NCBI GenBank assembly: GCA_950097015.1
Contig: CATNEN010000011.1
Location: 558,001-622,000 of the forward strand
Direction of reading: 5' to 3'
Source of the DNA: Macrostomum hystrix
Taxonomy: Eukaryota > Animalia > Platyhelminthes
Length of the DNA: 64,000 bases
Shown: positions 1 to 64,000 of the stretch, in pieces
How positions within the stretch are numbered: the stretch's first letter is position 1
Layout: each line of letters opens with the position of its first letter
The notes under the pieces: model-generated
Seen by the model: only the letters and a program-made list of their open reading frames with translations
Database searches by the model: none
What the model was told of the DNA's origin: nothing
Made by a program: the position numbers and the translations under genes

Positions 1-163
1 GCAGACGGCCCAAATATCCAGGGCCTTGGGTCTCAGAGCCCTCCTCGTCGTCGCTCAGCACGGCCTGACTGTCGGGCAGACGGCCCAAATATTCAGGGCC
101 TTGGGTCTCAGAGCCCTCGTCGTCGCTGCACTGGGTCAGTTCCGTTAGAAACGACGTGGGCAT
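1..163 (-). CDS. Partial second ORF of the EnSpm element, acidic with a 25-aa repeat (3' truncated by window edge)
   Basis: ATG at 163 opens MPTSFLTELTQCSDDEGSETQGPEYLGRLPDSQAVLSDDEEGSETQGPGYLGRL...; a 75-bp unit repeats at 1 and 76. Confidence 0.4.
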   Translation of the reverse strand, partial: MPTSFLTELTQCSDDEGSETQGPEYLGRLPDSQAVLSDDEEGSETQGPGYLGRL

Positions 164-717
164 AAGGTCGTCGAGTAGGTGAGCCTAGTCTATTTGTTGA
201 TTGGAGGGGCCTCCATAATTGCCGTCCAATGTTGCGCTGTAAACTTGTGAAAAGTGTTTCAATGTGTAAGTGAGTGAACCGAATAGTGAAGTGCATTGAT
301 GCATTCATGAAATAATGACAGAAGTGAATACACTTTCGATCGCTAATTCTCAACATCGAATGTTTTATTTATTTTTTATTTTGTATTTTTCAGTAACGGA
401 TAAACTCAAGCAGCAGAACAGCAAGTTTATAATAATTAAAAAGAGTAATTAAGATTCAACGTTGGAGAAACATGTACTTTATCACGTTGTCAGCGCTGGG
501 TAACACGGGTCCTTCATAAAGCGGACACACTGCTCAAATCAAGGCGTCATAAACTCATATGCCCAAACTCTACTAGTACCTAGTCATTGAGTCCTTAAGT
601 TCAAACTGAAAATTCTGAGTTCAAGCAAGTCGCACTGCCGGCAATGCCAAAAAATCATTATCTCGTACAGTATCGTTATCATCCTCGCACAACCGCACCA
701 CGGAACCATTGGCAGTT

Positions 718-3405
718 TTATTGGAACCCCAGCTGTACATGCGGCAGCACAGCGATTTTAGTGCCCGACAATACGCATGCGCCGACTACATCACAAGCCG
801 GCACACGCATTGTCCGATCGAAATTCGTGCTGCTGTCGAAGGGGTCCGCTAGAAGAGATTGCACATGAGCGAAAGTACAACCACGGTTCGCCGAAGTTGC
901 AGGAACGGCGCACAGCGATTCCAGAGGGTCGACAAAGGCATCATCTACTGGCAGTATATGAAGCGTCAGCAGCACTTCTTGGCCCTCCTTGTCTATCGCG
1001 GCGACGTGGCCGAAAACAAAGGACCTGTCCTCGACAGACCACCAAACAGCGACGAAGCAGCTGCACAACTTCAAAGCGGCGTAGTTTTCCGCCGGTCGGA
1101 ACACCTCGATCGTCTGTCCAGACGGAATCGTGACTGCAGTCCAGCAATTCAAACTGTTTGTCGGGCGTCGTAAGACAACTTCGCCGCAAACTTCGGTTTC
1201 GAATTGCCTCCTGACACGCTGATCAGCGGCCAAATCACCGACCAGGAGACCCCGCATCTGGAGAGTCCCTAGCTCTCTCTCAACTGCTCCTACTAGTTCT
1301 ACATCGGTTCGTCGAGTTCCATGCAGGCGATCTCGCAATTTCTGGTGCATGGTCTCGAATAAACCTGTTGACAATTTGTGCACAGGTCCGGCCAACTGCG
1401 CACCAGTGAGCAAGTGACAGCACACGTGATGCGCGTTGTATGTCAACGCCCGTTCTGAGTACAAGCGAGACAGGTTGCTGTGGAAATGTCTTAATTACAC
1501 TTCCACGTGCCGCAGTTCACTTCTCGGTGCGCCCTCAAGACCCAGTTAGAAGACTGCAGACGACAGCAGCAGGAAGTGCTCGTAGTGGGCCTGAGGTAGA
1601 AATTCCTCGAGAATAATAGGGCCAACAGCAAGCAGCCACACTTCTAACTCGTGGCCACGGAGGTGACGAAGATCCTTCATGAGTCGCACGGCCTTGCGCT
1701 GGACACAGCTGGGCAGTTTTATTGACTGCAGTCGCAGCTGCACTTCGGGCAGGCTGGCATGCAGATCCGGGCAGTTGGTGTCGCCTCGGTCCGGTTTCTC
1801 AGCCCTGACTAGAAAGAGCTGGAAGACGATGTACCGAACGATCCCGCAACACACCACATGAAGATAGCACGATGGAGTGCCCCGCATAGAATCAAATCCG
1901 CAAAGTCGACTGAGAGGAGTGCATCCGCGCACTCCAAGAGTGTCTGTGCGAAAGTCGCGTCCGTTAAGCGCATGGTTGCGTGCCAAGGTGATGGTGTCGT
2001 GCATGCACCGGACTACTGTCTGCTGACAGCCCAGTCGCCTTGCAGCGTGCTGCATCGCCGGTGTCAATCCGACACTGTAGACTCGGCCATGACGAGACGG
2101 ATGCTGGGCTGTTTTAATGTAGCATTTTTCGCAACCGAAGGTCGCCGAAAATCGTCGCATGCACAAAGCATCCGCCCGAGCTGGAGCGTCGAACATGGCT
2201 AAGATGGTGTGTACGCGCAGACGACGCCGCACGTTTGTGCTGTCGACGTACTCAACGCCTTCCAGGCGTAGTTCGTTGAGCCTGTCGACTACTATGGGCA
2301 AGAACCCGGCCGGATGAAGCTTGGTGACACTGCCGACACAGATGGCTACCTTCACAACAAATCTCAGCTTCACCCTATCTTGCAATTCGTTGATGCTCAG
2401 GTAAAGTGCGTAGACTTCAACGTTGCTCGTCGTGCGTACAGGGAATCCATCGCCACAAATTGCGGCAGACAGGTCGCTGCGAGAAGCGGTGTCGATGCTG
2501 TCCAGGAAGTCTGCATACACTTCTCCGTTCCGCAGGTGCAAGACGTCTGGATTAATTTGGGTATCAGCTGGGAACTTCACGTGCTCCAGCAAACCACGGG
2601 ACTCAACTAGTATTTTCAGCTGCTTTCGTATGTCGAAGTGCCAGAAATTGCCTATTTTTGACGAGCCACAACTCAGACACCTGTCATCAGGTGAACGGCA
2701 CTGCCGATCAAGAGTGTGTGCATGGCAGTCATTGCAAACAACTGCGCACGCAGTAGAACCCGCCGTAGATTGACAAGAATTCATTGTGTTGCGTGCTGTT
2801 CGGCCACGTCTAGGCAAGCGGCAATTGGGAACGATGCGGTGCAGCATTGTCAGCATGCGCGTTAAGCCTCGGCGTGATAATTTAAAGTCGTCAGCACATG
2901 ACAGGACTTCGGCCAGAGCTTCCCCAACAGTCGCAGGGAGCGCCGGGTGCCACTGCAACTTGTCTGTGGGTACGGGCAATTCGTCCTGCGAGCCGTCGTC
3001 GTTGCCGGCGTCGTCCTGCGAGGTGTCGTCGCTGGCCGAGTCGTCGTTACCGGCGTCGGCCTGCGAGCCGTCGTCGCTGGCCGCGTTGTCGCCTCCGGCG
3101 ATATCCTGCGAGCCGTCAGCATCGACTGAGCAAGCAGTAAAGATGGGTGAAATATTTATTTAGCGTCATGAAGAAATATATAAAGTATACTAAAGTGAAA
3201 CGTGTTCTACGCCTATGCATTTTTTCTGTTGTCACTAAAAAGATTCTGCAATGTTGACAAAACACTCACTTGAACCTGCTTCTTCTGGACGCTTCGAGCT
3301 TGACGGCTCATCCGCAGTCGATGCAACCGGATCCAACCTACGCTTTCGCGCTTGCATGTACCGGCGCATGTAGACTTTGCGGCGGCTTTTCGCCTGCTCG
3401 TCCAT
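718..3405 (-). pseudogene. EnSpm/CACTA (Transposase_21-like) transposase with two in-frame TAA stops
   Basis: Exon 3405-3270 (MDEQAKSRRKVYMRRY...; donor GTGAGT) splices in phase 1 to 3125 (acidic repeat, then ORF 1546..2979). Motifs: CxxC, ICGDGFP, MFDAPARA..F..TFGCEKC, YLHVVCCG, TYNAHH, STGLFE. ORFs 1546..2979 and 718..1464 share a frame, separated by 27 codons with TAA at 1546-1548 and 1495-1497. Confidence 0.8.
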
Positions 3406-4452
3406 TTTGCCACGGAGAGGGCAGCTAGAAAAAGTGAAACAACTTTACAGTACATGAATTTAAGACGCCGTTCGATCATCCGCCATCACTTTAAAATGCG
3501 GCAAGTATCGTGACGGCATTCATCATGTTATTTACTAACTCATTTTTTCAGCAATTGCTACGAAAATTGGAAGAGGGAGGACGCTGAAGGATCGGGAATG
3601 TATTTAATGATAATAGGCGCACTTACTTTTCTCTACCTAGCGAAGGGAATGGATAATGTTTAAGAAACCGAAAGAATGCAAAATGTCATAAAGTCGTTAT
3701 TAAGTACTGGAATTGTATTTTATTTCCTGTTTTAAGTGATTCAGTGACTGTAATGACTGCAATGAATACCATGACTACAAGAACAAGCAGTGATAAAAAA
3801 CAGAACGACACACTAATAACAAAGACAAACATGACGAATCATATAACTCATAAGCAATTTATAGTATAGTCCGATTCGTACGCCGCGTTTGATCCGACCA
3901 ACTGTGGGATATAATACCGGGTTATTAACCGGATGAAATTCCGGGTGAAGAGATACGCCTACCCGGATTTCACCCGGTTTTTTTCCTATTTTCACCCGCT
4001 ACGGCTCAGGAAAGAAGGAGGTCAAAATGTCGGCTAAAAACCGGATCAAATTAAGTCCAATTACCATTCTTCATCCGAGTTTCGCCCGGTTTATAAGCCG
4101 ATTTTCCGCCCGGAAAGCAACTCCGGATGAAAACCGGATGAAACCGCTTTTCATCCGGAAAATGACACTTTTCGGATTAAAATCGGACCAAATTCGGCTA
4201 AAAAGGCCACACGGGTAGATACATGAAGCAGAATGATTATTAATTTGTTACTCAGTTATGTAAGTATTGATATGCAGTAATTTATTCCTTTTTTAAATAT
4301 TATTAATGATATGGAGTTTTATATTTAGAGTTTAGGTTCCAAAAGACAAGATAAACCATGCATTTATCTTAGTCCTTTACATAAACATCAGGCTTAAACT
4401 TTTATATTATATGATGGTAAATCTGAAACACTTATCCGATTCAGCCAGCACC

Positions 4453-4890
4453 ATGTCCAGCAGTGGCAATCCGGGCAGCAAGAAGAACATCCAGGAGGCC
4501 GTCAATAGGTTCAATATGTTGCGCGATGAGCAGCGCCAGATTAGCATGCAAATCAACCAATTGGAGATGGAGGCTCGCGAGCACAATCTAGTTATAGATG
4601 TCCTGCAGAAGGTGGAGCCGAATCGCAAGTGCTACCGCATGGTTGGTGGAGTGCTAGTGGAGCGATCAGCTGGCGAAGTTCAGCCAGTTCTAGCCAGCAA
4701 CCGGGACAACATGCTGGCTCTGGTGGAACAGTTAAAGCAGCGCTTAGAAGCCAAGGGTAGGGAATTGAATGAGTTTAAAGAGAAGCACGGCATTCGATTG
4801 GCTGGCGAGAGGCCCAGCGAAGCTGGCGGTGGCGGCAGCGACAAAGCTGACGGTGATGGCGGCTCCAGTGGTGGCGTACTTGTTGCGTAA
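4453..4890 (+). CDS. PFDN2: Prefoldin subunit 2
   Basis: Single-exon CDS with EAREHNLVIDVL..VEPNRKCYRMVGGVLVER and C-terminal GGVLVA, typical of PFDN2. ATG at 4453 chosen over the longer ORF start at 4411. Confidence 0.93.
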   Translation: MSSSGNPGSKKNIQEAVNRFNMLRDEQRQISMQINQLEMEAREHNLVIDVLQKVEPNRKCYRMVGGVLVERSAGEVQPVLASNRDNMLALVEQLKQRLEAKGRELNEFKEKHGIRLAGERPSEAGGGGSDKADGDGGSSGGVLVA

Positions 4891-5689
4891 TCCCTAATCT
4901 GATCTGATATTTCTATTAGCCACTTTAAAAGGGTTGCTTTTTATCTAAACAAAGCAGAAGTTTGTTTCGAATAATAACATAAAATAGTCTCATCTTTGTG
5001 CAGGGCTTAAACCATCTTAAAAGTTATCTCTTGTCACCATGGCAACCAGATGACTTTTAATAATTTTTGCGATGGCCCAGTTTCGTATTAATTGAATAAT
5101 GATATCAGTGTTTAGTTCAGTGATTTGCTTGGAGAGCCTAATAATATAATTGATACTAATATACGCAAACCGCCGATCAATCTGTCCCCCAAGAATATCT
5201 ATGTTCTGTTTCCTGTGTTTTATTACAAATGCTGCTCTTTCGCTTTGCATTGTCTTGTTTGTCTCGTTTGTGCTTTTTTTGCTTTCTGATGTTATTTTTC
5301 CAACGTTTCTCACCATAACTGCTCTAGGTTGCTCTGTTTTTTGTTACGGAAACGACTTGTAGCATCAATATTAAATTTAGAAATGTGACTTTAAAGCAGT
5401 TAAAATTAAAAGTGACTTGAAAAACGAATATCTTAGTTAAGTTATATAGTGATCAGCTCGACGGTTTGGTAAAAACATTTTTTTGAGTTTTATTATTATT
5501 TATTTTCAGGATTTTCAAACATTTAGCACTTATCTCGCACATCACGTCTACTGAGTACTATTATATGCCGTAGACTGTTATCCAGATCCCAATCTCGTAT
5601 GATCCAATCACAATCTCACCAAAGACCCTGCGGACTAAATAAAATGAGGTATAATTTAAATGTACGTAGGCCCTTATAATATTATCTTC

Positions 5690-5955
5690 TCACAATAGAT
5701 TATGATCAGATCCCGGTTCATTGTGATCCCTTCACAATATACTAATATCTAGACCCCAGTCCACTATTATCCCCTTACAATTGACTCATATCTAGATCCC
5801 AGTCCACTATTGCCCCCTTACAATGGACTAAAATCTAGATCCAGTCCACTATTATCCCCTTACTATGGAATAATATCTAGATCCCGTTCCCCTGTGATCC
5901 CCTAACAATAGACTTCAGATATTCAATATCTCAATTCCCCTTACAATAGACTATC
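5690..5955. repeat. Degenerate ~41-bp minisatellite (~6 copies)
   Basis: Recurring ATCTAGATCCCAGTCCACTATTATCCCCTTACAAT(A/G)GACT. Confidence 0.7.
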
Positions 5956-6021
5956 CTCCATCTTCACAATCCTATGTACATAAAGTAAACAAATTATTCC
6001 AGATCGCCACAGCCAGTTGAA

Positions 6022-9000
6022 ATGGCGGGCGCAGCGGGCAAGACTTCATCAGTTGCATCATCTGGTGACAAGATCCAGACCCTGCTTCGCTGGTGCCAGG
6101 CCCAAACCGATTGCTATCCGGGCGTCAAGGTCACGAATTTCACTAGCAGCTTTCGCGACGGCCTAGCATTCTGCGCCATATTGCATCGATACCGGCCGGA
6201 TCTGATCGATTTTCATTCGCTACAATCGGCCGATTGGTTGGCCAATAATCAATTGGCGTTTCGCGCTGCTGAATCCGTTGGCATACCGGCCCTGCTGGAT
6301 GCTGAAGACATGGCCACCCCAGAAAAGCTCAGCATCATCACCTATGTGGCCTATATGAATATGCACCTGCGGGGCAAAGATACGAGTAAGTACATATTTT
6401 TTAGAGCATTCTCGGCTAGGCTTCATGTGACTAGGTAGTATGCCGTTTACATATATTCAGTTGGCCAGGTAGAATGCCAGTTAAATTATCCAAATGGCCA
6501 GGTAGAATGTCAGTTAAATTATCCAAATGACCAGGTAGAGTGTCAGTTACATCATCCAGCAGACCAGATAGAATGTCAGTTACATCATCCAGCTGACCAG
6601 ATAGAATGTCAGTTACATCATCGAGCTGACCAGATAGAATGTCAGTTACATCATCCAGCAGACCAGATAGAATGTCAGTTACATCATCCAGCTGACCAGA
6701 TAGAATGTCAGTTACATCATCCAGCTGACCAGATAGAATGTCAGTTACATCATCCAGCTGACCAGATAGAATGTCAGTTACATCATCCAGCTGACCAGAT
6801 AGAATGTCAGTTACATCATCCAGCAGACCAGATAGAATGTCAGTTACATCATCCAGCTGACCAGATAGAATGTCAGTTACATCATCCAGCTGACCAGGTA
6901 CAATGTCAGTTACATTATCCAAATAACCAGGTAGAATGTCAGTTACATCATGCAGCTCACCAGGTAGAATGTCCAATCCAATTGTTGCAGAAGGCGGTCC
7001 AACTGTTAACATGTTCTCAAGTGGCGGCACTCAGCAGCAGCAGCAGCAGCAACTGCAGTCTGGCGCTTCTGTGGTACTTCCTGAGTCTTCTGTCTCCGCA
7101 TCGTCAATCGCTAAGGTATGTGTTGCCAGGTATATAAAAGTTTTTTAGTTAATAGTAAGATTGCGAAGCCTTTGTACGAGCGTATATTTATGCAGATTCA
7201 TAAATTCTCGACCTGCTTACATAACTGAAAATATATTATAATTCTGTGTAAGATTTAAAGTATTCCTACTCTACGAACTTACGTTTTTCTTCTGCTAGCA
7301 TGTCTAATCCACCTTACAAATGTCTAATGTCTAATCCAGTATGATTTACTAACACCTTACTAATCGTCTAATTTTGTTTTACCAGGCTCGTCATAATTGG
7401 CAGATCTAATAAAAACTATCTACCAAGCCAAAAATATTCAATAATTTACTTTGTTACTCTTCGTGCTGTAGGACTGGGCAGCATTTCATTGTCACGTGAC
7501 TATATAATATTCTTTCTACAGATTATTGCCTTTTCACCCGTGCTTTTCAAAGCTTTTTGGACTAATTTGGGCACTATTGACCAATATTAGCTCATTTGGC
7601 GGTCAACTTTATGCACACAACATTTCCTAGACACACTCGTAGTCTGCTTTAGTTAGCTAGGTTATAATAGTACCGTTATTTGTGTGCTTGCAACTCTCTA
7701 AGTAAAATATGTATACTTTTAGCATTCTCAGTTTTTGTACAAGCAACATATTTTTAAAAGGATTGTTTTAATTCCTATCATTTAGGGGTGCGAGATTGAC
7801 AATCCTATCATTTAGGGGTGTGAGATTGACAATCCTATCATTTAGGGGTGTGAGATTGACAATCCTATCATTTAGGGGTGTGAGATTGACAATCCTATCC
7901 TTTAGGGGTGTGAGATTGACAATCCTATCATTTAGGGGTGTGAGATTGACAATCCTATCATTTAGGGGTGTGAGATTGACAATCGTTTAGAAAGTCCTTT
8001 TATTCAGTTTAGTAGGTCTGTCAGCGTGCTTTTATTTCTTTAAGAAGGGTAAACGTTGCTGCAATTTACAAGCGGTTGAAATTTTTCAATTGTTCGTTTC
8101 TTTGAAGCTTTAAAATTACCGTTCAGTTCTTTAAAACGACAGCTCATTGTCCGAGGTAGCTTGTACATCACCATTATTAAAAAGATACTATTTGCGTCTC
8201 ACTAATTATCACGTTTGGTATGCTTTTACTTGTAGATTTTCCCAAAAATATGTCTGCTTCATTGAATCCTCTGACTGTTTTATGTTGATTTTATTCTTTT
8301 GGATTCCAGTGCTTACGTAATTACTGTGTAGAACTTTTCAAATCGTAAAATTTTTTATATTTCAATCAACTGCTTACCTAAACCTTAAAGTTTAAGTAGA
8401 AATTGTTTTTTGGCTTGCTGTCTGACCTTGATTTTTATTTCGCTACCTTTTTCTAACCAGTTACCATTAGTATTTGCCCGTATTATATATATATTAAATA
8501 TTAATATCCAGGTATATATATCATGTTAACCAATTTACTAGATACATCAATAGAAGATAATTCAAATCTATTGATGTATCTTATCACTAGGACCTAGTTA
8601 AATGACTATTCCATCCCAATGACCTAGCTAAATTATCCCATCCCAATGACCTAGATAAATGATTATCCCATCCCTATGACCAAGTTAAATGATTTCTCCA
8701 TCCCATCCCTACGACCTAGTTAAATGGTTATCCCATCCCATCCCTATGACCAAGTTAAATCATTATCCCATCCCTATAACGTAGAAGAATAGTTTTCTCA
8801 TCCCTATGACCAATGTAAGATAGCTTTCCCAATCGAAATTCATCAGTAAAAGTGTTAATCCATTCCCTGTATGCCAAGGTGGTTTTTCATCCCAACCTCC
8901 AATATCAGTGGCGGCTACCCTCTTGATTTTCTGCTTAGTGATGAAGTTTTTGTCTAAAGTTTCCTCCCTGCCCACTTGCCAGAAACCCGGCACCTATTGC

Positions 9001-12000
9001 GCTATTTGCGACGGCGACGTCTTCCTACTGCAGCGAGCTGTCGACACAAGCGGACGTCTATGCCATCGTCAGTGCCTACTGGATAGCCGGCGCGGCGATT
9101 TGAGACGAGCCGCCACGGAGGCGCTTGAGAAGCGACGCCGCTGTGACAATGTGGATAATGACGGCGTGGGCGGCGCTGCGGAGGCGCCTAGCGACAACCG
9201 ACCCCAATCGCAGATTGCTGCGCCGTTTGCCCAGGCCGAAGAAGACTTCAATGACGCCGATTTGGTCAAGGCGTCGGCAAATTCGTCGTCCAGTTCAGTC
9301 GTAGCTATTCCGGAATCTGCCCAAGCAAAATCCAACTCTTCGGAAATTTCTACTCCGCCAGATTCCACAGCTGAAAATGCAGAAACTTCTGCTCCGGCAG
9401 ATTCCACGGCTGCAAATGCAGAAACTTCTGCTCCGGCAGATTCCACGGCTGCAAATGCAGAAACTTCTGCTCCGGCAGATTCCACCGCTGCAAATGCAGA
9501 AACTTCTGCTCCGGCAGATTCCACGGCTGCAAATACAGAAACTTCTGCTCCGGCAGATTCCATCGCTGCAAACGTTGAATCTTCTGCTCCGGTGGATTGC
9601 ACTAATGTGGAATCTTCCAAACCAGCTGATTCCGCCGCAAACCCAGAAAATTCTGCTGAGGCAGCTTCCTCTCAGTCTTCCACTATTCCCGCCCGCATTT
9701 CTGCCCTCTCTCCTAATTCTACCGGCCTCCCAGTTCCCCCTGCCGCGTCTTCTCCGTTCGGTTCGCCGACTTCCACGCGTCGATCCAGTCGCAAAGCGGC
9801 GCCGGCTCCGCCGCCTCCGTCGTCTTCCAAACTACCGCAGCCTCAGCTGGCCAGATCTGCTACCTCCGTGTCTGTGGCGTCGGCCAACAGGAAGAAGATG
9901 ACTGTCGATGTTGATCATTATCCGGAAGAGTTCAATCCCTTTAGGTATGATTAGACAGTGCATAAAATGAAATGCTAAAATTACCAGTTTAAAGGTGATG
10001 GGCAAATACAGTAAAGTTAAAGCTTTAGATAAAGTTATTATAATAAGAGGCAGTGCTAGAATGGGATACGGTAAGAGATGAAAAAGAAAGAAATGAGAAA
10101 GAAAACGGGGGTCAGTCACAGAATGGTTAACGCGTTTGCCTCTCGCACCAAGGTCCCTGATCTCAATTCCGCGGCTAGGCGCATTCATTTGGGGTGTAGC
10201 CACGGAGAGAAGGCTTGGGGGCTTGTCGTGCAATTTACGCCCGTGATGGCCAACCTCCAAGGCACAGTGAGAGTGTACACTGCCGGACGATGAGAAGGTC
10301 AGGGTAGATGTTCACACCTAAGCGTATGCCTGCGTACGGTATCAGGGTGCGTGTGTGCTCAGGAGTCAGTGAAATGGGCAGAATTGCCTCCTCGCTAGCT
10401 GCGGGTCCAGTGTCACTAAATGCTGTGCCATTGCCCACAACCCTTCTGCAATTGTTATTATAATATCATTTTTATGAAAATACGATATAGGAGTATTATC
10501 TAAAAATACATTTCTTTCCTGTTGTTATTACCGCTCTCCTTGCCCATTGCGCAGTGATATCTCAGTCCCGTCTGCCGCAAGATCAAAGCCGCCTCCGCGA
10601 CCGCCGCCCGCCACGCGATCGGGCGCGCCTTCGCCGTTCGCCAATGCGACTTATCCGGAAGACCTCAACCCGTTCGGCGAATGGGAAGAGGATCAGTCCG
10701 CAGCTAATCTGGCACAGCAGCAGCAGCATTCCAGACGGTTACCTCCGCAGCGACCGCCAGGTGGGCCGACCGGCTCCGTGGCAGCCAGCGTGTCCCTCCC
10801 GGTCAGCCGCTGCTCATCCATGGAACCGCTGCACCGAGCCGCTAGTCCGGGACCCGGCGGGCCGCTGTTAAAATCCTTTCGAAAAAGTCGCCACGCACCG
10901 CCGCCACCGTCTGAGCAGCAGAAGCAACGGCAGCAACGGCAACAGTCGCCGATGCAAGCATTGAATTCGCACGTTAATCAAAATTCAACGCCAAAATCCG
11001 CTTCAACAGTTGACATTGTATCGTCGGTGCCTGTGTCTGCTCAAGCATCGTAAGTTACCAAAATCTTCAAAACTATTTTCTCTTGATAGAATTTGAAAAG
11101 ATTTGGTCCTTCAAAGGTTTTTCCATTTTTTGTTAAATCACAGATTTACAATTTCCGTTTGGGGATGTTAACAGTAGAAAAACCACGGATGTTTTTAAAT
11201 TTCCACTTTTTCATTTTTCTGTATCTCCTAAAATATTCAAACAATGGCCATGAAAATCCTGAATACGGCCTAAATTTTCAGCTCTATCTGGAACAACTTC
11301 CATAATCACAAAACATCGGCATCGTCTAATTTCCGATGTTTTGTCGTCTTAGTAGCAAATATAACAAACTTAAAAAAATTCTGCTAACAAATTTTAAACA
11401 TGTCGGCAGTCATTGAATATTTTGGATTGATTAAATGATTTTTTTCATTTATCTTTTATCAAGTCATATGGATTTGCCAAAGAGGTTTTATGCAGTGCAA
11501 TCTTTTCCTTGTCACCAGGGACTCCGAGAAGAATTGCTACTGTTTCACATTTATGGATCAAAATCAATTTATTTCTTTGATTCTGGGCTTTATTTCCGGT
11601 TATTTTCCGTTTGGGGATTTAAATTTCCATTTTGCAATTTTAATCCCAAATCGGGTTCCCATCTATCTCGCAGTCCGCAGGACACGCCCTCCGGTAGGCC
11701 CGGGCATCCATTAGCCTCCGATCTGCATCATCGCTCGTCATCGCGACTAAAAGGTCCCGCTCCGCCGCGGCCCAATCAGACAGAGCGCAGGGTCATCGTC
11801 ACCGAGGCTGTGGAAGAATTCGAAGCTCTAGACGCCATCGAGCGCGAGCTGGCTGTTCTGGGCGAGCGTCAGGCCCAGATTGAAAGCCGGGGTCGGGATC
11901 TGTACGACAAGCTAAAGAAAGGTGTGTTGTGTCTGTATGCATGTAATAGTAACAGTAACTCCAGGAGCAATCGTACATGATTTGGTGACACTAGACCTGC

Positions 12001-14080
12001 AGCCATTTAGCTCACTCCTGAGCACAGCACTCAGATACTGTATGCAGGCACACGCTCACACGGGTGTGTACATCTGCCCTGACTTTCTCATCGTCAGGCA
12101 GTGTACCCTTCACTATGAATTGGAGGTTGGCCCTCAATGGCGTAAGTCGCACAATTAGCCCCCAAGCCTTCTCTCCGCCGCTGCGCCCTAAATAAATGTG
12201 GCCTCGCCGCGGAATCTAGCTTAGTGACATTAGTGCGATAGGCAAACCGCTCTGTCACCGACCCCCGGTCTGTGTGCTATTCATCCTTACTTAAATTCAA
12301 TGAGCTAGTAGCCATGTGATTAGAGTTTTGAATTTCTCACCTGAAAATTCGGTGTGTGTAGGCCTGCTTAATGATAGTTTTATCAATATCCCCAGCTGGC
12401 TAAACTACTGCAGTTTGGTTTTTGCATTCGCTAGCAAATTGTTGATTGATATTTAATAAGTAAATCATTATTAATCAATAAAATGCATAATCAGCGAGAC
12501 AATTTTTAGTCTTCCTATTTAACATTTTCTTTTTTTGCCTTGCACATCTCGCCCGCTTTCCTATTCTATTTGCAGCCTACGGTTACGGAACATTGGGATA
12601 CAATGGTAATATAGAGCTTCAATGTTTTATTTTAGATGTACTCTAAGTCGTTAAAACCAAATCTTACCAATATTTTTCCAGTTTCACGTCACTACCGGTG
12701 CACACGTGTAGCATTTATATACATAATAATAGACCTCTGCATAATTGCATCTTAATATAGAATGATTTTCATTCGTTGTTCCAGCTGAGCTCGACCAATC
12801 AGATGCCGAAGAGCCACTACTATTGGAATGGATTAATTTAGTTAACGAACGGAATAGATTGTGTCGCGAAGAGCTCTACCTGTTGAGACGGTGAGACCAA
12901 TACTCAAACATTCTAATTTGAAACGTTATTTTCTTCTAAAAAACTTATTTTTGCAATTTTCTAGATCGGAAGAACGCGAACTAGAATTGCAGCACTCGAG
13001 CATTGAATTCGATTTGCGCCGAGTCATGAGCAAGCAGGGTGGGTTTGGTTTGTTGGAACCGCACGCATAATTATATATTATTATTAAATATATTAATTGT
13101 CAAAGTAATTCCTACCCGGCACAGCTTTAACTATCTCTCAGCGGTTCCAAAAATGGTGTACAGCTGTTTTGTCCATGGACTTGGGCCCTTTCTAGAAAAT
13201 CGGCCATTCCGTTTTGAAGCTATCGCTAAGTAGGCAGTGGATATTTGAAATACGAGGAGTAATTGGTCTTTCTAATTGGTAATTGGAGGTATTTCTAATG
13301 TCTCTAATTGGAACTTTAGACCTCTCTGGCAGAAGTCGGATTTTAAAGTTTATCTACGAGCTATAAATTTGGTCAAATTATTTAAATTTACTAACGTGTA
13401 GTGCTGAATAAATTTGTTTAATTATAAAATGCAGCATCTCAATTATAAATTAACCCACGGAGCTAGTTTGTGCCGCCAAACTTTGCCACTTTCCTAGCAG
13501 GCAGAAGAGTTAGTGAATTCTACAATAATCTACGAGTAGAAATCTATGGGTGCCACACACAACAACGTCAATTTCTACCCAGTTGTTTTCCTGGGCTGCC
13601 ATTCTAACTCTATATTTGATCAGGTTAATTTGTGAAATTAACAGAATCGATTACATTTTAGAGGCCCTTAAAACTGAGTCGGACAAAGAGCTGGAGCGAA
13701 ATCTTCTAGCCCAGCTAACCGAAGTTGTAAACAAGCGGGCCAAGATCATCGATCTCATTGACGCCAGTCAGCGTGAACAGGAGGAGCAGGAGCAGCTCCT
13801 GGCTGCCACTCTGGCCACAGCCAGCGCTTCTGTACACGAAAAAACTACAAATAGCAGCAAGAAGGAAAATAAGAAACTCTTCAAGCTGCATAAGAAAGAG
13901 GAGAAAGACAAGTCTAAAAAGAAATCTAAGCTGGCATCGAAGTTAAAGAAAAAGCCGCCAGCAGAAGATAAAAAATCGGACGAAGAGGCGGATTCCGCTG
14001 AGGCTGAGACGCAGCGTCAGCCGCATCAACGCTTCAAACTGTTTGGCAGCTTGCGGCGGCAAAAACAGAAAGAAAAATAA
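6022..14080 (+). CDS. MICALL: MICAL-like protein (CH domain, partial LIM, two NPF motifs, C-terminal bMERB/DUF3585), ~930 aa
   Basis: Exons 6022-6385, 6991-7115, 8983-9944, 10555-11049, 11674-11921, 12785-12890, 12965-13038, 13662-14080; all GT-AG, phases consistent, total 2793 nt. CH: [38 protein letters not shown]. bMERB: LLLEWINLVNERNRL, ELERNLLAQLTEVVNKR. No monooxygenase domain. Confidence 0.88.
6430..6972. repeat. 33-bp minisatellite, ~16 copies (intron 1 of MICALL)
   Basis: Unit ACCAGATAGAATGTCAGTTACATCATCCAGCTG; produces the spurious ORF 6431..7030. Confidence 0.95.
7771..7984. repeat. 30-bp minisatellite, 7 copies
   Basis: Unit AATCCTATCATTTAGGGGTGTGAGATTGAC, near-identical copies. 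Confidence 0.95.
8588..8830. repeat. Degenerate ~30-35-bp minisatellite
   Basis: Recurring ATCCCATCCCTATGACCAAGTTAAATGATT. Confidence 0.75.
9358..9660 (+). repeat. Coding 39-bp tandem repeat (AETSAPADSTAAN) in MICALL exon 3
   Basis: About 5 near-perfect copies plus degenerate flanks of GCAGAAACTTCTGCTCCGGCAGATTCCACGGCTGCAAAT. Confidence 0.9.
10106..10453 (+). mobile_element. tRNA-headed SINE family B, copy 1
   Basis: Head GGGGGTCAGTCACAGAATGGTTAACGCG...; body AGAAGGCTTGGGGGCTTGTCGTGCAATTTACG shared with copies at 12.0, 33.6 and 62.7 kb; ends CTGCAATT. Confidence 0.75.
11960..12267 (-). mobile_element. SINE family B, copy 2
   Basis: Reverse-complement match to 10106-10453 (CCCCCAAGCCTTCTCTCC, GTGTACATCTGCCCTGAC, TTGGAGGTTGGCC). 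Confidence 0.72.
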
Positions 14081-14194
14081 TTTAATAAACAGCAAATATT
14101 TGGATTGATAGAATTCCCTGGCTTTGATGCGGTTGTCTTTCAGTCTGTTTAGTCGATTAAGTCTTTTTAAGTCCTTGACGCGATACGTTAGATT

Positions 14195-14886
14195 GTTCTT
14201 GATCCTGAAGCATCATGTCCTTCAGTTAGTTGTTGTTAGTGTCTGATCCTGAATGATCATGTCCTTCAGTTAATTGTTGCTAGTGTCTGATCCTGAAGGA
14301 TCATGTCCTTCAGTTAATTGTTACTAGTGTCTGATCCTGAAGCATCATGTCCTTCAGTTAATTGTTGCTAGTGTCTGATCCTGAAGCATCGTGTCCTTCA
14401 GTTAATTGTTGTTAGTGTCTGATCCTGAAGGATCGTGTCCTTCAGTTAATTGTTGTTAGTGTCTGATCCTGAAGGATCATGTCCTTCAGTTAATTGTTGC
14501 TAGTGTCTGATCCTGAAGCATCGTGTCCTTCAGTTAATTGTTGTTAGTGTCTGATCCTGAAGGATCGTGTCCTTCAGTTAATTGTTGTTAGTGTCTGATC
14601 CTGAAGGATCATGTCCTTCAGTTAATTGTTGCTAGTGTCTGATCCTGAAGGATCATGTCCTTCAGTTAATTGTTGTTAGTGTCTGATCCTGAAGGATCAT
14701 GTCCTTCAGTTAATTGTTGCTAGTGTCTGATCCTGAAGGATCATGTCCTTCAGTTAATTGTTGTTAGTGTCTGATCCTGAAGGATCATGTCCTTCAGTTA
14801 ATTGTTGTTACTGACTGATCCTAAAGGATCATGTCCTTCAGTCGATTGTTGTTTACTGACTGTTCCTGAAGCTCAATGTCCTTCAG
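14195..14886. repeat. 44-bp hairpin-containing minisatellite, ~15.7 copies, just downstream of the MICALL stop
   Basis: Unit GTGTCTGATCCTGAAGGATCATGTCCTTCAGTTAATTGTTGTTA; no spacers. Confidence 0.95.
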
Positions 14887-16177
14887 ATTTTTTGTTAGTT
14901 TGTACTATTTGATTTGAAAGCTCTGCGAGTAAAATTATTTCTTTTCGCCTAATTTCCTTTTCTTATATGGAAGAAGACATATTTTGAGGCAAAAAAACTG
15001 ACAAATGAAAATAGCTTAAAAGCCGTCACTAACCTATTCAGTATTAAAGCTTTATGCTAGTTCGTAATTACACAGCATCTGTGAATTTTTCTGTGCTCAA
15101 TTTTGTGCTGACCGTTTCTTAACGTATGTTTCTGCGTCGTTATGTTTTTTGAGATTTTTTTGTTTTTTTTTATGCTTGTATCATGAACTGTTACATTTTT
15201 TCACTAAGTGTACTATTACTATGATTTTACCCATATATTACAAAACTTTGCTACAATCTTATTGAGTTATATTTGTACTGTCGCTTGCCTATTTACTACT
15301 TCTAAGTAGCATGATTCAAATGATTAATATTTTCACAATCAATAATTTTCGCTACTAATTTTATTACTTTTTATATCCTTGCTTTAAGAAAGCACACTAC
15401 ATGGCTTCTATAAGCCTTCTAGTATTAATCAAACGATAATTGTTAAGTGCTTAAGCAATCAACTGCAGTTTGTAAAAATTAAGTTTTTATCCTACCATGG
15501 AGTCGAGTTTGGGGCTATTATTATTAAGCTTTTTGTGTCTAATGTTAATAAATAAACTCAGTTTAAATTTGCTCATGCTTGTAAGCGAATTTATATTCGG
15601 TAAAACAGAATCTAATTCATTTCTGGGTTGTTTATTGACTTATTCACTTTGCTTAATTGTATGGTACATATAGGTCCTTAATTTATGTAATTTTTACGTA
15701 CTTTTACAATATTTTCATTATATTATACCCAAACCCAATTGGATAAGACTTACCGCGGCACTTCCAAAATCTATGGTTCAGTCTATGGACATCACACCCG
15801 ACTTGTCTAAAGACTGAGATTCAAGCTCTTGATTAACTGGTCTACAATCTTACAATTATGTTGGTGAGATAGGTGGCAAATAATGGGTACAAGCGATTAC
15901 AGGTTAGGTGTGGCAGAACCCAGTCCATGGACTGAACAGCTGTCCCGGCCTTTGGAATACTTGAAGTCCGGGCTGTGCCACCGACTTTATATCTGATCCA
16001 TTTAGTTAGCTTGTAACTTGTACTTGTCTACTTATTCTTAATCTATATATATATAGAACTGTCATGTGTGTGTAAAGCTTCATTTTTAACTTTTTCAGCA
16101 ACTGATCAGTTGAGCAGATATGCTATGGCAGGCTAATATTATAATTCTAAAAAACTTTGGTTAAAACCGAATCGAGA

Positions 16178-19100
16178 ATGTTCCCTAGCTTCAATTTTCC
16201 CCAATTCTGGCCGGAGGACGATGGCCGCGGTCACTACAGCCGCAACTATCTGGCCTCGGACCGGACCAAGGTGCCACCGTGGAGCCAGGCCGCCTACACT
16301 GACCTGGGGCGCGTTGGCGGCCATTTTGAGTCCGTTAGTCAGGTGAGTGCCGGTAATTAAACACTGACAAGTTAGTTAAGCCGTGTGTACTTTATTACTC
16401 CTGACTTCAATAGGCTTAGCTTCCATTCCATCCTTAAAATGGGTGGTAGCCGTGCGATTCTAGCGTCGGACTCCACGAATTCAAGGTCGTCGGTTCGATT
16501 CTGGAACAACTAATATCCTTTAGCTAGGCACTTTACTCTGCACTAGTTCTGTTCATCCAGCTGGTAAATGGAAGCAGCGTAATTGAGGGTAGGTGTGGCA
16601 CCCCCAGTTTATGACTGACAGCCGTCCGCAATCCTAATTGGTACATCTTTAACCAGTTATTATATCAATGTGTTAATAATGTATTAGGTGTGGCAACGGA
16701 GATGCATTTGGTGAATTGAGCGCAGTTTGTTTGAAAATACGAGTCCTTTCTCACTCTATCTCACTCTATTTGTAGCTGTTTCGTGTAGTTCTTGAAGGGC
16801 GAGGCCGAGAAGTGGTCAAGAGACCCGTTTTGTTGAACAAATAATGTAAGGTGCAGCCGAATATGCACGTTTTAAGTGCACATGTGCTCTCCGTACAGGC
16901 ATCCAATCTAACTCACAATCTAACGCACATCTGACGCGCAAACATTTCTCAACATCTGTGAGCATGATCATACATTCTGCAAAAATAGTTTTTTTTATTC
17001 GTTTAATGCATAATTTTGGTGCCATAAGTTTATTTTACACTCTTTTTATTACACCTGCCCTAATTTGGCCAGATGTGCAGCCGACAGATTGCAAGCGAAA
17101 TAATATTCGGTTTCTATTGCGCGGCGCATCAGAAGGCTGCGTACAGCTTTTCAGTCCATGGACTGGGGGGACGCCACACCCACCCTCAACTACGCCAGCT
17201 AATGCTGGTACCCATTTAACAGCTTGGTGAACTGAAGCAATGCAGAGTTAAGTGTCTTATACTTCGTAAAAGGGTTGCTTCACTTCACAGATTGCTCCAG
17301 TGAAGTCAGGAATCGAACCCCCGACCTTTAAGTCGTGAGTCCGACGCTCTAACCACAAGGCTACAACCCAAGGCTTGACGCTCTAAAAAGCGAATTAGAG
17401 CGTACATAAAAACTTAAGTTTAATTCGAGCTAGATTAGTAAAGAACTCGCACAGCTTTGCTTTTCAACTGGACACTGCTTTCGTTAGAAATTCTTTTATT
17501 TAACGATATTTATCGAAATATGTGCGCGCGCAGAAAATTATTTTTAAGTATATAATCTTGTCTCAACATGCTAAAAGTGTTATTTTAAAAAATTTTCCAG
17601 ATCGCAGGATTCGAACCCCTGACCTACCAACTTGTTGGCCAGCCGGTCCGCCTAGCCGCCGAATCGATACGTGGCGCCGGCAACGGCTGGCCCTGCAACC
17701 GCGAGCGGCACCGGCGCGTCCGCTTGGCCTGCGTGGCTGCCTGCACTGCCAGTCGACATTTTAAAGGCCGCCCTTCGGCTCTCCGCCTGCCCTCCGTGCA
17801 GAAGTCGCGCAGCCTGCTGCGTGAGGTAGCCGAGGCTGAGAGCCTGGCCCAGCTGACCCCACGCAAGCTTGCCAAGCTCCCACTGCACATCACCCAGTTC
17901 CTTACTGCCCCGCCGCCGCCTGACGCACACAATACCGACGCGGGTACGAGTAACAAGCAATTGAATTCTCCCCTATTCTGTTAATACCAACATTCTCCCA
18001 GCTCACATAGTCTCATTTTTATTTTTTCTCAGGCGTGGACGCATTGGGCATTGACCCTCTGGATCCCGAATCCCTGTCTAATCGCTTGATTGGAATGGTC
18101 TCTGGTCGCCATTGCGGCTCTGGCATTGTTTGGGCTGACGCCGCCGACACTGTCACCATGGCAACGCCAGGCTGCTCTCCGGTTGTAGTGGCCTACGCAT
18201 CCGGGAAATTTTTAGACACTTTGCGAGTCTCGGCTCTTGTCGCTCGGCGTCGAAAGCGACGCAAAAGCAGCAGCAGCGGCAAGGCCAGAGCTCCGTGGCG
18301 ACTGGTCACACAGTGGACTTCGGCCGCCGTTGACAGTGACAAATGCGACAATCAAATCTACGAAGTGCTCGGAGACAGCAGGAGTGTGGAAGGCGCCCTA
18401 GCTGGGTTTGGTCCGTTGCTTGCCGTTCGACGGCGAGATAAATTTCAGGTTAGACTTCGATTTTTTGCATGCGTGATTCGCTTATTATAGTACTATAAGT
18501 AGAAACACCTATTATTATCGTTTTTTATTCTGCCGCAGTTTTATCGCCAAACTGAAGCTGCTGATGTCGCATCTGCCGAATCGGCGGCCCTCGTATCACC
18601 TCTAGCCGAGTCTTCCCCGTCGCCAGACTCCACTGCATCAGCAACTAGTACAGTTCGTCTATTATCCCTAGCCTTAAATCCATACATTTTTGGCGAAGCC
18701 GTCACTATGGACGCTAACATGGTTGCTAAGCTGTGGGATCCGCGCGGCCTGGATGCTTGCCGCTGGAGCCGGACGTTCCCGGCTGAACAGCTGGCTCCGT
18801 GGGCTCCTGGCGAGGCTTGGGCCAGTGCCAGCCTTGGCGCGCATCATCGCAGCCTCGTCTGCGTCGGCGGCCGCTTGGCCGACGTCTGCGATCTGCGCGC
18901 TTCGCCCAGCTCTACCGCTGGCCATAGACTATTCGAATTGCCGCCTGGAGCAGCGCCAGAGCGATTCCGCTGCCGAACTGGCATTGGCCAGCACTGGCAT
19001 CTGCTGGGATCGGATGGCAATCTGCGATTGGTTGACGACAGAATGCTGGGCAATCGCTGCCTGCTGCACGCCAAGTGTCCCCTTCATGCCGCGCCTAGTC

Positions 19101-20164
19101 TGGCTACCTGGCTGCCAGAGCCTTACGAGCTGCTGCTGCTTGGAGCCCAGGTTCGCACAAGCATAGGCTTTAATTGGTGGCTATTAGACCCTGTTTGATT
19201 GGACGAAAAAAAATTACAGCTTTACTAGTTTATTGGGTAGTAAAGACGTATTCTCTCATTGGTCAGTATATACGAGTATACGGCGTCTGATTGGTCAATA
19301 AAGATAAAGCGTCTAATTGGTCAGTAAAGATATGCGAGCGTAGGGTCTGATAAGAAATAAAAATTGTGTTAGCCTCTGGCAAGTTATTGTTTTTTATTAT
19401 TGATCAGGATGAATTTGGATACTGTATTTTGCATTTTTCAGACCACAGGCGACATAGCCGCAGTTCGTCTCCTAGCAACGGACGCGTCTTTGCCACCCCG
19501 CATAGGCTCCGAGGCTCGTCTGTTGCTGCCGCAGCTGAAATCCGACGATCCACCCGATGGTCTTCGCGGCCTTGCCATGGTGAAGGCCGACACGAACACC
19601 AGCCGCAGTGGAGCTTCGCTGCTGCTGTTTAGAATGACAGGTCGTGGACGGCTGTATCTCCACAGCCTGGCCGACCAGCCGGATCAGGGTGCCGATGAAG
19701 CACCGGCCACTGTCCGCTCAAAGCCCAAGAAAACTCGTGAAAAATCGGATAAACAGAAGCAAGTGCGAAAGCGCCGCAGATTGTCAAAGAGCGGCAGCAA
19801 GTTCTCACTCAACTTGCCAGCAGCGCCAGATTGTCTTGCAACCATTAGTACCGAGCAGCGAACCCCGGCGCTGACCTTGCCGCAAGATCGTCGCACAGTT
19901 GACCGATTGCCGCATTTGAATTTCAAAGAATTCGCTACGCCAGACGAGCAGGCAGAGTTGGGCCCCAGCTCGCTTCTATTGGCCAGGCTCTGGCACGGCC
20001 AGGACACCTCCGGGCCTGAGCGTCTGCGCCGATTGGCCTACGAGGCGCGCCAGTTTGTTGACGATTCCGAATCTGTCGTGGCCGAAGATTCCGTATCTAA
20101 TGCCCCAACCAATGAGACTCTGACAGATCCCGATATTTTCGATTCGGCTTCGTCTTTGGCCTGA
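16178..20164 (+). CDS. TAF1C: TAF1C/Rrn6-like RNA polymerase I SL1 subunit (beta-propeller), ~752 aa
   Basis: Exons 16178-16342, 17601-17943, 18033-18448, 18539-19150, 19442-20164; GT-AG, phases consistent, 2259 nt. Segments WASASLGAHHRSLVCVG, HLLGSDGNLRLVDDRM and LLLLGAQTTGD match, in order, my recollection of TAF1C C-terminal motifs. Identity is by eye only. Confidence 0.6.
16441..16630 (+). mobile_element. tRNA-headed SINE family A (V/CORE-like central domain)
   Basis: A/B boxes (GGTAGCCGTGCG...GGTTCGATTC), then TCTGTTCATCCAGCTGGTAAATGG and GGTAGGTGTGGCACCCCCAG. Confidence 0.7.
17054..17365 (-). mobile_element. SINE family A, near full length
   Basis: Minus strand: TGTAGCCTTGTGGTTAGAGCG...GGTTCGATTCC head, CTTCAGTTCACCAAGCTGTTAAATGGGTACC core, GGTGTGGCGTCCCCCAGTCCATGGACTG tail shared with other copies. 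Confidence 0.8.
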
Positions 20165-20497
20165 CAAAAACACCGGAAAGTTTCTAAGAAACAGTTGTCG
20201 TGATTTTTACGGATTTTTTAAAGCATTTAAAAATCAAAGTCCGAGCATTATTTTCATCCGTATGTCTAGTACGTGATTTTGGTTTCGCAATTTTTGCCAA
20301 ATAAAAAATAAACCTCCGTCTTCCTGTTATAACTTGTTATCATACTATTATAACTAGTCACAGTCACAAGTCAGTACTGACATTGCAAATTTTTAATTTT
20401 CCGTGTCTTTCATGTTTTGTTTATTTATTACAAATGAAGTTAATGAATATCAGCACATCCTGTGAAGTTTTGGTAACAAGCACAATGGACAAAAAGA

Positions 20498-20713
20498 GGG
20501 ATTGTGGCTTAGTGGTTAGAAAGTTGGACTGTGAGGTCGGGGGTTCGATTTGCAACTCCAACGGTACAAATTGCCTCATTTAGCAAAATAGTTAAATGTA
20601 CAGCGGGTGTGGCGTCTCCCCAGTCCATGGTCTGAACATCCGTACACTGCCTTCAGATGCGCCGCGCTATAGCTGCGGCTGTGCTGTCGGCACATCTGGC
20701 CCTATTGGGGCAG
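20498..20713 (+). mobile_element. SINE family A (internally deleted)
   Basis: TGGCTTAGTGGTTAG...GGTTCGATT head, then GGTGTGGCGTCTCCCCAGTCCATGG...CAGATGCGCCGCGCTATAGCTGCGGC. Confidence 0.75.
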
Positions 20714-20781
20714 GCGTACTCAATTATAATTATTAATATAAGCTACAATAGATCGTTAATTAGTGTTTCGAATTCCAACTC

Positions 20782-20968
20782 GCCTGTCACAGCCCCAGCT
20801 ATTCAGCGTACAGCCAGCTGTTCGGTCAGTGGACTGGGGGCCGCACACCTACCCGAATTTCAACCTCGCTAATTATATTTCAAAGAATTTTACGGCTTAG
20901 TGAACTGAAGCTGCGAACTGCGATTCGAACTCCAGACCTCTCGTTAAGGAATCCAAAGCTCTCAATTG
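20782..20968 (-). mobile_element. SINE family A, degenerate inverted copy
   Basis: Reverse complement contains GAGTTCGAATC, CTTCAGTTCACTAAGC and GGTAGGTGTGCGGCCCCCAGTCCA. Confidence 0.6.
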
Positions 20969-21028
20969 CTTATAATTCCTTACTAGGATATTGTGAGCAT
21001 TTAGTGTAACTATTTCTATCATGTTTAA

Positions 21029-22023
21029 CTATTTAGCCAAGCCGATGAGTCCGTTCTCAAACAGCAGCCGGATTCTTCGCTGAAAGTCTGCGTCTCGGCT
21101 CTGGCGCAGTAAGCCTTGGGCGCGGTCGGGATCTTCGCGCAGAAGCGACATCCAGCGCTGCACATCCGGGTTGGTGAGCGCCTCGCGAACTCCCGGTCTG
21201 GCTAGGACTTCAGCCACGTCCGTATCGACGGGGGGAGGCTGCTGCTGCTGTTGCTTCTCTTTTTCTTGTTGGTCAGCAATGCGAGTGAAGTGTTCGCCTA
21301 GTAGAGCTGAGAATTTGGCTAGGAACGCTTGCACCTCCGTGTCGTCCTTGTACTCCTGATGGGTCGGCGTAGAAGGATGTTACAGAAGAGATGATGTAGG
21401 TGTACATCCAGAGGCAAAGCCACAGCTATACTACAAATGATAGTACAGAATGAAAAACATGCAGAACTCAGACCCAAAGTGCCAACCTCCATAGCCATCC
21501 TGGGATTGGACTGGAACTTGGCCAACGCAGCCGACATTCTCGGATTGGCCAGGCCTCGCAGCAGCGCCTCGTCAGATTCAACCTTGGCCAACAATTCCTC
21601 AGTCAGCCACTGGGAGGCCGCACCGGCACCGGATCCGGCGGCTTCCGCTTCGGCCAGGCTGGCCTGTACATCGTCCAGTCTGAGCGACTTGGCCGCAGCT
21701 TCCGGATTGCTGCGAATGAACGGCACCTCATCCTCCTCGGAGTTGTCTGTTCTTGACTGTTTCGCTTGTCGGTGCTTATCACCGACAGAATGCTTGTTGC
21801 TGCTGTTGCTGCTGTTGCTGCTGCTGCTAGGAGCAAACAGAAAGCCACGACGCATGCCGCCGAAACTCGCCTTTGCTGGCTCCGTCGTCTTGTCGACGGG
21901 TTTCGGTGCGCTCTTGGGCGATGATAGCTTTGACACCGTGGCGGTCGCCTCCGTCTGCTTGAAAACGTGACTCATGTCCTCCAGGGGTGGCACGTCGGAT
22001 GCATCGTTGCTAGATGACGTCAT
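21029..22023 (-). CDS. STI1/HOP DP-repeat domain protein, ~287 aa
   Basis: Exons 22023-21487 and 21355-21029 (phase-0 GT-AG intron, 131 bp). N-terminal VPPLED and GGMRRGFLF; DP-type motifs LANPRMSAALAKFQSNPRMAM and ALTNPDVQRWMSLLREDP; ends LFENGLIGLAK. Confidence 0.75.
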
Positions 22024-22951
22024 TGTCGTATTTTAGTCTTGGAAAATGTTTCAAGTATATTTTGTGATGAATATCTGTTATCTTTTTACCTATTGACAAA
22101 AGTATTTTGAGTTGGATAAATACTTTAAAAGTGAACAAGGATTGTCTGACGCGCAAAGGCGTTTAAGAAAGAAAACACAGAGCAGAGATCGATCAAACGC
22201 ATGAGCAGTGAGCCACAACCCTACCTAAAATTAAAGCCGCTTTAACTTTCAAGAGAATAAAGTGAACAAAAACACACTGAAGTCGAAATTCTTACTCGTA
22301 AAAGTGCTAGATATATAAAATTGCACATCAAATAACTGCAGGTCAAGAGCCACAAGTTTGTCAGTGAGCGAAAAAAATAATCAGCGCTAGTAAGAATATT
22401 TCTTGTATATTTATCTTCTTTGTACGGCTCGTACATAATTGGCAATGATACTGCCCGCACAAAAAAATAAATCAGGTTGGAAGTGTAGGAAAACATTACT
22501 GATCAGGGTGATCATTACATTAAATGTGACACTAGTTACACATTAGGTAATAAATAGTAAAACGGTGAGCAAAGCGTTCTATTAATCCTTTTGTTTCCTA
22601 GTAAAGGCCTTGCAACGTGTGCATTCGTAAGTGAATTTAAACAAAAAAGATCTTCGCATCATGGATCCATTCTGATCGCAAAATATATTTTTTTCGCTGG
22701 AAGCAAAGTTAAACAAACATAAAAACTCGAGGAATTCAAAGACAGCTTTAAAAAAGCGGTGAAGCAAGGCGGATAAACTTTGTAAGGAAAATCATAGGAA
22801 AAAATTGATAAAACCAACGAGGAAGCCTTGATTTATTGAGAGTAGCAGATACAGCATGCGGTGAAGTAAGTGAGCAAGCGCAATGTTTGAGTACCATTTT
22901 CCATAGAAGACGTCACAAAATTCTCCTAGGGTTTCTGTAAACAGAAGAAAT

Positions 22952-23197
22952 ACCACGGGGTATTTCCAATACCCTTACCCATATTTCGTGTCTCCCAAAT
23001 TATTCAACAAATTGTCATGAAAATCCAGAAAACACGCCAACTTTTTCCGCTTTATCCAATGAAAAAACTTCCAGAATATCGATAAAAACTTTTATCGATT
23101 TGACTTTCACGCAATTCGGTCAGTCGGTTTGGGAGCCATCGTGAAGTAGGGGAGTACTTGGTGAGTACTCAAAATATTCAGAGTACTCACCACGTGG
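22952..23197. mobile_element. Degenerate MITE-like repeat; related copy at ~32657-32755 and terminal motif at ~60195
   Basis: 23101-23156 is the reverse complement of 32686-32745 (CTACTTCACGATRGCTCC...CGTGAAAGTC); CCACGGGG termini. Confidence 0.5.
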
Positions 23198-23273
23198 TCT
23201 TTCCCCAGGGGGGATAGTGCGGACTTTCTACTGTTGAAGCATCGATAAAAATGGTCCTGGCAAAACTCGACCG

Positions 23274-24695
23274 TCAATTCTCGCCAGAACCGGCAGCTGC
23301 CGCTTGTCCTCCTGTGCGCCAAACCGGAGCTCCACCGAATCGAAACGCCTCGGCTGGGCCATGACCTCGATCTCCGACAGTCGCCGCAGTCGGCGCCAAG
23401 TCGCTGGAATAGTCTAGCAGAGCGCCGAGGCTCAACGGCTGCCAGGCACCGGAGTCGCTGCCGCCGTACATCATCAGCAGCCGGCGCCTGCGCTCTTGCA
23501 GAGTCGTCGGAGCCGACTGCTGCTGATTCTTTCGCATCGACGCTGAACTGGTCGACAGCGACGGTAGAAAGTGCCGTCTCGGCGCGGTCGGCGCTGCCAG
23601 GGCCGATGCTGTAGCGGCTGCCAGAGCTGATCGCCTGGATCTGGCCGCCTGCCGGTCCTCGGTCTGCTTGACGATCACCGACATCGGATCGTTGACAGCG
23701 GCGTACTCGGCGGCGAAGCGCTCGCTGAAGCGTAACAGCCCGCCATCGTCCGGCTTGGATGCGACGGCTTCGTCCACTAGGCGGTAGCGAAAGTTGTCGT
23801 AGCTGCCGCGAAGCTTCCGCCTACCTGCGCTGTCTAAATCACGGCGCAAGTAGGGATTATTCTCCTCGGTCACTGGCTCCAGGCGACCTCTTTGACTGGC
23901 GAGCTCCAATTCGTCGTATTTTCGCGTCACATCGAACGCCTGGTAGATCTGAGCCGAAGCGTCCGCAGCCGCTGCTTCTCGAGCCGACTTCGATATCAGA
24001 AACCTCCCGACGCCCAAGTTGCTCCAGCTGTCCTCGACGTCGTTCTCTGAAGAAGCCGCTTTGTTCTCATGGCAACCAACGGCAAGAGCTGGCAACGGAT
24101 TATTGTGCATCAGCATCTGGTAGGTGTCTCGATGCAGCTGGGCCTGTCTGTACATCACCTGCGGATATTTTAGAGAACGCTTATTTGCACTTTTCTGATG
24201 AAATATTTCTACCATAACAGGCCGCTGTGCGAGTTCTTTTTTCGACTCTCTCACCTCCTTTCTTCTCCGTCTCTCCAGCGCTGGTCGCGACCGTGGATTA
24301 GCCAACATCTGGCGGAACTCTCCATAGTCGTCGTCGCCGAACATTCTTGGCACCGGGGCCATCCGCCTGGCGATGCAGTCCCTAGCGTAGGTGTTGTAGG
24401 CTTCGCGAAGTCTCTCGGCCTCCACCTGGCTGCGCTGAGCAACCCTGGCACGAGATTCGGCGCGCAAACTGCCCCACACATCGTTGGCATCGGAGGTGAC
24501 ACTCTTCAGTGTCGTTGAAGTCTTCTCTCGGTACATCTGCTCGGCGCGAGTGTCCGCCTGCGGCTTCGGGTGCAGAAATTCGTCAGCCGCCCTGCGGCCG
24601 AGATATTCCTCGAGCACAGCGGCGTGATCGACTGGCTGTTGATGCGACTCATCGTCGGTCGCATCCGGCTGGATGTGCTCAGTGAAAGACGGTTC
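23274..24695 (-). CDS. Uncharacterised protein, large terminal exon (>=473 aa); start exon uncertain
   Basis: Open frame from acceptor TTTTCCAG|GAA at 24695 to the stop at 23274, GC-rich and coding-like. Candidate first coding micro-exon ATG CAA|GTAAG at 28156-28151 (speculative). Confidence 0.75.
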   Translation of the reverse strand, partial: EPSFTEHIQPDATDDESHQQPVDHAAVLEEYLGRRAADEFLHPKPQADTRAEQMYREKTSTTLKSVTSDANDVWGSLRAESRARVAQRSQVEAERLREAYNTYARDCIARRMAPVPRMFGDDDYGEFRQMLANPRSRPALERRRRKEVRESKKELAQRPVMVEIFHQKSANKRSLKYPQVMYRQAQLHRDTYQMLMHNNPLPALAVGCHENKAASSENDVEDSWSNLGVGRFLISKSAREAAAADASAQIYQAFDVTRKYDELELASQRGRLEPVTEENNPYLRRDLDSAGRRKLRGSYDNFRYRLVDEAVASKPDDGGLLRFSERFAAEYAAVNDPMSVIVKQTEDRQAARSRRSALAAATASALAAPTAPRRHFLPSLSTSSASMRKNQQQSAPTTLQERRRRLLMMYGGSDSGAWQPLSLGALLDYSSDLAPTAATVGDRGHGPAEAFRFGGAPVWRTGGQAAAAGSGEN

Positions 24696-25970
24696 CTGGA
24701 AAATTTGATTCGTTTTTTATAAGTTCTAAGAACAAACGTAAAGAATATTGTTCTCTTAGAGATAAATTATACACAAGTGAAAACAAAACGGTTTAAAAAT
24801 ATTGTTTCTAACTTGAAAGTTGCATTGAATGAACTATAAGTGACAAGTTTTTGTGCTTCACCCTTTGTTTTCAAGAAATAAGTAACTTTCTTTTTAGCTA
24901 TATATTTTTACAGCTATAGTGGAGCATTCATATATGTTTAAAAGCAGTGCTATAGAAAAGTGCAGAAATTTCCGCGAATAATTTATCTGGCAACTTTTAT
25001 AAAAAGGATTTCATTTATTAATTTCCTTAATTTTTGCATATATTCTCATGAAGCCCACATAATTGACATGTAATAAGTAGCTGGATGCAAAATTAAAACT
25101 TACACTAATTGAAGAATATAGTCATTAATGTAATTTAAATTCTTTGTCACTAAATTTTAATTTTTATGTACTAACACTAACAAACATCACTATTATGAAG
25201 TCAATAAAGACAATAAAACGTGGCACAACTTGAAGACGATAAATAAAATTAAAATGTATATAGTCATTAATCATGTTATTTCGTTATTTGTGAAAACTTT
25301 TGTGGGAAATTTATGTTATCCGTTTTTTCGCTGTTAGATGGATTGATTAAAGCCAATTCAACACAGTAAATTAACATGTCTAGACAATTTTGTTGATGTA
25401 CTAGAGGCAAAGAAGAAACATATTTATTATTTTCGTTGTTCAAATAAAAATAAGAGCTTTCATTTTATAAGTCAATTATTAGCAAACTAAAATAGTGTAG
25501 GTGTGTCCTAATGCTGCGAGTATTTAAAAAAATTTGTCTTTTCGAAAAAGTCAATACCTAGCAGACAAAAAATTATTTTAATAACTAACTCGATTAAATT
25601 TACTTTATTTAATTTTTTATACTATTTCTTGAGTACCCAACAAATTAGTTGTCAGAATCGATTTTAAAACCGGTTGCCACCTACTGCTTGTAGAATGTAA
25701 CAATATGTGTAATATGTGATTGAATTATTGCATTTTCACTTTGAAGCTGTTTAAAGCATGCTATAAAATGGGCTGCATTTAACTTGGCGGACAAAATTAA
25801 AGCGCAATTAGTTAGGCTTTGTTTAACTAAGGCTTTAAACGTTCAATACTACGAATTTCAATTTCAATACTACTGAACATCAAGGCTTCTCATCTTAGTC
25901 ACAAAGTTTACAAATTAAAAAATAATGTGAATATTCGGCAAACAGACTCAGCTTTTATTTTGCTTATTTA

Positions 25971-28003
25971 ACGGGTGTCCCAAAAATGGGTAACACTTTG
26001 TGCGCTCACTGTGAGTGAACAGTTACGCCTATAGCCAAGTAATTTAGCAGGCCTACAGTAAATATTTGTAAGTTTTTACAAATTTGTAAATTTTCGTAAC
26101 AAAAATTTGGTTACGAAATATTGCTCTAGAGGTGAGTTATTGACATGGATGAATGAATAGAATAGAATTATATTCATTCATCCATGGTTTATATTGAGCA
26201 CAGAAGTGTACGCTAGCTTTTCTGCCAAGCTTTGCCTACACAGCTGCCATAGACATTAATATTTTGCTTTAAAAAATCTTAAGCAGCATAGACTCTGAGA
26301 CGGTGTGTGCATGGTCAAATGCCAGTTTATTTGAAAAATCGCTGTTGTTTTTTGAGCTTGTACGCTAGCTTCTCTGCTAAGCTTTGCCATAGACAATATT
26401 TTTGCGTAATAAAATGACAAAGCATGCATAGACTCTGCATGAGACTCTGATCTAACGTTAAAATTTCCCATGGACGATTATAGCAGCCGCATAGTAGAAA
26501 CCGTCAATGGCCTGTAAGTTTGAAGAAGAAAACTCGTCTTCGGATCATCCAGTGCTATTACCGAAATGGAGAGAGCGTCACAGCTGCTTCGAGACAGTTC
26601 AACACTTGGCGAAATGCTCAACCAAACGCTGCGGCCATTCCTCTTTGCACAAAGAAGAATGTTCATCAACTGGTGCAAAAGTTTCTGACAAAAAAGAACT
26701 TACAGTTGTCACATAAAGGACACAGTGGCAGACCTCGCAGTGTCAGGACAGAAGAGCGCGTTTTTGACGTGATGAGAGAGTTGGAGGGTGAGAGAAATTC
26801 TCTGAGACAATTTGTTTCACGAGACCAGCTCGAAATGTCAACTTCGACTGTGCAGCGAATCGCGAGACAGGATCTTCACCTGCATGCATATCGTGCAGAG
26901 AAGAAGCACGGACTGCTACCAAGCGACTTTGTGCAGCGAGCAGAACTGTGTCATCTAATGCTGAACATGCGCACTCTTGAGAACACCAATCAGCCAATTG
27001 TGTTTGTTGACGAAGCCACATTTCGAACAGACGGCACGGTCAATCTCACGAATGACCGCGCGGTTCTGGTTCGCACGTAATTGGCACAGCCCCGAACATC
27101 CCGCCAGCCGAAGCACATCAAAATGCGCAAAGAGCAACAGTATTGGCTGGTACATTTCACGAGACTGCATGGCTTGGGGGGCCCTATTTTTTTCCCTGGA
27201 ACTGTCAACTCTAAGGCTTATCAGGATGCATTGGAGCTTTTTCTGATTCTGGATCTTAATGCGGCTAGCATCCGAAACGTTTGGTTTGTGCAAGATGGTC
27301 CTGCGCACACGTCTCGACTCGCCAGTTTCTTAGTGACGCTTTCGGTGCCGATAGATCAGAGTGATTAGCAAAACCTTGGCCAGCAAGATGGTCACCTGAT
27401 TTGAATCCGGTCGACTACTTTCTTTGGGGCTTTGCTCGTGAGCTCGTCTACGCCCATGGAGGCTTTTTGAATTTACATCATCTGAACGCATCCATTGTTC
27501 GAGCTTTTGATTAGATTCGGCAGAACCGGATGGATGCTGTCCGCAATTATGCCGCCGATGGCTTAATTCTTTGGTCGGCTCCGTGAGTGCATTGAAAATG
27601 ATGGGTATCATTTGAGGCACAGATAAAAGTTTATGAACACCATAATGCTATCCTCACTGTACGTACGTTGTTGTCTATCCTTGTTTGCGTTACATGTTTG
27701 CTTTATGCTCCGTTTTTTCAGATAAACAGGCATTTGACCACACACCGTCTCAGAGTCTATGCTGCTTAAAGATTTTTTAAAGCAAAATATTGTCTATGAC
27801 AGCTGTGTAGGCAAGGCTTGGCAGAAAAGCTAGCGTACACTTCTGTGCTCAATAACTCGTCTCTAGAGCGATTTTTCGTAACCAAATTTTTGTGGGAAAA
27901 ACTTACAAATGTTTACTTTAGACCTGTTAAATTACTTGGTTATAGGCCTAACTGTTCACTCACAGTGAGCGCACAAAGTGTTACCCTTTTTTGGGACACC
28001 CGC
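25971..28003 (+). mobile_element. Tc1/mariner (DDD, maT-like) element with ~300-bp TIRs and TA TSD, decayed
   Basis: TA|ACGGGTGTCCCAAAAA...TTTTTTGGGACACCCGC|TA; TIR similarity extends over ~25971-26338 versus 27715-28003. Confidence 0.92.
26507..27620 (+). pseudogene. Tc1/mariner-family transposase pseudogene
   Basis: HTH region (IIQCYYRNGES..AASRQF, GRPRS), IVFVDEATF, WFVQDG-PAH, WPARWSPDLNPVDYFLWG. Frameshift near 26520, TAA at 27078 and further frameshifts near 27300-27370. Confidence 0.9.
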
Positions 28004-29082
28004 TATAACATTCTTTGTTTGTTCGTTGTTCCTAGTAGGCAATAAATAAATAAATAAATTATTGAAATTTCCGGCACGCGATTGTCGAGTGATTTTATTG
28101 AGTTATAACAACTTTGAAAATTGCATGGGTAAAGTATTTTATTTTCTTACTTGCATTTTTTTGTTGATTGCTTTTTTAATGTTTTTACTGTTAGAATATC
28201 TCATCGTTTGTTATTCGTTATAAGTGCCGAGGGCATGTATTTATTTTAACATTGAATATTTCCATCATTTTTACAAAATTGAACGGATTTGTGTTCTTAT
28301 TGTTTCGACACGAGACCGTGAATCGTTTCAATTTGAACTGCTTTGGTCGTTTTTCTTTTGCTGGTAATTTTATAGTTTCTTCGATATTCGATGACTAAGG
28401 ATGTGGTTGAATATAGTATCGCTTGTGTTTTCATGTTTTTTTCCTATGGACTAATGATAAAAAAATGTTATCAATATATGATATGATAGTTGCAATAATG
28501 ATTGGTATTTTAATAATTAAATACTTTGTGACAGATTCTTTATACTCGATTACACGAGATTTCTGTGCTTCGCACAGATTCTAATTAGGCTTTAAACTTA
28601 TAGTGGCTCATGCTGACAGCTTCTTCGAAAATTATTTTGAAGGCCTAAATTAGGATTTTTGCAGTACTTTGTTCTTGAAAACGTAGACCTAAAATTGAAA
28701 TTTAGTTTTGCTGCTTTATATTAGAAGGCTATTCTGTATAATTATTAAAGACATAATATCAATAACTGTTTAAGTCTTCAATAATAAATGTTTAAATTGG
28801 ACTACAAAATATTATTTTACGCTTCGATTTTTTCTCACAATAATGTCAATGTCATTTTTTACTCTATGAGCTAAAGTTTTATAAAAAATATTTATATTTA
28901 TTGAAATTTATTTTGTAATTAGTTGTATATTTTTAATCCACTTTAGTATTGATGTAATTGACAAGACTGAGAAGATCGATAACGAACGAATTCGCACAAA
29001 AAAAGATTTTTTTAGACAAATACGGAAAAAATCTAAACTTAACTCTTTATATCATTGTTCTATATTTCAGCGCAGTAAAGGA

Positions 29083-32000
29083 ATGATTAAATTCGACGCC
29101 AGAAAAGATGACAAGGGAAGGCCAAAGATAACTTTCCAAGCTGGTAAAGTCCTTTTTAACTTTTTAACCTTAGACACCTGTTTTATTATAGTTATGGCTC
29201 GTATATGCTAAAAAAAGTAACAAAAGCCATTTTAATGAAACTCTGATCCCTCGCAGCTGATCAAAATCCGCGAGGCAACAGTCGAAAACAATCGGGCGGT
29301 GGAAGAGCTCCGGCTGGTGGGACAGATTCAAAACAACAGCGAGGTCAACAGCGTCGAGCTGGCCCAGCTGCGAAGGCATCCAATGCCGATGATCCGGCCC
29401 TCGGTCAACGAAAGCGCGCCCAGGCGGCAGCAGCGGACGATGCCGGCATCCTGACCGAGACTCAACTGAAAGCCATCCTGCAGTCGGTGGAGAAGCTCAC
29501 ATCAACTGGGGAAAGGGACGTCAGGATCGAAGTTGGTGAGTGTAAAAGGGGATGTCAACCTAGGCTCTAGAATGGATCCCGAGGTCGATCCTCGAACCAA
29601 ACCGAAACCAAGCCACGATCGATTCGGATAGAAACGCCGAGTCGCTTACAGCCGGCTACCATACCAATTAAAGTGCTGGAAGTTTTATGAGCACACGCCT
29701 CCTAAGGGATGCAACACTCGAAAGTTTGGACCATGGAGATTGTCCTGGATTGACTTGACATTAAATCCCCATTTTATGCTATTTGTCCCCGACGGTACCA
29801 AAGGAAGGCTGGGTGAGAGTTCTCGGCGTTTCTAGTCGACTAGATTGACAATCTACTGATTTCAGTCGGTTTGGTTTGAGGATTGACCTTTATCCAGTGT
29901 TAGGCGTGTTACCAAAAAAGTAACGATTATGGTGTTAATGATCGTTACTTTTAATCGTTACTTATATTTTTTGTAACTTTTACCACAAATCTGCAACTAT
30001 TTACGTAAGCACGTTATTATTACGTGTAGCTTTGTTAATCGGTCATCACTCAAATCATATGTTTTAATCTCCAACATTGTCCACTTTTTTAGACTCCGTT
30101 ATCACTCTCACTGATCTTGATTATTTCGGGCTTGGGTTAACCATGAAATCACATGAAGATTTTAGATTAGATTGATAAAGTGAAGTAATCAGAGTAAATT
30201 AACCAACTGCATGTAGTCAGTCTATGGAATGGACCAATAAATATTTCGCGAAATTTGGACTTCGCAACAAAAACAAAAAAACCTTCGAATCAAAAAAATG
30301 GATGCACAATATATCAATGTCAAACAAAGAAATCGAAAGATATAGTTGCTATTTATATAAACTTTACTATTTTTTATACTAGTATTTCGAAAAATACACA
30401 ATTTTTAATGCTGCAAAATAAATAATTTACAATGCTGCTAATTGCATATTTTGTTTCGGAACTTGGAAACAAAAACAGGTACGCGAAAAAGTAGCGTTGC
30501 AAAATAGTAACGATCATTATCAAATTGGTAACTAGTAACGAGAAACGCTCCCAACATTCCCTATATCCTCAAACCTCCTACCATCTATCTGTTACCTCTG
30601 ATCTCTGCCAGCTGATTATTGATCACAGCTCTGATAGCATTGTAGAATTATAGGCATGTTCTTAGTAATTAAACTCGTCATCTCCACTCCAGACGGGCAG
30701 CACAATCGCGTGAAGATTGAAGGCCGCTTGCACCAGCCCTGGGCCGTGTCGGACGATTCAGCCGAAGCCTCGAAGAAGCCATTGAAACCGCCGCCAGCAT
30801 CGTCAACAGCAAATCATCAGCGAGAGGCGGCAAATTCAAAGAGAACCGCCGGCCAGGCGTCTACAAAATCTGAGTCGCTAGATGAGAAAATGCAGCGACT
30901 GATAACTGAGAACATGGACAAGCTGAGCGAAGACGCTCTCGTAGATCTTCTGTCCAAGGTCTACGTTGAAGAGAAACAGCGGATGCTGGAACCGGACGAC
31001 AAAGCGGACTGGGATGACGCAAAAGCAGCTGCGTCTACTGAGCAGCCTCAAAGACAGCTCAGGGTAGGTGAAGCCTTTAGCTTTGTCGGAGTGCAATTAT
31101 TTCTACCTGAAATGAGGTAGTTTAGATTTTCATAATTTAGGATGACCATACTTTTTACAAACTACTTTAAGTAGAATTATAACCATACACTATTTCTCCC
31201 CATTATCGTTAGCACGTGACCAAAAATGTCCATCAGATTTAGCCTACCAAGTTTTTGTTCATTCTTTTTTGTCGCAGAACGGTCAGCCCGCTCCGAAGGC
31301 CGTCGAACAGGCCTCGCCAACGGTTGCCAAGGCCACTACGGCGGCAGCCTCTCTACCCGCAGCTGCCGCGGCGCCACAGGCAGTTCCACTGACCAAAGCG
31401 GAGCAGATGAAGCTCAAATGGGCCCAGGAGTTGGCCGAGCAGCAGGGCCTCTCCGGCTACGATCCATGGGGACGTCCGGGGGCCGGCGCACCGCCATTGT
31501 CCTCGTCTGGTCGGTTTCAGCCCCAGCAACAGCAGCAGCAGCAGTCTGCTAGGTAGCCGTCCAATTTATCTTGCAGAATTTCCTTAATTTGTCGCATACC
31601 ATCATGTCCGACAGGTCACAATTAAATAGACCTGACTGTTAGCACCCGGTCTAACAGGTTAGTGTCTTCGTCTAAAAGGCTAGAATATTCATCTAAGCAT
31701 CTTCATTAAAGATGTTATCTTCATATAGCAAGTTAGCATCTTCGACTAACAGGTTAGCATCTTCGACTAACAGGTTAGCATCTTCGACTAACAGGTTAGC
31801 ATCTTCGACTAACAGGTTAGCATCTTCGACTAACAGGTTAGCATCTTCGACTTACAGGTTAGCATCTTCATATCACAGGTTTGTATCTTCATTTAACAGG
31901 TTAGTATCTTGATAGAACAGGTTAGCATCTTCGTCTAACAGGTGTCCGTGAACCTGTCTTAACTAATTTATTAAGTGACGTCAAATAGTCAATGCACCTG

Positions 32001-35000
32001 CAACGCCGTTGCAGACCGCCGCAGCCGCCTCAAAGACGGCCAAGTCTGCCTGAGCAGCAGGCACAGAGTCAGCAACAGCAGCAGCAGCCCCAGCAGCTGG
32101 ACCTGGCCTCCTCCCATCAGCCAGCCGCAATTCGGAGCTCCTTCCTCACGGGCGAAGCCGCCCCGGACGCCAGCCGATTCGATGCGGCCAAGGAGGCGGC
32201 TAGACGACAGTGGCTGGCCGACCTGGAGAGTCAGCGCGAAGCTCAGCGACGCGCCAAGCAGAACGGAGAGCCGCCTCAGGCAAAGTTCTGGTCCACGCAG
32301 AAGCAGCAGCTGCCGGCACAGCCGCAGCCGCCACTTCAGCAGCCGCCAGTATCTACGGGATTCGAGCGCGGCCGAGGCGGCATCTTCGGCGGCGGCCCGG
32401 TTGACGAGGAGCGACGCCGGCGCGAGCTGGAATATCAGGCGGCGCTGATGGCACAGGCCGAGGAGCGCCGAGTCCAGCGGGCCCAGGAGCGAGTTAGAGC
32501 CGCGATGGAGGACGCAGAGGCTGAAAGAAGGTTTCGCGAAACACAACAGCCGCAAGCTCAGCAGCAGCACACAAAGGTAGACCGCATGCTATTAAAGCAG
32601 TCTAAAAGGTTGAGCTCATACCTTTAACAGTAGAAATAACCGCGTAATTTTTCCCCAAGGGAAAGAACACGGGGGGTATTTCAAATACTCACTTCCTACT
32701 TCACGATAGCTCCGAAAACAAACGACCGATTTTCGTGAAAGTCCACCATTTGGATCAAAATTACCGCCCTTTACGACGAACTAACATTCAAAGCCGTCCT
32801 ATGTTAGCATCGTCGAGATATTCAGCAATTCTTGTCGAAGACCCTGTTGACAAGGGCAACTAACATTGCTCTGTATAAACCTGTGTGGATATTTGGAATA
32901 CCCCGAGATCTTACTACTGTTAAGCTATCACAAGCTCGTACAAGTCTGTAAAAGACGTATAGGAGGTTTTATAGATCTAACGGGTGACACTCCTACCAGT
33001 TTAATAACCTGCGCTTGCACCAGTAATCAGGTGTTCTGTCCCTTAGACTGGGATGGCTCTTGCATCCACCCAATTTTCTACACCAACCCATTTTCAAGCT
33101 TGGCGTCTTACTTAAGGACACAAACCTCTTTGGTCAGAAGTCAGAAGATCTATGAGCGTAATGAATCGTTTCACTTCGCAGGCTGTGCAGCCGGCCCCAT
33201 ATGCGACCAGCGCCGCATCTCCACGGCCAGCCGCTCCGGTTGATCTGGCTCAGTCGCTGCTGCTTGCAGAGGAAACTTCCAAGTTAGTTGCTTCTTTTAG
33301 TTTGGGATTCAAAGTTTCTGAAGGTAACAGCTTATGGGTTGAGTGCTTCAGTCAATGCTCCATCCAACTACATAACCCAGGCTGCACAAGGCCCTCGGCC
33401 GCATTGAGAAACTGGAAGCTGGCGGTCACGACACCAGCAACCTGAAGCGGAACCTGCTCGCCACCTACGGCAGTTCACCGACACTGATGAAAATTCTTCA
33501 ATCTGCCGGCATCGGCAGGAAGGCGCCCTCGCCGCAGCCACCGATTTTGCCTCAACAATCGCCCTCGCCGCCGTCGCCGCCGCCACAAGAAACAAGCTAT
33601 CGACATCTTCGGGGGGTGAGTGACATATTGGTCAAACGCGTTTGCCTCTTGCACCAAGGTCCCTGAGCTCGATAATGTCCCGTGGCGAGGCCACATTCAT
33701 TTGGGGCTCAGCCGCGGAGAGAAGGCTTGGGGGCTTGTCGTGCAATTTACGTCCTTGAGGGCCAACCTCCAAGGCACAGTGAGAGTGTACACTGCCTGAC
33801 GACGAGAAAGTCAGGGCAGATGTACACACCCGTATGATCGTGTGCCTGCGTACGGTATCTGTGTGCGTGTGTGCTCAGGAGTCAGCGAAATGGGCAGAAT
33901 TGCCTCCTCGCTGGCTGCGAGTCTAATGTCACCAAGTGATGTGCCGTTGGCCGCAGCCCTCCTGCAATTATTAACTTTTTAACTGTTGACCCTTCATATT
34001 ATTATATTGTAACGTCATCTTTAACATCATGAGCAGCAGCAGCCAGTGGTGCCTTCCCATCGTCACGTGATCGTTGAGCCAGACGAAATTCCCGGCTTAA
34101 ACGGAGATGATAATGACGACGTGGACCGGGAAAATCGTCGACGTCGAAGTCCGTCGCCGCCGCAGTCATCGTCGCGTCGACGACATCGTCGAGTTCTGAG
34201 CGATGAACGCCTAAGAGAGGAGCGCCAGAATCAGAGACTGAAGCAGCAGCAGCAACAACAGCAGCAGAAACCAAATATGCGAACTAGACGACTTTCTGAG
34301 TCACGTGAAGACCCTAGACAGCAGCAGCAGCAGCAGCGGCAGCCAGCAAGGCAACAGCAGCACCAGAAACAGGCAAAGCCAAGCCAGAAGCCGGTGCCAG
34401 TCAGCGAACGACCTCCGTGGGGCTCGCGGGCCGCCACTCAGCTCAAGAAGCCGCCAAAGGTGGCGCCTCAGAAGCAGCAGCAGCAGCAACAACTGCAGCG
34501 ACAGCAACAGCAGCAGCTTCCAATTCCGACTTCAGACTCAAAAAGGCCTCCTCCGTCGACTTATCACCGGGTGGAGGCAAATGAACAGCAGCCACGTCAG
34601 CCAAGGCAGCAGCAGCAGCAGCAGCAGCAGCCACACTATCGTACATATGAGCTGCATTCGGTGAGTTCACCATTAGCTGCGTGGCAGTGAATTTCAGGTT
34701 TCTGTGCGGTCATGTACTACTCAATAGGAAACTCCCATTTTAACATATTGTATAAAAAACAGTTCTATCGACCCTTCCCGTCTGTGTTTTATAGCTCTGA
34801 TCAAATACTTTTTAATGTAAAAAGCTAAATTATCCTAGGATTTTAGGATTAGGATCCTTGGATTCAGAACCTCTCGGGGAGTTTCTCGAAATGTTAGAAA
34901 TACTTTTTAGCAAATGTGAACCTAATTTTTAAAGTACATTCTTAATGTACTGGTTAATGAGACAATGCTTCGCAAAAAAACTAATTTTTTTCATTATTTT

Positions 35001-38000
35001 ACATTACATGATTTGCACGTATTAATGCATGCTTGATACATGTTTTTGCACGTGCGTAGTATCCCGTTTTCTAAACATTATCCCAATAAACTTTAGGTCA
35101 ACGTTAAAAATCATTGCCTAAAACCAAATATTATTGGAACTATCTTTCCTTCTTCTAATTTTTTTAGTTTTCCATTTTTTAGAAAAATTGAAAATAAGAA
35201 TAACAATCGGATTTTCACGCAAATAGTATATAATCATGTTAAGATAAAGAACGAGCCCGTAGTATGATTACTTTTTTAACTGTGTTAGTTAGGATTTATT
35301 TAATTTTTAATTTCAGAAAAATGTTATTCTTTTATTTCTCCGGATTTTCACATGCTGAGTGATAAACAACACAGAAAGCAATATACAAAGCTTACACACA
35401 TGGAAAGTACAGAATATTTATTATGCAATTGGATGCAAAGCGAAAAACATGTAAATCTACAGCTAAGTTTTATTAATTATAACGAATATAGCTATTTACT
35501 ATAAACCTAAGATTATTAAATGTCGCATCATAATAACAAAAACTTACAAGTTATTATATTAAATAGGCTCTGAATCAAAACATCTGTAGTAGTGAACAAA
35601 TTTATATCACTATAAATAGGTAGCAGAGCATAATTTAAGTTTAATTTAATGTAATTGTGACAGTGTCGTATGTTATAGAAAGGAAATATTTATAAGCATT
35701 TGCTAATCTAATTGTCTATATTCGATTGCAAGAAAAGCGATGTGTACTTATACTTCTGTAAAACTACCTAACAAGAACAAAAAAACAAAAATAGCTGGTT
35801 TGACCTTGAAAGCGATAATTTTACAATTAAGAAATTATTTTAGAATTTCTAAGGACACGGTTTACACTCCGAAAAAACGAGCTCGTTCATGCATTAAAGG
35901 TTCATATTTACTCCCCGCTTCGATGCTCTTCATATTTCTCTTAAGTCCAAGACCGAAAATCTCGTAGTTTACGAATTTTCAAGAAAAAAACAATAAAGCT
36001 TTTTGTGCGCAAGAAGGACTAGAGAAAAGAAGTATAATATTTTTTCCTCAATTTGTTTTTTATTCATATTTTTTATAAAAATAAATATAGTGAGACTGTT
36101 TAATTACTGGAAATTGATTCTTAATCTAACGCTTAATTATGATTTGTCGAAATTTAAAACAAAAACTTACGATTTTTACATTGTAAGTGTTCATGCAAAT
36201 TAACAAAAATGACATCTTTTTGATAATGAACAATATTAATTGTTTCATTAAAGTAAAATTTAAATTTGCCTGTTTGCATTGCAACCAAAGTTTACTTAAT
36301 CAGCGTGAATGTTTTTTACTGCCGCAATAATTTCTCTGATGCTTTCCAAAGTAAACACGCGGTTGCTATGGCCGCCTAGAGTGACTAATACAGCAATACT
36401 GAACAAACTGATCAAGCCAATCAGAATACGGGAATCTGGTGTCGCGGTGTGCCGACCAAATCGTCGTCCAGAGTGAGCAACACCATGAAGGAGAAGAAAA
36501 GGCTCATGGCTGACAGAAAGTGCCAGATGTCGTGCACATCGTAGAAGCCAACCAATAGACAGCGCTGATTCAGAGCCCTTGACTCGGCGGGGCTGTTGGC
36601 CCAATTGCTGGGCCGTTGCATGAAGAAGTACAGACCGGCAGCCCAGGACACGCACGAGGCTGCCACGAACAATGTGGGCAGCAGTCTGATTCTCTCGCCG
36701 CTTCTTACCTTCATGACAACGTAGAAGGCAATGTACATCAGCAGGTTGACTAGGAAGATGTACAACAGGAAGCTGTTGAAGTCCTGCGGTTGGCGAACGG
36801 CTCCGTAGATTGCTATGGCCCAGTTGATGAGGTTGGCGGTCACCAGAATCACCATGCGGTCTTTGTACATCGGCTTGAAACACCCGATACCCTGACTAGT
36901 GATGAGGAGGTAGAACCGTCTGACTAGTCCCACGTTCACCTTCCAGTGTCCCATGTAGTAGACTTCGCCTGCGACAGTGAAAATTCGGATTATTGAATTT
37001 AAATACAGTGGGGTAGAAAGAAGAGATTGGGGGTAGAAAGAAGAGATTTGGCGTAGAAAGAAGAGAGTGGGGTAGAAAGAAGAGAATGGGGGTAGAAAGA
37101 AGAGAGTGGGGTAGAAAGAAGAGAATGGGGGTAGAAAGAAGAGAGTGGGGGTAGAAAGAAAAGAGTGGGGGTAGAAAGAAGAGAGCAGGGAGAAAATTGT
37201 AGAATATGCTAATCTGCCAATTATTACCTACTGCTCACTATCACGCAGCTGAATTGAGGTCAGCAATATCATGAACACTTTAAACTGCTCACGAAATCTG
37301 AGGCGCCAAAGTTTTTCTTGCTCAGTTGAGCACAGAAATTAAAGTCTGTCTTCTTTCTCGGCTTTCTCTCCTCTCAGTTTAGCCAAACAATATATACCGC
37401 TCCGAGATGGAGCAAGTTTAATACTTGCGATCCCGCACTCGACTATGCTCCACTGAGCACAGTTCTGATGAGGCGCTTCGAGTGGCTGATGCTCCAAGAG
37501 CTATTCCTGCAGCTTTTTAAAGCTTCTTTCCCTTATTTCTTATGGCATCTATAAATAGACAGTATATACACAATATGCTGTATATAAACCTATTGCTTGC
37601 TTTGTCGCCTTTATCGCTTTACCGAGTACATCACCATGTCTCATCTCTCCCCTGTCTCATCCCTCCCCTGTCTCATCTCTCCCCTGTCTCATCTCTCCCC
37701 TGTCTCATCTCTCCCCTGTCTCATCTCTCCCCTGTATCATCTCTCCCGTGTCTCATCTCTCCCCTGTCTCATCTCTCCCCTGTCTCATCTCTCCCCTGTC
37801 TCATCTCTCCGCTGTCTCATCTCTCCCCTGTATCATCTCTCCCGTGTCTCATCTCTCCCCTGTCTCATCTCTCCCCTGTCTCATCTCTCCCCTGTATCAT
37901 CTCTCCCGTGTCTCATCTCTCCGCTGTCTCATCTCTCCGCTGTCTCATCTCTCCGCTGTCTCATCTCTCCGCTGTCTCATCTCTCCCCTGTATCATCTCT

Positions 38001-41000
38001 CCCCTGTCTCATCTCTCCCCTGTCTCATCTCTCCCCTGTATCATCTCTCCGCTGTCTCATCTCTCCGCTGTCTCATCTCTCCCCTGTATCATCTCTCCCC
38101 TGTCTCATCTCTCCCCTGTCTCATCTCTCCCCTGTATCATCTCTCCGCTGTCTCATCTCTCCGCTGTCTCATCTCTCACCTGTATCATCTCTCCCGTGTC
38201 TCATCTCTCCCCTGTCTCATCTCTCCGCTGTCTCATCTCTCCGCTGTCTCATCTCCCCCCTGTCTCATCTCTCCCGTGTCTCATCTCTCCGCTGTCTCAT
38301 CTCTCCGCTGTCTCATCTCTCCCCTGTATCATCTCTCCCCTGTCTCATCTCTCCCCTGTCTCATCTCTCCCCTGTATCATCTCTCCGCTGTCTCATCTCT
38401 CCGCTGTCTCATCTCTCCCCTGTATCATCTCTCCCCTGTCTCATCTCTCCCCTGTCTCATCTCTCCCCTGTATCATCTCTCCGCTGTCTCATCTCTCCGC
38501 TGTCTCATCTCTCACCTGTATCATCTCTCCCGTGTCTCATCTCTCCCGTGTCTCATCTCTCCCCTGTCTCATCTCTCCCCTGTCTCATCTCTCCCCTGTA
38601 TCATCTCTCCCGTGTCTCATCTCTCCGCTGTCTCATCTCTCCGCTGTCTCATCTCTCCCCTGTATCATCTCTCCCCTGTCTCATCTCTCCCCTGTCTCAT
38701 CTCTCCCCTGTATCATCTCTCCGCTGTCTCATCTCTCCGCTGTCTCATCTCTCCCCTGTATCATCTCTCCCCTGTCTCATCTCTCCCCTGTCTCATCTCT
38801 CCCCTGTATCATCTCTCCGCTGTCTCATCTCTCCGCTGTCTCATCTCTCACCTGTATCATCTCTCCCGTGTCTCATCTCTCCCCTGTCTCATCTCTCCGC
38901 TGTCTCATCTCTCCGCTGTCTCATCTCCCCCCTGTCTCATCTCTGCCTGTCTTGTCTTATCTCTCTTCTGTCTTATATTTTACTTGTCTCATCTCTCGAT
39001 CACATGTCTCATCTCTCCTACATCTTATATCTCACTTGTCTTATCTCTCCCCTGTCTTATCTCTCCCCTTGTTTCATCTCCATCTGTCTCATCTCTCCCC
39101 TTGTCTACTCTCACCTTTGTCTTATCTCTCACCTACTTAATCTCTCTACAGTCAATGCGGCATGTTGATACCGTTTTAATTCTCTCTTTAGCCATTAAGT
39201 AAAGTAAGGTTGCCAACCCCTTCTTATTAATTAACTTCAGCCTTTTATAGAAGACTGTTATATACTCGTATATTCGTGCAAGCACGATAAAGCTTTACAC
39301 AAGCATTGCTAAACCTTCTGTGAGAGCTCCCCAAAATCAGAATCGCCAACTTTGTCACCATTGTGAAAGGTAATCAGGAAGGAAGCTAGATTCAAAGTCG
39401 AGAACGGATACACTGAGCCTTCTATTCTCCCCTTCAATGGCATAGAGTGACTCGCAATACACCGTGTCGGTTCCTTTTTAAAATATGCAAGAAAAATCTG
39501 AGAGAGAAATTCAACATCGATAAATTCAACTTATTTTCTGTTCGCCTAAGAAAAGTAGTTTTTTAACTCATAAAATCTACTTGCCAGGGTTAGGAAGAGT
39601 AATTTTTCAGACTACAGATATTTTATTGATCTAAAAAACTAGCCAACCCTGTTTATTGGAGACATTCAACTATTAGTAAAGTCCTTGTGCTTCTTTGGCA
39701 CAAGAAATGAATTTTTTGAAGCCAGAAATTAGCTTAGAGACTAAATAACGAAGGAACGGAGAAAGAGAGTTAGAGCTCAGAGAGGCGAGTCGAAAATACC
39801 AAAAATTGAAAATTTGTTTAGCATTATGAGTGGTTCTAAAAAATCTATAGTTCTATACCAGAGCGGGAGTGAGCACCTCAGTGCACTGACTGGTAAGTAC
39901 AATGGGGAGGTGGAAGAGACAGCGAGTGACTCAAACGAGTCCCCACTGACAACAAGTGCTGATCAAATATGTTTCGTCAAAAAAAGTTGTATAAGATCCT
40001 TCGAATTCAGGGAAATTTCTATTCTATGAAAAATGGCAATCGGAAACTGTTTTAAGGATTAATCGGATCCAATCTGTCATAAACGATTTCTTAAGTACCC
40101 CCAGTCTGGTTGGGTCACGTATCTTGTGTGTGTGCGAAGTCTCTTAGAAAATGGTTCTGCTCTCCTACCTTTTTCTTTGGAATTTTTTTTATAACCTAAA
40201 TGTGCTTGCTATTTTATTTTTTCACTTTTAAATCTAAAACACGAATGACACAACAAATAATGAGTACAGTGGTCTAGACTATAATTGATGGAGCTTTTTT
40301 CAATAATTCTGCTAATCGGTTGTCTCAGAGGGACCTCATGGCTCGTTTCCAACTTGTACTTTTATATTTCTCTCTCTGGCTTCATCCAAGCACAATTTTC
40401 GCTAAATTCTACAAAATTCTCCAATTATGACCATCTCAAGTGGAACTCTGAGAAATATATATCACCAACCAAAACTTTCACTATTTCTGTGATTTTCATA
40501 TTGATATAAATTATAGCTAACTTAGTCGGGCAAAATCTCAATTAGAGACCTTTAGATTTAATAAGCTTAAACTAATGCGCTCAAGAAAACGTCAAAAGTA
40601 CTAATCTCACCTGTCAAAAAGAGGCTGGACAGGATGAAAAATATGGTAAAAGCGGCCCAGAAGAACGTAGTACCATAGACTACGCCAACCACGCTGACGA
40701 AGATAACGATGGCCATTGCCATGCAAGCCACGTGCGCCGAAGCGTTGATGTCCGGGTGCCTGGTCTGGTAGATCTTCAGCATGCACAGCACTGCCAGCAC
40801 GTACATATAAGCCGTGTCGAACTGGAAGTTTGAGTAGCTCGGACAGACATGATAGCAGCCGGACATGACGCCCTCCATGATCAGCGCAATGCCCATGGCG
40901 TAGAAGATACCAAAGTGCTGCGGAATGCCTCGAAGGCGATCCTCAGCGTCCGCCTCGCCGTTGTCAGGGGCTACCGCAGCCGCAGCCGCTGCCGCATTCC

Positions 41001-44000
41001 TGCGCTGCTTGTCTAGCAAGTCTCGACGCCTTGTTAAACCGAGAAACAGCAGGCCTAGAAGGACGTAGCCGACATTTGAGAAGACATTGTTGAATGCTGA
41101 GATCACACCAAGCGGGTGGGCGCAGTAGAAGTTGTAGTAGCAGATGTCCTGATTGCCGCTGATTCGCAGGATCTGCTGGTAGGTGATGACCAGCTGCACC
41201 ACAGGCAGGCCGTAGAATATGCTGACGATGATCAGGTACCAATAGTACAGGCGGTACTTATTGCGTAGCACAGCCGGCCGCTTCTGGCACAGGTCCGACA
41301 CAAACAGACTGTGCGGCTTCCCGTCGTCGTCTTCGAAGCCGTCATTATTGGTGTCGACGAATCGGTGTCGCAGACTGCTGGTTTTGCGATCGACATCCTC
41401 GCTGCCGCTGCCGACATCGTCGGTGTCGCCGTCCAAATCAGCGTCAGTTTCAGAGCGTGGATGCTGCAATGAGACTCGATCGCCAACAGCTTCAGTCGGC
41501 TTGCCATCAGCCGTGCTGCCGTAGGTGCCCGCGGCTGGGGTCTCAGCTGGCGCAGCCTTGCTCGAGGATGGCGCCTTGTCATTGAGCCGCTGTCTGCTGC
41601 CTTCCGCGGTGCCGTCGCCGCTTCGACCGCTTTCCAGGCACGGGCAGCAGGGTCCGATTTTGGCGCACGCCGCTTGATCTGCTTCGCCGGTGAACTTCCA
41701 GTGCACGAGCAGAATGATGAGCGCCACGAGGTAAAATGCGACGAAGAAGGCGATGGCGCCGAACACCGGTAGAAAATACTGGCCGCTCTCCAGCGACTGC
41801 TTCACGATGAAAGTGAACGACTTGCTGGTGAGTGACGCCTCTCCGGTGGTGCCTCGAACCTCCGTTGCATTGGCCAGAGCGTCTTCAACTGCCCTGGCGT
41901 CCATGTTGCTAGTGGCTGGTACTCCTGGCGCTTTGGGCTGCAGATCCTTCAGCCGGGTGAAGCTGCAGTGCTGCTGGGATGGCTTCATCACGAAGACGAT
42001 GTAGAAGTTTTCGTCCTCGAAATCTTGCCGACCAACCGTGATCTCCGCCTTGGTAGACATTGTCTGGTAGACTCCGGTAAACTCGACGTTGCGCACCAGA
42101 TCGTAGACTGGGCAGCCAACAGACTGGGCGCTGACAATCATGCAGGCTGTGTCATTCGACTCAACGACGATTGACAGGTGTCGCACCCCAGGTGGAAACG
42201 CCACCCGGTAGTACTTGGGACGCGAGGGCGTCAGGGACTCGCGGTAATGCTGGCCAACACGAAGCAGGAAAGTCTGCACCAGAGTCACATTCAGCAGGAA
42301 CGGTACCGAGCGAGCGCTGGCGCTTGACACGTCAATGTAGATGGTCTGGTTCTTGTCCACGGCGCCCTTTGATGCTCGCTCCACCGGGCAGAGGGTCCTG
42401 GCAACTTCGCTGTAGTAGTACTCGTTTTCGAGAATTTCGGGCACTTGGAAGGACAGAATCGAGCGCTGCTGCCTGATGACAAACAGAACTGGATAATCGC
42501 GTCTAGCGGTGGAGCTCACGACATGCACACGAACAGCCTGAGTAACGTTGGCCTTCTCAACGAAGCTAAACACGTACAAATAGTTGATTGAGCTGCTCAC
42601 ATCGCCGCGGTAAACTTCGCCAAATCGGCCGCTGACCTGCTTCACCGCGGACAGCATTTGACAGTTAACTGTCAATGCCAATGCCGCCAAAAATGTCACC
42701 GTGAGACACATGCCGGGCAACATTGTTTTGTTGTTTTTATCTGCTTCACGAGTCGGTCCAGGTAGCTAAGAGATTCATTCTATTATAGAATTTTCTGGCA
42801 TTCAACTTATGCGTTGTTGTTTTCCGCTTTTCCGCCCCGCTGTTGCTTGTCGCTTGTGTTCTTATTTGCCGGTCAGACCACCTGAATTCGAGCACGATTG
42901 AGCACAATAAACCTTGAGTTTCCAGCGCTATATTGTTGTGGGCCCGGAAAATTCTTTCTCTATCTCGACTGTACTGAGCTGCACGCACGCCAAGTGTAAT
43001 TAATTATGGAAATTATGTTGGGCCACGGGACTCGGAGTGGTCTAAAAGTTATTTTTATATGTCAGCTACGGCTCAGTGGCTTGTTATATCATTTATTAAC
43101 TACCCCTTACCGCTGGTTGGCCGGAACACTCCTCTCACCGTCACCGCCCTATCCTTACAATCAATTCTGCCTTGCCTCTCTGTCTGTCCCTTACATTGGC
43201 CTTAAGAACCAACCCCTCCTACACAATGCACCAAGTAGCGTTGAGAATATAGTGCTGGATTGAGGCAAACGACTCAATTGGAGGGTTGGGTTAGGGTTGG
43301 TGTGCGCATGACCCGTGCTGATGTGAAGAGAGAGAGAGAATGCAGAAACGGGCAGCTATCTAGAGTGCCATTTTCGTCTGGTTGTTCAATAATTCTATAT
43401 TTTTAATCCCTCTATATGGCTTTAGAGATGGAAGTGGCTGACTCCATCTCATCAGGCCATCAACTCGTCCTATCCATGCCTCTATCCACTTCCATACCCT
43501 ATACTCATCCTAGAGCTCATTCCAGACTTACGCCTATTATAATGCGATTCTTATATTAAGCCTTTTAACGTTGGTTAGTTAAATCCTCAGTTTACTGAAA
43601 TAGGCGCCTTCAAGATACAGACATCCTATCTGATTGGTGGCTTTAGTAATCGTACTAATCCTATAGTTAACTGTTAGGTCTAATCGATTATCAACTAAGT
43701 AATTAAGGAAAACACGAGTAGACTTGTTTACTCAAAACTGTCCTACATCCAGCATTTTACCTGGAATTGATGAGACGATTGCAAGCCACGTGACAGATCC
43801 AATTTTATGAATGAATAATGTGGTTACACTAGGGTGCCAAAGCACGGTAGCTGTAGGGTTTTTAGATACGCCGTCTTTTTTAGTTAGTTTTTTTACAATT
43901 TTTAGGATACATTCTCTAGAGACTATTTTATAATATGCAATTAGTCTCAAAAGGTTCCGTTCAACATCAATATCAATAGATGCAGGCAAGGAAAAAGTGC

Positions 44001-47000
44001 ACAAATTCCATTTTTACTAGTTCTTACTCTCTCGAGATCTCTTCTTAAGCCTTTCGCGAAAAATACTATCTGAACGTGTTGGAAATTCCTAGCCTAGTTA
44101 GCCAGTCCGAACTTCCTCCACACCGCATGCCACACTGACAAATAAGAAGTCATCTTCTGCAATTCTCTGTGGATTTCAACTCTAAAAGTGCATTCCTGGT
44201 TGGCCTTATAGTCCGAGGATTAGCTATCAACTACACCTACAACAGTTCGGTTAACTATCCTAGGCCCCCATTTATTATATGCACATGGCTGTTAATTTTG
44301 AAAATCCGAAAGTAATGCCTCCATTGCTACAACAGTTGTTTTAGGCAACAATTTCGAAATTTAGCAATACTCGTAGACAACATTTTCGAAACTATAAAAT
44401 CGACAAATATACGAGCACTTGAGCACTGCGCAGCCCTGAAGGGCGAGGAACGTGCCAATTGAACGTTTATTTCGTGTCCCGGCCGATTGCATAAATCGTT
44501 TTACTGTCTGTGGCATTATCCTATTCACAAAGCGTTGAAGAGAAAAAACAGAAATAAAGACGCAATAATATACCATTAATACCCATGCTTTAAGGGCGTT
44601 AATGGAAAATCAAAGGGCGCCGTTAGGCGCCCGAGGATTTTTCAAAGACGCCCGCAAAGCTTGGGTATCAATTTTATTGTACCATAGACGTTTTTGCCAA
44701 AGCTATACTTTCAGAGTCAGAGACGGGGGTGTGGGGCAGAGCCCCCACTTCGGGGTGCCATAGACATTTTAGCCTCAGTAAGCCATTCCTATTGGTCGAT
44801 GCCTTTTTGCGGGCGGTTAATGGCTATTAACTGCCCGCAAGAAAATTACCGAGCATTAATTCATCTATGGCCATTAACGGGCAAGACTTTCTGCCGGTTG
44901 GTGGGCAAAAATATCATGGTACACTGCTATTAATATAGTAATATATGTGTAATATGTGTAATTGATTACACGTGCCCCAATAGCCGACAGCACAGCCGCA
45001 GCTATTGCGCGGCGCATCTGAAGGCTGCGTACGGCTGTTCAGTCCATGGACTGGGGAGACGCTACGCTCAATTACTCCAGCTAATGCTGATACCTACTTA
45101 ACAGCTTAGTGAACTCAAGCAATGTATATTTTAGTTTTTTTGCTAAAGGACACAAAGTGTTCCAGTGGAGTCGGGAATCGAACCCCCACTTTCAATTCGT
45201 GAGTTCGACTAACCTCTGGCGCCAACCCCGCTGGCGTGTTTTTACTGGCGTGTTGGTCTGAGACACTTAAAAAGACGTAAAGTACAGACTACGTCACAAT
45301 GTACCCGACGCGCACAATGTACACGCACACGTAATTCAGTGGTTTGCAAAATGTACTAATACTTTAAACATTGCTACAATAAGCCAAACAAGATATAGAA
45401 TTCATTTCTCAAAAATTTGTCACCAATTTTTCCCAAATAATTTTATTAAGCCATAGCTGTGCCAGTGGGATCAAAAAATTCTATATTTCATTCCTTCATG
45501 TTTTATGTTCATCTTCTCGGCTCTAGCGTAGTTTGAGCTAATTTTCTAATAGAGTTTTTATTGGCCTAGCAGCATCGGCCAAATGTAGCTTTATTGCGTC
45601 TCTCTTTTGGACGAGGCAAAGTTATTGAATTATCCAATTAGTCGCCAATTCGTGGCTTAGAATGTCAGGAGAACACGGATTTTATAAAAATAAGGTAACC
45701 ACATTGCGATCTAATACAAATTATCAATACTGGTCCCGTTGAAAGTGACAGCCTTTTGTTGCTATATTTAGAAAATGGCGGGGAACCCCTTTTCAAACCA
45801 CCCGAGCCACATTGCGCGTGAACTAATGTAGCCAATGGAATTTTGACAACATTTTAGCCTACTGACAATACTCAACCTCGCCCTGTCCATCGACTAGACG
45901 CGTCGCGATTCGCCGTCGCCGCCTAGGGCCACGCCGCCGCAGCCGGCAGCTGCCACCGTCGCCGCTGTCGCCTTCGAAGACGCCGGCTACGACTACGCTG
46001 ACGGCTACGGCTACGGCCAGACAGACGGCGGACTGATCCGAACCTCGGCATTTCTCAACCCGGCCGCGGCGGGCAAACCGCTGCCCATCAGCCGAGAGAC
46101 CACCGCGCGCGAACTGGCCCGCCGTGCCTATATGCGGGGCCTGAATCCGTCTCACTATGGCGTTGCTATGGAAAATTATGAGGACGAAATGGCGCCAGCT
46201 GAGCTGGTTGCTAGGCATCCAGGTGTGCCGCCGGGGGTTGGACGACCCACCAAGGGTGGCAAGGTGAGCCAATGGGGTCAATGGGATCAGTGGTGTTTGC
46301 AGAGCAGGGTTTTGGGGTGAGCATTTCTATATTTAGAGCTTGAATATGAATGACGTATAACTGTCAACAACTGTTTTTCCGATAATGTGATATAACCAGG
46401 TCACATGACATTGTTTCTAAAAATTGCATTTCTAAAAGTAAATCAGTGATGACTAATTCCCAAAAAAGATTAATATCCATATCTTCGATTTCCCTGAACT
46501 ATTACTTTAAGTAGCTCGTTGAGCATGCTGTATGATTTTAATGCACTCTACAAACCCTGTACAGATTTCATAAGGCCGTCAGCCGAGAAAAATATGTAAT
46601 GTGAATACGATGCAAAAAAAATTCTCCTCAAAAACCGCTGATTGTGTCCACAATGAGGCTCGTAAAAGGCTAAAATTGCACTATAGAGAATATATCGAGT
46701 TTCTTGCATTAAAACTATAATGGGACCACTCAGAACTTCTGACCTCTCGGCTTAGGAGTTCGAGGCTATGGCCAGTGGACTTGTAAAACAAGTTGTGTGC
46801 TGTGAAAATATGTTTACTACTGCAATCCTTGAAGGTTGCTAAGCTCGTCTTATGAAGTTATCTTTATAATTATCTACTTTGCTCTAATCAAATTCCTCAT
46901 CAATTGCTTCCCAGGACCCCATATTTCATCCGGGACTGGTGAAGGATTCGCCGACTTCGCGACAGGACGCCATCATGCTACAGCTGTCAACAATTCGCCA

Positions 47001-47052
47001 GGGCCTGCTAGACAAACAGAAAGAGATTGAAACATCATTGTCAGTCAGTTAA
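29083..47052 (+). CDS. CCDC66: CCDC66-like centriolar-satellite/ciliary coiled-coil protein, ~1000 aa
   Basis: Exons 29083-29143, 29257-29535, 30693-31063, 31278-31552, 32015-32576, 33182-33282, 33381-33615, 34043-34660 (tandem acceptors 34034-34043), 45898-46263, 46915-47052; phases consistent, 3006 nt. Motifs LTETQLKAILQSV, YDPWGRPGAGAP, RELEYQAALMAQAEERR and C-terminal QDAIMLQLSTIRQGLLDKQKEIETSL match recalled CCDC66 motifs. Confidence 0.8.
29582..29889. mobile_element. MITE with ~22-bp TIRs
   Basis: AGGTCGATCCTCGAACCAAACC ... GGTTTGGTTTGAGGATTGACCT, plus inner IR AGAAACGCCGAG/CTCGGCGTTTCT. Confidence 0.7.
29895..30558. mobile_element. Degenerate non-autonomous DNA element with GTAAC/GTTAC subterminal repeats (hAT-like)
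   Basis: CAGTGTTAGGCGTGTTAC... versus ...GTAACGAGAAACGCTCCCAACATT; clustered GTAACG/CGTTAC at both ends. Confidence 0.5.
31640..31945. repeat. 21-bp minisatellite
   Basis: Unit AACAGGTTAGCATCTTCGACT; 5-6 perfect copies plus degenerate flanks. Confidence 0.9.
33611..33970 (+). mobile_element. SINE family B, copy 3; forms most of CCDC66-like intron 7
   Basis: Aligns end to end with 10106-10453; its head GGGGGGTGAGTGAC contains the splice donor at 33616. Confidence 0.8.
36421..42723 (-). CDS. SIDT: SID-1 transmembrane family protein (SIDT1/2, CHUP-1-like), ~886 aa
   Basis: Two exons, 42723-40611 and 36968-36421 (phase-1 GT-AG intron), 2661 nt. Signal peptide; CYYNFYCAHP..AFNNVFSNVGY, SGCYHVCPSYSNFQFDT, FYDVHDIWHFLSA, LLTLDDDL. 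Confidence 0.95.
37007..37190. repeat. 19-20-bp purine-rich minisatellite
   Basis: Unit GGGGTAGAAAGAAGAGAGT, ~9 copies next to the SIDT acceptor. Confidence 0.9.
37636..39150. repeat. 16-bp pyrimidine-rich satellite (~82 core units to 38945, degenerate tail)
   Basis: Unit CTGT(C/A)TCATCTCTCC(C/G); produces three spurious ~500-aa ORFs. Confidence 0.97.
44757..44871. mobile_element. Short CCATAGA-ended MITE-like element
   Basis: GCCATAGAC...TCTATGGC with inner hairpin GCGGGCGGTTAAT..ATTAACTGCCCGC. Confidence 0.45.
44973..45217 (-). mobile_element. SINE family A copy
   Basis: Reverse complement has GGTTCGATTCC, TGCTTGAGTTCACTAAGCTGTTAAG and CCCCAGTCCATGGACTGAACAGCC...CAGATGCGCCGCGCAATAGCTGCGGC. 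Confidence 0.78.
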
Positions 47053-48361
47053 TTTTTAAATAGCATATTTTATATAGCAAATTTTGGTTATAAAAGTCTG
47101 CTACTTAAATATCTGCAGGCTGTATAATTAGGTTGGAAAAAAGCTGAGAAACGTATAACTAATAGTGGACTTTTTTTAATGAAATAAATGTAATATTAAC
47201 AGAAAGCCTACAGGAAAATGTTTACATAGCCGAACAACCAGTATAACGCATGCATAAAGAAACTTTGTATGAACTTAATATCCACCACCCAACCATAAGT
47301 GCTACATTATTTATTTATTTGAATACATCTGGTTATGAAACAGGCTTAAAAAGATTCTAAGCCACATTTGTTTTTAATTTATTTTCAGTTGCTCTAGCTC
47401 TGAAAAGCAGAACTTTACGCTCATGTGACTGCAGTTTCCCTTCATTGTTTTCGTAACTTTTAAGAAACCACGACACGTAAGCTCAATAACTCTTGTCGGA
47501 TGCAAGTAAAATGATTTTTTATTTACCACTTTTAAACAGTATGAAATTTGTTTTCTAAGTTTTTAATCCAAATTATCGTCATAAACATTCCACTATTTGA
47601 TTTTACGTGTAGTGCTTTTGTTAAAAATGACTAACATAAAATGTCTAACTAAATTACGTGAATTTTAAGCGAAGGCACTAAATATAATTTGGAGTTTGCT
47701 AATCGTCTGTCCTAGTAAAATTACTTCATTAAAACCCTAAAATTTTCAAAGAAAATCATGTAAATATATTTTTTGTGCGTGCGCTTTAATGCTCCTACGT
47801 AATTGTAGGTAGAGTGTTGCGCAAATAAATATGCTACCTTGTTGACTTCACAATAGGTATTTAGTTCTTTTTTTTAATTTGTATGGAACTATTTATACGA
47901 GGATAAGAATATGGACGAGAAGTAGGAAAAAGTGTCGAGAATGTTTTGTGCTCGAGCATTTTGTGTATTTTACAGAGAATTAAAAGAAAGCGGCAAATAT
48001 ACGTATTAAAAACTACAGACATTTTCGCAAAAAACCAATGTATTATCTACGCTCGTATTTTTTGGTGTCTCTAAATGTCATTTCCACGCGGCGATTGACC
48101 AGCGGGATCTGAAAATTTAATAGCAGGGGTTACATGAAAGCATCGGGGTCAATTTTATGTATTCATCAGAAAAGTAAATAACTCGCGCTTCTCGAAATTA
48201 AATGTTTCTTAGGATGTATTAAAAAAGAATTGCTTAACTACTCAGACAGACGAATAGTTAGATGAGACAGATGTATAGTTTAATCTTATAAAAGATCCAA
48301 AGATTTGCAAAAAGCTGTTAACTAATACTCTTATTTAAAAAGTACTTTTTTGTTAACTTAC

Positions 48362-51300
48362 CTTCGTCAATTTCTTTCAACTCTTCAGACATACCGCTGT
48401 TGGGAATCTCCGAGGGGCCCTCTTCTTCAAATTTGCAAATGTGCTGCAGAATCGCTGCACAAAATACATTGCCCATGACATTGACGACTGTGCCAAATAT
48501 ATCTCTGCAATTTTGGGGGTTATAATTTGTGTAGACACGGTATTATTTACTCGTAAGTCAGCTTTTGAGGTACGCGATTGTAGTGAGCGCTTAATTGTTA
48601 CTAACACTGCAAGACAGATACCACCAGTTAGACAGAGACTTAATCCATTCAGATTCGCTGAGATCCACGAGTTAGAAAATAAATGCTACATTGCACAGTC
48701 TATGCGTTAGCTAGGGTACTTAGGGGTACTACGATAAGGAGGAAATTCATCTTATGAGACGTGGGTCCGGGCTCTTCACAGCAGGTCACAATCCAAGGAA
48801 AGAATGTTCTGGCCACGGTATTGCTGATATAATCGCACAGGGTCACAGGGTGCTAAGATCTTGAAGGTTATAAGCGAAAACAAATGCAATATAAAGTCAG
48901 TTGGAAGTGTTGTCACTGCAGCTAAAAAGATAAAGGATACTGCAACTGGTACTATAAAGGATTTCACTCCTTTTCGCTTCGTCCTTAAACACCAGTTTTC
49001 TACAAAGCAAAACTGTAGAAAGCGACTCAAGTAATTAGAGTTCCCTTTCAGGAAAATCAAAATGAAACTATTCTCGGTCCAGGTCAAACACTGACGTTTA
49101 CATACAACGATTGGTCGTCTCTGGTTAGCGTGCATTGTCTGAAGAGCGACTTCTGTCTGACGTTTCAGTTCAAAACAAAAGGTCGGGCGGATGATGCTCG
49201 TGCTGTCTTAATGACTTCACTGGCTGGTCAAACTTTATTATTTAATATTCTTAGCTTATTATTTAAAATTACAGCGTTGAAGCACAGGAAGCCCCGTCTG
49301 CCTTTCTACCAGCTACTTAAGTAGAAAGTTTAATTAAAGAGAAATGCGACACTCACATTATCCAGTCAACTGGCCAAATCCAAATCCAAGTATCAGAAAC
49401 GTCTAAAGCCGGCAAGCCGAAAGCAGAGGGCCACAATTCCTATTGTATATTGAACGCCACTAGGTACGCCAGGCGTGCTAGCAGAAGCAATCATTGCTAG
49501 AAAGCTGGGGATTGATTTAGCGATATTTTTCTGGGTTGAACTGAGTAAGAGATTAGTATTCTTAAACAATGTTTGCATTGATATTGTCACTTCAGTCTAA
49601 CAGGTGGTATTCCAGTCTAACAGGTGACACTCCAGTCTAACAGGCGACACTCTGGTCTAACGGGTGCACTCTAGTCTAACGGGTGACACTCTGGTCTAAC
49701 GGGTGACACTCTAGTCTAACAGGTGATACACTCGTCTAACAGGTGACACCCTCATCTAGCAGGTGACACTCTAGTCTAGCATGTGACATGAAAGTCTCAA
49801 TAATCGCTGGTACATTAGTGCATACTCGGAACGTAAAATTAGTATATTTATTATATGCATTTTAAAGTTACCATGCTTAGGGAATAACAAATATGTCCCA
49901 TTAATTATATCCTACGTACTAAAGTAACGCAACATCAAAATTATGAGTTAATTTAGTAATTAAATATTATGTTCCAACCTGTTCATTCTGGTGATTCGAG
50001 TTGAATAAGTTTGAGCATTTTAATTAATTAAATATTAATATATATGGTAACGCTGGCTTGATGGCACCGCTGGTGCGTGTGTCTGCCCGTTCGTGTTGTT
50101 GCATGTACAAAAACAAGTGCTGGTTTGGATAAATACTGTGGATCATCATCTTTCCTTTAATTATCTGTTTATGTTTTTTTGACAGGTGGGCATATAGATA
50201 GATAGGTAGATAGATCTCCTACTGCCTCTCTCACTCTCCGATTCTCCACGCTCCCTCCCGCTGTTTTCAATTTTGTTTAATTTGGTTCCCTAATAAAAAC
50301 TAAAAAATCGCCCACTACCTCCATATATGGGTCCCACATTCGGCTGTCCGGCATCTGCAGCAGTCAAGGAGACATCATCAAGATTTTGATACAGGAGTCA
50401 ATGAAGCAGTAGTCTGCTTTATTAAAGTGCTTCAGTGAGTATCCTCAGTACAGAGGCCGCTAAGTTTTGTAATATTTACAAAGTTTTTTGTTCATTTTAT
50501 TGGGTGACATGATCAGAAGTAAAAAATAATTTCGAAATATTAAGCAATATTAATGCACTTCGACCTGCTAAGGTGGCACACCCTCAATCTAGTTGCAGCG
50601 AGAATCATACGATGGTTCGATATGATTTAGAATAGATTCTTAACATGAAATTTTAATTAGAAAATTCGAAACGCACTGTATTAGGTCCAGCATATTTTCA
50701 AGCACTTCGCTGCTTATGCTTTCATCGGTCCAGTAGCCGCTGCTCGCGACTAAATTCTTTAAGTAATTGTTATTGCCTGGCTGAATAATGACCGTTAGAA
50801 TGATGCCGATTAACACAGCAGCCGAGCACGAAAAGAAGAAATATAACATTATGAAGATGCAAATCCGGTTCATAGATTTTATGTTCGGATTAGACAACCC
50901 TGGCGTTTTAATTTAAAGTGAAAGGTCTATTTTAGACACTTTTTACAGCGTTTTAAGGTCGCGAAATTGAGCTCCTAACTCCCGGATGCTTTATAATTTG
51001 CTGTAACAACCCCTGTCCTCAGGGAGTGTCTTCTCTTACCTCCAACCCCAGCTCAATTAAAATTGGCCGCAAAATCCCCACTTCCCAGTAGAAGTTTTCT
51101 CCCACTCCCAAACCCTTCTGTTGTTCGATTGCTTGCTCACTTACGTTCTGAGCTGTGACACACTAAAAGTGGGGAACGAACCTCGCGCTGGCAGACCGAG
51201 ACCGGTTTCTGGCTTGTTTGCCTTCGTCAGTCAGCCATAGCCACACGCAGTCCTCTCCCACCACTCTTAGTGTGCACAGAAGTCTCTTTTAAACTTGCCA

Positions 51301-51748
51301 TTTTTATGGCGATATTTTTTAGTGTTATGTGAGAGTTTTGCAGCCAAGTCTTTGCTTTTCTACTGTTGTCAGTAGTCTGAATTGTATCTCTCACATGAGC
51401 TAAAAGTAAAAATGATCAAACAGAAAAGCACGAGCAAGCACGAATCGGACACTAGTGAGGAGAAAAGCAACGGAAAAACCATCAGGTTGAGCATATTGAT
51501 CAGCAATTCACCCGGAAAGCCGATAAGCAGGACAGTCAGTTCGCTGGGCTCCAGTCGGCTAATCGAAAGGCCAACTGGCACAGCAAGAATCATTGACAAC
51601 AGTGTGAGAGCTGGCAAAATATTGTCTGTGTTTTTCAGGGCGCTAAGGCAATTGAAGGAAAATTTCCGATTTTGCATCGAGCTCACTTCAGTTGTACAAG
51701 TACTTTCCGAGGTCTCCGAATGGCTCCTTTTAGCGTTTTCTGGTAACT
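48362..51748 (-). pseudogene. Divergent SLC1/EAAT-family transporter paralog, probably pseudogenised
   Basis: Exon-like blocks: 51748-51446 (TM1-2, IGFPGELLINMLNLMVFPLLFSSLVS; donor reads AT instead of GT), 50899-50677 (TM3), ~49503-49356 (HP2, +1 frameshift near 49428), 48504-48362 (TM8, DIFGTVVNVMGNVFCAAILQH; followed by a GTAAGT donor). No TM4-TM7/NMDG exons found. Confidence 0.75.
49590..49790. repeat. ~20-21-bp minisatellite
   Basis: Unit (C)TAGTCTAAC(A/G)GGTGACACT, ~9 copies. Confidence 0.85.
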
Positions 51749-53823
51749 CTAGGTCCAGATAATAAATGTAATAGTATGTTTTTGTAAATACGTTTTGCCT
51801 TATAAAAAAATAATAAAAATCTTAAAGTTGAAAATGCGCCAAAAAATAACAATTTTGTTTTACTTTTTACCGTATTAAAAATAATTACTGTATAAAATGC
51901 TTTGTTTTAATAACCACCGTGTAAATATTATTTTGTTAAAATCCTGTGTGTATAAATAGCCGCAACTTTCAGACAGAAAAATAACCTTGTAGTTAACATT
52001 GAAGTTGTTGTTAAAGCTTGAAAAACTTTGTGAGTAAACTTGCAAGTCCTTGAAAGTCGTTGTTTGAAAGTGTTTATCCAAGATATAAAAAGAGTGCCTT
52101 GAAAAGAGGTGTATTGTGTTATTCATTTTAAGAGAGGAGAACATTGAGGAATATACTCAGAACTATACTAAGAACCATACTAAGAATTATACTAAGAACC
52201 ATACTAAGAATTATACTCAGATTTATACCAAGAATATTACAAAAGGGAAACTGCTAAACTCTAATCTCGGGGACGCCTAATTGACTGGAAACGCATACAG
52301 TTGCCTAATTACCGCTCCTGCAACACATACGCTACCATATTGACAAGTTAAAACGGCCCATTTAAGGACCGCCAGTAAAAAATATCTATTTGAAACAGCA
52401 GCAGTGAGATCAGACCTGGTACCACTTTGGAGGCATCAGTGCAGGATATTAAATATTATAGAATAGCCCTGCAACATAAATTAACGGTTTTTGTTTATTA
52501 GACACCAATTATAGGGCAATTTTCTCCAGTTCCTGTGGTGTCTAGTTGGGATGAGTGAGCCAGTAATGGCCAAGAGGAAGCCCAGCGTTAGCGAGGCATT
52601 CTCTTGGTCATTACGGATGCGATATCTCATCTTGATAAGATGTAACCAACGTGTCGGGATAGAAAAGCACGTTTTTCAACTTTTAACGATTGCCGCTTTT
52701 GTCCAGTTGAACCGATTTGGATGCGGTTTTTTGCAAAACATGTAAAACACCCAGGTCTATGTACTGAAGTGAAAAGCGTTGCCAGTTCAACGCGCTTTGG
52801 TTGCCATGGCAACTAACAACATGATATTTTTGGCCATGACAAAAGTTTGTCTCTCGGCACTTTTCTCGGCATTTTATGGTGTCGCCAAGTGCAGACTATC
52901 CAGTCGATGCGGGCTATAGAAGCCTACAATGATTTGATATGGATTTTTTCTTGCTGATCCATCTTCTGGGTCAAAGTGTCAAAAAACGGGTTTTTGAGGT
53001 TGAAAAAATGTGCATGTTTTTAAACTTTCTCTCACCATGCAGGTCAAAGGCCGCGAGCTAGCGCGGACTTTATACTTGCTGGGTCGTAACCCCAACACAT
53101 GGGCCTACTTGATGGTGGAGAAATTTTTTGACGGTGTACTTTTGTGATTGAAAAAATGTGCACTTTTAAAGTACTTTTAGTACAGGGTGCACTTTAGACG
53201 CCTCTATGACACAGACGTGTGACTTGAATTGCATTTCAACACATGTCAACCAACTTTCTTGGGTGTCGCCTATACGACAATGTTGGTTCCAGACTGATTG
53301 GTTGTTGTTTACCGAAGATGTGGGTAGTTAAATCCCAAAAATGTGATTTTGGTCATTTTTAGTCATTTTTTGAGGTACGAGTACAAAACTGCATGGCCAG
53401 AACGTATTTGGTGTGCGATTTGAATGCAGCTTCAGTTTTTAGAAGCGCAACTGATGTGCGCACAAAATGTATATTTTGAATTTTCTAAGCATTTACTTGC
53501 CCCGTTGGTGGATGCGAAAATCCAAAATTTTGACCCCCCGGAGGGCTAAAACATGCAAAACGGGATCAGTCATAACTTTTGATTGCTGCATCCGTTGTCC
53601 CATGATTTCGCGGGCCGCACGGCCATTGTACCATGACTACGTGGCTATCGGGCGGGCTGATATTCGATTATTGCCATAGACGATGTCATTTTGGCCCTAA
53701 AAGTTGGGCCGATAATGGATTATTTTTGTGTATTCAACGTATTTCAACAAAATAAACAATACATCAAAAAAGCAGTTAGAGTCCAGAGTCAAAGTCTAAT
53801 TTCGCAAAGCGACCTTTTTGCAC

Positions 53824-54863
53824 TCACATATAAACGTAACATTTAGCCCCGTTCTTCTCCAAGACGATCGTCGGGCCGGATTTATCAGGCTGGCCAATAG
53901 TTGTGACGGCAGTTGGAACGCTGGATGACTTTTCGCAGAGTGCTTGTGCTTGATGACTGACCACGCTCGACGTAGAGGCATGTAGACTATCTGTGATAGC
54001 CGAAGACAATGCGCGCTTCTGGGCCACCGTTGTCCGCTTAGTATAACGGACAACACTATCCACCTTTTTGTGCCCAGAGACGGTTTGAATCGCTTCGGCA
54101 CTGAATCCAGCAGAGGACAGGTTTGTTATGGTTGTTGCGCGGATCGAATGGTTGGTGTAGTCCCGCGAGAGCCTGGCCGCTTTCGAGATCGTCTTCATCA
54201 TACTGGCCAATGTGTTCTTGCCCAATACATCCTTTGGGCAATACCATGCTCCATTCTGCCACTTGACGGCAGGCCTGGGAAACAGAGAGCCGTTCTCAGA
54301 TGGAAGCTTCGAAAGATACAGTTTGATCCCTTCAACTGGGCACACAGATTTGTCTTGCACAGGAAAAATCCCAATCTCCCGATTGGACCGAGGGGCATCG
54401 GCGGACACACACTTTTCTTTCTGAAAGTCAACGCACGTCATACCTCCGGTGGATTCCCGCAGAATGACTCTTTTTTCTCAAGCGCTCGAATCCATTCACG
54501 TCCACGAAAGGCAAAGTGCGAGCTCAGGACAAAGAAAACTTCCTGTTGCAGTTTCTGTGGCGAGCTCCGGTCAAAGTACGCATGCAACAACGCCAAATCT
54601 TCAGGCTCCAATGCTCGATACCCACCGTCACCATCCATCACCGAAACAGGTTTCTTCCGTGAGTACGTAAGAGCAGCTTTGAAAGTCTTCTCAAAAGCGC
54701 TAAATTCAACATTGCCGATGATATCCAAACCTCGTAAATTCTTCAAATACCGGTAGATTCCTGCGCGCATGCATACCAGCGAACTGCAACTGTACGCCGT
54801 TCCATCATCCTTTTTAACCACCGAAAAATATGTCCCCAATACTGCTGACATAGCGAAGAACAT
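53824..54863 (-). mobile_element. Crypton-type tyrosine recombinase (DUF3504-like), copy A; 5' truncated, one frameshift
   Basis: FAFRGREWIR, CPV..KLYLSKLP, LGKNTL, YTNHSIRATTIT, VSGHKK..VVRY: the R, HxxR, H and Y catalytic residues are present. ORFs 54438..54872 and 53824..54441 join if the T6 run at 54471-54476 gains one base. Confidence 0.85.
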
Positions 54864-57800
54864 CCGCGTCACTCCGATGCCCTGTGAAATGGTCGCCGCA
54901 TAAAAAATCTATTTTATAATCTGCCAATTAAACACACCAAAATACTACGCTCGTACGCTAGTACCTGTCACAGATTTGATCTCCTGCAAACTGTGTCCGG
55001 CTTCCGTCAGGTTAGTAACAACTGTTGCGCGAATGCAATATGGTTGGTGTACTCGAACTGTAGACCAGCGCGCTTTGAGACGCCCTTCATCATATCGAAT
55101 AGTGTGTTCTTTCCCAGAACCTGCTTATGAGAATACCAAACTGCCGAATCAGGCCTGACCTTGATTGGCTTCGGAAACAAAAAATCCGTTCCTGGTGGCA
55201 GCTTAGACGCGTACAGGTCCACCGCTTCTACTGGACAATTCTGGCCTTGGATACTGAACATTCTTATCTGCTTGCTTGTCCTGCACTTGCCACGGTCTTC
55301 GGCAGTGATAGTCTTCTCCCGACCAGTTTGGATTGAGGTACAGCTTTGGAAGAACCTGCGCTGCTCAGAACAGCTATTTTTATATATGCGTCTTGCTTTA
55401 CCATCCAATAATATGCACGCGGACTTTCCATCCAATGAACGCGAATTAAGAACATACTATATATAGTCAGACGCTGAACGCAAGAGTAAAGTCCGACCCC
55501 CAACTTTTTCTTCCCATCCAGACTAGCTATTAATTAGACTTACAAGACAACCCAGACTTGGAATAGTTCTTCCTGATGTGGAGGGTGCTGCGGGAATCGA
55601 GTGGGAATGTGAGCCAGCATAATTTTTCTAATTTTTAAGTACCTAATAATTGCGACCCACATAGCAGCTGGCCGCAAACACGATCATTAATCTTAGGGCC
55701 GGGTTTGGGGCGGCGGTGAATTAAGTAGCCGTCGAATCCCTTCTCCCTGGATCAGTCTAGACCCCTGTAGGAATGACTGATCGCGGCCATAGCTTTTATT
55801 GTATGAATAGTTTAGGTCATAATTCTCCTCCAAACCGCGATCAGATATTGGGAATCACTCGGGCATTATGAGTGATCATTAATTCTTCATGTCCCCACTT
55901 CTTTACAGTATTCGAGCCCAGCTCGACTTTATGACCTCCTCTCTTAGATACATGTAAATGTCACTGTAGGCAGGTCGGCGCCTGCGCTTCCCATTGTCCT
56001 GGCGGAGTAACAATTATTGGCCGACTGTCGGCGGCTGCTCGCGAAGGAGCATCTGTCGTTTCTCGCCGCCGGTTCATTGGGTAATCGGGGCGGCAATCGC
56101 CGCTTCAATTCCTCGATGACAGGCTGGCGCGAATGTGGGTTATTTTGATGGATGTCGAGGTTGGCGTGCTGCAAGACTATTTAAGAAAGCGCGCTGCGCT
56201 GCCCCTAGGACAACCTACCTTCCTACCGCCCCCTGCTTACCTCCCTCCTACCTGCTGGGCCGGACTCCCACCGGACCTAAGGCACTTTTCCCACATCCAC
56301 TTAGGGCTTAGACCCCAGAGCTATAAGCTCAAGCAAGTGCTCACAGGCCCATTGCCTGTTTCCTTTCCCCTAATCGCAAGCCACCTCTTAGGTGGGCTCT
56401 AAATTGAGCCACTGTGCTCCCCGTGTGTTGGCCCCTGCCAGCTCACTTCAGTTTACCCTCTCTCTGCCTTGCTGCTTTGCCCTATCCCTTCCCCGAGAGC
56501 TACAGGATTGAAGCACGCGGCCGAATCAGCATTCAGATAAGTAACCCGCGCAGCGGTTGCATAATTATTACTCCTAAGGGACTAACACTCTAGGTTAGGC
56601 GGCAATTAGCGGGAGGGAAACTAGGGATTTGTTTAGCCTAATAAACTTTCTAATCTAAAGCACTTTTAACCTATTGGGCTTAATTTTACAACAACTTAAT
56701 TCCTTTTACTATGTCTCTCTTTCACTTTTATTTCATTGTTAGACAGCCCTCGATCATGAGTGGCTAACTCATTAGGGGGTGGGCTCTGGTGATGCCGAGC
56801 TGAAAGCTGCGGCAGGAGGACAACTGTGAGCGCGCATGAGAGTAATAAGGAGCTAGGGGTTTGCGAGTAAAAATGCGGAATGTAGCGTGTGCATTGCTGC
56901 TTAGGGGCGGGGAATTCCTTGGCCGGCTTTCCTCTCTCACTGGCGGATTCCAGTGTGCGCGTCAAACTCCTTTGAATTCTCCTTCTATTCCCCGCCCTCG
57001 CAACTACGGCCATGGGAGCTAGAGGCGTGATCTAATAATCTTGCGCTTGCGTAATCACTCAGCCAGTGTTCTGCTTAATCTCTCCTGCCTCTGATTTCCT
57101 CATCTCACACAGATTCGGATTTGTTAGTTACTTAACGTGTAAGCTGCAATCTAATGTAAGGAATGTGCCTGATGTTTCATGAGTAGGATTCCGGCTATGG
57201 ATTTTCATTCGAGTTCTTAGTACCACCTTTCTAGACCCCTGTAGCGCGAATTCAGGAATCCCCTGTTGAGGCGTGTCTCGATCCATTCTGGGGCTCTCAC
57301 CCCAGTCTAAAACGGAAGTTGCAGAATGCCCTATTTTTTCGGCTTGTCTAGATATGTGTGATGAACTGGGAGCTGTGTACTCCGGGGACCCAAGTCCCCA
57401 AATGTCTGCGGTGGCAACGTAGGCGCATTGGGTGGTGGCGCTACCTGAGATCATTTTCCGCTTTGCCAATAGCCTTTCCGCATTTCTGTGACAAGAGCCT
57501 GGGCCGATTCGACCACCGCTACCAAGGTTAGGAGTCGGTTATTTACATGCTACTGACGACAGTAGGCTCTCTAGCCCTGTCCTATCTGTCTACGGATAGT
57601 CCGATGCCTCACTTTAGACTTTTAGCCGGTTTCGAGCACTGCTTGGGGTAGGCACGGCTGTCACGCCTGTGGCCTATGGGACGAGTGAGACTGGCCAGCC
57701 TGAGGCCGATAGGACCACTCCCTGCATCCTTTGTACCGCCTCATCTCTCCCTTCATCTCTCCCTTCATCCCTCCCTTCGTCTCATCCCTCTCTGCGACAA

Positions 57801-59018
57801 CTCGCGGTAGCAGCGTGATCGACCTCCCGACTCTATCGTCGTTTTCCACACTCCTATCTGTCATGAGGGCGGTCATCGGCTTGTAAAGGACCCAACCATT
57901 CCATTCCTGTCTAACAGGATTGTTATAATCCCAAACCCTGAAAGAACTTACGTATATCAATATTAGAGTAATCGCCTCGACTTGACCGGCAGACCCGATC
58001 CTTAGCCTTGAGCTCCGGCTCCAGCCTTCGGAGACTCATATTGGAAGATAAGTCAGACAGTGCTCTTGTTATCTAACTAATATCTTTGCGTGATCCAACA
58101 TCTCTGTGTCTTTGTTAACATCGCTGATCGTGAAATAAAACATCTAAGTTGAAGGGTAAAACATCAGGGAAAACAGTCGACCAGGCCTCCTGTCTCCTTA
58201 TTCAATAATAGGGAATATAGATAACCGGATCCTTAGTCCTAGACCTATTCCTCGACCTAGACCTGGAACTAGCCATAGAAGCATTTTAAATTATTTCAGG
58301 ATCATGTCAATGCACCTCACATTATTGACCACAGAGAATTGCAGTGAAGACAACTTCATATCCCTAATCCATTCACGACCTCGAAATCCGAAATGGTAGA
58401 CGATATTAAAGAACACTTCATCCTGAAGCCGCACTGGATTCCGTCGAGTGAAATATTGTTTCAGAAGGGCCATGTCGGAATCCGTGATCGCGCTGAATCC
58501 AGGCTGTTCACCCGAAGTTCGCTCTCGTAGCTGGCAACTATGGCGCAGAACACACGAATAGGTTTCGTTTCTCAGTCGGAATACTTCGTTGACAATGACA
58601 TAAATGGCGCGTGTCTCCTTTACAAATCGGTGAATGCTTGCCCGAAAGCCACGAATCGTATCCGGTGCATAGGTCTTCGTTCCAAGCGCATGATTCGCTC
58701 GCAGACTAACATACCATAGGCGAAGATAGCCGTCTAAGTAGCGCAATGGCATGCTTTCGATGTCGTCAGGCAGGTTTTTCTCTCAAAGAAATTTCTTGAA
58801 CCGATCAACGTGATTCTTAGTAGTCGCTACGGTGGATGGTGACTTGGACATTGCTCAAGCCGTTTGATGCCCTCTAGCTCTTGCACATCCAAGTCACGAT
58901 ACGAAACTTCCGGATCCCGTAGATCCGTCAGAAATGTCTCCACCTCATTGAGGTCCAGGATTGGCAGTCCCGACCACTGATCGATCGTCGCCTCGGCGCA
59001 CTTGGACAATTTGGACAT
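54814..59018 (-). pseudogene. Crypton-type tyrosine recombinase, copy B, interrupted
   Basis: N-half 59018-58299 (frameshift near 58845, TGA near 58787; FGFRGREWIRDM). C-half 55333-54965 (LGKNTL, YTNH+2-bp insertion+CIRAT). 83-bp intron 54964-54882, then GHRSDADVLRY; stop at 54816-54814. Confidence 0.8.
55334..58298. mobile_element. 2965-bp TG...CA insertion with 4-bp TSD (GGAT); probable solo LTR or non-autonomous LTR element
   Basis: GGAT(55330-55333)|TGAGGTA...TATTTCA|GGAT(58299-58302); removing it restores CIDMIQTGREKT in frame. No recognisable protein domains inside; AATAAA near 58135. Confidence 0.75.
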
Positions 59019-59171
59019 GAAATCCAATTCAGCACTATCCAAGCCACTATATAATATCGCCAGTGACAATTCTTTGCAAGTTAATAATTTTCAGGTTAAC
59101 GCTCCTGAATTATATTCTCTCTCCCTCCGAACTCTCTCGGCTTCTTAAAAAATAGAGTAAAATCTCAGTTT

Positions 59172-59251
59172 TCCATAGACTAAAGTGCCGGGCAGGAATG
59201 ATTTAGACGCGGGCAGGAATGCATTCCGTGCCCGCTAATTTCGTCTATGGA
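59172..59251. mobile_element. 80-bp CCATAGAC-ended mini-element
   Basis: TCCATAGAC...GTCTATGGA with two internal GGGCAGGAATG direct repeats. Confidence 0.5.
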
Positions 59252-59782
59252 TCATGCTTGTGGCGCCCTTGAAATTATGAGACAACACAGCTCTTTCTAA
59301 GGATTAGAATCAATAGACAGAACTATTAGTTGGTGTTGCGCTTACCGTTGCTGAATTGCATTTAGGACCCTCTTTCATTTGATACTAGACAATGGCCGTC
59401 TCTAATTGAGAAAGATAGACGCGTCTCTCTCTCGCTATGCTTCTATTTTACCATAGACAAGTGTCGCGCGCCGACTCGTTGTTTCGTTATTTCACATGTG
59501 ACATCCCGTCATACACTATTTCGTTTGAATTTCAGTTTTAGATTTCAATCCAAAAATGTATAAGTTTCGAAAGTAGCACAGAAGATGCGGCAGTTTTCAA
59601 TTGTAGCCACATGCATTGGTATTTTAAACAAAAAGGTATATTTATCAGCAAGTTTATTTATACGTATCAAATAAATATGTTTTTTTAAGACATCACCAGC
59701 AATAGAACAGAATTTGTGTAGTAGCTTTGTCACTTCTTTAGCTTTTGCGGCTTGTTCTCGATCTGTAAAATAGATTTCAGAG

Positions 59783-62700
59783 TCATCGAATGATGTTCAA
59801 AGTTGTGCTATCGTCATTATCTAACGGTGGAGCTTCAATTTCGGAAGCAGTGGCTTTGAAGATTGCGGCGTCGGTCGAATAGTTTAGCGGGTTCGCGTCC
59901 TCTTTCACTTGTTCGCTGCACAAGTGGGCCACAATGCAGGCTCCAACTGCGTCGCCGAGTACATTGATCGAAGTACGAATGCGATCTCTGCATTGTTTGT
60001 TTGTTTAGAGGCGTCTTATTGTTGATGCTAAGAGATGAAGCACCAAGGGGCAGACGTTTTCTAGAAATTTTAGGACTCTAGAAATATAATTATTTTTGGA
60101 AAGCTATGGGAAAATTTGAGCCTGTATTCTGTTTTTTATGGCAATTCATTGAATATAATTAGAGGTACAGAATAAAACGGTGGGTACTTAAATTACCCCC
60201 GTGGTTTTTCTACAGTTAATGACACGTGGACATACTAAAATTATCATAAAATAGGCATAAAAGTCCTTTCTAATGCTTTTCTCACTCTTCCGCTTATGAT
60301 TTAAGCTTACAGGAGCCAATCGACAGCCAAGATGAGAGGTATGTCATTAAACGGTAGATTGACTGAATCCAGCACGGTTACCAAGGTGATTAGTCTAGCG
60401 CCGGGCACACTAGTGGCTCCCATGGCCACCAAGGTGACTGTAGAGCTGCGGGTAAACCATTTTTAGGGGCGCGGATGCAAGTGTTGTGAACGGAAATGTT
60501 GCAAGTTTGCTGCAAGGTGGCTGTGAAGCTGCGGCTAAACCATTTTTGGGGCGCAGATGCTAGTCTTATATACTAAAATGCTGCAAGTTGGCTATGAATT
60601 TTTCTTAATTTATCTCACAAATGCACTTTGTTTGTTTGCTGGCCAACGGACAAGGGAACAAAATAAGATAGCTAGAAAGCTATGGATGGCCAACCCACAA
60701 CAAGCTGTCAACCAATAAACGAAGCTGGAATTTACATAGCTAGGAGTGGGCTTATTGATTGAGAGAACAAAGGCGTGATTGGGTGGAAGGTGGGAACTAC
60801 CCACCCTCTTTTTTTTTTTTTTTTTTTTTAACTTAATTGCAGGGGGGCCTGGGGCACTTGACGCACAAGCGCAGGAACGGCATGCCCCCAGGCCGGCGAA
60901 CTAGGCGGGAGTCGCCCATCGCGCCATCTAGACCCCTGAACACAGGCACCTCATACACAGCCGCAAGCCAAGCGGGGAAGGGGGCGGCAGCCGGAGTGCC
61001 TCTCACCCCCAGGCCCGCACACGCACAGAGCTGACCAAACCAGGGGAGGACTTATATGCCTGAAGGGTAGGGACGAGAGGACCAAGCCACGCGCGCAGAC
61101 GGCTGGTGAAACCTCGCCGCTCAGAGCACGCAAGGCTGGTGCACACCCGCCCCACCCCCCATACAACGCCTCACACCCGGCCCAACGCACAAACACAAAC
61201 ACAAACAAGCAGGCACACAGAAGGCAGGAGCGAAGCTATTATTTCAAGCTTTGATTGCACGAAATATGGTGCACCTCCGCCGGTCGCTACTGTCCAAACC
61301 CCCCCAACAAGTCCCGAAATTAATCGTGACTTGAAGGGTGAATCGAACTAGCTTCCTTTGGAGTGCGAGGCAGCGACGTTAGCCGCTGACCCACTCGCCC
61401 CCCCTACCCACCCTCACCAAGACGTCGATCAATACAAATATAGCCACAGCGAATGAAAGATCGACTCGTGGCACACTATACTCGTAACAACCGAGGCTAA
61501 AAATGTAGTCTCGGTTTTCCAAGAGATTCCAGCACCCTCTAAAGCTGTATAAAACAGAATATGCAATTTTTGAGCAATAAACTGATGGGAAGAAGTTACA
61601 TTAAATAATTTTCCTCGATGGTTATGTGGGAACCCTCAGGGGTTGAAGCACGGCAGTTAGAGCTTTTGACTTTTTACTGAGGCCGGGAGTTCAAATCTCA
61701 GTCAAAGAAAAATAAAGGTATCATTCTGAAGGGAAATTTAATCCCCAATGGCTTCAGTCGCAGATTTTTTGTAATAGCATTAGCTAGGGTTGAATTTGGG
61801 TGGTGTGATAATGCAATGAACTCAGCTTTTAGAAGCAGCGGCTGTGCCACTGGTTGCACTACCAGGTTATATGTAAAGGTCTCTGTCTTTTTTAGCAGTA
61901 TTAGTACTAATAATAATCATATATATCATTAGAATAATTCGAAAGCAGCACAAACTAACCAGGTAATTATAATCTGGCTGAAGTTCAGCGCCATTTTGTT
62001 GATCTGAGCAATGAAGATAAATGCAACAGCCTCGTACAATGCGGTACCGTCCATATTAATTGTAGCCCCAATCGGCAGCACAAACCGGGTGATGCGCCGA
62101 TGAATTTTAAGGTTTCCCTCGAGACACTTTAATGTGACCGGCAGGGTTGCTGAAGACGACGCAGTGCTCAGAGCGGTTAGCCAGGCTTGGAACATACCCT
62201 TGAAGAATATCAGCGAATTCTTTCTCGTCAGAACCAAGTAAATGAGGTTCAGCGTTATTAGAGAGTGAATAAGTTGGCCGGATGTCACAGTGATCACAAA
62301 GAAAACCATGTTGCGCATTGTGGACATCAGGTATTTGTCCTCCAGCAGCTTGGCGGTGATCAGAAAGTAAATGCCAACTGGCGTGTACCTGCAGGTCCAC
62401 AAGAGCGTTAGTAACAATAATAATTGCAAGGTGCCTGTGGTCAGTACAACTGCAATGCGCACGCGGGTTGCATGCCGCCTAGACTTCAAGCACGAGTGAC
62501 GCGTTCTGATTAACTGGTGGGTTTACTGTCTGTCTCAAATGGGTCTAGGCTGGGGTGGGGGTTGTTAGCGTGACTGCCTACTTGTATCTTAGTGCGCCAA
62601 GCCTTTTCAAACCTCCGTTTTTTACTTTCTGAATTACTCCTGAATTACTCCCGGTTCAGAATTACTTCTGAACCGCTGTGTTCTTTCTTTGGCCGCGCTG

Positions 62701-63945
62701 CCTCAGCACTTGGCGGCAGTAGACTCACAGCCAGAGAGAGGCAATACAGCCAATGCATTTCGCTGACTCCGCTGAGCACAGATTCTCATTGACTAACACC
62801 TGCCCTGGCTTTTACATCACGTTAAGCAGTCCCATGCAGTGATCCTAATGGGCGTAAATTGCGCTACAAGCCCCTTTACCATCTCTCCATCTCTCCATGG
62901 CTGCGCCCTAAATTAATATGGCCACAAGAGCTCAGGGACATAGGTGCGAAAGTCAAACGCGCAAACCTAGCAAGCACTAACCATGATGAAGTGAGCTATG
63001 AAGTAGATAAGTAAACGATTTGAGTAAATAAGTAAGTAAACAAGTAAGTAAACAACTACATCTTAGAGCATGCACCTAGGTTAGTAAAAAGTGAGCTTGA
63101 TTAAAAACTTACCACATGACAGCTCTGTTCATAACGATGACAACATCGTTCAGTACCTTGACTAGTTGCACCAGCATTTTTCCTTTTTCCGGCATGTTTC
63201 TCAGAACGGCTCCGAAAAATAATGAGACACTCACTAAACCTAAAGACAAATTCGCAAAGATGCTGGAACTTTATAATCGCAATTAAAAGTATTCAAAATA
63301 TGTGCGAGTAATTGAAAAAAATATATATTAATTTAAAAGAAAGAAATTTATAAACTAAATTATTTTACAATGGTAGCAAAATACCAACCAATTGCATTTG
63401 GAACATCCACTTTTGTCTTTTTGAATTTATTGACCAGCCTCCACGATTTGCCGTCATTATAAGTTTCATTTGTGGTGTAGTGGATATTCATTTTCTTCTG
63501 TTGAAAGCAGGTCGTCACTATGTTGTCTGGAATGATGTTTCTGAAATGTTTTTCAATTTCTACGCTTAATTTAGCATTACGTAACACCGTCTTTCTTATC
63601 AGTCTCCTGTCGGATCTCTTCTATCTGATATATTGTGCTATCCGTATCAAGTCTCATATCTCTTCTACAATAAATCTCTTTCTAATTCCTATAGGGCAAC
63701 GCAGTTTAAGCAAATTGTAAAATTGAGAACTCACCGAAGCCAATCCACATAGCTTATCAAATGCGAATCAACATCAAACAGCTCATTACTCGATTGTTCA
63801 GTTTTTATAGCATTGGGGCTGCCAGGATGGATAAAAATCACCAGGATTAAGCCGACAATGACAGCTAACAGTGTCCTCACAATGTAGTACACAGCTGTTA
63901 TAATAGTCATTTTGGTTGAAGAGCCTGGGGCAAGGCTAGTGATGC
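59783..63945 (-). CDS. SLC1A: Excitatory amino acid transporter (SLC1A/EAAT family), 5' partial
   Basis: Exons 63945-63735, 63540-63389, 63239-63113, 62388-61960, 60445-60311, 59987-59783; GT-AG, phases consistent. HP1 TASSSATLP, TM7 GATINMDGTALYEAV, TM8 AVDWLLDRIRTSINVLGD. Confidence 0.93.
60809..61403 (-). mobile_element. Young tRNA-headed SINE (family C), 595 bp, poly(A) tail, 12-bp TSD
   Basis: TSD CTACCCACCCTC at 60797-60808 and 61404-61415; T21 at 60809-60829; minus-strand head GGGGCGAGTGGGTCAGCGGCTAACG...AGTTCGATTCACC. Confidence 0.85.
61637..61830 (+). mobile_element. Degenerate tRNA-headed SINE (family A-like)
   Basis: GCACGGCAGTTAGAGC...GGAGTTCAAATCTC head; AATGGCTTCAGTC core-like remnant. 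Confidence 0.4.
62690..62968 (-). mobile_element. SINE family B, copy 4 (diverged)
   Basis: GCGTAAATTGCGCTACAAGCCCC, CATTTCGCTGACTCC and GAGCTCAGGGAC match the reverse complement of the 33.6-kb copy. Confidence 0.6.
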
Positions 63946-64000
63946 CTGCGTTGTAAAGTTATGCACAAACAAGCATTTATATTTATTGTTTTATGCCCGT

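Follow-up and report, generated by a model that had tools for sequence, protein, structure and literature searches.

The analysed window, a stretch of 64,000 nucleotides from contig 11 of the Macrostomum hystrix assembly, contains on its forward strand a CCDC66-like gene in which two coding exons are separated by a short interspersed element. The upstream coding exon (33381..33615, + strand, codons from 33382) ends with ..YRHLRG, encoded by ..CTT CGG GGG, and is followed directly by GTGAGT. Its reading frame was fixed by the Macrostomum lignano protein A0A1I8GV75 (55% over 56 aa) and by a paralogue on contig 7, and its acceptor, ..cccag/G (the slash marking the splice junction), is identical in position and phase to that of the paralogue. 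The downstream coding exon (34034..34660, + strand) is Q-rich, carries the motifs RRVLSDE and ERPPWG, has a frame that is open over 627 nt and ends in ..TCG/GTGAGT. Two conserved C-terminal exons lie much further 3′ on the same strand; the first (46033..46239) was matched by tblastn with E values of 1e-7 to 1e-12 to CCDC66-type proteins of a nemertean, an oyster, a mussel and Capitella and is 77% identical to the paralogue, and the last (46909..47049) was matched at about 1e-8 to 1e-9 from four spiralian proteins. A SID-1 gene is nested, in antisense orientation, in a large downstream intron of the CCDC66-like gene.

In searches run exon by exon, the best library matches to the host gene were CCDC66 domain-containing proteins of M. 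lignano, Capitella and Potamilus (E values of 3e-8 to 7e-4), the closest database protein being that of M. lignano. The Pfam CCDC66 domain PF15236 was found with E = 0.0018 and 18.5 bits, below the cutoff of 29.9. A full HMMER search with the exon carrying the CCDC66 domain yielded only six distant matches, the best of them 41% identical, and no close orthologue in the collection searched. A word search with residues 1-75 of the downstream exon, limited to proteins whose length was 0.55-1.75 times that of the query, yielded no relatives. Nothing matched in metagenomes when these were scanned for the upstream exon or for a reconstructed empty-site pattern, a result that was expected and is uninformative.

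The initial annotation had described the intron between the upstream and the downstream exon as consisting almost entirely of one SINE of a 'family B'. Full-length alignment to genomic copies placed a SINE body of the older, GTGAGT-headed subfamily of this family at 33612..33973, in sense orientation (+ strand). The body is followed by a degenerate, A/T-rich tail ending in ATTATTATATTG (33974..34009, + strand), and body and tail together make up ~398 of the 418-427 bases of the predicted intron, in agreement with that description. In other copies, (ATT)n tails of 2-41 nt are found between the body and the target-site duplication (TSD), and the tail of 36 nt is thus within the family range (other old copies reach up to 41 nt). 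The two heads within the window with which this copy had been compared, at 10106 and 12267, both proved to belong to the same SINE family by whole-length alignment. The first copy (10107..10457, + strand, head GGGGGTCAGTCAC) showed 85% to the copy at 33612-33973 over its whole length, and the second (12003..12270, - strand, head GGGGGTCGGTGAC) showed 84% over the aligned part, 12003-12247.

Genomic copies matching 33612-33973 were 88-92% identical, as determined for 40 scored copies out of 2967 first-look candidates, and the family has at least ~3000 copies in the genome. It is short and of high copy number. The 23 full-length copies with flanks have a head reading GGGGGTCGGTGGCAGAGCGG, a body of ~356 bp with no long ORF, and an (ATT)n tail; their TSDs are 12-15 bp long and directly adjoin the head and the tail, respectively. 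A consensus of the family was built and the true ends of the element could be placed, SINE base 1 corresponding to position 33612. The family head is GGGGGTCGGTGGC, and the copy in the CCDC66-like gene reads GGGGGTGAGTGAC. The consensus head contains an A-box-like GTGGCAGAGCGG and a B-box-like GTTCGATTCC, and gave no match with ARAGORN or with the Rfam tRNA model; a tRNA-derived origin of the head may be supposed. Measured against a consensus of 22 other, mostly young full-length copies, the copy at 33612-33973 is 7.3% diverged; against the consensus of the older subfamily, the figure is 5.6%.

A scan for GTRAGT across the upstream exon and the initial 80 nt of the SINE yielded a single 6/6 match, at 33616; three other GTs within the upstream exon matched at 2-3 of 6 positions. 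The predicted 5′ splice site is therefore the GTGAGT at 33616..33621 (+ strand), the only 6/6 match in or beside the exon, which would end the exon in phase 0. It corresponds to SINE bases 5-10, with the donor GT (33616-33617) at bases 5-6, so that the donor lies inside the SINE head as had been proposed. The last exon codon, GGG, is likewise SINE-derived, as positions 33612-33615 belong to the element and cover the last base of CGG and the whole of GGG. Genome-wide counting of head variants gave 701 heads with GTGAGT, 952 with GTCGGT and 259 with GTCAGT, ~1900 in all, against 10-34 hits for the identical patterns read backwards. About half of the GTGAGT heads sampled (n=30) were on older family-B copies, and at 13 of the 14 diagnostic positions that distinguish the older GTGAGT consensus from the young one the copy at 33612-33973 carries the older state. 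The 701 heads and the 13/14 older states indicate that GTGAGT is a trait of the subfamily and not a private mutation, and the donor was for this reason almost certainly carried by the element already at insertion.

The first AGs downstream of the tail are found in a GAG-CAG-CAG-CAG run (34031..34042, + strand), GAG at 34031-34033 being followed by three CAGs through 34042. Each of these four AGs is a candidate 3′ splice site in phase 0. The predicted intron would accordingly extend from 33616 to 34033, 34036, 34039 or 34042, and since the donor is in phase 0, any of the four would keep the mRNA in frame. The predicted spliced protein reads ..YRHLRG, then three to zero Gln residues, then PVVP, and tandem NAGNAG acceptors might in this way produce a variable Gln count. 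The acceptor had been called weak, and a strong pyrimidine tract is indeed missing, the pyrimidine fraction before the candidate acceptors being 0.50-0.60. This is, however, not unusual here, as the value is no lower than that of three of the four other acceptors measured in the gene (0.50-0.73). TAAC-like branch-point candidates could be read from the letters of the tail and of the right TSD copy.

The imperfect direct repeats reported on the two sides of the insertion, CGACATCTTC (33601-33610) and CGTCATCTTT (34013-34022), are present and match at 8/10 positions. They extend to TATCGACATCTTC and TAACGTCATCTTT, which match at 10/13 positions (3 mismatches). The left copy (33598..33610, + strand) is still coding and ends 1 nt before the SINE head, like the TSDs of other copies, and the right copy (34010..34022, + strand), which would now be intronic, directly follows the degenerate tail. 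A match of at least 11/13 was found in 17 of 22 other copies of the family. When 506 mismatched flank/tail pairs from 23 family copies were searched identically, the chance of a match of at least 10/13 was 3.4% (empirical P = 0.034).

The bases 34023..34033 (+ strand; ..AA CAT CAT GAG) are in frame with both flanking exons once the insertion is removed, and they may be regarded as former exon sequence that now forms the 3′ end of the predicted intron. Joining 33610 to 34023 yields ..TAT CGA CAT CTT CAA CAT CAT GAG CAG CAG CAG CCA.., i.e. the collapsed exon is in frame, free of stops and free of GT, and the earlier claim that collapsing the repeat restores an open frame, ..YRHL-QHHE-QQQPVVP.., was borne out. 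Because there is no GT in it, the reconstructed pre-insertion sequence would have been unable to act as an intron. The pre-insertion exon would read ..TATCGACATCTT(C/T)(A/G)ACATCATGAGCAG.. without a break (..CATCTT-C/T-A/G-ACATCATGAGCAG..). Neither the insertion, with 412 nt, nor the shortest predicted intron (33616-34033), with 418 nt, has a length divisible by three, so that the in-frame collapse and the in-frame predicted splice are two separate coincidences, with a joint chance of ~1/9. A 30-mer consisting of the left TSD copy and the right flank had a single match in the 220-Mb genome, which was the right junction itself with 2 mismatches, and no empty allele or haplotig of the insertion site was found in the assembly by this search. 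A second copy of the downstream exon was not found in the assembly either.

A genome search with the upstream exon revealed a second locus, on contig 7, that is 53% identical and lies in an open frame of 211 codons. This locus is a duplicate of the whole neighbourhood, including the nested antisense SID-1 gene. The intron preceding the upstream exon is common to both paralogues and is located at the same nucleotide and in the same phase (..AA/GT.. and ..AG/G CTG..). In the paralogue, a single exon aligns with its residues 37-100 to the upstream exon and with its residues 115-174 to the downstream exon, including RRVLSDE, and there is no break between the two parts. As both flanking exons are covered by one uninterrupted exon of the paralogue, the predicted SINE intron is private to the contig-11 gene in this comparison. 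Further 3′, the paralogue in turn contains a private intron at a point where the exon in the window is continuous, and intron turnover in the CCDC66-like gene, as judged from the two predicted gene structures, is real. Only a 65-bp antisense SINE-like fragment of that private intron is repeated elsewhere, the remainder being unique, and no claim is made that this intron is a SINE.

The alignments to the paralogue also bear on the gene model. It might be supposed that the two flanking frames are parts of separate transcripts or are spliced at other sites and that the SINE is intergenic or intronic filler, since the gene model was derived from inspection by eye and from homology only, in a region of low complexity that is P- and Q-rich. 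Both frames align, however, within a single uninterrupted exon of the paralogue and also to a single M. lignano protein, which is continuous over the site (..GHDTSNL..SAGL....RRVLSDE..) and, being a protein, is silent on introns. No alternative donor is available, and an error of this kind in the model is considered very improbable.

A paralogue viewed without an outgroup shows only that one of the two copies differs, and loss of the intron on contig 7 is formally conceivable. The direction of the change is thus not polarised by the paralogue alone; it is polarised by the anatomy of the element. If an older intron had been present at the site and had been lost in the contig-7 paralogue, the SINE could have landed inside it and replaced or masked its donor, and the 10/13 repeat would be due to chance. 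SINEs are common in introns of the M. hystrix genome, the chance probability of the TSD, about 3%, is above zero, and the difference between the paralogues in another intron points to turnover in this gene. Several features of the junctions nevertheless speak against such a history. The element is not preceded by any intron sequence, and none of the GTs in the upstream exon is usable (the best matches at 3 of 6 positions). At most ~60 nt of sequence outside the body are present 3′ of the SINE, and these resemble a tail and a TSD. The candidate TSD copy is followed by AACATC, which is exon-like and offers no donor, and an open frame after removal of the insert would be unexpected of an old intron (1/3, to which the absence of stops has to be added). 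The element fills the predicted intron from its first base, and only the right TSD copy and 11-20 bases that were once exonic are left as non-SINE sequence; as the ancestral sequence is in addition GT-free, there would be no room for an older intron, and its existence is regarded as improbable.

Neutral decay of three downstream exon frames (975 nt in total) was simulated with rates taken from the SINE's own divergence. With substitutions set to 7.3% and indels to 2 per 362 nt, the frames were open in 0.06% of the runs, at about half of the SINE rates in 2%, and at about a quarter in 13%. This argues, indirectly, for selection having acted on the downstream exons ever since the SINE inserted, and consequently for removal of the element from the mRNA.

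The main alternative to intron gain is a gene-breaking insertion, in which the SINE stays in the exon, unspliced or poorly spliced, and a truncated protein or a decaying duplicate is tolerated thanks to the contig-7 copy; in that event, the exons 3′ of the element would have lost their function or be part of a different transcript. The contig-7 gene could indeed take over the role, the acceptor is weak, the intron is a predicted one, and reading through into the element leads to a stop after 17 codons (ORF 33487-33666). Against this stands the age of the element, which is 5.6-7.3% diverged, yet is followed by 975 nt of downstream frames that are open and conserved, with a neutral probability of 0.0006-0.02. 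A perfect GTGAGT donor in phase 0 and frame-keeping by four out of four candidate acceptors would likewise not be anticipated from a broken gene, and such an insertion is considered unlikely.

Intron gain by SINE insertion, as the initial annotation had suggested, is consequently the best reading of the locus, and we assign it a probability of roughly 0.7. It is favoured by the intron being filled by the element, by the donor being that of the subfamily, by the intronless paralogue and by the open and conserved downstream exons. Features counting against it are the imperfect TSD (3/13 mismatches), the 36 nt of degenerate tail between TSD and body, and the lack of a strong pyrimidine tract. According to intron gain by insertion, an older GTGAGT-headed SINE of ~356 bp would have inserted in sense orientation, by retroposition, in the middle of a long CCDC66-like coding exon. 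The landing site would have been a low-complexity linker between two conserved motifs, and ~13 bp of target would have been duplicated. A consensus 5′ splice site would have come with the element, in bases 5-10, and the A/T-rich (ATT)n tail, with TAAC-like branch-point candidates, would have come to lie immediately before in-frame exonic CAG (Gln) codons. With the donor carried in and the tail placed before in-frame CAGs, the insert was probably spliceable from the start, and we infer that the predicted intron is spliced and has been since the insertion. With the new intron, the element would be lost from the mRNA together with one TSD copy and 11-20 bases of old exon sequence, and five bases would stay in the exon, namely the G at 33611 and four SINE bases. 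The protein would thereby have changed from about ..YRHL-QHHE-QQQ.. to ..YRHL-RG-Q(0-3)...

The origin of new spliceosomal introns is an old question. To our knowledge, few intron gains with a source that can still be recognised have been documented in animals, and these are mostly in untranslated exons. The route from SINE to intron is already known and is seldom documented in animals. In rice, a coding intron of catalase A (CatA) made by a SINE insertion is cited by Sela et al. 2007 (PMC2394776). As far as that citation goes, the rice case resembles the one proposed for M. hystrix: a SINE that entered a coding exon is spliced out as a new spliceosomal intron, which is missing from related genes. 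It concerns a plant and not an animal, and the comparison is based on the citation alone, leaving the source of the splice sites aside. The same authors described four human cases of Alu intronization, in SS18L1, CWF19L1, PDZD7 and C14orf111, all of them alternative and all in 3′ UTR exons, and expected fewer intronizations in coding sequence (Sela et al. 2007, PMC2394776). As predicted for M. hystrix, a sense exonic SINE provides the 5′ splice site of the new intron in the human cases, and in SS18L1 the donor is in the Alu and the acceptor and pyrimidine tract come from elsewhere, which is similar to the arrangement described here. The human introns are, however, alternative retained introns in untranslated last exons, whereas the M. 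hystrix intron lies within coding sequence and its removal would be needed for the frame. The SS18L1 donor, moreover, required three later mutations, whereas the M. hystrix donor was almost certainly present already in the subfamily sequence.

Introners are families that make introns on a large scale, and the characterised ones have the hallmarks of DNA transposons, with TSDs of 3-9 bp and terminal inverted repeats (Gozashti et al. 2022, PMC9860276). As is proposed for the M. hystrix SINE, they insert into exons and are spliced out, with splice sites that come from the element or are made together with the TSD. In introners, however, many near-identical copies are introns, whereas the M. hystrix family is a retroposed SINE. 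A screen of 57 head-bearing SINE copies in the fetched loci found one alone, that at 33612-33973, to lie between long open frames, and no further exon-splitting copies were detected among the 57. As only 1/57 copies lies between open frames, the SINE family is, by this screen of its sequences, not an introner in the characterised sense. One other locus was tried as a second exon-splitting copy and was rejected, as the sequences flanking it are tandem repeats that stem from the TG-rich segment of the SINE itself.

A broader proposal, put forward tentatively and held to be doubtful at present, is that M. hystrix SINEs are a recurrent, retroposon-type source of coding introns ('retro-introners'), that the intron described here is one of many, and that gain is ongoing. 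If this were true, the GTGAGT subfamily (~700 heads) would be pre-adapted to the role, its 5′ end offering a consensus donor and its U-rich tail recruiting any nearby exonic AG, and introns would be gained at a measurable rate in an animal. RNA-seq and Iso-Seq data have been generated for M. hystrix and two sister genomes have been published (Wiberg et al. 2023, PMC10468722). The genome paper deferred the repeat content to later work (PMC10468722).

In the CCDC66-like gene, the anatomy of the proposed event is still legible inside a coding exon, as it is possible to trace the ends of the element, its TSD and the frame that preceded the insertion. A ready-made donor in the SINE head would have been combined with an acceptor borrowed from Gln codons, and an intronless paralogue is available for comparison. 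This legible anatomy, together with the intronless paralogue within the same genome, makes the locus a directly testable example. If introns made by SINEs recur in the genome, Macrostomum could become an animal system for retroposon intron gain.

The CCDC66-like locus of the window (30656-47049) has a second copy in the Macrostomum hystrix assembly (G000), on contig 7 (G000:C7:8334000-8353999, stretches L063 and L064), where the gene is on the minus strand. The duplicate comprises the entire locus, down to the SID-1-like gene that lies antisense, as a nested gene, within the large intron. Because exon identities between the window and contig-7 copies are 44-85% at the protein level, the pair is an old segmental or whole-genome duplicate in which the nested arrangement has been preserved.

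The contig-7 paralogue carries a private intron of 331 nt (stretch L032:838-1168, i.e. G000:C7:8343198-8343528, minus strand) with the boundaries CAG/GTCAGT...catag/GAC, at a site where the window exon 34034-34660 is continuous. This intron is flanked by the near-repeat CGAAGGCGTC / CGAAGCGTC and contains a 65-bp antisense fragment similar to SINE 3' domains, outside of which its sequence is unique in the genome.

Two introns of the window gene contain tandem repeats. About 10 tandem copies of the 21-bp unit aacaggttagcatcttcgact were found at 31712-31940, between the exon ending at 31554 and the exon starting near 32014. A long tandem repeat with three open plus-strand frames lies at 37542-39200 in the large intron, close to the SID-1 gene nested there; it shows a strong excess of C over G (GC skew -0.43 at 38001-40000) and has a weak counterpart in the paralogous locus (par_rc 1073-1315).

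An array built from SINE sequence and clusters of a SINE head motif were also observed elsewhere in the genome. The units of a tandem array of approximately 800 bp on contig 38 (stretch L008:626-1464, about G000:C38:31721871-31722709) are a TG-rich internal segment of the family to which the window SINE copy (33612-33973) belongs. The array adjoins a 5'-truncated SINE copy and mimics long open reading frames. The head motif GGGGGTCAGTGAC is densely clustered, with a spacing of 30-250 bp, at G000:C3:13413033-13414846 and G000:C2:1309434-1310390, which suggests satellite-like arrays containing SINE head sequence.
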